This document shows, piece by piece, positions 1 to 64,000 of a stretch of DNA of 64,000 nucleotides (positions within the stretch are counted from its first letter, which is position 1; each line of letters begins with the position of its first letter). The position numbers and the translations under genes are program-made. The stretch spans positions 64,001 through 128,000 of the forward strand of contig CAVTHS010000010.1 of the NCBI GenBank assembly GCA_963734535.1, read 5' to 3'. This DNA comes from an uncultured Chloroflexia bacterium (GTDB lineage: Bacteria > Chloroflexota > Limnocylindria > Limnocylindrales > CSP1-4). The notes under the pieces were generated by a model. The model was not told the DNA's origin. It made no database searches and was given only the letters and a program-made list of their open reading frames with translations.

Positions 1-1428
1 CGAGGCATCGGCTGCCGCGAGGCGCGCCGCCTCCGCCGTTGCTGCGACGGCGCGCGCGCCGTCGCGCGCATCCGCCGCAGCGGCCTCCTCGGAACGGGCG
101 GCCTCTGCCAGCTCCCGGAGCGATCCCGCCTCGCCGCCCAGGTTCGTGGAGCGCGCACCCGTCACCTCGGCGGCAGCGCGCTCGTCGGCCAGGCGGCGGT
201 CGACCTCGGCCAGCCGCTGCCGCAACCCATCACGTTCGGCGGCGCGCGTGACGCGGGCCCGCTGGAGGGCCGCCGCCGCCTCCGAGCGAGCGATCGTCGC
301 GACCCGCAGCGCCTGGGCTTCGCCGCGTGCCTCCGCGAGCGTCCGGTCCACGTCCGCCAGCTCCTCGTCGAGCGCCCGGTCCGGCTCGGGCACCGGGAGC
401 GAGAGCTCGCGTCGGCGGGCGGCGAGCTCGGCCTCGGCGGCCGCACGCTCGGCAGCGAGCCGGTCGCGGTCGCGCGCGATCCCGGCGGCCTCTGCCGAGG
501 CCCGGGCCGCGTCGAGCTGCAGGACGGCGAGCGACGCCCGGGCGCCCTCGTGCGACGCCCGGGCCGCCTGCTCCACCTCGGCTCGGGCGCCGAGGTCGCG
601 TGCCGCGTCGGCAGCGGCACCTTCTGCCGCCTGCAACCCGTCGAGCGCCACGGCTGCCGCTCGCTGCGCACGTCCCAGGTCGAGATCGGCCGCGCGGTGA
701 CCGGAGGCCGCCACGTGCCAGCGCGTCCCGAGGGCCGCGACCAGCGCGGCGGCAAGCTCCTCGCCGGCGCGCGCCCGGGTCGCCTGCTGCTCTGCCTGGG
801 CGGCCAGGCGGCGCGCCTGGGGGCGCAGCTCGCCGAGGATGTCCTCGACCCGCGCGATGTTGGCGGTCGCCTCCTCCAGCTGCTCCTCCGCCTTCCGGCG
901 ACGTCGCTCGTGGCGGCGCACCCCGGCCACTTCCTCGAACAGCGGCCGTCGCTCCTCCGGCCGCAGGGCGAGGGCCTGGTCGACCATTCCCTGCCCGATG
1001 AACAGGAAGGCGTTCTCCGCGAGATGGGCGGCGTCGAGGAGGTCGACCAGGTCGCGGAGTCGCACGCGCTGGCGGTTCACGAGGTAGTCGTTCTCGCCCG
1101 ACCGATAGAGGCGCCGGCCCAGCTCGAGCTGGGCGAAGTCGACCGGCACCAGCCCGTCGGCGTTGTCGAGGACGAGCGTGACGTCCGCCATCCCGAGCGC
1201 CGAGCGGCGCTCGGATCCCGCGAATACGACGTCCTCGGACTTGCGCGAGCGGATGGCGCGGCCCTGCTCGCCGAGGGCCCAGCGCAGCGCGTCGGCGAGG
1301 TTGCTCTTGCCCGAGCCGTTGGGGCCGACGACGGCATTGATCCCCGGCGCGAACTCGACCACGGTTCGCTCGGCGAACGACTTGAAGCCCTGGAGCCGCA
1401 GCGCGACGAGGCGTGCGTTCCGGCTCAC
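1..1428 (-). CDS. smc: Chromosome segregation protein SMC, N-terminal part (runs off the left edge)
   Basis: Read manually: MSRNARLVALRLQGFKSFAERT...VVGPNGSGKSNLADALRWALGEQ (Walker A) followed by coiled coil; GTG start overlaps the rnc stop (GTGA). Confidence 0.93.
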   Translation of the reverse strand, partial: MSRNARLVALRLQGFKSFAERTVVEFAPGINAVVGPNGSGKSNLADALRWALGEQGRAIRSRKSEDVVFAGSERRSALGMADVTLVLDNADGLVPVDFAQLELGRRLYRSGENDYLVNRQRVRLRDLVDLLDAAHLAENAFLFIGQGMVDQALALRPEERRPLFEEVAGVRRHERRRRKAEEQLEEATANIARVEDILGELRPQARRLAAQAEQQATRARAGEELAAALVAALGTRWHVAASGHRAADLDLGRAQRAAAVALDGLQAAEGAAADAARDLGARAEVEQAARASHEGARASLAVLQLDAARASAEAAGIARDRDRLAAERAAAEAELAARRRELSLPVPEPDRALDEELADVDRTLAEARGEAQALRVATIARSEAAAALQRARVTRAAERDGLRQRLAEVDRRLADERAAAEVTGARSTNLGGEAGSLRELAEAARSEEAAAADARDGARAVAATAEAARLAAADAS

Positions 1429-2210
1429 GACCCGGCGGGCTCCGCTGGGTCCGCCGGGTCGACGTTGTCCACCTCCTGGCGCCGCCCGAGGGTGGTGCGC
1501 CGCCCGAGCGCGTCCAGGCCGGCCTCCGCGGCGGCGGTCTGCGCGGCCCGCAGCGAGCTCCCGGTCCCGGTGCCGACCACCTCGCCGGCGACCGCAACCT
1601 CGATCACGAACTCGCGGGCGTGGTCCGGCCCCGACGACTGCACCACGCGATACTCCGGCCGCTCGCCGGAGCGCTGGGTCAGCTCCTGGAGCCGGTTCTT
1701 CGGGCTCTTGAAGGTGCCCGCCGGCGCGTCCGCCTCGAGCTCCGGCGCCGCCAGGTCCAGGAGCCAGGCGCGAACGCGGTCCCAGCCACGGTCCAGGAAG
1801 ATCGCCCCTGCGAGCGCTTCGAACGACGACGCCAGGAGCGCCTCCCGTGCGCGTCCGCCGCGCTGCTGCGCCTCGCCCTCGCCGAGCAGGATCGCGTCGC
1901 CCAGGTCGATGCGGCGGGCCAGTCGGGCGAGCCCGCTCGCGCTCACGATGGAGGCGCGGCGGGTCGAGAGGAAGCCCTCGTCGTCGGCCGGATGGCGGGC
2001 GTGGAGCGCCTCGGAGACGACGAGGCTGATCACGGAGTCGCCGAGGAACTCCAGGCGTTCGTTGTGGCCCGGCGTCGCGCCAGGGTGCTCATGGAGCCAG
2101 CTTCCGTGGACCAGGGCTCGCTCGAGCAGGCCAGGGTCGTCGAAGGGAATCCCGAGACGAGCGACGAGCGCCGCGGAGGTGTGCGAGACGGGCGGATCGT
2201 CTCCCGGCAA
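1425..2210 (-). CDS. rnc: Ribonuclease III
   Basis: HNERLEFLGDSV signature, FEALAGAIFLDRG, C-terminal dsRBD (PKNRLQE...GPDHAREF). Confidence 0.96.
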   Translation of the reverse strand: MPGDDPPVSHTSAALVARLGIPFDDPGLLERALVHGSWLHEHPGATPGHNERLEFLGDSVISLVVSEALHARHPADDEGFLSTRRASIVSASGLARLARRIDLGDAILLGEGEAQQRGGRAREALLASSFEALAGAIFLDRGWDRVRAWLLDLAAPELEADAPAGTFKSPKNRLQELTQRSGERPEYRVVQSSGPDHAREFVIEVAVAGEVVGTGTGSSLRAAQTAAAEAGLDALGRRTTLGRRQEVDNVDPADPAEPAGS

Positions 2211-2223
2211 TGGCCGGGCGCGT

Positions 2224-2460
2224 TCAGCTGGCGTGCTCGTCGATGTAGTCGGAAGCGTCCTGCACTGTCCGGATCTTCTCGGCTTCCTCGTCCGAGATCT
2301 CGATCCCGAACTCTTCCTCGAGGCTCATGATGAGCTCGACGAGGTCGAGCGAGTCCGCGTTCAGGTCATCGACGAACAAGGCCTCGGGCGTGACCTCCGT
2401 CTCGTCGACGCCGAGCTGCTCGACGACGATCTTCTTCAGCCGCTCGTAGGTGGTCGCCAC
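2224..2460 (-). CDS. acpP: Acyl carrier protein
   Basis: [24 protein letters not shown] phosphopantetheine motif. Confidence 0.97.
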
Positions 2461-2996
2461 TTGCCTGCACCCTCCTGGAGTCCTGCGCGTTCGTCGGGGT
2501 CTGGGTTGCGGTTGGGCTCATCGGAGCCACCGGCCGTGGTTTCCCTGGCGACGCGTCCGAGGACACCGTTCACCAGGCGTCGGGCCGGGTCTCCTCCATA
2601 CACCCTTGCCAGCTCGACCCATTCGGCGATCGCCACGCGGGCCGGCGTTGCGGGCGAGTGTAGCACCTCGGTAATGCCCAGACGGAGCAGGACGCGGTCC
2701 ATCCGGGCAAGCGTGACGACGGGGTATTGCGGGGCCGCGGCCTCGATTCGGGCGTCAACCTGCTCCCGGTTCTCGGCGACGGCGCGCACCAGCAGGCGGG
2801 CATGAACGGCCGTCTCCGGGTCGCCCTCCGTCTCCGCGAGATGGCGTTCGAGCACGGTGGCAGCGGTCCGCTGGCCGAACTCCGCCTCGAACAGCGAGGC
2901 GAGCGCGAGGCGGCGCGCCGCATGACGGGCGCGCGGCAGGTCGCCGCGGCCCCCGGTCCGCGCCGTCCGGGCAGCGCGATCGGCGGGACGGCTCAG
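2436..2996 (-). CDS. nusB: Transcription antitermination factor NusB (start uncertain, probably CTG)
   Basis: [17 protein letters not shown]...[12 protein letters not shown]...[12 protein letters not shown]...LVNGVLG; conserved asp23-nusB order. Confidence 0.9.
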
Positions 2997-3307
2997 GCAC
3001 CGACGCCGTCGACGACCACGCTGACCGCGCCCAACTCCAGGCCGAGCAGGCGCACGATCGCCGTGGCGACGGCGATCCGCACCTCGGCCGCAAGGTCGGG
3101 CAGGGGCTGCGCCGAACGCGCGACCACCACGACGCGCGCGTCCACGACGCCGTCGTGGAGCCGGATCCCGACCGCGCGTCCCGACAGGGCGCGGCGCCAG
3201 GCCGGGCCGCCCCGACCGACCCGCAGGACGCCGGGAACCTCGAGCGCCGCGCGCCGGACCACGTCGCGAACGACGGGGTGGCTCACGGCAAGACCGGGCG
3301 CATTCAT
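2993..3307 (-). CDS. Asp23/Gls24 family envelope stress protein
   Basis: VVRDVVRRAALEVPGV...AVSVVVDGV; ATG overlaps the plsX stop; lies upstream of nusB. Confidence 0.8.
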   Translation of the reverse strand: MNAPGLAVSHPVVRDVVRRAALEVPGVLRVGRGGPAWRRALSGRAVGIRLHDGVVDARVVVVARSAQPLPDLAAEVRIAVATAIVRLLGLELGAVSVVVDGVGA

Positions 3308-4416
3308 GCGGGAGTCCCGGCCGCAGGCGGCGGCACCGTCGAGCCAACCGGCTCCGTGGCGACCGCGTCGCGCGGGGCCTCGGCCGCAGCGGGCCGCCGG
3401 AAGGTCTCGCCGATCAGCTCCGGCAAGCGCCCCCGGGCTGACGCCGCGCCGACGGCGATCGCGTGCTTCACCATCCGCCGCTTGGCCCGGCCGTGGGTGA
3501 TGATCACCGTGCCTCGCACCCCGAGAAGCGGCGATCCACCCAGGACCTCGTAGTCGAAGGTGGCCCGGATCCGGGCGATCCCCGGCCGCATGAGGAGGTA
3601 GGCGAGACGGCCGCGCAGACCTCGCGAGAACTCCTTTCTCCACAGGTCGAAGATGAACCCGGAGAGGCCCTCGAAGAACTTGATCGTGACGTTCCCGAGG
3701 ACCGCGTCGCACACGACGACGTCCGCCGGATGGTGAACCAGGTCCTTGCCTTCCACGTTGCCCGTGAAGTTGAGGCCCGACGCGTCGAGGAGCTCGCTCG
3801 CGCCCTGGATCCTGAGGTCGCCCTTCCCCTTCTCCTCGCCGATGGAGAGGAGCGCCACCCGCGGACGCACAACGCCGAGCGCTCGCTCCGCGAACAGCGA
3901 TCCCATGTGCGCGTACTGGAGCAGGTTCTCCGCGGTCGAATCCGGGTTGGCCCCGATGTCGAGCAGCACGAACGGGCCGGATTCGGTGATGAGCTGGACG
4001 GCGAGCGCGGGGCGATCGACCCCGGGGACCCGCCCGAGGCGCAGGACGGCCGCGGCCATCGCCGCCCCGGTGTGACCGGCCGTGATCACCGCGTCCGCCT
4101 GGCCGTGCTTCACGAGGTCGCACGCGACGAGGATCGATGCGTCGCGCTTCTCGCGCAGCGCCATGGCCGGGTGCTCGTGCATCTCGATGACCTGGCTCGC
4201 GGGGTGGAGCGTGACGTTGGCCGGCAGGGCTGGGCCGGCGAGCGCACGCACGCGATCCGCGTCGCCGACGAGGATCAGCTCGTCGTCGGGGCGCTCGGCC
4301 GCGTAGAGGAGGGTGCCCGCAACGACCTCGTCCGGCGCATGGTCGCCCCCCATCGCGTCGATCGCGAGGCGAACCTTCCGAGCGTGCTCGACGCCGCGGA
4401 CGGTCGTGAGATCCAT
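3304..4416 (-). CDS. plsX: Phosphate acyltransferase PlsX
   Basis: LAIDAMGGDHAP, AGHTGA, LLDIGAN, IGEEKGKG, LLGVRGTVIITHG. Confidence 0.96.
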   Translation of the reverse strand: MDLTTVRGVEHARKVRLAIDAMGGDHAPDEVVAGTLLYAAERPDDELILVGDADRVRALAGPALPANVTLHPASQVIEMHEHPAMALREKRDASILVACDLVKHGQADAVITAGHTGAAMAAAVLRLGRVPGVDRPALAVQLITESGPFVLLDIGANPDSTAENLLQYAHMGSLFAERALGVVRPRVALLSIGEEKGKGDLRIQGASELLDASGLNFTGNVEGKDLVHHPADVVVCDAVLGNVTIKFFEGLSGFIFDLWRKEFSRGLRGRLAYLLMRPGIARIRATFDYEVLGGSPLLGVRGTVIITHGRAKRRMVKHAIAVGAASARGRLPELIGETFRRPAAAEAPRDAVATEPVGSTVPPPAAGTPA

Positions 4417-4465
4417 CGGCGGGCTCCGTGGTGGTGGCGCCTGGAAGGTGACGCCGGCCCGGCCG

Positions 4466-4666
4466 TCAGGAGGCGGCCTCGCCGCCCTTCTTCTTGAGCT
4501 CCATCACGACGCGGCCACGGTAGTAGCCGCAGTTCGGGCAGGCATGATGGGAGCGCCGCATCTGGTGGCAGTGCGAGCACTCGACGAGGCTGGGCGCGGT
4601 GAGCGCGAGGTGCGCGCGTCGGTCGCCCTGCCGGGCGTGCGAGACCTTGCGCTTCGGGAGACCCAT
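4466..4666 (-). CDS. rpmF: 50S ribosomal protein L32 (Zn-ribbon form)
   Basis: MGLPKRKVSHARQGDRRAH...CSHC...HHACPNCGYYRG. Confidence 0.96.
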   Translation of the reverse strand: MGLPKRKVSHARQGDRRAHLALTAPSLVECSHCHQMRRSHHACPNCGYYRGRVVMELKKKGGEAAS

Positions 4667-4784
4667 CGGGGTGGTCGCTCCTCTGGTATCGGGCGGCGCG
4701 CGAGCGCGGGAGCCGCCTGGGGCGTCGGGATGTGGACGCGTCATCGCTGCCGCGTGACGGGCCGAAGGCGGAGTGTAGCGGGTT

Positions 4785-5342
4785 TCAGGCCTCCGCGTCT
4801 GGGTGGAAGTCGCGGAGCCCTTCAAGGCGCGGATCGACGGCGTCGTCCGCGTGGGAATGCGGGCCGAGGTTCCGGTCCACGCCGCACAGCGGGCACAGGC
4901 CCAGGCAATCCGGGCGGCAGAGCGGGACGATCGGCGCCGCGAGCTGGATGGCCTCGCGAACCGGCGTCTCGAGGTCCATCTCGTGGTGGTCCGTGAGGCG
5001 CGGGACCTCGGGCTCCAGGTTCCGGTCGAGCGCCTGCCCGGTCCCGATGTCGAGGCTGGGCAGGAACTCCTCCTCGAACGTGAGGTCGAGCGGCAGGCGG
5101 ACAGGCTCCAGGCAGCGGCCGCAGGTATCCGCGAGAGCCGTCGCGACGTGCCCGGTGATGAGGAGGCCCCGGTTCGTCCGCCGGACGTGAGCCCCGCCCG
5201 TGATGGGGTCAGCCTGCACGAGGTCCTCCCCCAGCGAGATCGTGACGTTCTCGAACGTGAGGTCGCGAAACGCGCCGGGCGGGTCCCCCAGCAGTCCGGC
5301 GACGTTGAAGAGGAGCGGCCGGTCGAGGGATCCGACCGTCAC
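4785..5342 (-). CDS. DUF177/YceD family protein
   Basis: CGRCLEP and LCRPDCLGLCPLCGVDRN...DPRL motifs; directly upstream of rpmF. Confidence 0.92.
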   Translation of the reverse strand: MTVGSLDRPLLFNVAGLLGDPPGAFRDLTFENVTISLGEDLVQADPITGGAHVRRTNRGLLITGHVATALADTCGRCLEPVRLPLDLTFEEEFLPSLDIGTGQALDRNLEPEVPRLTDHHEMDLETPVREAIQLAAPIVPLCRPDCLGLCPLCGVDRNLGPHSHADDAVDPRLEGLRDFHPDAEA

Positions 5343-5866
5343 CGAGCCAGGCCGCGGTCGCTCGCGACCACGTCGAGATCCTCGTCGTACGGCTGACCGT
5401 CCGCCGTGTCGGGCACCGGAGCGCGCCGCTCGTCGAGCAGCTCGATGCCGGCACGGATGCTCTGGAGCGCCTTGACAACCTCGCCCTCGAGGTGCACGAG
5501 GACGTCCGCGGCGTACTCGTCAGAGCCGCGCCGGATCTCGGCAGCCTCCGCGAGCGCCTCGTCGACGATCCGTCGCCCATCCGCCTCGGCGGCCTCGGTC
5601 AGGCCCCGCTCGTCGATCAGGAAGGCGGCCTGCTCCTGGGCCTTGGCAACGATCCGCTCGGACTCCTGCTGCGCCCGCTCGAGGATCCGCTCCCCCTCGG
5701 CGTTGATCCGACGGGCGGACTGCACCTCCTCGGGCACCGCGTGGCGCAGCTCGTCCACGAGGTCGAGGGCCGCGGCCTGGTCCACGACGACGTTCGACGT
5801 CAGGGGCAGCTTCCTCCCGTTGGCGATCATCGCCTCGAGGCGCTCGACGAAGAACATGATGTCGAT
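5339..5866 (-). CDS. Conserved coiled-coil protein of the coaD-yceD locus (often labelled 'ATPase'/ATP synthase B-like)
   Basis: (I)DIMFFVERLEAMIANGRKLPLTSNVVVD...PEEVQSARRI...GSDEYAADVL; GGAGG 8 nt before ATC at 5866; alternative ATG at 5857. Confidence 0.8.
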   Translation of the reverse strand: MDIMFFVERLEAMIANGRKLPLTSNVVVDQAAALDLVDELRHAVPEEVQSARRINAEGERILERAQQESERIVAKAQEQAAFLIDERGLTEAAEADGRRIVDEALAEAAEIRRGSDEYAADVLVHLEGEVVKALQSIRAGIELLDERRAPVPDTADGQPYDEDLDVVASDRGLAR

Positions 5867-5937
5867 GGGACCGCCCTCCGAGCGCGGGCGTGGAGGTCGC
5901 CCGATCTGAGCCGGATCGTCGCCCAGCCTGGTCCCGA

Positions 5938-6456
5938 TTATCGCACGCGGGAGGGCGCTCCCTCGGCCACGGCCGCCGTGACCAGGCGAACGGCGACGGA
6001 CGGCGGGACCATCCCGGTCGGGTCGCCCCCGAAACGGACGATCTCCCGCACGAGGCTGGACGAGAGATAGCCGTATTCGAGAGCCGTCATGAAGAAGACC
6101 GTGTCGATCTCGGGAGCCAGCCGGTGGTTCATGTGGGCCATCTGCAGCTCCGCCTCGAAGTCGCTCACGGCCCGCAGGCCGCGGATGATCGAGCCCGCGC
6201 CGACCTCGCGACAGGCCTCGACGGTCAGGCCGGCGAACGGGCGGACGTCGACGCGCGCGGCGCATTCCGGGAGCGCCTCGCCGACGCCGGAGACGATGGC
6301 ATCGACGCGCTCGGCGACGTCGAGCATGGGCGCCTTCTTCGGATTGACCAACACCGCGACGACGACCTGGTCGAAGACCGCCAGCGAGCGACGCAGCACG
6401 TCCAGGTGCCCGAGCGTGATCGGGTCGAACGAGCCGGGGTAGACCGCGACACGCAT
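5938..6456 (-). CDS. coaD: Phosphopantetheine adenylyltransferase
   Basis: AVYPGSFDPITLGHLD, IIRGLRAVSDFEAE, LSSSLVRE. Confidence 0.97.
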   Translation of the reverse strand: MRVAVYPGSFDPITLGHLDVLRRSLAVFDQVVVAVLVNPKKAPMLDVAERVDAIVSGVGEALPECAARVDVRPFAGLTVEACREVGAGSIIRGLRAVSDFEAELQMAHMNHRLAPEIDTVFFMTALEYGYLSSSLVREIVRFGGDPTGMVPPSVAVRLVTAAVAEGAPSRVR

Positions 6457-6469
6457 GGCACGCTCCGCC

Positions 6470-7069
6470 TCAGGCGCCGGATGACGGTGGCACGTCCTCC
6501 GGTGCGGCGCGCCGGTAGAAGACGACCAGGGTCTCGCCGAATCGGCGCTCCCGGGTCGATCCTAGCAGCCCGGCGACCGCCGGCGGAGGTCGCTTGCCGA
6601 ACGCCGTCGCCACCACCACCCCACCCGGGCCGAGTGGACCATCGGCGGCTCCCAGCGCGAGGAGGCACGCCTCTCGGAGGGCGTCGTCCACGTACGGCGG
6701 GTCGAGGATCACGACGTCGAACGGGCCGTCGAGGGCGGCGGCCCCCCGAAGGTAGGCGAGCGCGTCGGCGCGCACGACGCGGGCCCGGTCGGCGACGGCC
6801 GCCCGGCGGAGGTTCTCGGCGATGACCCGGCAGGTCCCCGGATCGTGCTCGACGAGGATCGCGTGCCGGGATCCCCGGGAGAGCGCCTCGATCGCGGCGC
6901 CGCCGCTCCCGGCGCACAGGTCCAGGACCGCGGCATCCTGGAGCGACGGCTCCAGCGCCCCGAAGACCGCCTGCTTCACGCGGTCTCCGAGCGGCCGCGT
7001 GGCGCTGCCCGGGGCGGCCAGCCGGACGCCGCGGGCGGAGCCGGCGATCACGCGCCCCGCGTCCCCCAC
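6470..7069 (-). CDS. rsmD: 16S rRNA m2G966 methyltransferase
   Basis: RVIAGSARG, TRP, LDLCAGSG, IEALSRG, LDPPY. Confidence 0.93.
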   Translation of the reverse strand: MGDAGRVIAGSARGVRLAAPGSATRPLGDRVKQAVFGALEPSLQDAAVLDLCAGSGGAAIEALSRGSRHAILVEHDPGTCRVIAENLRRAAVADRARVVRADALAYLRGAAALDGPFDVVILDPPYVDDALREACLLALGAADGPLGPGGVVVATAFGKRPPPAVAGLLGSTRERRFGETLVVFYRRAAPEDVPPSSGA

Positions 7070-7071
7070 CG

Positions 7072-9330
7072 CTACGCGCCCGTGGCCGGCTCGCCGGCCG
7101 CGACGTCGCGGAGCCAGCCGTGCTCGAGCTCAGCAGCGAACACCGCCCCGGCCGCGCCGAGTCCGCCGCCCGCGAGCACGAGCGCCTCCGCGTGCCGGCG
7201 CGCGGCCACCGCGAGCTCCCGATGCTCCGGCTTCGTGAGCGTTGCGACCCGGAGCCGCGGCAGGCCGTGCTGGACGTATCCGAGCACGTCGCCCTCGCGG
7301 CGCTGCTCGAAGTCGACCTCGGCGAGCGCGAAGCCGTCGTTGAGCCGCGCCACCGCGGCAAGGCGCACCTGCTCCGGCCCGTCCGGCTCGAGCTCGCCGC
7401 GCTCGAGCGCCGCGGCACGCCGCTCGTCGGCGGGCAGCCGGTCGCTCACGAGGACGCACCATCCCTGGTCGCCGGCGCGCCCCACCCGGCCCCGGAGCTG
7501 GTGGAGCTGGGCAAGGCCGAAGCGGTCGGCGCCCTCGATCACCATCACGCTCGCCGCCGGGATGTCCACGCCGACCTCGACGACCGTGGTCCCGACCAGC
7601 ACGTCCGCCGCCCCGTCCCGGAAGCGCGCCATCGCCGCGTCCCGGTCCGCCGGCCGGAGGCGGCCGTGCACCAGCTCCACGATGAGCTGTCGCTCGAGGC
7701 CGGCGGCCTCGAGCCGCGCCGGATCGTTGAGGAGGGCGCGGAGGCGCACCACCTCGGCCTCGGCTCCGGCCACGTCGTCCGGCGCCTCCTCCGTGTCGTC
7801 CGCCTCGTCGATGTGCGGGACGACCACGAACGTCTGCCGCCCGGCGGCGGCCTCGCGGGCCACGAATGTCCAGAGCCGCTCGAGGTGATCCGGGTGCCGG
7901 AGGCCGGTGCGGATCGGCAGGCGCCCGGTCGGGACGGTGCGCAGGTCGGTCACGTCGAGGTCCGCGTAGAGCACCTGCCCGATCGTGCGCGGGATCGGCG
8001 TCGCGGTCATCAGGAGCACGTGGGCGGCCCCTGCCCGCGTCTTTGCTTCGAGCGCGCCACGCTGCTCGACGCCGAAGCGGTGCTGCTCGTCCACCACCAC
8101 GAGGCCGAGGCGCGCATACGAGACCTTCTCGGAGAAGAGCGCGTGCGTCCCGACGACCACGTCCGCCCGCCCGTCCGCCACGGCCTCCAGGACGCGCCGC
8201 GACTCGGCGCCCGCGAGGGAGCCCGTGAGGAGCTCCACGGCGATGCCGAGCGGCCGGAGCAGGTCGTCGAGGGTGGCCGCGTGCTGGCGCGCCAGGAGAT
8301 CGGTGGGGGCCAGGAGCGCGCCCTGGACGCCCGCCCCCACCGCGAGCGCGAGGGCGTACGCGGCGACCACCGTCTTGCCCGACCCGACGTCCCCCTGCAG
8401 CAGGCGGAGCATGGGGTGCGGGCCCCGGACGTCATCGCGGACCACGTCCATCGCGCGGTGCTGATCGTCCGTGAGCTCAACCTCGCGCCCGAGGCGTCGC
8501 CCCAGCGCAGCGGCGAGCTCGCGCCTGATGTCCGTGTCGCGGGCCGGGGCGCTGTCGATCGAGACCGAGGCCGCCACGGCGCGCTCCCGGCGCCGCCCGA
8601 CCATGCCGACCTGGAGGGCCAGCAGCTCGTCGAAGGCGAGCCGCCGGAGCGCCGCGTCCCGGAGCGCGAACGTGTCCGGGAAGTGGACCTGGGCCAGCGC
8701 CTCCCCGATGCCGACCAGGCCCAGCTCGTCGCGGATGGGGGCGCCCAGGTATTCCTCGTACCCGGGCAGCCGGTCCAGCGCGGCGCGCATCGCCGCCCGC
8801 AAGGTCCGGATCGGCAGACCGGCCGTGAGGCGGTAGACCGGCACGATCCGGCCGACGTGAACGAGGTCGCCTTCCGGCGGCTGGAAGGCCGGGTTGTCCA
8901 GGAGCACGCTCGCGCCGCGCTTCTTGAGCTTGCCCGAGAACAGCAGCTCGTCACCCTCGTGGAGGCGCCGCTCGACGTACTGCCGGCCGTACCACTGGGC
9001 CTCGGCCGTCCCGGTCCCGTCCACGAGGTCGGCCGTGACGACGCGGATGCCGCGACGCGCCGTTCGGCCCGCCCGGACCCGCACGACGGTTGCGCGGGCG
9101 CTCACGATCGTGTCGGGCTCCAGGAAGCGCAGCGCGTGCAGGTCGTGCAGGATCCGCAGGTCGTCGTACCGACGCGGCAGCCAGAGCAGGAGATCGCGCA
9201 CGGTCCGCAGCCCGATCCGCGCTCCGACGCGCTTGAGGACGCTGGCGCCGGGCAGACCGCTCGCCTGGAGCGGAACGCCGAACGGATCGTCCGGCACGGC
9301 CGTCTCGGGCAGCGGCCGGGCGGTCCCCAC
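7072..9330 (-). CDS. recG: ATP-dependent DNA helicase RecG
   Basis: RLLQGDVGSGKT, DEQHRFGV, MTATPIPRT, QLHQLRGRVGR. Confidence 0.97.
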   Translation of the reverse strand: MGTARPLPETAVPDDPFGVPLQASGLPGASVLKRVGARIGLRTVRDLLLWLPRRYDDLRILHDLHALRFLEPDTIVSARATVVRVRAGRTARRGIRVVTADLVDGTGTAEAQWYGRQYVERRLHEGDELLFSGKLKKRGASVLLDNPAFQPPEGDLVHVGRIVPVYRLTAGLPIRTLRAAMRAALDRLPGYEEYLGAPIRDELGLVGIGEALAQVHFPDTFALRDAALRRLAFDELLALQVGMVGRRRERAVAASVSIDSAPARDTDIRRELAAALGRRLGREVELTDDQHRAMDVVRDDVRGPHPMLRLLQGDVGSGKTVVAAYALALAVGAGVQGALLAPTDLLARQHAATLDDLLRPLGIAVELLTGSLAGAESRRVLEAVADGRADVVVGTHALFSEKVSYARLGLVVVDEQHRFGVEQRGALEAKTRAGAAHVLLMTATPIPRTIGQVLYADLDVTDLRTVPTGRLPIRTGLRHPDHLERLWTFVAREAAAGRQTFVVVPHIDEADDTEEAPDDVAGAEAEVVRLRALLNDPARLEAAGLERQLIVELVHGRLRPADRDAAMARFRDGAADVLVGTTVVEVGVDIPAASVMVIEGADRFGLAQLHQLRGRVGRAGDQGWCVLVSDRLPADERRAAALERGELEPDGPEQVRLAAVARLNDGFALAEVDFEQRREGDVLGYVQHGLPRLRVATLTKPEHRELAVAARRHAEALVLAGGGLGAAGAVFAAELEHGWLRDVAAGEPATGA

Positions 9331-9336
9331 CCTTCC

Positions 9337-11019
9337 CTACTCCGCGCTGATCAGGTAGCGGTAGTGGGGTTGGAGGCCGGTCCGGACCTCCACGTCGTCG
9401 AGGGCCGGCCAGCGCGCGTGGATCCGCTGGGCGAGCCCCTCCGCCTCCGCCAGGCTCGCGTCCTCGCCGTACCACAGCGTCACGAGGCCGAAGCCCGGCG
9501 TGAACGAGCACAACCCCTCGAGGATGGCGGCATCGCGGTCGTCGCCGACGGCCAGCAGGCCGTCGTCGGGGTCGAGCGCCATGGTCTGCCCCTCGCGGAC
9601 CTGGTGGCCCCCGACGCGGGCGTCGCGCACCGCGGCGGTCACCAGCAGCGTCTGGATCTCCCGGCTCGCGCGCAGCATCCGCTCGGCGTTGCCGCTCGCA
9701 CCGTCCGCGACCTGCAGCGCGAGCACGGCCGCCAGGCCTTCGGCGGCGTTGCGGGTCGGCACGACCCGCGTCGGGCGGTCGGACATCTCGGCAGCCTGCC
9801 CGGCCGCGAGCTTCACGTTGGGGTTGTTCGGCAGGATCAGGATCTCCTCCGCCGGGGAGCGGCCGATCGCCTCGAGGATCTCGCCCGCGCTGGGATTTTC
9901 CGCCTGGCCGCCGCGCACGATCTCCACGGCGACCTCACCGCTGAGGGCCACCTCCTCGAAGTACGGGGTGAACCCATCGCCCGGGACCACCGCGATGATG
10001 CCGAGCGGCACGCGCGCCCCGTCGGCGTCGGCGGGCTGCGCTTCGATCTCCGCGGTCGCGGACGCGCCCAGCCCGGCGCCAGAGCGTGCCTCGCGAACCT
10101 CGTCCGTCTGGTGGTCGAGATCGAGAACCGTGGCGTTCACGATCCGTCCCAGCCGGAGCGCCTGGCGCATGACGAGGTCCGGGCGGCCGTTGTGGACGTG
10201 GATCTTGGCTGCCTTGGCGTCGCCGGCCACGTTCACCGACTCGCCGGTCCGCACGAGGTATTCCGTGATCCGATCGAGATCGAGGAGCTGCCCGGGAAAC
10301 GGCCGGATGAGGTAGACCGTCTCGTACCCGTGGCCCGCGTCGCTGACGGCGGCCCCCGCCGGGACCGGGCTCGGAAAGGCAGAGGGGCGTGCCGCCGGCG
10401 CGGGTGCCTCGCCGCGCAGGAAGCCGAGGGCCCCCTCGAACAGACGCACCAGACCCGCTCCGCCGGAGTCGACGACGCCGGCGTCGCGGAGCACGGGCAG
10501 CAGGCTCGGCGTCTTGGCCAGCGCCTTCTCGGCGGCATCCGTGGCGCTGCTGAGGACGGCGGCGATGTCGTTCTCGCGCTCGGCGGTCGCGACGGCCGCC
10601 GCGGCGGCCTCGCGAATCACGGTCAGCATCGTGCCCTCGACGGGACGGGGCACCGCGCCGTAGGCGGCCGTGCTGGCCGACGCCAGGGCATGGGCAAGGT
10701 CCAGGCCGTTGAAGCGGCGGCGTCCGGCGAAACCCTCGGCGAGGCCGCGCACGACCTGGCTCAGGATCACCCCGGAGTTGCCACGCGCCCCGAAGAGGGC
10801 GCCCTCGCGGAGCCGGTCGGCGACCCCCTCCACGCTGGAATCGTCGCGGACGTAGCGCAGCATCTCCGTGCAGGTCGCCAGCATGTTCGAGCCGGTGTCG
10901 CCGTCCGGGACGGGGAAGACGTTGAGGGCGTTGATCTCGTCGGCGTGCCGCTCGAGGTTCGCGACGGCCGCGCGGACCGCCTCCAGCAGCCCGGCGCCGT
11001 CGCAGGCGAGTCGAACCAC
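9337..11019 (-). CDS. DAK2-domain fatty acid kinase catalytic subunit (FakA/YloV-like)
   Basis: INALNVFPVPDGDTGSNM, GARGNSGVILSQ, EGTMLTV, GVVDSGG, LPNNPN. Confidence 0.93.
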   Translation of the reverse strand: MVRLACDGAGLLEAVRAAVANLERHADEINALNVFPVPDGDTGSNMLATCTEMLRYVRDDSSVEGVADRLREGALFGARGNSGVILSQVVRGLAEGFAGRRRFNGLDLAHALASASTAAYGAVPRPVEGTMLTVIREAAAAAVATAERENDIAAVLSSATDAAEKALAKTPSLLPVLRDAGVVDSGGAGLVRLFEGALGFLRGEAPAPAARPSAFPSPVPAGAAVSDAGHGYETVYLIRPFPGQLLDLDRITEYLVRTGESVNVAGDAKAAKIHVHNGRPDLVMRQALRLGRIVNATVLDLDHQTDEVREARSGAGLGASATAEIEAQPADADGARVPLGIIAVVPGDGFTPYFEEVALSGEVAVEIVRGGQAENPSAGEILEAIGRSPAEEILILPNNPNVKLAAGQAAEMSDRPTRVVPTRNAAEGLAAVLALQVADGASGNAERMLRASREIQTLLVTAAVRDARVGGHQVREGQTMALDPDDGLLAVGDDRDAAILEGLCSFTPGFGLVTLWYGEDASLAEAEGLAQRIHARWPALDDVEVRTGLQPHYRYLISAE

Positions 11020-11020
11020 G

Positions 11021-11509
11021 CTAGGCAGCCCCGACCGTGGAGCCCGGGCGGGCAGGGTCGGGCGCCGGTGCGGAGTCGGCAGCTGCCGCGGCCACCGGCG
11101 GGTCGATGCGGGCAGCCCTCACGGCCGGCGGCGGAGCCGGCATCGCTGCGGACGAGGCGAAGCGCCGGTTGCTCAAGCCCTGCACGTGGATCGACACCGG
11201 GCCGACCTCCCGCGCGAGCGCCCGCTCGAGCCGGTAGCGGACCGCCGAGTCGACCTGCCGCGCGACCTCCGCGACCGGGACGCCGTAGGCGACCGTCAGC
11301 CAGACCTCGGTCGTGACGGTCGGGTGGAGCGTCACGCGGATCGCCCGGCTCCCCAGCCCCAGCCGCACGCGGCAGCGCGCCAGGAGGGTGGGCTCGGCGA
11401 GGCCGGTGACACCGTAGCTGCCCAGCGCAGCGTCGCGCACGATCTCGCTCAGCGCCCGGCGCGCCACGACGGCCCGGCCCGGCACGCCACGTGTCGGCTC
11501 CTCGGGCAT
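11021..11509 (-). CDS. Asp23/Gls24 family protein (YloU-like)
   Basis: AALGSYGVTGL...VAYGVPVAEVARQV...VSIHVQG; directly upstream of the DAK2 gene. Confidence 0.85.
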   Translation of the reverse strand: MPEEPTRGVPGRAVVARRALSEIVRDAALGSYGVTGLAEPTLLARCRVRLGLGSRAIRVTLHPTVTTEVWLTVAYGVPVAEVARQVDSAVRYRLERALAREVGPVSIHVQGLSNRRFASSAAMPAPPPAVRAARIDPPVAAAAADSAPAPDPARPGSTVGAA

Positions 11510-11663
11510 CGGGATCTCCTCGCGATTCGACGGCTGGACGCGGACGATGTGCTAGCATACAGCCTCCCCGGACCCCTTCCGCGGCGGCGCTTCCGCGTGC
11601 CGAGAGGGGCAGATGGGAACGGCGGGCTACCCGCCGACCGAGCACCCTGAACTGAGGAACCTG

Positions 11664-11861
11664 ATGGCCCGGAGCTGCGCGATCTGCGGCAAGGTCTCCA
11701 TGGGCGGCTTCAACCCGCAGTCGAGCGGGATGAACCGCGTCCGTGCGCACCGCCGCTACCAGCCGAACCTGCAGCCGCTCGCCGTCGTCGAAGGCGGCAT
11801 CTCGACCCGCAAGCTCGTCTGCACCCGGTGCCGGCGCACGCAGACCAAGAAGAGCCGCTGA
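11664..11861 (+). CDS. rpmB: 50S ribosomal protein L28
   Basis: MARSCAICGK...RRYQPNLQ...VCTRCRR; divergent from asp23/DAK2; GAGGA upstream. Confidence 0.92.
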   Translation: MARSCAICGKVSMGGFNPQSSGMNRVRAHRRYQPNLQPLAVVEGGISTRKLVCTRCRRTQTKKSR

Positions 11862-11942
11862 CCCGTCACCGGGGCGCCCGTCGCCCCGGCTCCGCTGCCG
11901 CCCGACCCGGCCATGTGCCGGGTCGCTGCATATCCGGCGCAG

Positions 11943-12389
11943 TCAGCGATCCGCGCTGTCGAGCCAGATCGTGAACGGCCCGTCGTTCACGATCTCGACC
12001 TCCATCGCCGCGCCGAACCGCCCGCGCTCGACGCCCGTCCCGGTCGCCTCCAGCGCGTCGCAGAAGCGGCGGTAGAGCGTCTCAGCGTGAGCCGGCGCAG
12101 CCGCCCCGGCGAAGCCCGGCCGGCGTCCGCGCCCGAGGTCCGCATAGAGCGTGAACTGGCTCACCGCGAGCACGGAGCCGCCGACGGCGCCGAGGGCGAG
12201 GTTGGTCCGGCCCGCGGCATCCTCGAAGATCCGGAGCTCCACGATCCGGCGGGCGAGCAGATCCGCGGTCGCCTCGTCGTCACCGGGCGCGACACCCAGC
12301 AGGACGAGCAGGCCGCGGCCGATCGCGCCGACGCGCTCGCCGGACACCCGGACCTCGGCGCGGCTGACACGCTGGAGCAGCGCCCGCAC
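11943..12389 (-). CDS. dtd: D-aminoacyl-tRNA deacylase
   Basis: RALLQRVSRAEV, VSQFTL, FGAAMEVEIVNDGPFTI. Confidence 0.96.
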   Translation of the reverse strand: MRALLQRVSRAEVRVSGERVGAIGRGLLVLLGVAPGDDEATADLLARRIVELRIFEDAAGRTNLALGAVGGSVLAVSQFTLYADLGRGRRPGFAGAAAPAHAETLYRRFCDALEATGTGVERGRFGAAMEVEIVNDGPFTIWLDSADR

Positions 12390-12394
12390 CGACC

Positions 12395-13390
12395 TCAGGC
12401 CCCGGGATCGGGCCGCGCGTCCCCCGTCGCGGCGAGGATTCGCGCCCGCCACGCAGCGGCCTCCGCGCATGCCGCGTCGCGTGCCTCCGAGAAGTTGTCG
12501 CGCGCCCAGCCCTCCGCGCTCCGCGGGACCAGCAGGTCGTAGTCGCGGACGCCGTCCGGGTTGATCTGCCCGTCGCCGCGCAGCATGAGCACCGGCACGT
12601 CGCGGAGCTCGATCGCGTCGCGGAGGGGACCCGCCAGGTGCTTCGGCAGCTGCGCAAAACGGACCATCTCGTCACGCGGGCGGGGCGGCACGCCGGCGTT
12701 CAGGTCGTTCGCGAACCCTTCGTCGGCCAGCGTCCGAACCAGGCGCACCTCGCGGGCCTGGTCCCGGCCCTTCATGAAGAGCGCCGTCCCCACCACGAGC
12801 ACATCCGCGCCCAGGCCGCCAACCAGCTCGGCGGTCTCGCGGTTCACTCCGCCATCGACGTGGACCTCGCCGCCCCATGGCTTGTGCGAGAGGAGGTCGC
12901 GTGCCGGGAGGATCTTCGCCTTCGCGACGTCGGCCATGAACGCCTGGCCACCGAAGCCCGGCTCCACCGTCATCACCATCACGATGTCGAGGAGCTCCCG
13001 GTAGGGCTCGAGGGCGGCGAGGGGTGTGCCCGGGCGGAGCGCCAGCCCCGCGGCCCGGCCCGCCGCCCGGATCCGTCGAAGGACCGGCTCGATCGGCTCG
13101 GTGATCTCGACGTGGATCGTGATCGAGTCGCAGCCGGCGTCGAGGAACTCGTCGAGCCAGCGGCCCGGCTGGGCGATCATCAGGTGCGCGTCGAAGGGGG
13201 CCTTGGTGACGGGTCGCAGCGCCCGGATGGTACCTGCCCCGAACGTGAGGTTGGGCACGAAGCGGGCATCCATCACGTCCAGGTGGATCCGGTCCGCGCC
13301 GGCCCGGATGACGCGCCGGACCTCGTACGCCAGGTTGCCGAGGTTCGCGTTCAGGATGCTGGCGGCGATGCGGGCGCGGCCGTCGCCCAT
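12395..13390 (-). CDS. rpe: Ribulose-phosphate 3-epimerase with a ~110 aa C-terminal extension
   Basis: IAASIL, HLDVMDARFVPNLTFG, DAHLMI, MTVEPGFGGQAF, VDGGVN. Confidence 0.94.
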   Translation of the reverse strand: MGDGRARIAASILNANLGNLAYEVRRVIRAGADRIHLDVMDARFVPNLTFGAGTIRALRPVTKAPFDAHLMIAQPGRWLDEFLDAGCDSITIHVEITEPIEPVLRRIRAAGRAAGLALRPGTPLAALEPYRELLDIVMVMTVEPGFGGQAFMADVAKAKILPARDLLSHKPWGGEVHVDGGVNRETAELVGGLGADVLVVGTALFMKGRDQAREVRLVRTLADEGFANDLNAGVPPRPRDEMVRFAQLPKHLAGPLRDAIELRDVPVLMLRGDGQINPDGVRDYDLLVPRSAEGWARDNFSEARDAACAEAAAWRARILAATGDARPDPGA

Positions 13391-14844
13391 CAGCGACTCC
13401 CCCGCCGGGCCGGACCCGGTGGCCGTCGCCCCGCCGGGCCGCGGCGATCGGGACGCGCGGCGGGACCGAGCCCTGCCGGGCGCGGCGATGGCGGCCGTGG
13501 CGCATCAGCGCGAGCCGCCTTGGGGCCCGTGGCCGCCGGACGCAACGTCGTGGGGCCGGACCCGGGCCGGCGCGGCGTGGGAGGTCGAGGCGTGACGCGG
13601 TCCATGATTGGCCGCACCGAGGCGGCCGGCAGGCCTGGCATCACCGGCTCCTGGCTGCGCTCGCCGGCGAGCGCAGCCGCCGACGCCGCAACGAGCCGCT
13701 CGCGACGGCGCGCGACGGCCACGGCGGTGGGTTCCGCCGACTTCTCCGCGGCGAGCTGGCCGCATGCCGCGCCGACCTCCTGGCCGCGGTTCCGCCGGAT
13801 CGTGACCCCGATCCCCGCCGCCCGCAGGCGGCCGGCAAACGCCTCCATGCGCTCGGCCGAGCTGGCCTGCCACGGCGTGTGGGCAACCGGGTTCATCGGG
13901 ATGCAATTCACGTGGCTGCCGGACCCTGCGATCAGCCGCGCCAGCGCGTCCGCGTCCGCAGCCGTGTCGTTGAGGCCGTCGATCATCACGTACTCGTAGC
14001 TCACCCGCCGGCCGGTCGCCGCCGCGTAGCCGGCCGCAGCGGCGACCACCGCCCGGACCGGCCAGCGCCGGTTGAGCGGGACGAGAAGGTCGCGCAGGGA
14101 ATCGCGCGCCGCATGGAGGCTCACCGCGAGCGTCCACTGCGGACCCAGGGCGGTCAGGCGCTCGATCCCGGGCACGACGCCCGAGGTGGAGATCGTGACG
14201 TGGCGGGAGCCCAGCCCGAAGCGATCGCCGTCGGTGAGAACCAGGGCCGCTCCGATCACGGCGTCGAGGTTGAGGAGCGGCTCGCCCATCCCCATGAACA
14301 CGAGGTTCGTCAGGTGGCGATCGCGAGCCATGAGCCGGCGCCGGGCGTGACGGGCCTGGTCCACGATCTCCGCCACGTCCAGGTCGCGCTCGAACCCGAG
14401 CTCGCCGGTGGCGCAGAACGGGCAGCCGACGGCACAGCCGGCCTGGCTGCTGATGCACAACGTGTTCCGCTCGCGCCGCTCGCCGCGGGCCGGGTAGTGC
14501 ATGAGGACGCTCTCGACGAGCCGTCCGTCCGAGAGGCGATGGAGCGCCTTCTCCGTGGCATCGTCGTCGGCAAGGCGGAGGTCGGTCTCGGCGACGGTGT
14601 CGAAGCGGAGACGCTCGGCCAGGCCGACCCGGAGTGGCCGGGCAAGGGTCGTGACCGCATCCCACGACGCGGCCTCCGAGCGCCAGACGGCGTCGGCGAC
14701 CTGCTGCGCCCGAAAGGCCGGCTCCCCCATCGAGGCAAGCAGCCCCACGAGCTCCGTCGGCTCGACGCCGGACACGCCGGGGCGCGGGTCGCGCGCGAGG
14801 GGCACGACGGGCAGCCCGATGGACGGGACGGTGGGCTCGGTCAT
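13390..14844 (-). CDS. rlmN: Dual-specificity RNA methyltransferase RlmN
   Basis: CISSQAGCAVGCPFC radical-SAM motif, MGMGEP, AVSLHA, AACGQL; low-complexity C-terminal tail. Confidence 0.95.
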   Translation of the reverse strand: MTEPTVPSIGLPVVPLARDPRPGVSGVEPTELVGLLASMGEPAFRAQQVADAVWRSEAASWDAVTTLARPLRVGLAERLRFDTVAETDLRLADDDATEKALHRLSDGRLVESVLMHYPARGERRERNTLCISSQAGCAVGCPFCATGELGFERDLDVAEIVDQARHARRRLMARDRHLTNLVFMGMGEPLLNLDAVIGAALVLTDGDRFGLGSRHVTISTSGVVPGIERLTALGPQWTLAVSLHAARDSLRDLLVPLNRRWPVRAVVAAAAGYAAATGRRVSYEYVMIDGLNDTAADADALARLIAGSGSHVNCIPMNPVAHTPWQASSAERMEAFAGRLRAAGIGVTIRRNRGQEVGAACGQLAAEKSAEPTAVAVARRRERLVAASAAALAGERSQEPVMPGLPAASVRPIMDRVTPRPPTPRRPGSGPTTLRPAATGPKAARADAPRPPSPRPAGLGPAARPDRRGPAGRRPPGPARRGSR

Positions 14845-14854
14845 CGAGGCACGA

Positions 14855-15795
14855 TTATCCCACTCGCGACCCGGCAAGCCCGGGACGACCGCGCAGGAGC
14901 GCGCCGCCGTCCATCGGGCGGCCGCCGGCCGGCTGCACCTCGAGCAGCTGCAGGCGCCCGTCGGGCGTCGCGATCGCAAGGCCCGCCGCGCCATCGTCGA
15001 CGAGCCGGCCCGGCTCGTCGCCCTCCCGGGATGGCATGACCGCGGCGCGCAGGACCGCGATCCGGCCGCCTGCCGTGTCGACGAACGTGCCGGGCCACGG
15101 GCGAAGCGCGCGGACCTGGCGTTCGAGCGCGGCCGCCGAGCGAGTCGCGTCCAGCCGGCCGTCCTCGCGCCGGAAGGGCCGCGTGGCGCTCACCCCGTCC
15201 GGCGGCTGGGCGGCCGCCGGGAGCGCCCCCTGCAGCCACGGGCCCAGGGTTCGGCGAAGCAAGCCGGCCGCGACGGCTGCCAGCTGTGCCTCGAGCGATG
15301 GCGCGTCCACGCCCCCCGGCAGCGGGACCAGTTCGCTCGCGACGATCGGCCCCGTGTCCATGCCCGCGTCCATCCGGAACAGGGTGACCCCGGTATCCGT
15401 GTCGCCCTCGAGGATGGCCGCCGGGATCGGCGTCGCCCCGCGATGGCGAGGCAGCAGGGATGGGTGCAGGTTGAGGATGCCCTTTTGGGGGAGGTCCAGG
15501 ATGGCTGGCGGGAGGAGCTTGCCGTAGTCGGCAAGGATGCCGATCTCCGGGCACAGTGCGGCCAGCTGGTCGACGAATGCCGGATCCCGGAGGCGGGCCG
15601 GGGCGAGGATCGGCAAGCCGAGCCGTCCGGCTCGGTCCCCCACCGGCGTCGGCGTGACGACCGCGGCACGCCCCGCGGGCCGCGGCGGGGCCGTCACGAC
15701 CGCGACGAGCGTCAGCTCCGGCGCGGCGACGAGCACATCGAGGACCGGGACTGCGAACGCCCCGGAGCCGAAGAAGATCGCCCGCGCGGGCTCAG
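14855..15795 (-). CDS. fmt: Methionyl-tRNA formyltransferase (start unresolved)
   Basis: RAIFFGSGAFA (upstream of the tracked ORF start), LNLHPSLLPRHRGATPI, MDAGMDTG; follows def. Confidence 0.93.
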
Positions 15796-16352
15796 CCGCG
15801 GGATGCCGCCTTGGCCCGCTCGGGGTCGATCCCGCGCTCCTCGAGCGCTGCGTCCGCGGCCCGGTCCTCCTCGTCGTCCATGCCGCCGCGTCCGACGGGG
15901 ATCAGCTCGTCCGGCGACGCGAGGTAGTCCACGTAGAGCTTCCCCTGCAGGTGGTCCAGCTCGTGCTGGAACGCCCGCCCGAGGAAGCCCGATCCTGCGA
16001 CCTTGAACTTCCGGCCCACGCGGTTCTGGGCAACCACCCAGACCTTCTCCTTCCGCGTCACGTACGCCACGTAGCCCGGAATGGAGAGGCATCCCTCGAG
16101 ATCGCGGTTCTCTCCGTCCTCGCGGACGATCCGCGGGTTCACGAGCTCGAACAGCCGATCCTCGACCTCGACGACGGCGACGTTCAGCGCCTCGCCGAGC
16201 TGCGGCGCGGCGAGGCCGACACCCGGCGCATGGCGCATCGTGTCGATCAGGTCGTCGACCAGCCCGTGGAGGAACTTGTTGAAGGATTCCACCGGCTGAC
16301 CGCGGAGCCGGAGCCGCGGGTCGCCGAGGGTGAGGATGGGCAGGACACTCAT
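15792..16352 (-). CDS. def: Peptide deformylase
   Basis: GVGLAAPQLG, EGCLS, QHELDHLQG. Confidence 0.97.
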   Translation of the reverse strand: MSVLPILTLGDPRLRLRGQPVESFNKFLHGLVDDLIDTMRHAPGVGLAAPQLGEALNVAVVEVEDRLFELVNPRIVREDGENRDLEGCLSIPGYVAYVTRKEKVWVVAQNRVGRKFKVAGSGFLGRAFQHELDHLQGKLYVDYLASPDELIPVGRGGMDDEEDRAADAALEERGIDPERAKAASRG

Positions 16353-16358
16353 GGCGCG

Positions 16359-16364
16359 AGTATA
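16359..16364 (-). promoter_or_regulatory. -10 box (TATACT) of a probable leaderless def transcript
   Basis: TATACT 6 nt upstream of the ATG; no SD. Confidence 0.6.
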
Positions 16365-16431
16365 CGAGAGGCGTGGGCCCGGCCCTCACGGCGCGTCCGA
16401 CCTGGCCGCCGCCCACGCCCCCGCCGGGATG

Positions 16432-16833
16432 TCAGGCGCCCGCGCCCTCGTCATCGGACGCGCTCCGATCCGCCGCCGGCCCGGGGCCGTCACCCTTCGC
16501 CGCGGGCTCATCCGCGTCCACGCGGTGCCGCAGCTCCTCCGCGAGGCGCCGCGAACGGTCCGCCACGCGCGCCCCGACCTCCTCGGTCTTCTCGGCGGCT
16601 CGCTTGGCGAAGGGGCCGGCCTTCTCGCCCGCGACGGCCGCGAGCTCGGCCGCCTTTGCGGCCACATCCCTGGCGACGGGGGCGGCGTGCGCAGTGACCT
16701 GGTCGATCATCTGCTGGAGCTGGGCGAGCCATTCGCGGGCCTGCGATGGGGTGCTCCCATCCGGCGGCACGCCACCATCGGCAGCCGGCTGATCGGCCAC
16801 AGGCTCGGTGGGCGGGATCTGCTCGTCGGTCAT
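16432..16833 (-). CDS. Hypothetical helical protein
   Basis: AAGGAG SD upstream; Ala/Lys/Glu-rich amphipathic core with disordered ends. Confidence 0.7.
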   Translation of the reverse strand: MTDEQIPPTEPVADQPAADGGVPPDGSTPSQAREWLAQLQQMIDQVTAHAAPVARDVAAKAAELAAVAGEKAGPFAKRAAEKTEEVGARVADRSRRLAEELRHRVDADEPAAKGDGPGPAADRSASDDEGAGA

Positions 16834-16964
16834 CGGTCGTCTCCTTGCAGCGGGTTCGGGACAATTCTCCCACCCCCGGGAGGGAGCCGGTCATGTGCCG
16901 TCTGTACCGTCCCGTGCCCGGGACGGAATCCACACCTCGACGCGAGCGTCGCATCGGGGCGGGA

Positions 16965-19512
16965 TCAGAGCAGGCTCTCCGGGTCCACGTCCACCGACCA
17001 CGGCGGCCCCGGGTCTCCCCCGAGCAGCGCCAGCGGATCGGCGCCGCGGAGCACCAGGTTGAAGCGCCAGCGTCCCCCCCGGCGTGGCACGTACGCGGGA
17101 GCGGGTCCCGCGATCGAGATCGGCGAGGGCATGCCGGCCGCCCGCGAGCGGAGCAGCTCCGCCATCGTTCGCCCCTCGGCCCGGGCCGCCTCGCGGTCCT
17201 CGGCGCCCACCGTGAGCTTGACCGTCCTCCCGAACGGAGGCGCGCCGAACTGCTCGCGCAGGGCAAGCTCGGCGAGGTAGAAAGCGTCCGCGTCGCCGGC
17301 CACGACGGCCCGGATGGCCGGATGGTCGGGCTGGTACGTCTGGATCACCGCGCGTCCCCGCCGCTCGCCGCGGCCCGCGCGCCCGATCGCCTGGACCATG
17401 AGCTGGTAGGTCCGCTCCGCGGCACGCTCGTCGGGCAACGTCAGCGCGATGTCGGCCGAGACGATGCCGACCAGCGTGACCTCGGGCACGTCGAGGCCCT
17501 TCGTCACGAGGCTGGTCCCCACCAGGACATCGAGCCGTCCTTCGCTGAACGCATCGATCAGCCGCTCGGCGGCGCCGCGGCGCTCCACGACGTCGCGGTC
17601 GAGCCGCCCGACCCGGAGACCCGGGAAGCGCGCCTTCACTTCGCTCTCGAGCCGTTCGGTCCCCCCGCCGAGGAACCGGATCCGGGGCGAGCCACAGGCG
17701 GGGCATCGCGCGACCATCGGGGCGGCGGCGCCGCAGTGATGGCAGCGCAGCGTCATGCCGGCCTGGTGATAGACCAGCGGGCGCGTGCACTCCGGGCAGG
17801 CCTGGACGTGACCGCAGTCGCGACACAGGACCGCCGAGGCGGCGCCTCGCCGGTTGATGACCAGGATCGCTCGTTCCCCCGCTCCCGGGTCCAGGGCCGC
17901 GATCAGGGCGGCGAGGCGCTCGGAGACGAGGCCCCGGTTTCCGGCCGCCAGCTCCGCCCGCAGGTCGACCAGCTCCACGGCCGGTGCGGCCCCCGCCGCG
18001 CGATCCGCCAGGGTGCACCGCCGGTACTGGCCGCGCCGGGCGCGCCCGTACGTCTCGACGGAGGGCGTGGCGCTCCCCAGGATCACGGCGGCGCCCGCGA
18101 GGCGGCCCAACGTCACCGCCAGGTCGCGCGCCTGGATTCGCGGCGTGCGATCGCTCTTGTAGGCCGCGTCGTGCTCCTCGTCCACGATCACCAGGCCCAC
18201 GTCGGGCAGCGGCGCAAGGACCGCGATACGGGTCCCCACGACGACCTCGACGGCGCCGGCGCGAATCCGTCGCCAGGAGTCCGCGCGCTCGCCCTCCCCG
18301 AGGCCCGAATGAAAGATCACGACCTCGGCTCGCAGGTCCGCGCGAAGGCGGTCGACGAGCGGGAGCGCGAGCGCGATCTCGGGCACGAGGATCAGCGCCG
18401 GGCGGCCTGCCTCGAGCGACGCGGCGATCGCCTCGGCATAGACGGCGGTCCTGCCCGAGCCCGTCGGTCCGTCGAGGAGGAGCGGCGTCGGCTCCCGGGC
18501 CGCGATGGCCGCGACGGCGATGCGCACCGCAGCCGCCTGGCTCGGCGTGAGGTCGGATCCCGCCGGACGTGCGCCGCGGCGTCCCGCTCGAAGGCGCTCC
18601 GCAAGCGGATCGCGGTGCATCTCGCGCGTGGCGAGGGCCACGAGGCCGCGCCGCGACAGTGTCGTGGCGACCCCCTGGCCGTGGCGGCCCGCGAGATCGG
18701 GCGCCGGGATGCCCGGATCGTCGAGCGCGAGGCCGGCCAGCTCGCCGAGGAGCGCCCGCTGCCGCGGCCCGACCGGCCGTCCGTCCGGGGGCCGCGAGCC
18801 GCCGACGACCGAGCGCCCGGCGTCGGTGAGGCGGACAAGGCGCTCGTGGCGCGGCCCCGCTCCGGCAGCGCTCAGCGTCCACTCGAGGTGGACCCGGCCC
18901 TCGTCCTCCAGGGCCCGCAGGCGCCGGAGAAGCGCCGCCCGGCCGTCGGACGCGGCCAGGTCCCGGACCGCCCGCGGGCCTCCCGCGAGCGCCTCGAGCA
19001 GGTCCGCGGTCGCGCGATCCCGGCCGCCCGCCGCGGTCGCGCCAGGTGGACTGGTCGCCCCCGGGCGGGCTCGTCGCCCCGGGTGGGTCGAGCGGCGTCG
19101 CCACGAGCTCGAGCTTCTCGAGGAGCCCGGGCGGGAGCATCGCCCTGATCGCGAGCGCCGGCGGCGCCAGGTAGTGCGCCGCGATCTCCCGGGCGAGCGC
19201 CAGCGCGAGCGGTGGCAGGAGGGGCCCGTCAGCGCGCACGCGCGCCCCGAGGGGTCGGGCCGTGGCACTCTCCGGGGCGGGAGCATCGCCGAGCACGATC
19301 CCCACCGCTCGCCGGCGGCCCCATTCGACGAGGACGGGCTCGCCGGCGGCGACATCGGCAAGCTCGTCCGGCACCAGGTAGGTCCAGGTCCGCGTGCCCG
19401 CGACGCCGGCCGCGTCGACCGCGACCTCGACATGCCGCGGGGAGCCGGGAGCGGCGACCAGCCCAAGGTCGACCCGGTCGATCGCCGCGTCGGACGGCGC
19501 GACCTCGCTCAT
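16965..19512 (-). CDS. priA: Primosomal protein N' (one frameshift near 19040-19090)
   Basis: N-terminal VEVAVD...TWTYLVP in one frame; GPTGSGRT, LVPEIAL, DEEHD, CxxC clusters and QAIGRAGR in the other. Confidence 0.93.
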
Positions 19513-19516
19513 TGGC

Positions 19517-20185
19517 CTAGACGACGACGCGGCGGTCGGCGTGCTTCGTCCGTTCCGCGCGGATGATCGCGTCGATCTGTTCGGCCGTCCGCTCCACCTG
19601 GCCGTCCTCGTTGAGGACCACCTCGTCGTAGTCGCCCTGCCGGGCGAGCTCGATCGCCGCGTTGCGCTGGCGAATCTCCAGCTCGCCGGCCGACTCCGTC
19701 GCCCGCGAGCGGAGGCGCCGGAAGAGCGCCTCGAGCGACGGCGGCACGACGAACACGAGGAGCGCATCCGGGACGCAGGCCTTGACCGCGGCGGCGCCCT
19801 GCACGTCGATCTTGAGGATCACGTCGTGGCCGGCAGCCAGCGCCCGGCGGACCTCGGCGCGCGGCGTCGCGTAGAGGTTCCCGTGGACCTCGGCCCACTC
19901 GAGAAACGCACCTGCGTCGCGGAGCGCACGGAAGCGCTCGCCGGACATGAAGTGGTAGCTCCGTCCGTCGACCTCCCCCGGCCGCGGGACCCTGGTCGTG
20001 CACGTGACCACGTAGTGATAGTCGCGATCACGCGGCCGGACGCGCAGGGCGTCGATGATCGTGTCCTTGCCCACGCCCGACGGGCCCGAGACCACCACGA
20101 GCAGGGCGCCCGGGGCTCCCTCGCTCGGCGCGCCGAAGAACGGGTCGTCGGTGTCCGGGGCGGACCCCAGGCGCCGCTCGGTCAT
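19517..20185 (-). CDS. gmk: Guanylate kinase
   Basis: VSGPSGVGKDT, TTRVPRPGEVDGRSYHF, LEWAEVHGNLY, IDVQGA. Confidence 0.96.
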   Translation of the reverse strand: MTERRLGSAPDTDDPFFGAPSEGAPGALLVVVSGPSGVGKDTIIDALRVRPRDRDYHYVVTCTTRVPRPGEVDGRSYHFMSGERFRALRDAGAFLEWAEVHGNLYATPRAEVRRALAAGHDVILKIDVQGAAAVKACVPDALLVFVVPPSLEALFRRLRSRATESAGELEIRQRNAAIELARQGDYDEVVLNEDGQVERTAEQIDAIIRAERTKHADRRVVV

Positions 20186-21144
20186 CGAGCGTGACCGAGG
20201 TCGGGTCCGGCGGTCCCCGGCGCGCCGGTGGCGATGGCGCGGAGCAGGTCCAGGACACGGTCCAGCGCCTCCGGGAGCGGCGCCTCGACGCGGACGAGGT
20301 CGCCCGTCCCGGGCGAGGCGAAGACGATCCGCCAGGCGTGCAGGAAGAGCCGCTCCAGGCCGTCCGGGCCGCGGCGCGACGTCCCCGTCCCATAGACCGG
20401 ATCGCCGGCGACGGCGTGGCCCAGCGCGGCGAGGTGGACCCGGATCTGGTGCGTGCGGCCCGTGACCAGGTCGACTTCGAGCAGGGTCCAGCCCCGGAAC
20501 CGCTCGCGGACCCGGTACCCCGTCACGGACGGTCGTCCGTCGGGAACCACGGCCATCCGGGTCCGCTGCCGCGGGTCGCGCCCGATCGGGGCCTCGATCC
20601 GCCCGGCGGCGGCCTCCACGTTCCCGTGCACGAGCGCGAGGTACGTCTTCTTCACGCGGCGCGCCTTGAGCTGGGCCATCAGGCTCGCCTGCGCCGCATC
20701 GGTCTTGGCGACCATGATCAGGCCGGACGTGTCGCGGTCCAGGCGGTGAACGATCCCAGGCCGGGCGACGCCCGCGATCCCCCCGTATTCCGTGTCCCGG
20801 GCCAGGAGCGCGTTGACCATCGTCCCGCTCCAGTGACCGGGCGACGGGTGAACGACGAGCCCGGCTGGCTTGTTCACGACGAGGACGTCCGCATCCTCGT
20901 AGAGGACCTCGAGCGGGATCGCTTCGGGCTCGACGTCGGGCGGCTCCGCGGCGGGCACGAACAGATCCAGCGCATCGCCTGCCCGCACGAGGGATCGGGC
21001 CTTCAGGGTCACCCCGCCGATCGTGAGGTGCCCGTCCGTGATCAGGCGCTGGACCCGGCTCCGCGAGAGGCCCGAGAGGTCGGAGGCGACGCGGTCCACG
21101 CGCCCACCCGAGCCTTCCGGGACGACCAGGCGGAGCTCCGTCAT
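20182..21144 (-). CDS. rluD: RluA/RluD family pseudouridine synthase
   Basis: S4-like N-terminus, NKPAGLVVHP, HRLDRDTSG, GRTHQIRVH, LHAW; downstream of lspA. Confidence 0.9.
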   Translation of the reverse strand: MTELRLVVPEGSGGRVDRVASDLSGLSRSRVQRLITDGHLTIGGVTLKARSLVRAGDALDLFVPAAEPPDVEPEAIPLEVLYEDADVLVVNKPAGLVVHPSPGHWSGTMVNALLARDTEYGGIAGVARPGIVHRLDRDTSGLIMVAKTDAAQASLMAQLKARRVKKTYLALVHGNVEAAAGRIEAPIGRDPRQRTRMAVVPDGRPSVTGYRVRERFRGWTLLEVDLVTGRTHQIRVHLAALGHAVAGDPVYGTGTSRRGPDGLERLFLHAWRIVFASPGTGDLVRVEAPLPEALDRVLDLLRAIATGAPGTAGPDLGHAR

Positions 21145-21686
21145 CCGGCAATCCAGGGGCGGCGGCTCGACGGCCAGAAGGCCATCAGGATCAGCAGGAC
21201 GAGCGCGGCGCTGATCGCCGCGTCCGCCACGTTGTACGTGTAGAACCGAAGGTCGCCGATGCCCATGTTGACGAAGTCGACGACGTAGCCGACCCGGAGC
21301 CGGTCCGCGAGGTTGCCCACGGCGCCCCCCAGGAGCAGCCCCAGCGCGAGGGTCGCGAACCAGCCGTTCGTGACCACCGACCGCCCGTGGAACCAGACGA
21401 TCAGGCCGACCACGCCGATGCTGAGCGCGGCGAACAGGTACGCCTGGTTCCTGAAGAGCCCGAAGAGGGCGCCGCTGTTCTGGACGGGCTCGATCCTGAC
21501 GAAGTCGCCCATGATCGGCATCCGGGCGCCGAACGCGACCGTGGCGAGGACCCACTGCTTGACGAGCTGGTCGACCACCACGATGCCGCCGGCGAGGGCG
21601 AGGAACGCCGCCCAGTGGTGCGAGATGCGGTCCGGTGCCCGGGCCGGGATCTGGCCCGGCTCGACGGACGGGACAGCGTCATGCAT
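21141..21686 (-). CDS. lspA: Lipoprotein signal peptidase II
   Basis: DQLVKQWV, NSGALFG, GGAVGNLADR, VVDF, YNVADAAI. Confidence 0.95.
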   Translation of the reverse strand: MHDAVPSVEPGQIPARAPDRISHHWAAFLALAGGIVVVDQLVKQWVLATVAFGARMPIMGDFVRIEPVQNSGALFGLFRNQAYLFAALSIGVVGLIVWFHGRSVVTNGWFATLALGLLLGGAVGNLADRLRVGYVVDFVNMGIGDLRFYTYNVADAAISAALVLLILMAFWPSSRRPWIAG

Positions 21687-24600
21687 TCGCGGGCTCCGGG
21701 CGCTCGACGCGGGCCACGCGGCGGAGCGCGATGTTCGCCTCGCCCCCGGAGAGCTTCACGCTCGCCTGGGCCCAGCCGGCCGGCGGTACGCCCAGCGTGA
21801 CGCCGTCGGCGAGGGTCTCGGCGGCGACCGCGTCGAGGAACGGGCGGATCCGGGCGGCGTCCGGGCCGAGGTCCGCGACCAGCTCGATCCGGTCGGCGAG
21901 CTCGAGCGCCGCATCGCGCCGGAGGTCCTGCACGGCTCGCTGGATCTCCCGCGCGTCGCCCTCGGCGCGCAGCGCAGGCGTGAGCTCGGTGTCGATCACG
22001 ACCACGAGCCCCTCGTCGTGCGCGACCGCGGTGCCCGGCCGCGGCGAGGCGAGAATCTCGACCTCGTCCGGCGCCAGAACGACGCCCGCGAGGGCAACGC
22101 TGCCGTCGGGGCGGACCTCGAAGGCGCCCTCGCGCGCGGCGGCCATGACGGCCGGGATCGCAGCGCCCAGCTTCCTGCCGATCCGCGGCAGGAGCGGCTT
22201 GACGCGCCGCTCCACGAGCTCCGACTCGTCCCCGATCCGGATGACCTCCTTGACATTGACCTCGTCGCCAATGACCTCGAGGAGCGCATCGAGGTCCGGG
22301 TGCGCGGTGCCGGGGAGCGCGATCCACAGCCGCGCGAGCGGCTGGCGCGTCTTCAGCCCGGCCTGCGAGCGGAGCGTGCGAGCCAGCTCGACCGCGCGCT
22401 GAGCGTGGGCGGTCGCGGCCTCGAGGGCCGCGTCCCGCAGCGGAGCGAGCTCCGCTGCGGGCCAGCGGGTGAGGTGGACGCTCTCGGGCGCGTCCAGGCC
22501 AGCCGCCACGACGAGGTTCTGGTGAATCGCCTCGGTCAGGAACGGGAGGAGCGGCGCCATCACCCGCACCAGCCCGCCGAGCGTCGCGTGCAGCGTCGCG
22601 AACGCCGCATCGCGGTCGGCCAGGTCCTCCGAGCGCGAGAAGCGCTTCCGGTTCCGGCGGAGGTACCAGGTCGAGAGATCGTCGATGAAGCCCGAGATGG
22701 TGCTCGCGGCGGCGTCCGGGTCGTAGTTGGCAAGGCGATCCTCGACTCGTTCCGCGACGCCGGCGAGGCGCGAGAGGATCCAGCGGTCGAGCGGCGGCCG
22801 GCCGGCCACGCGCACCGGGTCGGGGGCAGTGGCCTCGTCGGCACCCGGCGACCAGCCCGCCAGCCGCGCGTACGTGACGAGGAACGCGTACACGTTCCAG
22901 AGGACGAGCAGCTCGCGGCGCGCCTCGTCGGCCGCGTGCCAGCCGAAGAGGATGTTGTCGTCGGGACGGGCCTTGGCGTACATCCAGCGCATCACGTCGA
23001 CGCCCATCCGCTCGGCCGCCTCGTCGAACTCGATGGCGTTGCCCCAGCTCTTGTGCATGGGGCGACCATCCTCGCCGAAGAGCGTCGCGTAGCCGAAGAT
23101 CGTGGTGAAAGGGGCCTCGCGGCGCAGGACCGTGCTCATCGCGAGCATCGAGTAGAACCAGTTCCGGAACTGGCCCGGGAAGCTCTCGGTCACGAAGTCC
23201 GCCGGAAACCAGTCCTGCCAGAAGGCCGGGTCCTCGCGGTAGTGGAGCGTGGAGAACGGCACGATCCCGGCGTCGAGCCAGGGGTTCCCCACGTCGAGGA
23301 TCCTCGACACGGGCGCCCCGCAGGTCGGACAGGCAATCCGGACCGCGTCCACGTAGGGGCGGTGGGACGTGTGCCCCTCGAGCTGGTCCCAGCCGTCCAC
23401 GGCCCGCGTGCGCAGCTCCTCCCGGCCGCCCACGACGTCGAAGGTCCCGCAGGCCGCGCAGTCGTAGATCGGGAGGGCCAGCCCCCAGTAGCGCTTCTTG
23501 CTGATCATCCAGTCGTGCATGTTGAGCAGCCAGTCGAGCTCCCTTTCGTACCCGAAGGACGGCAGCCACCGGATCCGGTCCACCACGTCCATGATCTGGT
23601 AGCGCAGGCTCGCGTCCACCTGCTCCTTCGAGAGCTGGTCGCGCGGCACGTCGTAGACCGGGCCCATGCTCACGAACCACTCGTCCACGAGGCGGAAGAC
23701 GAGCGGCGTGCCGCAGCGCCAGCAGTGGGGGTAGCGGTGGACGATCGGCTCGAGCCGGTAGAACAGCCCGTGATGCCTGAGGTGCTCCACGACCGGTTCG
23801 ACGCTGTCGCGGACGTCGCGCCCGGCCAGGAACCCGAAGCCCTCGATGAAGATCCCGCCCTCGTCCAGCGGGGCGAGCATCGGCAGGCCGAGCGCTTTCC
23901 CGAGGGCGAAGTCCTCGGCGCCGCACCCGGGCGCGATGTGGACGATCCCCGTTCCCTCGTCCTCGCCGACCTCGTCCCACGGGATCACCCGGTGCTCGTA
24001 CGGGCCGTCGTCCGGGCGGCGACCCGCGAAGGCGGCACGGACGGCCGGGAGGTCGTCGAACGGCCCCCGATAGCGCCAGCCCACGAGGTCGGAGCCCGGC
24101 CGCTCCTCCACGATCTCGAACGGCCCGACGAGCGCCTGGCGCAGCGTCCCCCGTCCCAGCCAGAGGAGGCTCTCGCCCTGGCGCACCTTCACGTAGCGAA
24201 GCTCGGGGCCGACCGCGGCGGCCACGTTGGAGGTAAGGGTCCAGGGCGTCGTGGTCCAGGCCAGGAGCGCCTCGCCCGGCCGGTCCAGCAGGGGCAGGCG
24301 GACAGTCAGCCCCGGGTCCGTGCGGTCGGCGTACCCCTCGGTCATCTCGTGCTGGCTGATCCCGGTTCCGCAGCGCGCGCACCATGGCATCGTGTCGTGG
24401 CCCTTGTAGAGCCAGCCGCGCCGGTGGCACTCCGCGAGAAATCCCCAGATCAGGTCGTTGTTCTCGTTGCTGAACGTGAAGTACGACCCGCCGAGCTCCG
24501 GCATCCCGAGCCGGCCGACGAGCATCTCGACACGGTCGGTGACGGGTCCCTGCGGTCCGCTGAGGGTCGCCTCCTGCGCGGGATCCGCGCCCAGCAGGTC

Positions 24601-25062
24601 GCGCAGCCGGCGCAGCTCGTCCGGATCGTTCCAGTCCATCCAGTAGCCAAGCCGGATCGACTGCTCCGTCTGGCGCGCCGCGAAGGTGAGCACGCGCTGC
24701 TTGCAGAGACGCACGAACTCCGCGATCCCGTGCTCCTCGATATCACGCTTCGAGGTGAAACCGAGGTCGCGCTCCACGTTGACCTCTACCCACAGGCCCT
24801 GGCAGTCGAAGCCGTTCTGCCAGCGCTGGTCCTCGCCGCGCATGGCGTGGAACCGCTGGAAGACATCCTTGTAGGTGCGACCCCAGGCGTGGTGCACGCC
24901 CATCGGGTTGTTGGCCGTGATCGGCCCGTCGAGGAAGCTCCAGCGCGGCCCGCCGGCGTTCTGGGCGCGCAGACGGGCGAACGTCCGGCGCTCGCGCCAG
25001 AGGGCGAGGATCTCGTGCTCCTGGGCAACGAGGTCGGGCTTGCTGGCGACGGGTGCGAACAT
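21679..25062 (-). CDS. ileS: Isoleucyl-tRNA synthetase, type 2
   Basis: FLDGPITAN, GFDCQGL, WTTTPWTL, GTGIVHIAPG, DWMISKKRYWG, MHKSWGN; IleRS2-type C-terminus without Zn finger. Confidence 0.95.
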   Translation of the reverse strand: MFAPVASKPDLVAQEHEILALWRERRTFARLRAQNAGGPRWSFLDGPITANNPMGVHHAWGRTYKDVFQRFHAMRGEDQRWQNGFDCQGLWVEVNVERDLGFTSKRDIEEHGIAEFVRLCKQRVLTFAARQTEQSIRLGYWMDWNDPDELRRLRDLLGADPAQEATLSGPQGPVTDRVEMLVGRLGMPELGGSYFTFSNENNDLIWGFLAECHRRGWLYKGHDTMPWCARCGTGISQHEMTEGYADRTDPGLTVRLPLLDRPGEALLAWTTTPWTLTSNVAAAVGPELRYVKVRQGESLLWLGRGTLRQALVGPFEIVEERPGSDLVGWRYRGPFDDLPAVRAAFAGRRPDDGPYEHRVIPWDEVGEDEGTGIVHIAPGCGAEDFALGKALGLPMLAPLDEGGIFIEGFGFLAGRDVRDSVEPVVEHLRHHGLFYRLEPIVHRYPHCWRCGTPLVFRLVDEWFVSMGPVYDVPRDQLSKEQVDASLRYQIMDVVDRIRWLPSFGYERELDWLLNMHDWMISKKRYWGLALPIYDCAACGTFDVVGGREELRTRAVDGWDQLEGHTSHRPYVDAVRIACPTCGAPVSRILDVGNPWLDAGIVPFSTLHYREDPAFWQDWFPADFVTESFPGQFRNWFYSMLAMSTVLRREAPFTTIFGYATLFGEDGRPMHKSWGNAIEFDEAAERMGVDVMRWMYAKARPDDNILFGWHAADEARRELLVLWNVYAFLVTYARLAGWSPGADEATAPDPVRVAGRPPLDRWILSRLAGVAERVEDRLANYDPDAAASTISGFIDDLSTWYLRRNRKRFSRSEDLADRDAAFATLHATLGGLVRVMAPLLPFLTEAIHQNLVVAAGLDAPESVHLTRWPAAELAPLRDAALEAATAHAQRAVELARTLRSQAGLKTRQPLARLWIALPGTAHPDLDALLEVIGDEVNVKEVIRIGDESELVERRVKPLLPRIGRKLGAAIPAVMAAAREGAFEVRPDGSVALAGVVLAPDEVEILASPRPGTAVAHDEGLVVVIDTELTPALRAEGDAREIQRAVQDLRRDAALELADRIELVADLGPDAARIRPFLDAVAAETLADGVTLGVPPAGWAQASVKLSGGEANIALRRVARVERPEPANA

Positions 25063-25164
25063 CGGGCCTCGGAAGCGGGTCTCTGGGCCGGGGGAGCACG
25101 AGCGTCACGTGCCGGCCCGGTCGGCCTTCACAGGGCCTCGGACACGCCCCACGGAGGTTCCCCG

Positions 25165-25170
25165 TATCCT
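25165..25170 (+). promoter_or_regulatory. -10 box (TATCCT) of a probable leaderless LCP transcript
   Basis: TATCCT 7 nt before ATG 25178. Confidence 0.5.
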
Positions 25171-25177
25171 ACCCGCG

Positions 25178-26971
25178 ATGCAGCAGCAGCAGGAAGCACG
25201 GCCGCGGGCACGCCCGCGAGCACGGTCCGCGTTCACCGCGGCATTCCTGAGCCTCATCTTCCCGGGGCTCGGCCACGCCTATGCCCGTGCGTGGTACCGG
25301 GCGGTAGCGTTCGCGGCGGCCCCGTTCCTGCTCCTTGCCCTCCTCGCCGGCGCGCTGATCAGCTACAACATCGAGGTCCTCGGCGTTGCCCTGCAGCCGC
25401 CGGTCCTCATCGCGATCCTCGTCGGGAACGTCGTCGCGTACGGGTACCGGATCGTCGCCGCGGTCGACGCCTACCGGGTCGTCCGCTACCTGAACCGCGT
25501 GTCGGACGGCGGGGCCGGCCGCCTCGGGCCTGCCCGCGCGAGCCTTGCCCCGATCTCGCTCGCCGGCCTGCTCGCGGTGATCCTGGTGATGGGCGGCGCC
25601 CACGCCGCCGTGGCGTACTACGACCTCCAGGCACTGACCGCGGTCCAGAACATCTTCAATCCGACCGACACGGGTGCGGGGCCCGGCGTTTCGCCGGCAC
25701 CGGGCGCGACGGGAGCCGCCGGTGCCACGGCGAGCCCGGAACCGTCCGTGCCCGCCCCATCGGTCGGGGCGAGCGCGGCGCCGTCCCTCGTCCCGTGGAA
25801 CGGGACCGGCCGCCTCAACGTGCTCCTCATCGGGACCGACAAGCGGCCCGCCGAGGGGACCTGGAACACGGACACCCTGATCGTGGCGAGCATCGACCCG
25901 GCCTCTCACCAGGTCGCGATGTTCAGCCTCCCGCGTGACACGGTGGGTGTCCCCCTGCCGCCGATCCCGGCCCGCTCGACCTTCGGTGCGACGTACAACC
26001 TCAAGATCAACTCGCTCTTCCTGCAGGCCCGGGCACGCCCCGACCTGTTCCCCGGGGGCGGATATGAGGCGCTGAAGGACACGCTCGGGTACCTGTATGG
26101 GATCCCCATCAGCTATTTCGTCGAGGTCGACTTCAGCGGCTTCAGGACGGTCGTGGACGCGCTCGGCGGCGTCACCGTGAACGTCCAGGTGCCGGTCGTC
26201 GACGACTACTACCCCGGGGACAAGGGCACGCTCCGGGTCTATATCCAGACCGGCGTCCAGCATATGACCGGCACCCAGGCGCTGATCTACGCTCGCTCCC
26301 GCCACGGCTCGAGCGATTTCGACCGTGCCTCGCGGCAGCAGCGCGTCCTCCTGTCCCTGCGCCAGCAGGCCGACTTCGCCACCCTGATCCAGCGCCTGCC
26401 CGATCTCGTCCAGAGCACCTCGCGGGCCGTCAAGACCGACTTCCCGATCGCCAAGCTCCCGCAGCTCATCGACCTCGCCAGCCGGATCGACATCGGCAAC
26501 ATCCGGTCGTTCGTCTTCTCGCCGCCGTACTACGGGATCGAGGGGTACCCCGGCGGCATCTACACGCTGAGCCCGAACGTCCCGCGCATCCGGGCCGCCG
26601 TGGGCAGCGCCTTCGACTTCGACCCGCGCGTGGAGGCCCAGCGGCAGTCGGTCGCCCAGGAAGGCGCCCGCGTCTGGGTCCTCAACGGGACGGGCACGAA
26701 CGGGACGGCAGCCGCCGTGGCGGGCTACCTCGACTTCCGGGGCGTGGCGGCATCCGCGCCCAACCAGCGGCCCCCGGCGGGAAGCGTCCCGGCCGCCACG
26801 ATCGTCCGGGTCTACAACGGTGCCGGGGCGAAGATGCCGCTGACGCTGGCCCTGCTCAAGGACGTCTTCGGCGTCGCGGTGGTGCCGGTGACCGACCCCG
26901 CGGTCAAGGTCGACGTCATCGTCACGACGGGAACCCGGACGCCGACGCTCGAGGCGCCCGCCATCCCCTGA
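25178..26971 (+). CDS. LCP (LytR-CpsA-Psr) family protein with N-terminal TM region and LytR_C domain
   Basis: NVLLIGTD, TDTLIV, SLPRD, KINS, ALIYARSRH, DFDRASRQQ; C-terminal VWVLNGTG. Confidence 0.92.
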   Translation: MQQQQEARPRARPRARSAFTAAFLSLIFPGLGHAYARAWYRAVAFAAAPFLLLALLAGALISYNIEVLGVALQPPVLIAILVGNVVAYGYRIVAAVDAYRVVRYLNRVSDGGAGRLGPARASLAPISLAGLLAVILVMGGAHAAVAYYDLQALTAVQNIFNPTDTGAGPGVSPAPGATGAAGATASPEPSVPAPSVGASAAPSLVPWNGTGRLNVLLIGTDKRPAEGTWNTDTLIVASIDPASHQVAMFSLPRDTVGVPLPPIPARSTFGATYNLKINSLFLQARARPDLFPGGGYEALKDTLGYLYGIPISYFVEVDFSGFRTVVDALGGVTVNVQVPVVDDYYPGDKGTLRVYIQTGVQHMTGTQALIYARSRHGSSDFDRASRQQRVLLSLRQQADFATLIQRLPDLVQSTSRAVKTDFPIAKLPQLIDLASRIDIGNIRSFVFSPPYYGIEGYPGGIYTLSPNVPRIRAAVGSAFDFDPRVEAQRQSVAQEGARVWVLNGTGTNGTAAAVAGYLDFRGVAASAPNQRPPAGSVPAATIVRVYNGAGAKMPLTLALLKDVFGVAVVPVTDPAVKVDVIVTTGTRTPTLEAPAIP

Positions 26972-27043
26972 CCCGGATCGCGCCCGCCGGCGCGATAGGT
27001 TGCCTGCCGCGTCAGGCCCGTGCGCCCGTCGGGGCGCGACCGC

Positions 27044-28030
27044 TCAGCCCGGATAGATGGGCGTGACCCAATGCCGGTAGGCCGGAACGTTGCCGCGCAC
27101 GATCTCGAAGTAGCGATCCTTGACCCGCGCCGTGATCGGACCCACGCCGCCCGAACCCACCTTTCGGTGGTCGACCTCGATGATCGGGCTGATCTGGGCG
27201 CCGGTTCCGCAGAAGAACGCCTCGTCCGCCACGTAGACCTCGGACCGGTCGATCGAGCGTTCCACGACGCGGAGCCCGAGGTCCGCGCAGATCTCCATGA
27301 TCCCGGCCCGGGTGATGCCCTCCAGGATGTCGTCGGAGACCGGCGGCGTGACGAGGATGCCGTCGCGCACGACGAAGATGTTCTCCGCGGAGCCTTCGGA
27401 GACGTGGCCGTCGTCGGAGAGGACCAGCGCCTCGTCGAAGCCGTTGAGCATCGCCTCGCTCTTGCTGAAGGCCGGGTTCACGTACGAGCCGACGATCTTC
27501 GCCCGCGACGGAATCGCCGGGTCGGACGTCCGCCGCCAGGAGACGGTCCCGATTCGGACGCCGACGTTCGTGTCGACGTAGTCGCCGAACGGGAGCGCCA
27601 GGATGTAGTAGCGGTGCTCGAGGCCATGGAGCCTGACCCCGATCGCCTGCGTGCTCTTGTAGAACGACGGCCGGATGTACGCGTCCTCGCGGAACGCGTT
27701 CCGCCGCAGGACTTCCACGACCTCCGACGTCAGCTGCTCGACCGACGGCACGTCGTCCATGAGCATGATCCTGCAGGAGTTGCGGATCCGCTCCATGTGC
27801 TCCCGGACCTTGAGCGCGTAGAGCTGCCCCTGGTCGGCGTTCCAATAGGCCCGGATCCCCTCGAACACGGCCGTCCCGTACATGAACGCGTGGGTCATGA
27901 TGCTGACGTTCGCCTCGGCGAGCGGGACGTAGCGGCCCTCGAACAGGCAGACGCGGGTGGCGAGGTCGGCCGGCTCGCCGGCTGCCCTCTGGGCGGGCGC
28001 CGCCAGGGCGGCGGGCTTCTCGGTGATCAT
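27044..28030 (-). CDS. ilvE: Branched-chain amino acid aminotransferase
   Basis: YGTAVFEGIRAY, EGSAENIF, ILEGITR, DEAFFCGTGA. Confidence 0.94.
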   Translation of the reverse strand: MITEKPAALAAPAQRAAGEPADLATRVCLFEGRYVPLAEANVSIMTHAFMYGTAVFEGIRAYWNADQGQLYALKVREHMERIRNSCRIMLMDDVPSVEQLTSEVVEVLRRNAFREDAYIRPSFYKSTQAIGVRLHGLEHRYYILALPFGDYVDTNVGVRIGTVSWRRTSDPAIPSRAKIVGSYVNPAFSKSEAMLNGFDEALVLSDDGHVSEGSAENIFVVRDGILVTPPVSDDILEGITRAGIMEICADLGLRVVERSIDRSEVYVADEAFFCGTGAQISPIIEVDHRKVGSGGVGPITARVKDRYFEIVRGNVPAYRHWVTPIYPG

Positions 28031-28139
28031 CCGATCGGGCTCCTGGAGCGTGGTCCGGCGGTGACCCGGCGGGCTCGCGGACGATCCCGAGTATACCGTC
28101 CGTCCCGTCGGCGCCGGCTGGGACGGACGATCGCCGGGA

Positions 28140-29186
28140 TCAGGCGGCGGATTCGGCGAGCGCCCGGATCACGAGCAGGAGGTAGCCGACGTAGAAGATG
28201 CCGCCGGCGGCGAGGCCCCGACCCGTGAGGAGGCCCCGGAAGCGGAGCGGCACGAAGATCACCAGGATCGAAAGGATCGCGATCCCCGCCGACAGGAAGC
28301 TGAGCTGCGACTCGGCCCCGATCGTCCAGGCGGCCGGGGCGAAGAGGAGGGCGACCGAGGTCGGGATCGCGCTCTGGAAGACCATCGCCCCGGTGATGTT
28401 GCCGAGCGCGAGCGTGTCCTTCCCCTGCCGGACCCAGATCACGCTGTTGAACTTCTCCGGAAGCTCGGTCGCGATGGGAGCGATGACGAGCGCGAGGAGC
28501 GCCGAGCCGACGCCGAGCGAGGCCGCGAGCTCCTGCACGGCACCCACGAAGAAGACGGCGCCGACCACGATGCAGCCAAGCGACAGCAGCACCTGGACGC
28601 CCACCACCCGAAGCCGTGGCACCGTGTGGTGGCCGCGCCCGCGATCGAGGTGCCGGAGCCGAAGGGGCGCCAGGTCCTCGTCGTGCTCGCCGGCCTCGGC
28701 CTGGAGGTGGCCCCGCACGTACCAGCCGTAGAGCGCGATCAGGACGACGGCGACCCCGACCTTGGCGAGCTCGAAGCCGGGCGGCAGGAAGGCGGCGCCG
28801 ATCGCCAGCCCATATCCCAGGCCGAACCAGCGCAGGTCGTGCAGGAGGACCTTCTGGTCGACCACCACCTCGACCCCCTGGCGCCGCCGGCGGCGGAACA
28901 CGAGGATCGCGATCCCCGTCACGAACATGGCCAGCGTGGCGAGCATGAACGGCGCACCGAGCACCGCCCCGACGCCGACTTCGGCTGCCGCGCTCCCGCC
29001 GCCGAAGATGATCGCGACGAACGGGATCATCGTCTCGGGCAGGGCCGTCCCGACGGCCGCGAGGACGGACCCGACGGCGCCCTCCGCGAGATCCAGCTTG
29101 CGACCGAACCACTCGATGCCGTTGGTGAAGAGCTCCGCCCCGAGGAGGATCACGACAAGCGCGATGACGAGGATGACGAGATCCAT
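28140..29186 (-). CDS. Ca2+/Na+ (CaCA family) antiporter
   Basis: Multi-TM with alpha repeats GTALPE and ATELPE, LALGNITG. Confidence 0.88.
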   Translation of the reverse strand: MDLVILVIALVVILLGAELFTNGIEWFGRKLDLAEGAVGSVLAAVGTALPETMIPFVAIIFGGGSAAAEVGVGAVLGAPFMLATLAMFVTGIAILVFRRRRRQGVEVVVDQKVLLHDLRWFGLGYGLAIGAAFLPPGFELAKVGVAVVLIALYGWYVRGHLQAEAGEHDEDLAPLRLRHLDRGRGHHTVPRLRVVGVQVLLSLGCIVVGAVFFVGAVQELAASLGVGSALLALVIAPIATELPEKFNSVIWVRQGKDTLALGNITGAMVFQSAIPTSVALLFAPAAWTIGAESQLSFLSAGIAILSILVIFVPLRFRGLLTGRGLAAGGIFYVGYLLLVIRALAESAA

Positions 29187-29189
29187 GGG

Positions 29190-29586
29190 CTACGCCGCCG
29201 GCCGCTGCGCGACGACCACGGCGAGCGCGATGACGATCGAGCACGGCGGCCCCGAGGCCCGCCATCCGCCGCTCGCCCGCGCCAAGGAAGCCGACGACCG
29301 CGGCGGCGACCCGCAGGAGCGGGGTGGCCAGCATCGCCAGGAGACCCAGCCACAGGAACCCCTCCGGGCGGAGGGCGAGGATGTCGGCGGGGATTCGCGC
29401 CGGATCGAGGCCCGGCAGGGTCCGCTCGAGGGGAGATCCGCCCGCGATCGCGAGCAGGGCCACGCCGACCGCGAGGAGCCCGATGCTCAGCAGCGTGCCC
29501 ACCCGGAGGATTCGCGCGATCGACCGGTCCACGGGGGCGGGGCGCGACGCGGCGGTGCCGGCGCTGCTCGCGCCCGACGCGGTCAC
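29190..29586 (-). CDS. DUF1634-like membrane protein (frameshift near 29240)
   Basis: IARILRVG...LGLLAMLATPLLRV...GERR; typical partner of TauE; last TM and TAG stop in a shifted frame. Confidence 0.8.
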
Positions 29587-29593
29587 GGGGCCG

Positions 29594-30427
29594 TCATCCG
29601 ATGGCCCGCAGGGTCATCTGGACGGCCGTCAGGGCAAGCACCGCCACGAAGAGGAGACGCAGGAGACGAACGTCGATCCGCTGGGCCACCCGCGAGCCGA
29701 CCATCGCGCCCGCGAAGACGCCGACCGCGGTCGGCCCGGCGACCAGCGGATTGATCCCGTCGCGCATCAGGTAGACGATCGCGGATGCCGAAGCGGTCAC
29801 CCCGATCATCAGGTTGCTGGTGGCGGTCGCGACCTTGAGGGGAACGCGCATGACGAGGTGCATGAGCGGCACCTTGACGATGCCGCCGCCGACGCCGAGC
29901 AGCGCCGAGACGACCCCGGCGAAGATGCTCCCCCCGACCCCCACCCCCAGCCGGATCGGACGGTACCCCGGCCCGGCCAGGGCGGCCCGGAAGGAGGCGG
30001 GCGCCTGCGCCGCGCCGGCAGCATCGTCCGGGTTCTCGATGGAGGGACCGGCGGCGCTCGCGGTGTTCGCGCGTCGTCGCAGCATCGTGACGGCAGTGTA
30101 GACGAGCAGGAGTGCGAACAGGCCGGCGAGCACCCGATCCGGGAGGAGGAAGGCGACGAGGCCGCCGATGAGCGCCCCCGAGGCGGTGAACACCTCCAGG
30201 AGCATCCCGAGGCGCAGGTTGGCGAGGTGGCGCTCCAGGTAGACGCCGGCGGCGGCGCTGCTCGTCACGATCACGCAGACGAGGCTCACCCCGACCGCCG
30301 CGCGGAATTCCAGCCCGAAGCCGAAGGTCAGCAGCGGGACGATGAGGATTCCGCCACCCAGCCCAAGCAGGGACCCGAAGACCCCTGCCCCGAATCCGCC
30401 GCCCGCGAGGAGTAGCAGGACGGTCAC
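29594..30427 (-). CDS. TauE/SafE (TSUP) family transporter
   Basis: GSLLGLGGGILIVP and SALLGVGGGIVKVP repeats, ATATS. Confidence 0.92.
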   Translation of the reverse strand: MTVLLLLAGGGFGAGVFGSLLGLGGGILIVPLLTFGFGLEFRAAVGVSLVCVIVTSSAAAGVYLERHLANLRLGMLLEVFTASGALIGGLVAFLLPDRVLAGLFALLLVYTAVTMLRRRANTASAAGPSIENPDDAAGAAQAPASFRAALAGPGYRPIRLGVGVGGSIFAGVVSALLGVGGGIVKVPLMHLVMRVPLKVATATSNLMIGVTASASAIVYLMRDGINPLVAGPTAVGVFAGAMVGSRVAQRIDVRLLRLLFVAVLALTAVQMTLRAIG

Positions 30428-30466
30428 CCTCCGGCGACCGTCCGCGTCTCCGTCATCGCGGCATGG

Positions 30467-30733
30467 TCAGGGGCGAAGGTGCTGGGGCGCGTACGGCAGC
30501 AGGGCCACCAGCCGGGCCCGCTTGAGCGCCACCGAGAGCTCGCGCTGGTGCGCGGCGCACGTGCCCGTCTTCCGGCGCGGCTCGATCTTGGCGCGCTCGG
30601 AAAGGTAGCGGCGGAGGCGGCTGACCTCCTTGTAGTCGATCTGGACCGTCTTGTCGGCGCAGAACGCGCAGACCTTTCGGCGGCGTCGGTCGCGGTAGTA
30701 GTCATCGCGCTTCTTGCGGGCTGCGGGAGGCAT
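30467..30733 (-). CDS. rpsR: 30S ribosomal protein S18
   Basis: [30 protein letters not shown]...[11 protein letters not shown]. Confidence 0.97.
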
Positions 30734-30790
30734 GCTGTCAGCTCCTGTGGTCGCGGGCGGCACCGGTACGGCGCATGCCCGATGCGATTG

Positions 30791-31255
30791 TCAGAACGGA
30801 AGATCGTCGATGTCGGAGGGGGCGTCGTCCGCCGCGGCCGGGTCGGGCCGCCGGATCGGCGAGACGGTCGCGCCGGCCGGCCTGGGCTCGCCCGGGAACG
30901 GCGGGGCATCGGCACCTTCCTCACGCGGCCGCCGGTCGAGGTTGGTCACCTGGTTGGCGATGAGCTCGGTCGTGTACCGCTTCTGGCCCTGCTGGTCTTC
31001 CCACTGCCGGGTCTGGAGACGGCCCTCGATGTAGACCTTCATGCCCTTGCGAAGGTGCTCGGCGGAGCGTTCGGCGAGCTGCGCCCAGGCAACCACGCGG
31101 AACCACTCCGTCTCCTCCTGCCAGGCGCCATCCTGGCCCTTGTAGTTGCGGTTGACGGCGACCGTGAACTGCGTCACGGCCTGCCCGCCCGGCGTGTACC
31201 GCATCTCGGGATCCCGCCCGAGATTCCCGATGATCATCACCTTGTTCAGGGACAC
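30791..31255 (-). CDS. ssb: Single-stranded DNA-binding protein
   Basis: LNKVMIIGNLGRDPEMRYT, C-terminal DDLPF. Confidence 0.97.
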   Translation of the reverse strand: MSLNKVMIIGNLGRDPEMRYTPGGQAVTQFTVAVNRNYKGQDGAWQEETEWFRVVAWAQLAERSAEHLRKGMKVYIEGRLQTRQWEDQQGQKRYTTELIANQVTNLDRRPREEGADAPPFPGEPRPAGATVSPIRRPDPAAADDAPSDIDDLPF

Positions 31256-31279
31256 CGGAACGCCCTCCTGGGACCTGGG

Positions 31280-31702
31280 TCAGTCGACCGCGGCCGGAGC
31301 GGCTTCGCTCTCGGACTCGTCGATCTGCTCGCCGGTGGGCTCCTCGTCGTCCTCGACATCAGGTTCGGGAACGAGGTCCCCGATGTCGTCGCCCTTGCCG
31401 CGGACGGCCTTGAGCGGTCGATCGACGCGGATCACGAGGTGCCGGATCACGTCCTCGGTGATCAGGAGGGTCCGCTCGAGGTCGGCGATGGAGTCTGCAG
31501 GGGCATCGAAGTGGATGATGTGGTACGACGCCTCGCGGTACCGGTCGATCTGGTACGCGAGTCGGCGACGGCCCCAGGGTGCCGCCTTGACGATCTGTCC
31601 GCCGGCCCCGGCGATCTGCCGGGTGACCTTCTCCAGGAGCGCCTGGACGCGGTCGTCCGGCGCGTCGGGCCGGATCACGAGCATGAGTTCGTAGCGGCGC
31701 AT
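31280..31702 (-). CDS. rpsF: 30S ribosomal protein S6
   Basis: MRRYELMLVIRPD, WGRRRLAYQI; rpsF-ssb-rpsR order. Confidence 0.96.
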   Translation of the reverse strand: MRRYELMLVIRPDAPDDRVQALLEKVTRQIAGAGGQIVKAAPWGRRRLAYQIDRYREASYHIIHFDAPADSIADLERTLLITEDVIRHLVIRVDRPLKAVRGKGDDIGDLVPEPDVEDDEEPTGEQIDESESEAAPAAVD

Positions 31703-31793
31703 GGCCGTTCGACTCCTTCCTGTGGGGTATGCCCCGCTCGTGGCCCCCGGAACCCGGGCCGCCAGGCGGAGCAGAAAGGGCTCGCGGAGTCTA
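31703..31793 (-). promoter_or_regulatory. rpsF promoter (extended -10 TGgTAGACT) and ~80-nt structured leader, possible S6:S18 autoregulatory element
   Basis: TAGACT at 31788-31793; GC-rich leader ending CCCC-ACAGGAAGGAG; element identity inferred from position only. Confidence 0.4.
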
Positions 31794-31870
31794 CCACGAG
31801 CGTGACTGGACTCCGCGCGCCTCATGTATCCTTCGGGGCGTCCTCATCTCCCACGAAGGATCCTGCAAGC

Positions 31871-33088
31871 GTGCCGTCGAGCACCATCCTTGTCCTCGAG
31901 ACGAACGAGGCCGCCATCGCCGCTGTCGAAGGTCCGCTGACCGGGGTGGGCTACCAGGTGGCCGTCACTGCCGACCCGGACGATGCCGTGCGGCGGGCCG
32001 CTGACTTCGCGATCGTCATCCTCGACGTCGGCCTCGGGCCCCGCACCGGCGTCGACATCTGCCGGGAGATCCGCGGGACGGCCGCGCTCTCCGCGATCCC
32101 CGTCCTCTGCGTGAGCCAGTCGACCGACGTCGAGGAGCGGGTCCGCTACCTCGAGGCCGGCGCCGACGACGTCGTGGTGAAGCCGTTCGACCCGCGCGAG
32201 CTCGAGGCTCGCGTCGAGGCGCTCCTGGTCCGCTTCCAGCGCTCGCGCGACCTGGCGCCGCTCGTCCACGCGGACGACGAGGGCCCCGCCCGCCGAAGCA
32301 TCATCGCCTGCTTCAGCCCGAAGGGAGGTGTCGGGACCACGATGATCGCGGTGAGCGTCGCGACCTCCCTCGCCGTCCAGGCGCCTGGCCGCGTCCTCCT
32401 CGTCGACTTCGACCTCCAGTTCGGCCAGGTCGCGACGCATCTCAACCTGAAGCCCCAGCTGACGGTCGCCGACCTCGCCCGCGACGACCAGTCCATGCGC
32501 GAGCCGGACCTGCTGCGGACCTACGCGATCAAGCACGATTCCGGGCTGGAGGTTCTGGCTGCGCCGGGCACCCCGGAATCCGGGCGTGCCATCACTCCCG
32601 AGCACGTGAACCTGTCGCTCTCGACCGCCCGGACCACATACGGCACGGTCGTGATCGACGCGGGCTCGGAGCTCGACGAGCGATCACTCGCGGTCCTGGA
32701 GCGGGCCGAGGCGGTCCTGGTCCCGATCGTGCCGGAGATCGGCGCGCTGAAGGCGCTCCACTCCCTGCTCGAGTACCTCACCGAGGTGGGCTCGGCAGCG
32801 GCGGCGGCCACCTTCGTCCTCAATCACCTCTTCGCGCGCGAGATGCTCTCGATGAAGCAGATCGAGGCGGCGATCGGGACGAAGATCGAGGCCGAGGTTC
32901 CGTACGACCCCGGGCTCTACCTCAAGGCCATCAACGAGGGCATCCCGATCGTCCGCAGCGCGCCGACTTCGTCCCCGGCACGCGCGCTCGCGAGGCTGGC
33001 CGCCATCGCGATCGGCAGACCGGATGACGCCGCGCCGAGTCGCGACGAGCACCGTGGCCGCCTTGGAGCGTTCCGCCGGCGCGCGTGA
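31871..33088 (+). CDS. Receiver domain fused to a CpaE/MinD-like P-loop protein
   Basis: REC (IVILDV, LEAGADDVVVKPF), then FSPKGGVGTT, LVDFDLQFG, VIDAG, AINEGIP. Confidence 0.88.
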   Translation: MPSSTILVLETNEAAIAAVEGPLTGVGYQVAVTADPDDAVRRAADFAIVILDVGLGPRTGVDICREIRGTAALSAIPVLCVSQSTDVEERVRYLEAGADDVVVKPFDPRELEARVEALLVRFQRSRDLAPLVHADDEGPARRSIIACFSPKGGVGTTMIAVSVATSLAVQAPGRVLLVDFDLQFGQVATHLNLKPQLTVADLARDDQSMREPDLLRTYAIKHDSGLEVLAAPGTPESGRAITPEHVNLSLSTARTTYGTVVIDAGSELDERSLAVLERAEAVLVPIVPEIGALKALHSLLEYLTEVGSAAAAATFVLNHLFAREMLSMKQIEAAIGTKIEAEVPYDPGLYLKAINEGIPIVRSAPTSSPARALARLAAIAIGRPDDAAPSRDEHRGRLGAFRRRA

Positions 33089-33115
33089 CCGCCGCGTGGG
33101 CGAGGCAGCCCATGA

Positions 33116-33514
33116 TCAACGGTTCGCGTTGACCGCCGTCTGGCCGGACATCCCGATCGATATCGTCCCCGCCCACGAGCACTGGCACGTGGACGGCGCG
33201 GTCAGCACCGGGACGCCGCCGAGCATCACCACGCTGGATCCGGGCGCCCAGGCCCCGATGGGAACCGGCAGGCAGGGCATCGGCGTATGCACGCCGAGTG
33301 CGGCAGCCGTGGCGGCGATGACCGCGGGGTTCGCGGGTGAGTTGCACATGCCGAATGTCGGGATGTTCGCCATCGGGATCGCATCGGCGATGGTCGCGAC
33401 CGGCTGTCCGCCAGCCGTCACGGGAGTTCCCCTGGGAATGGCGGTCAGCGGCATCGGCGGGCCCAGGCCCATCGTGCAGGACAGCATGGCTGCGTTCACG
33501 ACCACCGGCGGCAT
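33116..33514 (-). CDS. DUF4280 (PAAR-like) protein
   Basis: AMLSCTMG, NIPTFGMCNSPANP, PMPCLP...WAPG, STCQCSWAGTISI...GQ; GGAGAG SD. Confidence 0.85.
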   Translation of the reverse strand: MPPVVVNAAMLSCTMGLGPPMPLTAIPRGTPVTAGGQPVATIADAIPMANIPTFGMCNSPANPAVIAATAAALGVHTPMPCLPVPIGAWAPGSSVVMLGGVPVLTAPSTCQCSWAGTISIGMSGQTAVNANR

Positions 33515-33744
33515 CGTCGTGCTCTCCCCTGCTCCGCGTGGTCCGGGGGCCCGGCGGGCGCTCCCCTGTTCGCTCGCCCCTGAGTGTCGCACCCGGAGGC
33601 ACGCCCGATCGTGCCGCTGACCCTGCCCGTTCGGTCCGGAGTCGCCGGTGCGCCGCCGCGAGGTCCGCCACGGGGCTCGCGGCGGATGCCATGATGGCGG
33701 GTGTGCGCCCCGCTTGAGCGGCACGCTGGAAATGGGAGGAAGTC

Positions 33745-34391
33745 ATGACAATCGATCGCCGGGCGCTCGCCTTCTCGCTCGCCGTTGCCCTGCTCGCCGC
33801 CGCATGCGGCGGCACCGCCGCCACGCCGACACCCGCGGCCTCGCGCCCAGGCCTCGGAGGCTCCAGCGTCCGCGGCGGCGTCCGAGGCCGCCGCCTCGCA
33901 GGAACCCGCGCTCGACTGACAACGGATCGGTCCCCGACGTCTCCCTCGCCCCGGGAACCGCCACGGAGCTCGAGTCGATGCTCCCGTCTACCGTCGGTGG
34001 CGTTGCCTTCGCGAAGACCAGCTTCGGCGGCGGCACGCTGCCGGCCACGATCCCCGTCGACTCCGGCGAGCTTGGCACGTTCCTGCAGGCCAACGGGAAG
34101 ACCCTGGCCGACGTCTCCCTCGCCATGGCGACCCCGACGGACACGTCGAAGGCCGGCACCTTCGTCATGGCCTTCCAGGTGAAGGGCGTCGACGGGACGA
34201 AGCTCGCGGAGGTGCTGGCGGGCATCGGGCGACAGCGGGCTCCAGCGACCACGGTCGGCGGCAAGCAGGTGCAGCAGGCGGGCGCAGGCGGATTTGGGTT
34301 CACCCTCTATGTCAAGGGCGACGTCGTCTTCTACATCCTCGCGATCGGCGACGCATCCCTGACCGAGGGCATCCTGGCGGCCCTCCCGTAA
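33745..34391 (+). CDS. Lipoprotein of unknown function (frameshift near 33840-33910)
   Basis: GGAGG SD; lipobox LLAAACGG; S/P/A linker; globular C-terminal part ELESMLPSTVGG...ILAALP in a second frame. Confidence 0.75.
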
Positions 34392-34687
34392 CGTTCGTTC
34401 CGGCCCTCGCGGCCGCCATCGCCGGCGTCCACCGGCTGGCTCGCTCGCGGCGACGGTTGCCCGTCCGGCGCGAGCGTCGAGCCGTTCGACGTCCGGCCCC
34501 CGCAGCGTGAGGGCTGGTCCGCGCTGACGGCCCATCCAGGGGAACGTCGTGCGGTGACGGGCGTTCTCGTGGCTATTCTCGCGGGGTGCTGGGCTGGGAG
34601 TCGGACACGTCTGACTTCCCGCGACCCGGGCCGCTGGAGCCGCTGGACCTCGCCAGTCGCCGCGTCAGCCGTGCTTTGGGGGGATCG

Positions 34688-34933
34688 ATGTACCTGGTCG
34701 GGCTTCTTGTCATGAGCCAGGTCGCGGACGGGCTCACCTTCACGCTCGCCCATCATGGCGTCGAGCTGAATCCGCTCATGGCCCACCTCGGCGGACTCGT
34801 CCTGCCGGTCAAGCTCGCCGGAGCGACAGTCGTCGGGTTCCTCGCGTGGCGCCTCCGCGGCCACCCGCGGGTCCTTCTCTGGATGGGGGCGGTGGGCTGG
34901 ATCGGTGCGCTCAGCAACTTCACCGGGTACTGA
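34688..34933 (+). CDS. Small membrane protein, DUF5658-like
   Basis: DGLTF...GVELNPLM...K motif in hydrophobic helices; G-rich SD. Confidence 0.6.
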   Translation: MYLVGLLVMSQVADGLTFTLAHHGVELNPLMAHLGGLVLPVKLAGATVVGFLAWRLRGHPRVLLWMGAVGWIGALSNFTGY

Positions 34934-35014
34934 TCGGCCGCGGGGCGCGCCTCGCGCGGGCGTGTCCGGCGCACGTTGGAGTTCCCCTGGATGACGACGG
35001 CCCCCGATCTCGCC

Positions 35015-35359
35015 TCAGACGGCAGGCTCGAAGTAGTAGGTCCCATCCCACTTGAGCACGCCGTCGGGGGAGGTCGTGACCTTGAGGCTGGCATGGAACC
35101 CGGCCAGCCACCCGGTCCCCCGGGAGAAGGTGCACGTCCCGAGGCCGGTTGGGCCCAGGGAACAGTGGCCGCTTGCCGTCGCGCCGTTCGGAGTCACGAG
35201 GACGACCCTGCTGCTCGACACGTTGGCGAACACCGGCCCTGCGTGGGCGGCCACCGTGCCCTGCGGGATCGATCCCGGGGTCGCAGTCCTCACCGTGCAG
35301 CGGTCGGCGGTCGTATCCCACGCCACCGCGAGAACCTTGCGAATCGACCGTATCGACAT
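35015..35359 (-). CDS. Hypothetical beta-rich protein
   Basis: GGAGG SD; GHCSLG...GTCTFSRGTGWLAGFHA...WDGTYYF; protein-like composition. Confidence 0.55.
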   Translation of the reverse strand: MSIRSIRKVLAVAWDTTADRCTVRTATPGSIPQGTVAAHAGPVFANVSSSRVVLVTPNGATASGHCSLGPTGLGTCTFSRGTGWLAGFHASLKVTTSPDGVLKWDGTYYFEPAV

Positions 35360-35487
35360 GTGCGCCTCGGCCGGCGCTCGTCTCGTTTCTCGCGTGTGGC
35401 GGACGAACGACGAGAAGGTGAGACTGTACTCCTTCGGCTCGGACGTTCGCCGGCAGGACGCGATCGTCGCGCGGGGTGCTCTGCGCG

Positions 35488-35574
35488 TGGTACCGAGGGG
35501 GAGATTTGAACTCCCACGCCCTTGCGGGCAGCCGATTTTAAGTCGGCCGCGTCTGCCGGTTCCGCCACCTCGGC
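35488..35574 (-). tRNA. tRNA-Leu(TAA)
   Basis: GCCGAGG acceptor, anticodon arm GCCGA-CTTAAAA-TCGGC, long variable arm, TTCAAAT, CCA. Confidence 0.95.
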
Positions 35575-35591
35575 GTCGAGTCCCGAATTGT

Positions 35592-35616
35592 AACGCCCGC
35601 CGGGGAGGCGGGCGTT
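35592..35616. terminator. GC hairpin between tRNA-Cys and tRNA-Leu
   Basis: aacgcccgcc-gggga-ggcgggcgtt perfect inverted repeat; adjacent TACAAT -10 for tRNA-Leu. Confidence 0.55.
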
Positions 35617-35631
35617 CCGTGCCAGAAGACG

Positions 35632-35707
35632 TGGAGGCGACGGTGGGATTCGGACCCACGCATAGAGGTTTTGCAGACCTCCCCCTTAACCACTTGGGTA
35701 CGTCGCC
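35632..35707 (-). tRNA. tRNA-Cys(GCA)
   Basis: GGCGACG acceptor, GAGGT-CTGCAAA-ACCTC, CCA; T-loop reads TCCGAAT. Confidence 0.93.
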
Positions 35708-35738
35708 CCTGGAGCACCGGTGGGGGAACCGGCGGTGC

Positions 35739-35812
35739 TGGCTGGCCCTCGAGGATTCGAACCTCGGTTCACGGATCCAAAGTCCGCTGTCCTACCGCTA
35801 GACGAAGGGCCA
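35739..35812 (-). tRNA. tRNA-Gln(TTG)
   Basis: TGGCCCT acceptor, GCGGA-CTTTGGA-TCCGT, GTTCGAATC, CCA. Confidence 0.95.
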
Positions 35813-35844
35813 GCGGATCAAGGGCCGCAGTATTCAAGAATGAT

Positions 35845-35920
35845 TGGAGCGGAAGACGGGACTCGAACCCGCGACCCTCACCTTGGCAAGGTGATGCTCT
35901 ACCAACTGAGCCACTTCCGC
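35845..35920 (-). tRNA. tRNA-Gly(GCC)
   Basis: GCGGAAG acceptor, TCACC-TTGCCAA-GGTGA, GTTCGAGTC, CCA. Confidence 0.96.
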
Positions 35921-35942
35921 TCGATGACCGCGTCCGGGGTGG

Positions 35943-36018
35943 TGGTGCCGAGAGGCAGACTTGAACTGCCGACACCGCGATTTTCAGTCGCGTGCTCTAC
36001 CAGCTGAGCTATCTCGGC
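35943..36018 (-). tRNA. tRNA-Phe(GAA)
   Basis: GCCGAGA acceptor, CGCGA-CTGAAAA-TCGCG, GTTCAAGTC, CCA. Confidence 0.96.
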
Positions 36019-36112
36019 CCGCAGGCCCCGCCGGACGTCCGCGCCCGTCGGCGTCCGAGAAGGTACCACGGGCGGCCCCTCGTCGGCAAGGCGGGCCGGC
36101 CCCCGAGGGCGA

Positions 36113-37099
36113 TCAGTCGAGCCCGGCGAGCTCCGTCTGGGCCGCCGACGGGAGCGGCGCCTCGCCGTTGAGGGCGCGGAGCCGGTTGATCCGGTCGACG
36201 ATCGGCGGGTGCGTCGAGAAGAGCCCCTTCGAGCGATTCTCGAACTTCTTGATCGGGTTCGTGAAGTAGAGGTGCTGGGTGGCGCGGTTGGCGACCTCCA
36301 GCACCTCCTTGTCCTCCGAGATCGCGGCGAGGGCCCGTTCGAGGCCCTGCGGGTTCCGGGTGAGCTCGACCGAGGACGCGTCGGCCAGGTACTCGCGCTG
36401 CCGGCTGACCGCCAGCTGGACCAGCCGCGCGAAGAACGGGGCGAGGATGGCCAGCACGATGGCAAGCACGAAGACGATCACCTGGAGACCGCCGCCGCCG
36501 CCGTTCCGGTCGCTGGACGAGCGGCGTCCGCCCCCGAAGCCACCCCAGAACGTGAAACGCAGGAAGAAGTCGGCCAGGAGGGCGACCGTCCCGACCATGA
36601 CCCCGACCAGGAGCGAGTAGCGGATGTCGTAGTTGCGGACGTGCGAGAGCTCGTGGCCGATCACGCCCTGGAGCTCCTCGCGGTCGAGCTTCTGCAGGAG
36701 GCCCGTGGTGATCGCGATGGAGGCATGCCGGGGATCGCGGCCCGTCGCGAAGGCATTGGGTGCCGTATCGTCGATCAGGTAGACGGCCGGCATCGGGATG
36801 GCGGCGGCCAGCGCCATCTCGGTGACGACGTTGATCAGCTGGGGCTGCTGCGCCGCCGTGACGGGTCGCGCCTTCGAGACGCCAAGGACGACCTTGTCGC
36901 CGGTGTAGTAGCTCGCCACCGACGAGACGATGGCGATCACGCCGAAGATGCCCAGCCAGCCGAGCCCCGCGCCCGCCTGGCCGGTCGTGCCGTAGCCGAT
37001 CGCGAAGCCGAGGACCGACAGCAGCGCGACGAGGATGAGCATCAGGAAGAAGGAGTTGCGCCGGTTCGCCGCGATCTGGCTGTAGAAGGTGCCGGCCAT
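36113..37099 (-). CDS. htpX: M48 family Zn metalloprotease HtpX
   Basis: PNAFATG, HELSH, SRQREYLAD, STHPP; downstream of lemA. Confidence 0.93.
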   Translation of the reverse strand: MAGTFYSQIAANRRNSFFLMLILVALLSVLGFAIGYGTTGQAGAGLGWLGIFGVIAIVSSVASYYTGDKVVLGVSKARPVTAAQQPQLINVVTEMALAAAIPMPAVYLIDDTAPNAFATGRDPRHASIAITTGLLQKLDREELQGVIGHELSHVRNYDIRYSLLVGVMVGTVALLADFFLRFTFWGGFGGGRRSSSDRNGGGGGLQVIVFVLAIVLAILAPFFARLVQLAVSRQREYLADASSVELTRNPQGLERALAAISEDKEVLEVANRATQHLYFTNPIKKFENRSKGLFSTHPPIVDRINRLRALNGEAPLPSAAQTELAGLD

Positions 37100-37122
37100 G
37101 GGAAGGACCTGGTGCCCGCCGC

Positions 37123-37689
37123 TCAGCGCAGGCTGACGACGGGAACGTCCTGGGCCTCGGGCTCGGCCGCGAAGAACTCCCGCTTCGTGAAGCCCATGGG
37201 TCCGGCAATGAGGACCGCGGGGATCGTCTGGAGCGTCGTGTTGTAGTCGTTGACGGTCGCGTTGTAGTGCTGGCGGGAGAAGCTGATCTGGTTCTCGGTC
37301 GTGGTCAGCTGCTCCTGCAGGCTCAGGACGTTCTCGTTGGCCTTGAGCTGCGGATAGTTCTCGACGACCGCGAAGAGCGAGCGGAGGGCGCCGGTGAGGG
37401 TGTTCTCCGCCTGGGCCTGCTGGGCCGTGATCTGGCCGCTCGCGCCGGCCGCGACGGCGTTCGCGCGGGCATCGGTCACGCGTGTGAGGACATCCTGCTC
37501 GAAGTCCATGTAGCCCTTGACCGCCGAGACGAGGTTCGGCACGAGGTCGTGACGCCGCTTGAGCTGGACCTCGATCTGCCCGACCGCTTCGTCGACCCGG
37601 TTGCGGCGGGCGACGAGGCCGTTGTAGATCAGGACCCCGGCCAGGGCCACGACGGCGATGATGACCAGCAGGATGACGACAACTTCCAT
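37123..37689 (-). CDS. lemA: LemA family protein
   Basis: YNGLV, VQLKRRHDLVPNLV, ENYPQLKANEN, YNATVNDYN. Confidence 0.95.
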   Translation of the reverse strand: MEVVVILLVIIAVVALAGVLIYNGLVARRNRVDEAVGQIEVQLKRRHDLVPNLVSAVKGYMDFEQDVLTRVTDARANAVAAGASGQITAQQAQAENTLTGALRSLFAVVENYPQLKANENVLSLQEQLTTTENQISFSRQHYNATVNDYNTTLQTIPAVLIAGPMGFTKREFFAAEPEAQDVPVVSLR

Positions 37690-37778
37690 CGGGGCCTCCG
37701 CAGTTCGCTCGGCGCGGCTCGACGGCCGCTGCCACCAGTGTACGGGAGGGAACGCACGGTCCCGGGACGATTACGCGA

Positions 37779-37855
37779 TGGTGGGCGGTGAGGGTTTCGA
37801 ACCCCCGACTTCCTCGGTGTAAGCGAGGCGCTCTAACCAGCTGAGCTAACCGCCC
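37779..37855 (-). tRNA. tRNA-Val(TAC)
   Basis: GGGCGGT acceptor, CCTCG-CTTACAC-CGAGG, GTTCGAAAC, CCA. Confidence 0.95.
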
Positions 37856-37884
37856 GCGATCGGCCGTCCTGCCGGGACATGCGA

Positions 37885-37910
37885 GAGGCGGCTCCGGACG
37901 GAGCCGCCTC
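37885..37910 (-). terminator. Hairpin downstream of tRNA-Leu(GAG)
   Basis: gaggcggctcc-ggac-ggagccgcctc inverted repeat. Confidence 0.55.
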
Positions 37911-37927
37911 GATCAGGTGCAGGTGCG

Positions 37928-38012
37928 TGGTGCCCAGGCCGGGACTTGAACCCGGATGAGTTGCCTCATACGCCCCTCAAACGTACGCGTATACCAATTC
38001 CGCCACCTGGGC
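37928..38012 (-). tRNA. tRNA-Leu(GAG)
   Basis: GCCCAGG acceptor, TACGT-TTGAGGG-GCGTA, long variable arm, CCA. Confidence 0.94.
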
Positions 38013-38047
38013 TCGAGTGCGGCGCACTGTTCGCTTCCCGATCGAGT

Positions 38048-38134
38048 TGGTACCGAGGAAGGGATTTGAACCCATACGCCCTTGCGGACACTAGCTCCTG
38101 AAGCTAGCGCGTCTACCGATTCCGCCACCTCGGC
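38048..38134 (-). tRNA. tRNA-Leu(CAG)
   Basis: GCCGAGG acceptor, CTAGC-TTCAGGA-GCTAG, long variable arm, CCA. Confidence 0.94.
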
Positions 38135-38158
38135 ACGCTGCCGATCAGGCGGCGAGGG

Positions 38159-39845
38159 TCACCGCCCGAAGGACGACCATGCTATCACGTCCCAGAAGCG
38201 GCCACTCGGATCGGCGACGGGTGCGGGCCGCGGGCCGACGAGCCGGTCCGACACGACGAAGACGGTGTCACGGAAGAAGAGCGGCAGGACCGGCTCGAGC
38301 GTTCCCAGGAGCGTCTGGAGGCGCGCGTAGGCCGCGCCCCGCGCAGCGTCGGTCCCGGGCGCCCGGGCCGCGACGAGCGCGGCGTCGAGGGCAGGATCCT
38401 GGAAGCCCGAGACGTTCGAACCCCCGGCCTGGACCTGGGCGCTCGCGAGCAGCGGATATGGGTCCGGGTCCAGCCCCACGTTGACGTCGGCAACCGCGGC
38501 CACGAAGTCACCGGACCGGAGGCGCTCCACGAGGGCGCCGGCCGCCAGCGGCGCGACCGTCGTGGGGATCCCGAGCGACGTCCATGCCGCTGCGATCCGC
38601 GTGGCGGCGCCGGCGGCGACGGGGTTGACGGAGGCGCCGGCCGTGAGCAGCTGGATCGTCAGTGTCTTCTTCGCCCGCGGAGGCAGCCATCCGGCGGCGG
38701 TCTTCGTCCAGCCGGCCGCCTTGAGGCCGGCAGCCGCCGCCTTCCGGTCGAACGCGACGACCGGAGCCGCCTTCGGGTCGTACGCCCACGACGAAGGCGG
38801 GATCGGCGTGCTGGCGAGCTGGCCCGGACCCGCCCAGCAGGTCGGTGACCAGGCGGCCACGATCGACCGCCGCGAGGAGCGCGGTCCGGACCCGCGCGTC
38901 GGCGAACGGACCGGCCCCCGGCCGCAGGTTGAGGAAGACGCCGGTCAGGGTCGTGCCCGGATAGTCGATCCGGCGTGTCGCCGGTTCTCCGGCGAGGCCT
39001 GACGCGGCGAGCGCCGGAAGGCCCGATACCGCGTCCACCTCTCCGGCCCGATATGCCGCGATCGCGTCGTCGGGTCCGGCGTAGAAGCGCAGCTCGAGTC
39101 CGGCCAGCAGCGGACGCCCCGGCGGGAGCGTCCCCGAATCGACCGTCGCGAGCGGTCCCGAACCCCGGTCGAAGGGCGCCAGGACGGGCACCAGGGTCGC
39201 GGCCTCCGGTGTGAGGTCGGTCAGCGCGAACGGCCCGTTGCCGACCGGGCGCGACGAGAACGGTGCGTCGGCAAGCTCGGCGACGGGCGTGTTCGCGAGC
39301 AGGTGGGCCGGCAGGAGCGGCTGTGCGGCCGCCTGCAGGAACCCACCGAGCGGGACGGAGAGATCGAAGCGAACCGTGGTCGGATCGAGCGCGGTCGCCG
39401 TGACACCCTGCCAGCCGGCGGACAGCGGCCCGGTGTAGGCCGGGTCCTGGAGCACGTGCACGGTGTAGACCACGTCGTCGCTCGTCACCGGGACACCGTC
39501 CTGCCAGGAGGCGTCCGGCCGGAGCCGGAACGTCCATCGCGCGCCCTTCGCCTCGACCGTCCAGCCGGCGGCAAGATCGGCGATCGGCCGTCCGTCCTGG
39601 CCGGGGCGCACCAGCCCGCGGAAGAGGAGCGCGACCAGGTCACGGTCGGCCTGGGTCCGTGCCGTCACGGGGTTGACCGAGCTGGGCAGGCCGACCACGG
39701 CCTCCCGGTGGATCGGGATCGGCGGCGGGGTCGGCGTCGCCAGCGGCGCGGCGACCGGCGTGAAGGCGGGGGCGGCGATGGCCCCGCCGAGCACCGCGAG
39801 GACGACGACGAGGACGAGGACGACCGCCGCGTCGCGACGGCTCAC
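38159..39845 (-). CDS. Peptide/nickel ABC substrate-binding protein, family 5 (frameshift near 38825)
   Basis: LLFRGLV, ADLA, WQDGVPVTSDDVVYT, PVGNGPF, FADARVR; C-terminal part in a second frame. Confidence 0.87.
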
Positions 39846-39869
39846 GCGAGAGCGGCCGGAGCGCGGCGG

Positions 39870-40103
39870 CTAGACGACCGCGGTCGGGGCGAAGACGTAG
39901 CTCGCCAGCGAGAAGACGGCGAAGAGGATCGCCAGGATGATCGTGAACTGCCACAGGCGTCGCTCGACGCCGCGCCGGCTCCGGTACACCGCGGAGTCAC
40001 CGCCGAAGGCCCCGGACAGCCCGGTCCCGCGCGCCTGGAGCAGCACGGAGGCGATCAGGCCGATGCTGACGATGATCTGGCCGATGGCCAGGAACGTGTT
40101 CAC
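39870..40103 (-). CDS. secG: Preprotein translocase subunit SecG
   Basis: [19 protein letters not shown]...[12 protein letters not shown]; own GGAGG SD and GTG start. Confidence 0.93.
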
Positions 40104-40210
40104 TCTGGGAAGATCCTCCAGCGGGCGGGGCGCGGGCGATCGTAGCACAGGCGGCGCTTCGCCCGCGGTCTCGTGCTCCTTGGCGGTCGGCCGCGAGGTG
40201 TGCGCCGCGG

Positions 40211-40967
40211 TCAGCCGGCCGGCTTCGCGGTCCCCTGTGCCGCGACGGCGGCCATCGCCGCGGCCACCCGCGACGCATCGCCGAGGTAGCGCGAGCCGAG
40301 CGGCCGGAGCGCAGTCGTCGAGGTCGTACACGAGCGGCACGCCGGTCGGGATGTTGAGGCCCACGATCTCGTCGTCGGAGATCCCGTCGAGGTACTTCAC
40401 GAGCGCCCGGATGCTGTTGCCGTGGGCAGCCACGAGGACCCGCTTTCCTGCCCGCAGGTCGGGCGCGATCGACGACTCCCAGTAGGGCAGGAACCGGGCG
40501 ACGGTGTCCTTGAGCGACTCCGCGCGCGGAATGTCGGCGTCGGCCATGTCGGCGTAGCGCGGGTCCCGGCCGGGGAATCGCTCGTCGTCGTCGGTCAGCG
40601 CCGGGGGCGGGACGTCGTAGCTCCGCCGCCAGAGCTTCACCTGTGCATCGCCGAACTGGACGGCCATCTCGGCCTTGTTGAGGCCCTGCAAGGCCCCGTA
40701 GTGGCGCTCGTTGAGGCGCCAGCTGTTGCGGACCGGGCACCACATCTGGTCGAGCTCGTCGAGGGCGATCCAGAGCGTCCGGATCGCCCGCTTCAGGACG
40801 GACGTGTGGGCGACGTCGAACCGGAACGACTCCTCGCGCAGGAGCCGGCCCGCCTCGTGCGCCTCGACGAGGCCGGTCTCCGAGAGGTCGACGTCGGTCC
40901 ACCCGGTGAACCGGTTCTCCTTGTTCCAGGTGCTCTCGCCGTGGCGCAGAAGGACGAGGGTGGGCAT
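40211..40967 (-). CDS. gpmA: 2,3-BPG-dependent phosphoglycerate mutase (frameshift near 40314)
   Basis: [36 protein letters not shown]; tail YLGD...AVAAQG* in a shifted frame. Confidence 0.94.
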
Positions 40968-40991
40968 GGGACGGCTCCTGGTCGCAGCAGG

Positions 40992-41777
40992 TCAGGAAAC
41001 GGCGCGGCGTGCCGCGGCGGTGAGCGCGGCCCGGGCGACCATGCCGGCCATCTCGTCGGGCTTGAGCGACGCGCCCCCGACCAGTGCCCCGTCGATGCCG
41101 GGCTCGGCCAGGAACTCGCCGATGCTCGCGCTGGTGCACGACCCGCCGTAGAGGATCGGGACGGCGTCGGCCCGCGGGCCCCAGCCGCTGACCGCGAGCG
41201 TGGCCCGGATCGCGTCCGCCATGGCGGAGGCATCCGCACCGGAGGCGGTTCGGCCGGTGCCGATCGCCCAGACCGGCTCGTAGGCGATGACGATGCCGGC
41301 GGCGAGGAGCGTCTCGGGGTCGTGACCGACGAGGGCGCCGGTCAGCTGGCCCGCGACGACCTCCTGGGCGTGGCCGGCCTCGCGCTCGGCGAGCTGCTCG
41401 CCGACGCACAGGATCGGCCGCAGCCCCGCCTCGACCGCGCGGCCGAGCTTGCGCCCGATCAGGGCATCGGACTCCGCGAAGTCGCGGCGCCGCTCGGAGT
41501 GGCCGAGGATCACCCAGGTGGCCAGGCCCGCGAGCATGGGTGCGCTCACCTCGCCCGTGTAGGCCCCGGCAAGCTCGTGGTGGATGTTCTGGGCGCCGAC
41601 GGCGATCCCCTCCCCGACCACGGCGTCGCGCACGGCCGCGAGGCACATGAATGGCGGGCAGATGACCCGGACCACGCCCGGCTCCGCGATCCGCGACGCG
41701 ATGGTGCGGGCCAGCTCGCCGGCATCCGCGGGGGTGGTGTTCATCTTCCAGTTGGCGGCAACGATCACGTCTCGCAT
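40992..41777 (-). CDS. tpiA: Triosephosphate isomerase
   Basis: AANWKMN, GAYTGEVS, GHSERR, AYEPVWAIGTG, LVGGASL. Confidence 0.97.
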   Translation of the reverse strand: MRDVIVAANWKMNTTPADAGELARTIASRIAEPGVVRVICPPFMCLAAVRDAVVGEGIAVGAQNIHHELAGAYTGEVSAPMLAGLATWVILGHSERRRDFAESDALIGRKLGRAVEAGLRPILCVGEQLAEREAGHAQEVVAGQLTGALVGHDPETLLAAGIVIAYEPVWAIGTGRTASGADASAMADAIRATLAVSGWGPRADAVPILYGGSCTSASIGEFLAEPGIDGALVGGASLKPDEMAGMVARAALTAAARRAVS

Positions 41778-41784
41778 GCCGCCA

Positions 41785-42655
41785 TCATGACACCGGGCGG
41801 CCCGCGCGCGGCGGGGCCGGGCGTCGCCCGACGGCGTGCCATTCGGCCCCGCCCGGGGGATCCGACGGCCCGTCGGCGGGGTGGAGGGCGAGCGCCTCGA
41901 TCCGGTCCAGCGCGCGCTGGACGCGGCCGCGCGGCACGTCCCAGCTCGTCGGCGAGCTCGACCAGCGATGCTTCGGGGATCGCGCGGCGGCGCGCGGCGA
42001 CCGCCCGAACGGCATCCGGCTGGTCGGCCAGCCGACCGTCGGCGTCGAGCGACGGCGATCGCGGCGAGCTGGCGGGCGGCCGCCGCCGCGATCCGATCGA
42101 GGTTCGCCGACTCGGCGTTGAGCAGGCGGTTGAGGTCGCCCCGCACGGCCCGCGAGACCTGCCGGGACTCGAGCTCGAGGACGACGGGCCCGGCCCCGAT
42201 CCAGCGCAGGAAGGTGCCGATCGTCTCGCCGCCCTTCCATGTCACGACCCCGCGCCCTCGCCGCACGCGGACTCCCGCCGGGAGGCCCACACGCGGCGAG
42301 ACGCGCGGCGAGGACGGGCGCCTCGTCGGTCGGCACGACGAACTCCAGGTGGTAGCGGCCCGCGGTGACGGACAGCGAGCCCCGGACCAGGAATCGGCCG
42401 CGCAGGTAGGCGGCCCGACAATGGTCCGCGGCGCCATCCCAGTCGAACACGCGGGCGGCCGCCCCGCGGACCCCGTGCGCGTCGTCCTCGCGCAGCAGCC
42501 GGACCATGAGGCGGGCGAGGGCCGGCCGATCGCCCCGGACGACGGCCGTGCCCGAGCCCGGCAGCCTCGGCGGCCCGGTCGCAGGCGCGCGCCGGCTCGA
42601 CGGCGGCCAGCTCGGCTCGCAGAGCGGCAACGAGGTCGCGGTCGCCGCCGGCCAC
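41785..42655 (-). CDS. whiA: DNA-binding protein WhiA (several frameshifts)
   Basis: AYLRGRFL...YHLEF, NRLLNAESANLDR, C-terminal HTH; follows rapZ-yvcK. Confidence 0.85.
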
Positions 42656-42661
42656 GTCAGG

Positions 42662-43980
42662 TCAGGCGGACCGCGCAACCCCGAGACGCCGTCCCGGGAC
42701 GCCCTCGCGCTGGAGGATCCGGAGCAGCGACGCGGCGAGCAGCTCGGGATCGTGATGGTGCGGGTTCGCGGGATCGACCAGGTCGTCGAGGACGAGCCGC
42801 GGGCGCCGCGCTGCGCCGACCGGCGGCCAGCGGAGCTTCACGGGGACGCCGAGCTCCAGGTCCGGCGACGCTCTCGGCGAGGTGGTTGTTCGCGAGCACG
42901 ATGTCCACCGCGACCGGCCCGAGGTGGGCCACGAGCGCCTCGACGTGGTCGGCAGAGGTCGTAGCCCTCCGTCTCGCCCGCCTGGGTGGCGACGTTGCAG
43001 GCGAAGACGCGCAGGGCCGGCGTCGTCGCGAGCGCGGCGCGGATCTCCGGGACGAGGAGCGGCGGCAGGACGGAGGTGTAGAGGCTGCCCGGGCCGACGA
43101 CCACGAGGTCCGCCTCGGCGATCGCGGCGAGGGCGTCTCGCGAGGCGCGGACATCGGCCGGCGTCCAGCCAGACGGACTCGATGGCTCGCGTCCGCGCGA
43201 TCCGCGACTGGCCCTCGATCAGGGTTCCGTCGCGGAGGCGGGCGTGGAGCACGAGGGGCGTCCCGGAGGCGGGCACGACCCGGCCGCGGACCGCCAGGAC
43301 CCGGTTCATGTGCCGGATCGCCTCCTCGAAGTCGCCCACCGTCGATCGCGTTCATCGCCGCGATCAGGAGGTTGCCCACGGCGTGGCCGGCGAGGTTCCC
43401 CTCGTCCTGGGTGAAGCGGTACTGGAGCAGCCTGGCCATCGCCGGCTCGGTCTCCGCGAGCGCCGCCAGGCAGTTGCGGATGTCCCCGACTGCGGCGATC
43501 CCCAGCTGCTCGCGCAGGCGGCCGCTGGAGCCCCCGTCGTCGGCGACCGAGACGATGGCCGTGATGTTCGCTGAGCGCTCCTTGAGGCCGCGCAGGAGCG
43601 TGGAGAGGCCGGTCCCGCCCCCGATGGCAACGACCCGCGGGCCGCGGGCCAGGAGGCGGCGCCGATAGACGAGGTCCACGAGCGGCTCCTCGCCGCTCTC
43701 GGTGAACGGGCCGAGGAGGGCTCGCACGACTCGGTACGACCCGTAGGCGAACAGGAAGATGCCGAGGCCGAGGAGCACGCGCGGCACGGATCCAGTACGG
43801 GAGGAACTGGAGCGTGACGAGCGAGACGGTCGCCTGCAGCGGGCCCCCGACCTCGACGTCGCGGTAGAGCTGGCGGAGCGCCAGCGCGCCGGCGAGCGCG
43901 AGCGCGGTCAGGCCCACGAACGCGACGCCCAGCCAGCGCTTGACCCCGATCCCCGGCCGGAGCCAGCGGCGAAGGTTCAT
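42662..43980 (-). CDS. yvcK: YvcK/GlmR family protein with N-terminal TM segment (several frameshifts)
   Basis: RWLRPGIGVKRW, AIGGGTGLS, ADDGGSSG, GDIRNC, GHAVGNL, GPGSLYTSV, NVATQAGET, HHD. Confidence 0.88.
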
Positions 43981-44929
43981 GCGCGCCTCACCCGCGCTCG
44001 AGCTCGCGATGGAAGACGCTGACCGGGCCGTGGCCCCGCGCCTCGAGCCAGGCGCCGATCTCCTCGGCCAGCGCGATCGAGCGGTGGAATCCGCCGGTGC
44101 ACCCGATCCCGATCGTGAGCCGCGTCTTGCCCTCGGCGAGATAGGCCGGCAGGGTCAGGTCCAGGAGCTCCTCGACCGCGGCCAGGAACCGGCGTGCCAG
44201 CGGCTGGTCGAGGACGTACGCCCGGACGCTCGTCCGTCAGGCCGGAGAGACGACGAAGCTCGGGCACGTAGTACGGGTTCTGGAGGAAGCGGACGTCGAA
44301 GACGAGGTCGCACTCGAGCGGCACGCCGAACTTGTAGCCGAAGCTGATCAGCTGGATTGCGAGCTGGTCGGGGTCCACGACCTGCCAGAGCTGGCTGAAG
44401 ATGCGCTCCTTGAGCTCGCGCAGCGAGAGGTCGGACGTGTCGAGGACCACGTCGGCCTCGGCCCGGACCGAGGCGAGCAGGCGGCGCTCCTGCGCGATCG
44501 ACGTGGCGATGCCGCCGGGCCCCGCGAGCGGGTGGCGGTGGCGGCGTCTCGGAGTAGCGGCGGATGAGGGCCTCGTCGCGCGCCTCGAGGAAGAAGACCT
44601 GCGGCCGGATGCCGCGGCCCTCGAGCGCCCCGCGCATCGCCGCGAACGCCACGGACGCGTCGCCCGCCCGCACGTCCAGCACGATCGCGACCCGGTCGAA
44701 GCGGGCGGGCTCGCTCGCGATGAGGTCCGCCAGCCCCGGGAGCAGCTCGCCCGGCAGGTTGTCGACGCAGGCGTAGCCGAGGTCCTCGAAGAGCTTCGTG
44801 GCCGCGGTCTTGCCGGCGCCGGACAGCCCCGACAGGACGACGACGTGCTGTCCGGGCTCGCCGCGGCGCGGCCGACTCGTCGGCGTCCCGCGGCCGGAAC
44901 GGCGTCACCGGCGGCGGCATCTTGCCCAT
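43977..44929 (-). CDS. rapZ: RNase adapter RapZ (several frameshifts)
   Basis: GLSGAGKT, EDLGYACVDNLP, RRYSET, SFGYKFGVP, FDVRFLQNPYY, GCTGG pieces across frames. Confidence 0.88.
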
Positions 44930-44949
44930 GCGCGGAGTCTACGCCGCCC

Positions 44950-45745
44950 TCAGCGGCCACCGACGCGGATCAGGACGATCGAGAACTCGTAGAGCAGGTA
45001 CATGGTGACGCCCGAGCACGATCGGGCTGATCGGGATCGCCGCCAGGCGTCGACGACGGCGCTGATGACCGCGATGGCGAGGATCACGACCCGGCGCGAG
45101 CTGCGCAGGCGGGCGCTGGTGATGATCCCGACCTTGGACGAGCAGGACGAGCACGATCGGGTACTCCATGACGAGGCCGAACACGAGGAAGAGGGTCGTC
45201 ACGAAGCCGAAGTACTCGCTTGCTGTGATCAGCGGCTGAAGGTCGGCCGACGAGAAGCTCAGCAGGAATGTGGAGGCGAAGGGCAGGATCACGTAGGCGA
45301 CGGTGACGCCGATCACGAAGAAGACGATGCGCGAGCGGCGCCCAGGGGCGGGCCATCCGGCGCTCCTCGCGGGTCAGGCCCGGGCGAGATGAACGCGCCA
45401 CAGCTGCCAGACGAGGACGGGCATCGCGAGCACGATCCCGACACGATCGCGAGCTTGAGGTTGATGAAGAAGGCGTCGCCCAGGCCCGGTGTAGACGAGC
45501 GGCTTGGCCAGGTTGAGCGGCGCCTTGAGGAACGTGATGAGCTGGGGCGCGAAGGAGAAGCCGACCACCGAGCCGATCCCGACCGCCAGCAGCGAGATCG
45601 CGATCCGTCGGCGCAGCTCGGAGAGGTGGTCGACGAGCGACATGACGCTCGCCTCGTCGCCGGCGGCGGCCGCCGGCGGCGGGCCGGACGGGACGGGCGG
45701 GGCGAGGCCCCCGACGCCGTCGCGCACGAGATCGGCGTCAGCCAT
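44950..45745 (-). CDS. tatC: Twin-arginine translocase subunit TatC (frameshifts)
   Basis: MSLVDHLSELRRR, WQLW...PGLTREERR, FGLVMEYP, LYE. Confidence 0.9.
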
Positions 45746-45768
45746 GCGAGCGTTCGAGTCGACGAGCG

Positions 45769-46108
45769 CTAGACGCTCGCCTCGGTCGCCGCGTCGGCGG
45801 CCGGCGCGGCGGGATCGGGGGCGACCGTCGCGGCGACCGCCTCCTGCGCAGCCGGGGGCAGGAGCCTGCGCAGCCGGGGCAGGGACGACCGCGGCAGGAA
45901 CCACGGGGGACACCGGGGCAGGGGCCGCAGGCGTCGGCGTGGCCGGGGCGTCGAGCTTGACCGACTCCTGGACGTCGGTGGCCGCCTTGCGAAACTCGCG
46001 AATGCTCTTGCCGAGCGCGGCGCCCACGTCGGGGAGCTTGCCCGGGCCGATGACGAGGAGCGCGATCACGAGGATGATGACCAGCTCGACGGGGCCGATG
46101 TTCGGCAT
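45769..46108 (-). CDS. tatA: Twin-arginine translocase subunit TatA (frameshift in the Pro/Ala tail)
   Basis: IGPVELVIILVIALLVIGPGKLPDVGAALGKSIREFRKA. Confidence 0.92.
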
Positions 46109-46180
46109 CGCGGCGAACCTCTGGCTAGCGGATCCGGACCGCAGCGCCCCTTTGGAAGCGAAGCGCGACTCGCGGCCGTT

Positions 46181-47059
46181 TCAGCGTAGCACAGGCAGTC
46201 GGGCCGCCCACGCACGGGCGCTCTCCGCGAGACGCTCGCCCGGATCGGCCGGCGACCCGGCGACCGGCGCTCCCAGCGCGGCGAGCGCAATGCCCCGCGA
46301 CACGTTGACGAGCAGCCCACCGCCCGGCCGCTCGCCCGCGGGCCCGGCGGTCGCGGTGGCGTGGTCGAGTACGTCGGCGGCTTCGCCGCCCTGGGCGCCC
46401 ACGCCGGGAACGAGGAAGGCCAGGCCGGGCACGATGGCGCGGATGCCGGCCAGCTCCGCGGGTGCCGTCGCGCCCACGACCAGCCCGGCGCGCTCGCCCA
46501 GATCGGCCGCGGCCACCAGCCGGGCAACCCGCCGGTGCAGGGGCTCGGCCGGGAACCCCCGCTCCGGATCAGGGGCGACCACGAGATCCTGGAGCTCGCC
46601 CGCGGCCGGATTGGATGTCCGGCACAGGACGTAGGTGAACCGGTCCGCCCGCGAGAGGAGCGGCGCCAGCGCTCCCAGCCCGAGGTAGGGGTTGGCCGTG
46701 ACGGCGTCAACGCCGAGTCCGTCGAACAGAGAGATCGCCTGGCGCGCGACCGTCGTCTCCACGTCGCCGCGCTTGGCATCGGCAATGACCGGGATGCCGG
46801 CCGGGATCGCCCCACGCACGCGTTCGAGGGCGGCCAAGCCCTGGCTGCCGAACGCCTCGAAGAAGGCGAGGTTCGGCTTCATGGCCGCGGCGAAGGGCGC
46901 GGTGGCCTCGACGATCAGGCGGGCGAATTGCTCGACCCCCGGCAGACCGCCCGGGAATCCATCCGGGATCGCGGTCGGCAGCGGATCGATGCCGACGCAG
47001 AGCACGCTGCCGACGGTCGCCGTCCTGGCTGCCAGGGCGGCGAGATAGGGTGCCGTCAC
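46181..47059 (-). CDS. pyrF: Orotidine-5'-phosphate decarboxylase
   Basis: LCVGIDP, KPNLAFFE, DAKRGD, RTSN, VVGAT, LVPGVGAQGG, NVSR. Confidence 0.94.
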   Translation of the reverse strand: MTAPYLAALAARTATVGSVLCVGIDPLPTAIPDGFPGGLPGVEQFARLIVEATAPFAAAMKPNLAFFEAFGSQGLAALERVRGAIPAGIPVIADAKRGDVETTVARQAISLFDGLGVDAVTANPYLGLGALAPLLSRADRFTYVLCRTSNPAAGELQDLVVAPDPERGFPAEPLHRRVARLVAAADLGERAGLVVGATAPAELAGIRAIVPGLAFLVPGVGAQGGEAADVLDHATATAGPAGERPGGGLLVNVSRGIALAALGAPVAGSPADPGERLAESARAWAARLPVLR

Positions 47060-48290
47060 GATGGGGACGGCGTCGTGCTCGGCCCGGGCGACGGCGAGGC
47101 TGCCGGGATCGGGGCGGGTCCCCACCAGGCGGGACGACTGTTGCCGTCGAGCCCGCTGAACGTGGTGAGCGGATCGGTCTTGACGACCGTGACGGCACCG
47201 GTCCCTGTTCGCTGGAGCGTCGCGAGCTGGACGTCCACGGTCACCCCCGAGAGCCGGAGGAAGGCGAGCTGGGTTCCATCCGGCGACCAGGCGGGCGCAG
47301 ACGACCGGCCGTCGGTGGTCACCCGCGCGATCTCGGCACCCTTCGAGTCGAGGATCACGACGTCGGTGCCGAGGGACGTCGTCCGGACCGCGGCGACGTA
47401 GCGACCGTCGGGCGACCAGGCGGGCGTCGTGTATCCGGCCGACGTGAACGGCGACGTCTTCTTCGTGGCCAGGTTGTACTGCCAGATCGCCGGCGCCCCC
47501 GCGCTCCCGTTGCGCCCGTTCATCACGTACAGGAGCGAAGTACCGTCGGGGCGCCAGGCCGGATCCTGATGGCCGAGGGGCGCGTTCTCCGGCACTCGGG
47601 CGTTCGTCAGCCGCTTCGTCTGGATATCGATGAACTGGAGCACGACGTCGCTCGAGGTCGGGTCGGGCCCGTCCGACACGACGGCGAGGCGGCTGCCGTC
47701 GGGCGAGACGGCCGGGTCGAGGATGAACCAGAACCACGTGTAGGCATTGGCGGGTCCGGTCTTGTAGAGGCCCGACAGGAGGGCCTCGCGGCCCGTCCCG
47801 TCCGGATGGATCCGGGTCAGGACCGGGTACTTGAGGTCGTAGTGCTTGAGGACGCCCTCCGCCGGGAAGTGCCCCTCGTCTCGCGCGTCTCGATGAAGTA
47901 GACCCAGGTCCCGTCGGGCGACCAGGTCGGCTGCGAGTCGCGACCCGTGGTGGTGAGCTGGCGCGCGGTGTTGCCGGTCTGGATCCAGAGGTTGCCGGCC
48001 TTCACGTAGACGAGGGAGCCCTGGATCTGGATGGCGGGGTTGACGTCCGGCGGCGCGCTCGGCGACGGGGTACGGCCGGGCGGCACGTTGCCGCCCCCGC
48101 CGTTCGCGGTCGGACTCCCGAGGAACGGCACGCGGCCGGTCAGCGCGAACACGGTCACGAGCGCCACCACCAGGAGGCCCAGCGTCGAGAGGAGCGGCGC
48201 GACGAACGGAGCGAGGTTCCCGATCCCGTATGGGTCGCGGCCGGTCCGTCGTGCGGACCGGGGTTCCTGCGGGGACGGGTCATCGGTCAG
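47056..48290 (-). CDS. Membrane-anchored TolB-like (PD40 repeat) beta-propeller protein (frameshift near 47870)
   Basis: TM segment, then repeated PTWSPDG/PAWRPDG/PAWSPDG. Confidence 0.8.
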
Positions 48291-50035
48291 GCGTGCACGA
48301 CGGCCGGGAGGGAGCAGCGGCCCCCGCCCCGCGAGCCGCTCGGGCGCGACGTCGATGATGCCGAGCTGGAGGGATTCGAAGCCACCGAACCGTCGGCTCA
48401 TCAGCCGGGCCGCGACGTCGACGCGATCGCCCTCGTGCACGGTGTCGACCAGGTCGCCCCGACCGAACGCGATCCCGTCGAGCACGTCGATCTCGCGGCG
48501 CAACGTCAGCTGGGCGTGGCCACCCGTCGCGGCCCGAATCCGCGTGACGGTGAGTCCGTGGACGCCGACGACCGGGTCCGGATTGCCGGGACCAGTTGGG
48601 GCGAGCGCGGCGAGGTCGCGCAGGAGCGCGTAGTCGACGGATCGGCCGGCAGCGCGAGGTCGAGGATCAGCTGGGGCCGGCGCTCGGCGGGCGGGCGGCA
48701 GCGAGCAGACCGCGCACGCGCTCCGAGAACGCGTCCCAGTTGCGTGCCTCCATCTCGAAGCCGGCGGCACCCCTGTGGCCGCCGTGGCGCAGGAGGAGGT
48801 CCGAGCAGGCCTGGAGCGCGGCCGCGAGATCGTACCCGGCTGGCGCCCGGCAGGAGGCGCGGAGGTGCTCCGCCACCTGCGTCGCGACCAACGCGGGCAG
48901 CCCGGCATCCTCTGCGAGCCGTCCCGCGACAAGGCCGATGATTCCGACCGGCCATGTGCCGCGCACGAGGATCGCCCGGCCGTTCGCCCCGCCGCCGGCC
49001 TCCAGCACGGCGCGTGCCTCGTCGACAGATGCGCGCGACACGTCCCGGCGGACCAGGTTCGCGGCGTCCAGCCGGCGGCATGGACCGCGGCGACGGCCGC
49101 GTCGTCGGTCAGCAGGAGCGCGGCTGCATCGTCGGCATCGCCGACGCGGCCGGCCGCGTTGAGGCGTGGCGCGAGCGCGAAGCCGACCGTCTCGAGCGTG
49201 ACCTCGGTGGCCACAACGCCCGCCGCGGCGAGCAGCGCGACAATCCCGGGCCGTGGCTCGCGGCGGATCCGTTCGAGGCCGAGCCGCGCGATCCCGCGGT
49301 TCTCCCCGAGCACGGGTGCAACGTCCGCCACCGTCCCGATCATGGCAAGGTCGGCGAGGTCCGCGGTCGTTTCCGCGACGGGGATCCCGGCCAGGCGATC
49401 CAGCAGCAGCGCGGCGACCTTGAGGGCGACGCCCGCACCCGTCAGCCGCGCGTCCGGGTACCCGGAGTCGGGACGATGCGGGTTGACGACCGCGAGTGCC
49501 GGCGGCCGCTCGGGGGGTACCGGTGGTGATCGGTGACGATGACGTCGATCCCGGCGTCGCCCGCGGCCGCGATCTCCGCGCCGCTCGAGCTGCCCATGTC
49601 GACGGTGATGATCAGCCGGCGCCCGGCCGCGCGCGCCAGCTCGACCGCCCGCAGCGAGAGCCCGTGGCCGTCGTCCAGGCGGCTGGGGACGTGTGGCGCC
49701 GGATCCATGCCGAGGCGCCGGAGCGCCCGGACCATGATCGCGAGCCCGGTCAGGCCGTCCGCGTCGAAGTCACCGACGACCAGAATGCTCTGCCCCGCGG
49801 CCCGCGCGCGCGCGATGCGCTCGACGGCGACGTCGGCGTCCGGCAGGCACGCCGGGTCGTGCAGCGAATCCATCGCCGGCCCGAAGAAGCGGTCGACCTC
49901 GTCCGGGCCGATCCCGCGCGCGGCCATCACCCGGGCCAGGCGCGCCGATCCTCCGTGGCCACGGATGGCCGCCACGTACGCCTCATCGAGAGGCGCGCGA
50001 CCGGGGTAGACCCAGGTGAACCGCGGCTCGATCAC
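48287..50035 (-). CDS. recJ: ssDNA exonuclease RecJ (several frameshifts)
   Basis: GDFDADG, PSRLDDGHGL, ITVD, TDHH, GTVADV, PRLNAAGR, GGHRGAAG, PTGPGNP. Confidence 0.9.
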
Positions 50036-50120
50036 GGGGCACAGGATGGCGCGGGTGCCTTATGCGGGCATTTGCGCCGGCTGGCTGGCCGGGCCGGCGG
50101 GACGACGCCGCCCAGCCGGG

Positions 50121-51369
50121 TCACGTCGTCGCGCGACGGACCGGTCGGCCGCTGGCAGCGGCGCGGCGGCGCGCCTCCCACTCTTCCCAGACGGTGAGGA
50201 GCGGGGCGGCGTTGAAGATCGACGAGTACGTCCCGGACGTGATCCCGATCAGGAGCGCAAGGATGAAGGTCTGGATCGACGAGCCCGAGAACAGCAGCAG
50301 CGCGGTGAGCGTGAAGACCACGGTCAGGCTCGTGTTGATCGAGCGGGCCAGCGTCTGGAGGATGGAGTGGTTGACGATCGCCGAGAAGTTCTCGCCGGCG
50401 TGGCGGGCCCGGTTCTCGCGGATCCGGTCGTACACCACGATCGTGTCGTGGACCGAGAAGCCGATGATCGTCAGCATCGCCGTGACGAAGAGCCCGTCGA
50501 CCTCGACCTTGAAGAAGGTGCCGAGGATGGCGAAGATCCCGACCACCACGATCACGTCGTGGACCAGCGCCACGAGCGCGGTCATCCCGAAGCGGAAGTC
50601 GCGGAAGCGGAACGTCATCCAGGCCAGGATGCCGAGCGAGCCGATGAGCACCAGCAGGATCGCCTGCTGCGTCAGCTCCGCGCCGATGATCGGGCCCGAC
50701 GGTCGTGAGGCTGCGCTGCGAGTCGATCGGCCCGAGCGGCCGCCTCGAGGGCCGTCACGAGCGTGCCGACCTCGCCCGACCGGGTCACGCCGCCGGGGAT
50801 CGGCGTCGGCGACGGGGAGGGGCTCGGGCTCGGGCGACGCGGCCGGCGAGGCGGAGCGCGGCACCTGCCGAGGCGGAGCGGCCGCGCTTGCGGATGCTCC
50901 CGGGGACGACGACGCGCGGGCTGGCCGACGCGCGCCGCGGACGCCGATGCCGCCGGCGAGGGAGAGGCCGCCGGTGAGACCGGAGGCGGCCGGGCTCGGC
51001 CGACGCCAGCGGAGGCCGACGGCTCGACGCTGCCCGAGGCGGCCGGCGAGGCGCTCGGGCGGGCGTCGTCGCGGGGCCCTCGATCAGGCCGAGCGGGACG
51101 GTCCGGATCAGCAGGTAGCCGTCCGAGGACGTCTGGACCTGCGATTCGAAGCCCGGGCGACGCCAGCACGTCGCTGGACCTGCGTCGGGGTGACGTTCGA
51201 GTCCTTGAAGCTGGATCTCCCACTTCGTGCCGCCGGTGTAGTCGATCGAGAACTGGAGGCCGGCCTTCCCGCCCGTGATCGGGCCGAGGAGGATGAAGAA
51301 GAGGCCGGGGACGAGGATGATGCCGGAGAAGAGGAAGAACCAGCGTCGCTTCCCGATGATGTCAAGCAC
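50121..51369 (-). CDS. secF: Protein translocase subunit SecF (frameshifts; large S/P/A insertion)
   Basis: [50 protein letters not shown]. Confidence 0.9.
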
Positions 51370-52755
51370 GCGGCGCGCGCCTCCCCGCGGCGGCCGGGAA
51401 CCAGCGTGCGGGCCATGAACTCCTCTTCGCGCAGGCCGTACAGGCGCGGCACCCGGGCCCACTCGTTGCGCACCACCCAGCGCAGGATCGTCCGGGTCAC
51501 CGTGATCGCGGTGAACATCGAGCAGAGCACGCCGATGATCAGGACGAGCGCGAAGCCGCGGATCGTGGCCGACCCGAAGAGGTAGAGGATCGTCGCCGTG
51601 ATCAGGGTCGACACGTTCGAGTCGAGGATGGAGTTCCAGGCCCGGTTGAAGCCGGCCTCCATCGCGGAGTTGAGCGTCTTGCCGGAGCGCAGCTCCTCCT
51701 TCATCCGCTCGAAGATCAGGATGTTGGCGTCGACCGCCATGCCGATCGAGAGGACGAAGCCGGCGATGCCGGCCAGCGTCAGGGTGACCGGGATGAGCCG
51801 GAAGATCGCCAGCACCAGCAGCGCGTAGTAGATCAGCGCGATGCACGCCATCAGGCCCGGCAGGCGGTAGTAGATCGAGCATGAACAGGAAGACGAGGAG
51901 GATCGCGATCAGTGCCGGCCAGCAGGATCCGGTCGAGCGAGAAGCCGGCGAGCGTCGCGCCGATCTCGGTGCTCGACTCCTCCTTGAGCGGGAACGGCAG
52001 CGATCCGTAGTTGAGGACGGTGATCAGCGAGTTCATCTCCTAGGCCGGAGAAGCCGCCGGCAGCTGCCGCCCGTGATGATCCCCTGGCCGCCGGTGATCG
52101 CGCTCTGGATGACCGGCGCCGAGACCACCTTGCCGTCGAGGACGATGGCGAAGAACTCGCCGACGTGCTTGCTCGTGTAGTCGCCGAAGAGCTGGGCGCC
52201 GTGCGACTTCAGCCGGAACCCGACCGCGCGCAGGCCGGTCTGGTCGGTGGACGGGAATGCCTGGTCGATCTGCTCGCCGCCGAAGAGTGGTGTCTCGGTG
52301 GTCGGAAGGGGCTGACCGTCGACGGCCTGGTAGGTGCCCGGCGCGCTCTGGGTCCCGTACTCGGCGGGCGGAAGCGGGATGAAGTCGAGCTTGCCGGTCT
52401 GGACGAGCAGCGCCCGGATCTCGTCCGGGTTCTTCGCGTTCGGCAGCTCGACGATGACGCGGTCGGCGCCCTGCGTCTGGACCACGGGCTCCGCCACGCC
52501 GGTCGAGTTGACGCGGTTCTCGATGATCGTCTTCGTGGTCGAGAGCGCGCCGGCATCCGGCTGCCTGTCGCCCACGGGAAGCAGGCGGTACTCGACCTGC
52601 AGGCCGCCGACGAGGTCGAGGCCGAGCTTGGTCTCCACGGTTCGCGATCCGCCGTTGGGATCGCCGATGTTCGGGATGGTCAGCCGGGGCCAGAAATCGA
52701 CGATGAGGAAGAGGACAGCGATGACGAAGATGATGATTGGGGTTGTTCGACGCAT
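51362..52755 (-). CDS. secD: Protein translocase subunit SecD (frameshifts)
   Basis: [58 protein letters not shown]. Confidence 0.92.
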
Positions 52756-52808
52756 CGGCGGGGATGCTATCAGGCTTTCACGGGGCCCGTCGGGCGGTCC
52801 CCGACGAG

Positions 52809-54659
52809 TCACTCGGCGAGACCGGCCTTGATCCGCTCGGCGAGCGCCCGGCTGATCCCCGGGATGGCGGCGATCTGCTCCACTGGCGCCTCCCGGACCC
52901 GCTTCGCGGAACCGAACGTGCGCAGCAGCGCACGCTTGCGGGCCGGACCGACGCCCGGCAGGTCGTCGAAGGCGGACTTGACAGCCGCCTTCCGGCGCAG
53001 GTCCCGGTGGTAGGTGATCGCGAACCGGTGCGCCTCATCACGGAGCCGCTGGACGAGATAGAGCGCGGGAGACGTGGGCGGCAGGACCACCGGGTCCGGG
53101 CGGCCAGGGAGGAAGAGCTCCTCGCGCTCCTTGGCGAGGCCCACGATCGGGATCTCCCCGACCCCGAGCGCGGCGAGAACCTCGACGTCCGCGCTCAGCT
53201 GACCCTTCCCGCCGTCCACGACGATGAGGTCCGGCAGCGTCCAGCGCAGCTCCTCGGCGCTCCCCTCCTCGCCGGCCTTCGCCCGGTGGAGGCGGCGCCG
53301 CAGCATCTCCGCATGGCTCGCGAAGTCGTCCTGGCCGGGCACGTCGCGAATCCGGAATCGCCGGTACTCGCCGGTGCGCGGCTTGCCGTCCTCGAAGACG
53401 ACCATGCTGCCGACCGTGTGGCTGCCCTGGAATGTGCTGATGTCGTAGCACTCGATGCGCATCGGCAGCGCCGCCAGGCCGAGCGCGCCGGCCAGCTCCT
53501 CGAGCGCGACCAGCGTCTTGCCGTCGTCCGCGAGCCAGCGCGCCTGCTCGCGGGCCAGCGTCTCGGCGGCGTTCCGGCCAGCCAGCTCCATCAGCCGCCG
53601 CTTCTCGCCTCGCTGCGGCACGAGCAGCCGGACGCGGCGCCCGCGCCGCGCGGCGAGGAATGCCTCGAGGTCCGCCGCGTCGGCCGGGAGGGTGGGCACG
53701 AGCAGGGCCGGCGGGACCGACGACGCCCGGGCGTAGTACTGCCCGACGAACCCGGCGAGAACCTCGTCGTCGCCCGCGCTGGGGTCGGCCTCGAGAAGGA
53801 AGACGTCCCGCCCGATCAGGCTCCCGTGCCGGACGACGAAGAGCTGGACCGCGGCCTGCCCGCCCGCGCGGGCCAGGCCCAGGACGTCCTGCTCGGTCCG
53901 GGCGAAGGCGGCCATCTTCTGGTCCTCCATCGTCCGTTCGATCGAGCGCACCTTGTCGCGCAGGGCGGCGGCCCGCTCGTAGTCGGTCCGCTCGGAAGCC
54001 GCCTCCATCTCGCGGCGCAGGCCCCGTGCCACCGTCTCCTGGCGGCCCTCGAGGAAGAGCTCGACCTGCGCGATGTCGGCCCGGTATGCCTCGCGCGAGA
54101 TCGCCTCGATGCAGGGTCCCTGGCAACGCTTGATGTGGTACAGCAGGCACGGGCGCTGGAGGGTCCGCTTCCCCTCCCGGATGTCGAGCGTGCAGGTCCG
54201 GAACGGGAAGAGCCGCCGGATCAGGTTCATCGATTCGTCGACGCTGCTGGCCGACGCGTACGGCCCGAAGTAGCGGCTGCCGTCCTCGACCAGCTTCCGC
54301 GTCCGCTCGATCCGCGGGAAGTCCTCCCCCAGGCTGATCTTGATGTACGGGTAGCTCTTGTCGTCCTTCAGGCGAACGTTGAAGCGCGGCTTGAAGCGCT
54401 TGATCAGGTTCGCCTCGAGGAGCAATGCCTCGGCCACCGAGTCGGTCAGCGTGTACTCCACGTCGGCGACGCGGTCGATGACGCTCCGGATCCGGTGCGC
54501 CTCCCCGTACGGGCTCTGCCTCTGCCAGTAGCTCCGGACGCGGCTCCGCAGGCTCTGCGCCTTGCCGACATACAGCACGGTCCCGCGACCGTCGCGCATC
54601 AGGTAGACACCGGGGCGCGCGGGCAGGTTCTCGAGGGTCGCGGTGAGGTCGGGAGTCAC
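52809..54659 (-). CDS. uvrC: Excinuclease ABC subunit C
   Basis: PGVYLM...YVGKA (GIY-YIG), YERAAALRD, IECYDIS, VDGGKGQ, RDEAHRFA, HhH. Confidence 0.97.
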   Translation of the reverse strand: MTPDLTATLENLPARPGVYLMRDGRGTVLYVGKAQSLRSRVRSYWQRQSPYGEAHRIRSVIDRVADVEYTLTDSVAEALLLEANLIKRFKPRFNVRLKDDKSYPYIKISLGEDFPRIERTRKLVEDGSRYFGPYASASSVDESMNLIRRLFPFRTCTLDIREGKRTLQRPCLLYHIKRCQGPCIEAISREAYRADIAQVELFLEGRQETVARGLRREMEAASERTDYERAAALRDKVRSIERTMEDQKMAAFARTEQDVLGLARAGGQAAVQLFVVRHGSLIGRDVFLLEADPSAGDDEVLAGFVGQYYARASSVPPALLVPTLPADAADLEAFLAARRGRRVRLLVPQRGEKRRLMELAGRNAAETLAREQARWLADDGKTLVALEELAGALGLAALPMRIECYDISTFQGSHTVGSMVVFEDGKPRTGEYRRFRIRDVPGQDDFASHAEMLRRRLHRAKAGEEGSAEELRWTLPDLIVVDGGKGQLSADVEVLAALGVGEIPIVGLAKEREELFLPGRPDPVVLPPTSPALYLVQRLRDEAHRFAITYHRDLRRKAAVKSAFDDLPGVGPARKRALLRTFGSAKRVREAPVEQIAAIPGISRALAERIKAGLAE

Positions 54660-54803
54660 GCCCCGATCGTACGACGCGGGCGCGGAATCGGCGGTGGCAC
54701 GAAGGCCGGCGGCGAGCGCGCGCAGCTGGGTCAGATCGCCGGGTGCAGCGTTGCCACCGGCACCCGTGGGCCGGCAGGTCCGAGAGACCGACTGCTCGAC
54801 ACA

Positions 54804-54840
54804 CAGGAAGGCCGGGGCGGCGAACCGTCCCGGCCTCCTG
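54804..54840 (-). terminator. Hairpin terminator after the 5'-nucleotidase gene
   Basis: On the minus strand: caggaggccgggacgg-TTCG-ccgccccggccttcctg followed by tgtgt. Confidence 0.6.
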
Positions 54841-54888
54841 CCTGTCCGGCGCGATCCTCAGTGGGTCCGCGCCGTCATCACGACGAAC

Positions 54889-57800
54889 TTACCGCCATCG
54901 CGCCTGGCGAGCCGGCGACCAGCTCACGCCGGGCGTCGGATCCCCGCCGAAGCGGGCGCGAACGGAGATGAGCTTCGACGTGGAGGACCGCCACCAGAAG
55001 TAGACGTTCCCCGAGGCGTCCGCCACGCGGCTCGTGAGCCGTGTGAACGCGCCCCATGTGCCGTTGGTCTTCCTGGTGGCGACCCAGATCTGAACAGTGC
55101 TGCCAGCCTGGCTCGAGCCCCCCGCGAAGCGCCAGGTGACGTACTTGCCCCGCGTCACCACCTTGGTGGTGGAACTGAATGGCCCGACCTTGGTCGCGCC
55201 GGCCGCGGTCGCCGTGGCCGTGGAGGCGGATCCCGCGACGGGCTTGAAGACGAGGCGCCCCTCGATCGCCGGCGACACCGTGCCCTTCGCGGTGACGTAG
55301 TCGATGACCGCGTCCCGCACGTAGTACTGCGTGTCGTTGAGGATCTTGTTGAGCGGCCAGAGGCTCACGCCGTTGTCACTGAAGTTGCACGAGCCGGCCG
55401 CGAGGTAGTTCACGGTCGAGACCCTGTAGAAGGTCGAGGCGTCCGTGAAGTTGACGGCCTTCCCGTTGATCGTCAGCGAGGCGACGTAGCTCCTGGTCGG
55501 GTCGTACGCCGCCGGCGAGACATCGTTGTATGTGATCTTGCCGACCGAGTTCGTGTCGAGCATGCAGGTGGTGTAGTAGGAGTACCCGCCGTAGCCGGGC
55601 ACGTTCTTGTAGTAGTAGTAGTTGCGGTAGCCACGCTCGAGGACCTTCTTGAGCTGCGGGCCGTTCATGCTCAGGACCACGAGCGAGTTCTCGTAGGGCA
55701 TGAGCGAGAACATGTCGGACACCTTGAGGGTGACCGGCGCGTCGGTCGTCGCGGCCGGCGCCACGGCCTTGTTGGTCATCGCGCCGGAGATGTGGACGTC
55801 GACCGAGATGTCGTGCTTGGCCAGCTCGAAGACCGCGGCGTCCGCCTGCAGGTTCGCGGCGTTCGTCTCGGTCGTGAATGCCTGGAGCGCGTCGATCGGG
55901 GCCGTTGTCTTCCCGAGGACGGTGTCGTTGTATGCGTTCAGCTGCGTGGCGTAGGGATCGACGATCGCCTTGATCTCCGGGTCCTCGGGCGTCGTCATCG
56001 TGACGCTGAGGTACTGCCCGGCCCGGCTGACGACCTCGTAGCCGCCGCCCTTCTTCTCGCGCACGCCCAGGACAACCTCGCCGAGCGTGTTGTTGTACCG
56101 GTATGCCTGGTTGATGATCACCGGCGTGTTGCCCGGGCCGGCGACGATCGTGGGCAGGAACTTGTAGGGAGCTTCCGGGTTCGCCGGGTTGGTGTGGCTG
56201 TGGCTCCCGATGATCGCGTCGACGCCGGGGACGTCGGCGGCGAAGTTCGTGTCGACGTTGTTGTCGACCTCGACGCTCTTCGGGTTCGTTGTGAATCCGA
56301 TGTGGGTCAGGGCGATGACCACGTCATCCTTGGCCTTGAGCGTCGGAGCGATGGCCTTGCCGGTGGTGATCGGGTTCGAGAACGTCAGCCCCGGGATGTT
56401 GCTCGGCAGCTCGTAGTTCGGGACGCGGTGGTTCGTGATCCCGAGGATCGCGACCTTGATTCCGCCCAGCGTCGTCTCCAGGTAGGGCTTCACGCCGGCG
56501 CCGCCGTTCGCGGCGGCGAGTCCATACGTCGCCCGAGTCGGCAACGTTGGCGCCGAGGATCGGGAAGGCCGCCTGGCCCAGAACGCCCTTGAAGATGGGG
56601 CTCCCGAAGTTGAACTCATGGTTGCCAAGGGTCATCGCGGTGTACTTCAGCGCGTTCATGACGGCGATCATGGGATTGGTCGTGAGCGCGGCCGGAAGCG
56701 TCGTCCCGTCGCTCGCCTTTCCGCTGAACGATGACTTGAAGTAGTACATCATCGCGTCGCCCTGGATCTGGTCACCCCCGTCCAGGAGGATCGTCCGGGT
56801 CGGATTGTGCAGGCGCTCCTGCTTGATGAGCGTCGCCAGCTGGGTCATCCCGACAAAGGCGCCCTTGGCGAGGTTGCCGTGGGAGTCGTTGTTGTGGAGG
56901 ATCGTGATCGGGAGGATCGAGCCGCTGTCGGGCGTGTCGGATCCATCACGGACGATCCGGCCATCGAGCTTCCCGTTGCCGCTCGGCCCCTTGTACGCCG
57001 TAGCGGGGGTGCCGTACTTCGCCGCAACGTACGCGTCAACCGCATTCAGCATGTCGCCCCAGTACGTAACGTGCGTCATGTACTTGAAGCCGCCGTAGCC
57101 GTCGCCGCCAGCCGGGGCCAGGAACTCGTTCGTGCCGACCTTGTACGTCTTCTTGAGATCGATCGGGTCGCAGGCCTTGGTCGTCTTGTTGACGATGCAG
57201 GAGTCGAAGGCGCCCCAGGCGTAGGGCTGCGGGCCCGGGTTCTTGTCCCGGTACGCGTAGTACGAGAACTTGAGCCCGGCCGGCTGAATGACCCCGTTCG
57301 ACACGAGGGGCGCCTGGTTGAGCACCTCCAGGATCTGCGCCCCGGTCATCTCCCCGACCACGGTCGCGTTGCCGAAGGGCAGGATCGTGAACATGTTCCC
57401 GTAGGTCAACAGCGCCGGCGCGTGGGTGCCGTCGGCGCAGCCCGAGTTCGTCCACGCCGTGCCGCTGTAGCACCAGTCGGTCCGGATGCCGCCCGCGTTG
57501 TTCAGGAACACGTCCACGTCGTTCGCGGCCGTGGCATCCGTGTTGAGGTAGTTGTAGATGGCGTCGTCGACGAACGTGCCCATCATGTTGTCGACGGCGC
57601 CGCCCAGGCGGGGCAGGTCGACGGCGCTGTAACCGATCGGCTTGTTGATCAGCGCCTGGTACGCGGCATCGGAGGCGAAGCCGCTGACCAGCGTGTCGAC
57701 CGTCGGATCCTTGTCACCGGTCGTGAAGCCCGTCGTCCTCGACCAGGCCACCGAGATCGCCCCGGCGGGGCTGACGGTGACGTCCGCGCGGCCGACCGTG

Positions 57801-58675
57801 CGGCCGTTGTAGTACGCCTGCACGACGGCGGTCGAGCCCACCATCGTCGCGGCGGTCAGGTTCGAGTGGCTATGGCCGCCGATGATGAGGTTGACCGGCT
57901 TGCCGGCGGTGTTCAGCTTCGCGGCGAGGGTCTGGTCTCCGTAGACCGGGATGCCGTATCCGTATCCGCCGTCGGCGTATCCGAGATGGCTCAGCACCAC
58001 GATCGCGTCGGCGCCCGCCGACTTCATCGCGTCGTAGTAGTGCAGGATCGAGTCGACCGGGTCCTTGAAGCAAGTGCCCGCGGTCGATGAGGCGATCGTA
58101 ATGGTCGGCGTCTCCTGGGTCGTCACCCCGATGAAGGCGACCTTCACCGTGTTCGGAGCCGTCCCGACCTCCTTGATCACGTAGGGCGCCGACACGAAGG
58201 CCGGCTTGCCCCAGCCCGCGGTCGCGCAGTCCGCGGTGTTCTTGACGACGATGTTGGCCGACACGTGCGGGAACGTCGATTGGGTCACGCGCTGGCCGAG
58301 GACCGTCTGGCCCCAATCGAACTCGTGGTTCCCGAAGGTCGCCACGTCGTAGCCCATCGCGTTGAATGCTGCGATCGTGGGCTTGCCCTGCTGGAGATTC
58401 GAGAGCAGGGAACCCTGCATCTCGTCGCCGGCGTCGACAAGCAGCGTGTTCGCCGCGCCGACGGCCGTCCGAACGTCATTGACGACCTTGGCCACGCGCG
58501 CGATCCCGGGGTTGCTGCCCGACGCTTCGAGCTGGCCGTGGAAGTCGTTCGTGTGGAGGATCGTGAACGTGACCGCGGTCGCCGGCGGGGCCGCGCTGGC
58601 GGCGGCGGGCAGCAGGGACACGAGCATTGCGACCGCCATGAACGGGGCGGCAAGGCGGAAACGACGACTCCGCAC
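54889..58675 (-). CDS. Secreted tandem 5'-nucleotidase / 2',3'-cyclic-nucleotide phosphodiesterase (two modules; frameshift near 56535)
   Basis: GGAGGT SD and signal peptide; module 1 HTNDFHG/DAGD/GNHEFD/GGHSH/NAGGIR/LPFGN; module 2 HNNDSHG/DGGD/GNHEFN/GSHSH/MPYEN. Confidence 0.9.
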
Positions 58676-59149
58676 GGGGGCACCTCCGGCTCCAGGGCGA
58701 CGCACAGGGGTGCGTCGTACCGTTGGTGCAGAGCGAGGACGCGAGGGTCCGGCGCCGCTGACGGCAGCTGGGGGACCGCGCTGCACGATTGCTGGCCACA
58801 ACGGTACCGAACCGCAACCCGTCGCACAGGGCCATCCCGCACTCTGCAAGGTGACACGCGGCAGAAGGCAGTGCCGGAAAGTGGTCGGCGGGACGCGCCG
58901 GTGTTACGCGCGCATCCCGCCGATGGTGTCCGAAGCCAGCCCGGCCATGAGCTCGACTCGGCGACGTGGGCAGCCTCGCGCGCCCGGTCTTCCAGGTCGA
59001 TCACCCGTTTGGGGTCAGTCGGTGCGCCGGGGCACTCCCCCATCCGTACCGGTCGACCCGCCTGGCAGCCCCGTGCGGCAATCGCGGACGCCGCGACTCA
59101 TTGGCACCCGGGGTGAGGGCCAGTGCAGCCGCCACGGCCACACTGCGGC

Positions 59150-60953
59150 ATGCGCCGCGATTCCCTCTTCCGTCGCGGAACGCCTCGACCGCCTCGCACG
59201 CGACCAGCGGGACGCCGCGACGGCGCCGCCGGGCCCGGTCCTGTGCGTGGCGCCGGCCGGCAGCGGGAAGACCACGACGCTGGTGGCTCGCGTCGCCTGG
59301 CTGGTCGGCGCGGCCGGCGCCGACCCGGCGACCATCGCCGCAATCACCTTCAACACGCGCGCGGCGGAGGAGCTGCGGGCCCGTCTCGACCCGGCGCTCG
59401 CGCCGCTCGGGGTGGCGGCCGGCGCAACGCGCGTGCGCACGTTCCACGCGCTCGGCCTCGAGATCCTTCGCGACGCCGGCGTCCGCCCCGAGCTCCGCGG
59501 ACGAGATTCCATCCTTCGCCGTGCCTGCCCGGACCTGGACGCGGCCGCGCGGCGCGCGCTCGACGGCGCGTTCTCGCGGCTCAAGCTTGACCTTGCGGTC
59601 ACGGCTGCGGACGTCGGTCGCGACCCGGCACCCGGACCGGTCGCCCGGGCGTTCCTCGCATACGAGGCCGCCCTCGCGGAGGCCGGCGCGATCGACTTCG
59701 ACGACCTCGTCGCGCTCGCACTCCGACGTCTCGACGGGGATCCGGCGCTGCTGGCGCGGTGGCGGTCGCGGTGCGTCCACCTGCTCGTCGACGAGGCCCA
59801 GGACGTGGACGCGAGCCAGCTCCGGCTGGCCCTCCTTCTCGCCGCACCGGGGAACCGGATCTTCCTCGTCGGCGACGACGACCAGTCGATCTACGGCTGG
59901 AGACTGGCCGACGTCAGGAGAGTGCTGGGGCTGGCCGGGGCGCTGCCGGGTCTGCGGCGGGTGGACCTCGAGGTCAACTACCGCTGCCCCGCCCCCGTCG
60001 TCACGGCCGCGGTCCGGCTCGTGGAGCACAACGCCGAGCGGTTCGAGAAGCACGTCCGGCCCCGTCCCGGGGCGCCGGGTCGGCTGGTCCTCGCCCCGGC
60101 TGCGACGGCGCGCGACCCGGCGGCTGAGATGCTCATTGCCGCTCGCGCCCTGGACGGCTGGCCGGTCGACGGCGGCTCCCGGGCGATCCTGGCCCGGACG
60201 CGGCGCGAGCTGCTGCCGGCCGCGGCCCTGGCCCTGGCCCGCGGGATCCCGTTCCGGGCCGACGGCGTGACCCTGCTCCTCGAGGACCCGCGGCTGGACG
60301 GAATCCTCGAAGAGGCGGCGAACGCGCCGGGCACGATGCCGCCTCTCCTCCGGCTCGGCGCTGTGGCCACTGCCACGATCGGGCCAGGACGGGTGGCGCT
60401 CGTCGGGGAACCGGACGCTCTCGACTGTCCGAGCGTGCGTCGCGCCGACCGTGACTCGGCCGGCATCGAGCCGCGGGCTCCCGAGCGCCTCGACGGTGAC
60501 GCGGCCGGCCGTCCGCCGACCGATGCCGCGGACCTCGATGAATCCGGGTCGGACGTCCCGCCGATCGCTGACCTGCTCGCGGCCCTCCTCGCCTGGGCCG
60601 CGGCCTACCCCTCGCTGGCTGCGCTCGGGGCGGCGATTGCGGCCGCGCGCTCCCGTCTGGCCGCGCTCCGCGCCGCGGACCCGCTCCTGACGCTCGCCAC
60701 GGCCCACGCGACGAAGGGGCTCGAGTTCGACCACGTGGCAGTGATCGGGATGTCCGAGGGGCGCTTCCCGAGCCCGCGCTCGCTTGCCGAGGGCGGCGAT
60801 CCAACCCGGGCGCTGGAGGAGGAGCGTCGCCTCGCCTACGTGGCGTGGACGCGGGCGCGCCGGACGCTCACCCTCGTCTACGAGCCGGGCTCGCCGTCGC
60901 GGTTCCTGGAGGAGGCGTTCGGGGAAGTGGTCATCGGAGGGAAGACACGCTAA
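59150..60953 (+). CDS. UvrD/Rep (SF1) helicase, compact form (start uncertain)
   Basis: APAGSGKT, ITFN, RTFHALG, DEAQD, GDDDQSIYGWR, NYRC, TAHATKGLEF, EEERRLAYVAWTRAR. Confidence 0.9.
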
Positions 60954-60984
60954 GGGAGGCGGCGCCTCGCCGGCGCCGCCTCCC
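60954..60984. terminator. GC hairpin between convergent genes
   Basis: gggaggcggcgcc-tcgcc-ggcgccgcctccc immediately after the helicase TAA. Confidence 0.65.
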
Positions 60985-61015
60985 GCAGGCTGCGGTCTTC
61001 GATCGGCCGGATGGG

Positions 61016-61654
61016 CTATGGAGTCTCCCCGGCATCCGACACGGCCGCCGCGCGCATGGCCTTGCCGATGTACCAGGCGAAGATCCCGACGCCCGTCAGG
61101 GCGAAGAGGCCCAGGCTGACCCAGAACAGCGGGCGGGCCACTGCCATGTTCGACGTGCTGACGAGAAGGCTCGGCAGGTTGCCCAGGTTGGCTTGGTCCT
61201 GCGCCTCCATGCCGTAGACCTGGGGGACGATGTAGAGGATCGAGGCGATCACGAGCAGGACGCTCTCGAGGCGGAAGGCCGCCGGATCGTCGTCCGCGTC
61301 GCGGAGGAGCTTGACGGCCAGCGTCCAGAAGAGCACGACGACGGCCAGCGGGGCGGTGATGGGGAGGCCGTCGCCGGTGAGGTAGAGGTTCGGCATCAGG
61401 AAGATCATGCTGAGCCCGAGGGTGACGACCAGCAAGCCGTCGCGGAACAGCACGTAGGACAACCACCAGACGTCGCCACCGAAGCGGAGGGTCAGGCGCC
61501 GCAGGAAGCGGATGATGTATGGGCGGGAGAAATGCAGGATCAGGGTGAACGACCAGAGGATCGGCAGGACGGCGGCCACGGACAGCACCATCCACCCGGC
61601 CCCGCCGGAGGTCAGGGTCGTCGCGAGCTGGTCGGCGTTGAGGGGTGCGTTCAT
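61016..61654 (-). CDS. Unknown ~5-TM membrane protein (paralog B)
   Basis: Hydrophobic helices; LHFSRPY...LTLRFGGDVWWLSYVLFRD; ATGA overlap with the upstream gene. Confidence 0.85.
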   Translation of the reverse strand: MNAPLNADQLATTLTSGGAGWMVLSVAAVLPILWSFTLILHFSRPYIIRFLRRLTLRFGGDVWWLSYVLFRDGLLVVTLGLSMIFLMPNLYLTGDGLPITAPLAVVVLFWTLAVKLLRDADDDPAAFRLESVLLVIASILYIVPQVYGMEAQDQANLGNLPSLLVSTSNMAVARPLFWVSLGLFALTGVGIFAWYIGKAMRAAAVSDAGETP

Positions 61655-62283
61655 CGGTTCGACTCCGGGACTGCCGCCGCGGCGGGCTTCCGCACGTTCG
61701 TCTGGCGCAGGTTGTAGACGGCTGCCACGATCCCGAGGATCCCGACCAAGGCGGCCGAGATGTAGCAAAGCGGGAGCGCGAGGTCAGGGTTCGACGACGA
61801 GACCAGGAGCTTGACGATCCCGGGCAGGTGCGCGCCCGTCAGCTGGGTGCCCTGCACGCCGATGAGGTACGGCCCGATGTAGAGCGTGGCGCCGACGGCC
61901 AGGAGCGCGATCTGCCACTGGTAGCCGCGCCGGTCCCCGTCGCCCTTGGTCATGAGCTTGATCAGGAGCACCGCGAAGGCGCAGACGGCCGCGATGCCGC
62001 CGGTGACGGGGAGGGTCTGGGCTGTCACCACGTCCGGGTAGAAGAAGATGAAGCTGCCCAGGAAGACCTGGACCGTGAAGATGTCGCGGATCGCGACGTA
62101 GATGATCCACCACAGGTCGGCACCCAGGCGGAGCGTGAACTTGCTGGTCGCGGTGGCCATGTACGGTCGTCCGAGGTGCAATGCCAGCACCAGCAGCCAC
62201 AGGACGACGAGGGCGGCACCGATGGTGCCCTCGACGAACGCCTCGCCGGCACTGAACAGACCCGATACCTGGTCGGGCGTCAT
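61651..62283 (-). CDS. Unknown ~5-TM membrane protein (paralog A)
   Basis: LHLGRPY...FTLRLGADLWWIIYVAIRD; AGGAGGT SD; ATGA overlap with the oxidoreductase stop. Confidence 0.85.
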   Translation of the reverse strand: MTPDQVSGLFSAGEAFVEGTIGAALVVLWLLVLALHLGRPYMATATSKFTLRLGADLWWIIYVAIRDIFTVQVFLGSFIFFYPDVVTAQTLPVTGGIAAVCAFAVLLIKLMTKGDGDRRGYQWQIALLAVGATLYIGPYLIGVQGTQLTGAHLPGIVKLLVSSSNPDLALPLCYISAALVGILGIVAAVYNLRQTNVRKPAAAAVPESNR

Positions 62284-64000
62284 TGGAGATCACCTCCTGC
62301 GATCGACTGCGTCGTCGCGGGCGCGAACGACGGGGTTGGGACCGGGTGGATGGCCTCGTGGGGCCCGCGGCCGGTCAGGACCGAGACGCTTGGGCAGCCG
62401 TAGACGGCGTCGCAACGGAAGCAGCGGGACGCCTCCGAGCGGGCGACGTCCTCGGCGAAGCCGGCCTGCGTTGCGGCGAACGTTCCGAGCTGGACCACCG
62501 GGAGCGGCGGGTGCGCGCGCGGCCGGGGCGCGAGGTCGAGCGACAGCGAGCGCTCGGGCCTGGTGGGATAGCGGACCGCGGCCATGATCTCGGCCTCGCC
62601 GTCCGGGGAGCCGGCCAGGTACTCGTGAATCGAAGCCGCTGCGCGCCGTCCGGCTGCGACCGCGTCGATGATCGTCTTGGGCCCGGAGACGACGTCGCCG
62701 CCGGCGAAGATCCCGGCACGGCCGGTGGCGAGCGTGCGGGGGTCGGCCACGATGCCGGCCCAGCCGCTGACCTCGATGCCGGCTCCCTCGGGGAGGATGG
62801 ACGGATCGGGCTCCTCGCCGATCGCGACGAGGATCGTGCTGGCCGGGACCTCCCGGATCGCGCCGGGGACCGCGGCGTAGACGGGGCGGCCGCGCTCGAC
62901 CTGGCCCGTCGGCCGCTGCTCCTGGACGCGAAGCGCCATGACGGCTCCCTCGCGCCCGACAACCTCGGTCGGGGCAAGCCCGGCAAGGATCGTGATCCCC
63001 TCGCGTTCGGCCGCTTCCACCTCCTCTTCCTGGGCCGGCATGTCACCCCGGCCGCGCCGGTAGACGATGCTCACGGAGTCGGCGCCGGAGCGCCACGCGG
63101 AGCGAGCGGCGTCCATGGCCGTGCTGCCGCCGCCGACCACGATGACCGGGCCCGACAGGCGCGGATTCTCGCCGAGGTTGACCTCCTTGAGGAAGCGTGT
63201 CGCCGGGATCACCCCGCGCGCGTCGTCGCCCGGGACTCCGAGCCGCCGGCTCTTCGAGGCGCCGGTCGCCAGGAAGACAGCCTTGAAGCCCTCGCGCTCG
63301 AGGTCGCCGAGCGTGAAGTCGCGGCCCATCGCGGTGTCAAGGCGGAGCTCGACGCCGAGCCCCACGATCCGCTCGATCTCCTCGCGGAGGACGGTCCTGG
63401 GAAGACGGTACTCAGGGATCCCGATCGCCATCATCCCGCCCGGCACCGGCATGGCCTCCATGACCGACACCGAGTACCCGAGGCGAGCGAGGTAGTACGC
63501 GGCGGACATGCCGGCGGGGCCACCGCCGACGATCGCGACGCGCTCCGCCCGCATTGTCGCGGGCCTGGCGACGGCCGGGAGCTTCCCGTGCTCGACCGCG
63601 AAGCGCTTGATGGTCCTGATCGAGATGGGCTCATCCAGCGTCCCGCGCCGGCATGCCGACTCGCACGGCGCCGTGCAGATCCAGCCGCAGACGGACGGGA
63701 ACGGGTTCACCTCCGCGGCCACCGCGTAGGCGTCGTCGTACCGTCCGGCCGCCACGAGCCCGACGTAGCGGCCCGCGTCGGTGCCGGCCGGACACGCCTC
63801 CTGGCACGGCGCGATGGGCGATGCGGGGCCTTCGGTGACCATCGACTGCCACACCTGCCACGGCTCCGGCCGCGAGCGGGTCCGCCAGGTGAAGAGGTCG
63901 CCGAACGGCGAATCGTGAACGGGCTTGAGCGCTTCGCGAGTGACCGCGGAGAGCGGCACCCAGCCGCCTTCGTCGGCGGCCGGCCGCTCGATGGGGCCCT
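62280..64000 (-). CDS. GltD/NfnB-like FAD- and Fe-S-dependent NAD(P)H oxidoreductase (5' end beyond the window)
   Basis: APCQEACP, NPFPSVCGWICTAPCESAC, IVGGGPAG, GIPEYRLP, VGGGSTAMDAAR, YRR, FAGGD, EASRCFRC; frame stays open to position 64000. Confidence 0.92.
   Translation of the reverse strand, partial: GPIERPAADEGGWVPLSAVTREALKPVHDSPFGDLFTWRTRSRPEPWQVWQSMVTEGPASPIAPCQEACPAGTDAGRYVGLVAAGRYDDAYAVAAEVNPFPSVCGWICTAPCESACRRGTLDEPISIRTIKRFAVEHGKLPAVARPATMRAERVAIVGGGPAGMSAAYYLARLGYSVSVMEAMPVPGGMMAIGIPEYRLPRTVLREEIERIVGLGVELRLDTAMGRDFTLGDLEREGFKAVFLATGASKSRRLGVPGDDARGVIPATRFLKEVNLGENPRLSGPVIVVGGGSTAMDAARSAWRSGADSVSIVYRRGRGDMPAQEEEVEAAEREGITILAGLAPTEVVGREGAVMALRVQEQRPTGQVERGRPVYAAVPGAIREVPASTILVAIGEEPDPSILPEGAGIEVSGWAGIVADPRTLATGRAGIFAGGDVVSGPKTIIDAVAAGRRAAASIHEYLAGSPDGEAEIMAAVRYPTRPERSLSLDLAPRPRAHPPLPVVQLGTFAATQAGFAEDVARSEASRCFRCDAVYGCPSVSVLTGRGPHEAIHPVPTPSFAPATTQSIAGGDLQ

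Follow-up and report, generated by a model that had tools for sequence, protein, structure and literature searches.

What is the function of an iron–sulfur flavoprotein whose gene is chained to the genes of two small, related membrane proteins? This question is raised by the right-hand end of a 64,000-nucleotide stretch of DNA (the window) from an uncultured Chloroflexia bacterium (contig CAVTHS010000010.1, positions 64,001 to 128,000), in which three minus-strand open reading frames follow one another in the order G, A, B (Table 1). The ATGA stop/start overlaps that chain them, reported in a preliminary description of this DNA, can be read directly in the sequence. The explanation that we favor, tentatively and with somewhat less than even confidence, is that G-A-B encodes a self-contained, regulated, membrane-anchored NADPH oxidoreductase, in which A and B provide a cofactor-less anchor and an acceptor site, most likely for quinone. 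If true, a GltD/NfnB module hard-wired to two membrane proteins would be a new connection between the NADPH pool and the membrane, and the sequences suggest that G-A-B is probably a new way to pass electrons to the membrane. Literature searches found no description of the gene trio; the term "PRK12771" appeared in one unrelated preprint.

Table 1. Features of the G-A-B locus in window coordinates.
Feature	Position	Strand	Description
Gene B	61016-61654	-	212 aa; paralogue of A; predicted 5-TM
Gene A	61651-62283	-	210 aa; predicted 5-TM, N-out/C-in; unnamed family
Gene G, 3' part	62280..64000	-	572 codons plus stop; NfnB/GltD-type Fe–S flavoprotein; leaves the window at its right edge
G stop/A start ATGA overlap	62280..62283	-	read from sequence; translational coupling
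A stop/B start ATGA overlap	61651..61654	-	read from sequence
AGGAGG Shine–Dalgarno sequence for A	62293..62298	-	9 nt ahead of the ATG of A; within the last codons of G
Hairpin	60954..60984		perfect 13-bp GC-rich stem, GGGAGGCGGCGCC / GGCGCCGCCTCCC; 5-nt loop

The synteny sample consisted of the best 80 of 247 confirmed loci from MAGs of Limnocylindria-type Chloroflexota, searched by tblastn with five reference proteins; the lineage that carries the operon comprises soil and freshwater Chloroflexota, and the genomes of this sample are all from uncultured sources. In all 80 of these best loci, A has G as its immediate upstream neighbor and B as its immediate downstream neighbor, all on one strand, while the identity of A ranges from 59 to 97%; in these loci the three genes form a tightly conserved unit. 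The 4-nt overlap between G and A is kept in 60 of the 68 evaluable loci among the best 80, and the A/B junction, for which the start of B was chosen heuristically, shows a 4-nt overlap in 22 and a gap of 3–16 nt in 24 of 55 evaluable loci. The outer flanks vary by subclade (UvrA/DUF6941, Lhr with Fpg/Nei, pyrimidine genes, or NUDIX/AlkZ), and with respect to DUF6941 and uvrA the cassette changes position as one block. As the outer flanks differ between subclades, A and B are the only conserved candidates for the partner of G, and given the strict co-occurrence of the two genes, an A–B heterodimer is plausible.

The frame of G is open to base 63998, and residue 1 of the encoded fragment aligns to residue 91 of a full-length 662-aa orthologue (L001:7260-9248, in a locus that is 97% identical); approximately 90 N-terminal codons of G therefore lie beyond the right edge, and an implied start of the gene inside the window, at the GTG at 63959, is not confirmed. 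According to the L001 orthologue, the N-terminal part encoded by these codons is a 2x[4Fe–4S] ferredoxin domain (Fer4 dicluster). G further contains a Fer4_20 domain (67.4 bits against a Pfam gathering cut-off of 25.8) and a Pyr_redox_2 domain, the FAD/NAD(P)H-binding two-Rossmann unit (126.4 bits against 26.1), in which the Rossmann motifs GGGPAG and GGGSTAMD are readable. The sequence "VYRR" after the second Rossmann strand presumably indicates a preference for NADPH. Seventeen cysteine positions are conserved across 65 aligned orthologues (eight in the ferredoxin domain, six in Fer4_20, and three at the C-terminus), those of Fer4_20 and the C-terminus being kept in 61–65 of the 65. The C-terminal three (C616 and C619 in 65/65 orthologues, C625 in 61/65) form a CxxCx5C tail that would apparently complete one GltD-type [4Fe–4S] cluster of G. 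In the orthologue comparison, the Gly-Gly pair encoded by the AGGAGG sequence is the sole conserved feature of the C-terminal tail of G, which is otherwise variable.

Every NCBIfam model scores below its cut-off on G. The best, NF009410 (PRK12771, NAD(P)-binding protein subfamily), reaches 458 bits with the fragment and 471 bits with the full-length L001 protein against a cut-off of 516, which leaves the subfamily of G undefined. The possibility that G is GltD proper was considered and rejected: the models for the small subunit of glutamate synthase, TIGR01317 and TIGR01318, give 180 bits against 447.7 and 233 bits against 483, respectively, and none of the best 80 of 247 loci has GltB beside G, the response regulator gene or intergenic DNA lying upstream and A downstream. 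Residues 150–621 of G align to the GltD domain of NfnA (9n5u, E 9e-101), and also to 9bov (E 1e-99), StnC (8oh5_C, E 2e-90), and NfnB (4ylf_B, E 6e-76). G thus resembles the GltD domain of NfnB/NfnL, StnC, and NfnA(Bfu) in having Fer4_20 and Pyr_redox_2 domains, conserved putative cluster cysteines, and two Rossmann GGG motifs. However, in StnC and 9bov_A the GltD domain is fused to NuoG/FdhF-like domains, whereas G, unlike the NfnB and StnC systems, has neither an NfnA/NfnS partner nor a NuoG/FdhF-like domain; it also differs from NfnB, StnC, and NfnA(Bfu) in having an N-terminal 2x[4Fe–4S] ferredoxin domain of its own and two membrane-protein genes that are always next to it. GltD/NfnB-type modules are known to feed electrons from NAD(P)H into soluble partners, among them glutamate synthase, Nfn, Stn, and dihydropyrimidine dehydrogenase, and the acceptor site has to be supplied by the partner. 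In the StnC study, this domain is described as binding FAD, NADPH, and two [4Fe–4S] clusters and as a purely NADPH electron-input module (PMC10482914).

The membrane proteins A and B share 35% identity over 148 residues (BLASTP, E 4e-26), in agreement with the earlier view that they are paralogues. The motifs that had been listed as common to them are all present in both window proteins, but the histidine of "LHxxRPY" is not kept across the family. The family core comprises approximately 200 residues and five TM helices, with an R-P-Y motif, a [KR]-[FL]-[TS]-L-R-x-[GA]-A-D-x-W-W motif, and an R-D pair in TM2, all of which are found in both A and B. Each of 40 diverse members has D56 and R66 (A numbering), and R39, Y41, L51, R52, A55, W58, W59, D67, P83, L110, D115, and L127 are at least 90% conserved. 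Thousands of sequences belong to the family, and almost all of them come from Limnocylindria-type Chloroflexota; it is represented by 262 representative clusters at E<=1e-3 among 1.84 billion. Neither protein matches a Pfam or NCBIfam family, a Pfam scan of the 40 members at E<=1 gave no recurring family (at most 4/40, for an irrelevant model), and no PDB sequence profile matched at E<=10. The AlphaFold (AF2) models are confident (pLDDT 93.7 for A and 83.2 for B), and Foldseek searches of the PDB returned no match at E<=1e-3 for either. The initial impression that these proteins belong to no recognized family is thereby upheld, and A and B would define a new membrane-protein family and, as far as the models indicate, apparently a new fold in the poorly studied Limnocylindria-type Chloroflexota. 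A protein language-model search with A retrieved nothing but Chloroflexota clusters without a name; of the named clusters, DUF5692 and AF_1499 came closest, with a score of 0.76, a level often reached by chance, and were not usable. Apparent G-A or A-B fusion proteins (P0128, P0184, P0195, and P0124) were discarded as evidence of natural fusion, since their translations are frameshifted and contain long Arg/Pro-rich segments read out of frame.

Both proteins have five predicted TM helices, and positive-inside counts predict an N-out/C-in topology for each. In A, the K+R counts per segment are 0 (N-terminus), 3.7 (loop 1–2), 0.4 (loop 2–3), 2.4 (loop 3–4), 0.8 (loop 4–5), and 3.2 (C-terminus), and relatives that carry a signal peptide before the first TM helix agree with an N-out topology. 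With this topology, the charged and aromatic residues of highest conservation face the cytoplasm, the side on which G would be found. Cysteine and histidine are absent from the invariant and at least 90% conserved columns of A (29 sequences) and B (28 sequences), and the window copy of B contains no cysteine and a single histidine; A and B are therefore expected to hold no heme or Fe–S cluster. The pair formed by R66 and the near-invariant D67 within TM2 points to the handling of ions or a substrate more than to plain anchoring and counts against a simple-anchor role of A and B. A complex prediction for A+B from their own alignments gave scores of 0.14 and 0.18, the mark being 0.32, values that speak neither for nor against A–B pairing.

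In the favored quinone-reductase reading, G would be cytoplasmic and would take hydride from NAD(P)H on FAD, from which single electrons would travel through the two GltD-type [4Fe–4S] clusters and then to the two [4Fe–4S] clusters in the ferredoxin domain at the N-terminus. A and B would form a parallel 5-TM pair serving as the cofactor-less anchor, whose cytoplasmic-face patch (RPY, RLGADLWW, the RD in TM2, K109, and D115/D117) would dock G and also be the site where electrons exit to an acceptor in the membrane, in all likelihood menaquinone if the reading is right. The physical association of G with A/B, the A–B heterodimer, the quinone acceptor, the preference for NADPH, and the two-component control of the operon are the elements that we infer; quinone is reached by elimination, no quinone-site motif being known for the A/B family. 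A more elaborate version appears unlikely: a respiratory-type enzyme of a kind not recognized before, namely an NADPH:quinone oxidoreductase made of an NfnB-like four-cluster flavoprotein and a new-fold 5-TM heterodimer, in which either the Arg-Asp pair would couple electron transfer to ions or FAD would bifurcate electrons between quinone at A/B and a low-potential acceptor at the ferredoxin domain.

The proposed layout would resemble hemeless fumarate reductase (FrdAB with FrdCD) or NrfD-type modules, and in both cases the likeness is one of working principle only. FrdC and FrdD of E. coli fumarate reductase are two small, related, cofactor-less membrane subunits that tether a flavoprotein/Fe–S chain on the cytoplasmic side and provide a quinone site, but they have three TM helices each, A and B show no sequence, Pfam, or fold similarity to them, and the electron donor would be NAD(P)H, not succinate/fumarate. 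NrfD proteins are larger, with eight or more TM helices, and their partners are periplasmic or cytoplasmic four-cluster proteins of another family than G. What the NrfD/PsrC-like proteins would share with A/B is the role of a cofactor-less membrane subunit that joins peripheral Fe–S subunits to quinone, as described for NrfD/PsrC-like integral membrane subunits and the quinone pool (PMC8076601). Neither complex II anchors (SdhC/D, FrdC/D) nor NrfD-like proteins were matched by A or B in Pfam, among PDB profiles (E<=10), or by Foldseek (E<=1e-3). A weak Foldseek row for B, and none for A, pointed to Streptococcus pneumoniae NADPH oxidase (8qta/8qt6, E ~1, TMq 0.40, prob 0.6). The NOX/ferric-reductase TM domain has two bis-His heme sites in the membrane, and this candidate was rejected for B, which has no conserved histidine.

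A serious rival, which we hold to be rather unlikely, is a transport-coupled metal or substrate reductase, in which A/B, as a small transporter or channel, would let in a cation or another small solute, perhaps a metal (Cu, Fe), and G would be a cytoplasmic NADPH-driven reductase of what is imported; electrons would never enter the membrane, and the system would serve reductive uptake or detoxification. Relatives 41–44% identical to A (P0135, P0137, and P0143), as well as P0284, carry a signal peptide followed directly by a His-first, Ig-like ectodomain, although a possible resemblance of this N-terminus in P0137 to copper-binding domains gained no support; P0158, P0163, P0146, and P0170 have His/Asp/Glu-rich extracytoplasmic tails, whose composition suggests metal-binding segments. 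Together with three invariant acidic residues on the outer face of A (E14, E18, and D84) and the R66/D67 pair within TM2, these features favor transport. However, A and B match no transporter family or transporter fold, the window copies have no ectodomains, the ectodomains of the relatives have no significant Pfam or PDB match (NPCBM_assoc at E 0.0033 in one protein; best PDB sequence at E 0.2 for P0137), and GltD-type modules usually pass electrons to a protein-bound site, not to free ions. The ectodomains, the tails, and the outer-face acids of A are left unexplained by a pure cytoplasmic-face quinone reductase.

The genes upstream of G in relatives bear on the regulation that the favored oxidoreductase would be subject to, and also on a second rival. 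A NarL-type response regulator gene and then a GAF/HisKA_3 histidine kinase gene lie upstream of G in 67 of the 70 loci whose upstream flank extends over at least 4.6 kb; in one locus (L068) the two are again adjacent but rearranged, and in another (L075) G-A-B occurs without them nearby. The kinase (GAF, HisKA_3, and HATPase_c) and the regulator (Response_reg and GerE) have all their domains above Pfam cut-offs in L001, L003, and L068, and they qualify as a NarL-family two-component system. Their best NCBIfam models (NarQ/NarX/MctS for the kinase, NarL/MadR for the regulator) all score far below the equivalog cut-offs, and the PDB matches of the kinase include the catalytic domains of DesK, VraS, DosT, and DevS. 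The domain sets are those of NarL/NarX-type (HisKA_3 / LuxR-GerE) systems, including GAF-containing DevS/DosT-like kinases, but the kinase differs from the NarX/DevS type in having one GAF domain preceded by two N-terminal hydrophobic or TM segments with a gap of approximately 14 residues, and in lacking a sensor domain outside the cytoplasm. HisKA_3 kinases with such a two-TM, short-loop build often depend on accessory membrane proteins, as LiaF serves LiaS and BceAB serves BceS. A and B, perhaps with G as an NADPH/redox input, might therefore be partners of this intramembrane-type kinase in redox or envelope sensing instead of parts of a catalytic respiratory enzyme. Such a role is distinctly improbable: a 662-aa four-cluster flavoprotein would be a costly sensor, two-component systems usually regulate the neighboring operon, the L075 cassette has no such kinase nearby, and a conserved repeat approximately 120 nt upstream of G fits a regulated promoter. 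The operon is probably switched on by this kinase and regulator. With its sensor kinase and regulator genes and the structural genes G, A, and B, the cassette is compact and suited to heterologous expression.

Little likelihood is also given to the view that A and B have an unrelated function and are tied to a soluble NADPH:ferredoxin-type oxidoreductase by nothing more than a common operon. Its own ferredoxin domain would let G reduce a soluble acceptor, and the binding of G to A/B is a prediction drawn from gene order and sequence; however, the unbroken adjacency in the best 80 of 247 loci over the whole range of A identity, the conserved stop/start overlaps, and the movement of the cassette as one unit argue for a joint function.

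The original proposal, in which A and B were an RnfA/E- or NqrD/E-like conduit for ions or electrons within a larger NAD(P)H-linked complex that pumps ions, with Nuo/Hyf/Mbx-like, hydrogenase, or FDH subunits beyond the right edge, retains next to no probability: paralogous membrane pairs do recur in Rnf/Nqr and GltD-like modules do serve hydrogenase/FDH-type partners elsewhere (as in StnC and 9bov_A), but in relatives the region beyond the edge contains the ferredoxin domain of G, the regulator, and the kinase (67/70) and then variable, unrelated genes, mostly for DNA repair. Genes for Nuo/Hyf/Mbx, hydrogenase, or FDH subunits were absent from the scanned neighbors of L001, L003, L012, L014, L033, L056, L068, and L075. 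RnfA/RnfE and NqrD/NqrE are, like A and B, small membrane paralogues encoded side by side for a system linked to NAD(P)H, but the analogy is not supported by the predicted structures, as they have six TM helices, an inverted paralogue topology, and conserved cysteines for an intramembrane cluster, whereas A and B have five helices, are both predicted to be N-out and hence parallel, and have no conserved cysteine or histidine; A, B, and the 40 family members gave no Rnf-Nqr Pfam match at E<=1.

At the other end of the operon, the strong hairpin noted previously is confirmed by its 13-bp stem; it separates B from a UvrD-like helicase gene, which converges on B and has its end at 60953. The 81-nt region that holds it has a fold energy of -48 kcal/mol (z = -4.6), equalled by 0 of 200 shuffles. 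A canonical terminator scan found no site at the hairpin, the stem of which is followed by no T-run, and the structure is likely a bidirectional T-tract-less terminator or an RNA end-stabilizer.

Gene G, which encodes a GltD/NfnB-type Fe–S flavoprotein, is followed on the same strand by A and B, the genes for two membrane proteins of about 210 residues, and the trio is rated as a putative membrane-anchored Fe–S flavoprotein oxidoreductase whose anchor belongs to an undescribed family and fold. The preliminary description was right to flag three chained open reading frames, ATGA overlaps, paralogous A and B, and a hairpin, all of which are real, and conservation gives good support to the functional tie that it proposed between a GltD-like flavoprotein and a novel pair of paralogous membrane proteins. 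Direct reading of the sequence places ATGA stop/start overlaps at both the G/A and A/B junctions, and A and B are 35% identical over 148 residues (E 4e-26). The ATG of A is preceded, 9 nt upstream, by AGGAGG. G has a variable C-terminal tail, apart from a Gly–Gly that this ribosome-binding site encodes, and here a translation signal imposes protein conservation. The hairpin region folds much more strongly than its shuffles (z = -4.6; none of 200 equalled it); a consensus terminator scan returned no site, and no T-run follows the hairpin. The GTG at 63959 is rejected as the start of G, since the frame is open to the window end and the fragment corresponds to residue 91 onward of the orthologue in L001, the nearest related locus. 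No description of the trio was found in the literature searched, subscription-only literature lying outside the search.

Coordinates of the G–A–B cassette and associated features in the window and in related loci (L numbers)
Feature	Location	Strand	Remark
Gene B	window 61016-61654	minus	ORF, 212 aa
Gene A	window 61651-62283	minus	ORF, 210 aa
Gene G, GltD-like ORF	window 62280 to window end	minus	frame open to last window base
Gly–Gly/AGGAGG of G tail	window 62283-62300	minus	
Perfect 13-bp GC hairpin	window 60954-60984		32 nt past B stop; abuts stop codon of convergent UvrD-like helicase gene
Cassette flank	window 59202-60953	plus	
Cassette flank	L001 109-3771		
Cassette flank	L033 52-5520		
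Cassette flank	L075 7558-8067, 11310-12617		
DUF6941 region	L001 3854-4273		
DUF6941 region	L014 11398-11841		
~93-aa ORF, two copies	L033 11383-11664; 12671-12952		
5'-Nucleotidase/metallophosphoesterase	window 56324-58600	minus	left of helicase

The L001 orthologue of G, encoded beside an A that is 97% identical, comprises 662 aa and begins with a 2x[4Fe–4S] ferredoxin domain. Pfam recognizes Fer4_20 (67 bits) and Pyr_redox_2 (126 bits) in G, and full-length orthologues contain the N-terminal Fer4 dicluster domain in addition. The tblastn match to G was near-complete over the window fragment in 66 of the 80 loci analysed, and the ORF could be defined in 65 of these; across the 65 orthologues, conservation extends to 17 cysteine positions. 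The ferredoxin domain accounts for eight of these and the Fer4_20 region for six, and the remaining three belong to a C-terminal CxxCx5C tail (kept in 65/65, 65/65 and 61/65). The Fer4_20 match begins only at profile position 30, and the absent first cysteine motif resembles the C-terminal "EAxRCxxC" of G, from which we infer that the tail may complete one cluster of the GltD-type pair, for a predicted total of four [4Fe–4S] clusters. Residues ~150-621 of G align with the GltD domains of solved proteins, namely NfnA (9n5u_A, E 9e-101), a "molybdopterin oxidoreductase" (9bov_A, E 1e-99), StnC (8oh5_C, E 2e-90) and NfnB (4ylf_B, E 6e-76), and more weakly with true GltD (E 1e-54). The GltD domain of StnC (residues 102-565) is described (PMC10482914) as binding FAD, NADPH and two [4Fe–4S] clusters and as only feeding electrons onward. 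G falls under every NCBIfam cut-off, the top model being PRK12771 at 471 bits versus a cut-off of 516, with true GltD models far lower; together with the domain alignments, these scores argue that G is a previously undescribed member of the NAD(P)H electron-input modules rather than a subunit of glutamate synthase. The "VYRR" after its second Rossmann strand, which we take to be a mark of NADPH over NADH, suggests that G would prefer NADPH.

A and B gave no Pfam or NCBIfam match at E<=0.1, no family recurred when 40 diverse family members were scanned singly with Pfam, and the family profile retrieved nothing from PDB sequences at E<=10. AlphaFold2 models of A (pLDDT 93.7, pTM 0.86) and B (pLDDT 83.2, pTM 0.77) each consist of five long helices with short connectors, and Foldseek found no PDB structure at E<=1e-3 for either, the top E values being 0.19 (A) and 0.23 (B), with TM-scores <=0.40 and a mixture of GPCRs and designed bundles. 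A protein atlas search yielded solely unnamed Chloroflexota clusters. Among 8000 scored candidates from a 5.8-billion-protein set, A had 2172 matches at E<=1e-3, every named match being a "hypothetical protein" assigned to Chloroflexota or Limnocylindrales; a profile search covering 1.84 billion representatives returned only 262 clusters at E<=1e-3, and the distant low-GC member P0210 retrieved 48 relatives, the few named ones being Chloroflexota, including Ktedonobacterales. These match counts and Chloroflexota-only names point to a real and well-populated family that is phylogenetically narrow.

Taken over 29 A and 28 B sequences, hydropathy and charge counts predict the same topology for both proteins, with the N-terminus outside and the C-terminus inside; the K+R counts of A per segment, from N- to C-terminus, are 0, 3.7, 0.4, 2.4, 0.8 and 3.2, and this orientation agrees with the signal peptide that precedes the first helix in some relatives. 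The common topology argues for a parallel, not inverted, pair. Neither the A nor the B sequences have a conserved Cys or His, and B of the window contains no Cys at all, which excludes intramembrane hemes and Fe–S clusters. The earlier analogy to Rnf/Nqr is unsupported. The residues conserved family-wide (R39, Y41, R52, D56, W58, W59, R66, D67, P83, D115 and others, in A numbering) concentrate at the membrane face predicted to be cytoplasmic and in the inner half of TM2, where an Arg–Asp pair is near-universal, and invariant acidic residues of A lie in the outer N-terminal segment and the outer loop. In public homologues with 41-44% identity to A (P0135, P0137 and P0143), and also in P0284, a signal peptide runs straight into a His and an Ig-like ectodomain, and others (P0158, P0163, P0146 and P0170) carry long His/Asp/Glu-rich extracytoplasmic tails; these features hint at extracytoplasmic metal binding. 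Apparent G–A or A–B "fusion" proteins (P0128, P0184, P0195 and P0124) were rejected, being frameshifted translations in which long Arg/Pro-rich stretches are read out of frame. They probably stem from assemblies prone to indels and would lead a domain-fusion analysis astray.

A single scan of GTDB species genomes confirmed 247 loci, and the best 80 come nearly all from Limnocylindria-type MAGs, three being labelled Acidobacteriota, Anaerolineaceae or Sulfotelmatobacter. A tblastn comparison with five reference proteins showed A flanked immediately by G on its upstream side and by B on its downstream side, all in the same orientation, at each of the 80 loci. As these loci are closely related (59-97% identity in A), this represents conservation inside one class and not independent recurrence. 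The 4-nt G/A overlap is retained in 60 of 68 evaluable loci; at the A/B junction (55 evaluable, B start set heuristically), 22 have a 4-nt overlap and 24 a gap of 3-16 nt. Of the 70 loci whose upstream flank reaches 4.6 kb or more, 67 have genes for a histidine kinase and a NarL/LuxR-type response regulator ahead of G in the same orientation, the exceptions being a broken assembly region (L040), a locus with none nearby (L075) and one with a similar pair downstream on the other strand (L068). The kinase has two N-terminal TM segments separated by a loop of ~14 residues, then GAF, HisKA_3 and HATPase_c domains. A DUF6941 protein (~140 aa) and a ~107-aa ORF change sides relative to the cassette, being upstream of it at some loci and downstream at others; the kinase, regulator, G, A and B therefore behave as a single movable block.

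The outer flanks comprise UvrA, DUF6941 and a UvrD-like helicase, as in the window, or, in other subclades, an Lhr helicase with an Fpg/Nei glycosylase, pyrimidine-synthesis genes, or NUDIX and AlkZ-like genes. DNA-repair genes surround the cassette in several arrangements, including a UvrB/C-motif protein with UvrA, which could reflect synteny within the lineage or some connection with oxidative stress. A GC-rich tandem repeat of the type GAATGGCCCGG-GCCGGATGGCCC occupies a fixed position ~116-127 nt upstream of the G start in the related loci, past the right edge of the window. Of 55 intergenic regions between regulator and G, 23 have it at -127 to -118, against a mean of 0.17 and a maximum of 2 in mononucleotide shuffles, the pattern having been set after viewing the data and the loci being related. 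The repeat is a candidate site for binding of the NarL-type regulator.

To our knowledge, GltD-type modules never act alone but pass electrons to a partner in which the acceptor site lies; in this cassette A and B are the sole conserved candidates for that role. Translationally coupled to G, they would expose their best-conserved residues on its side of the membrane, and the simplest acceptor would be a membrane quinone bound at their cytoplasmic face. G–A–B may tentatively be read as such an NADPH:quinone oxidoreductase, our leading reading, though held at somewhat less than even confidence. Docking of G onto A/B is putative, and an A–B heterodimer is suggested by the strict co-occurrence of both paralogues. 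Electron transfer across the membrane by A/B is unlikely, because they cannot bind heme or Fe–S clusters. The proposed architecture parallels hemeless fumarate reductase and NrfD-type modules, which are unrelated by descent.

A transport-coupled reductase, for example in reductive metal handling, is less probable, at perhaps one chance in a few, and is kept as a serious rival because the ectodomains and tails of A relatives, the outer acidic residues and the TM2 Arg–Asp pair suggest cation binding or passage. A sensory role of the cassette with the intramembrane-type kinase is improbable, and A and B being merely co-transcribed with G is given an equally low rating. The larger ion-pumping complex of the preliminary description, with further subunits beyond the right edge, is contradicted by synteny and very improbable; no hydrogenase, formate dehydrogenase or Nuo/Hyf/Mbx-like genes were seen near the cassette in the eight loci whose neighbours were scanned.

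In one subclade (14 of 80 loci), the next gene after B in the same orientation is a ~93-aa ORF that matches nothing in Pfam and may be an additional component particular to that subclade. The window also encodes a large, secreted-looking 5'-nucleotidase/metallophosphoesterase (Metallophos and 5_nucleotid_C), which apparently contains two such units, as read from the ORF text.
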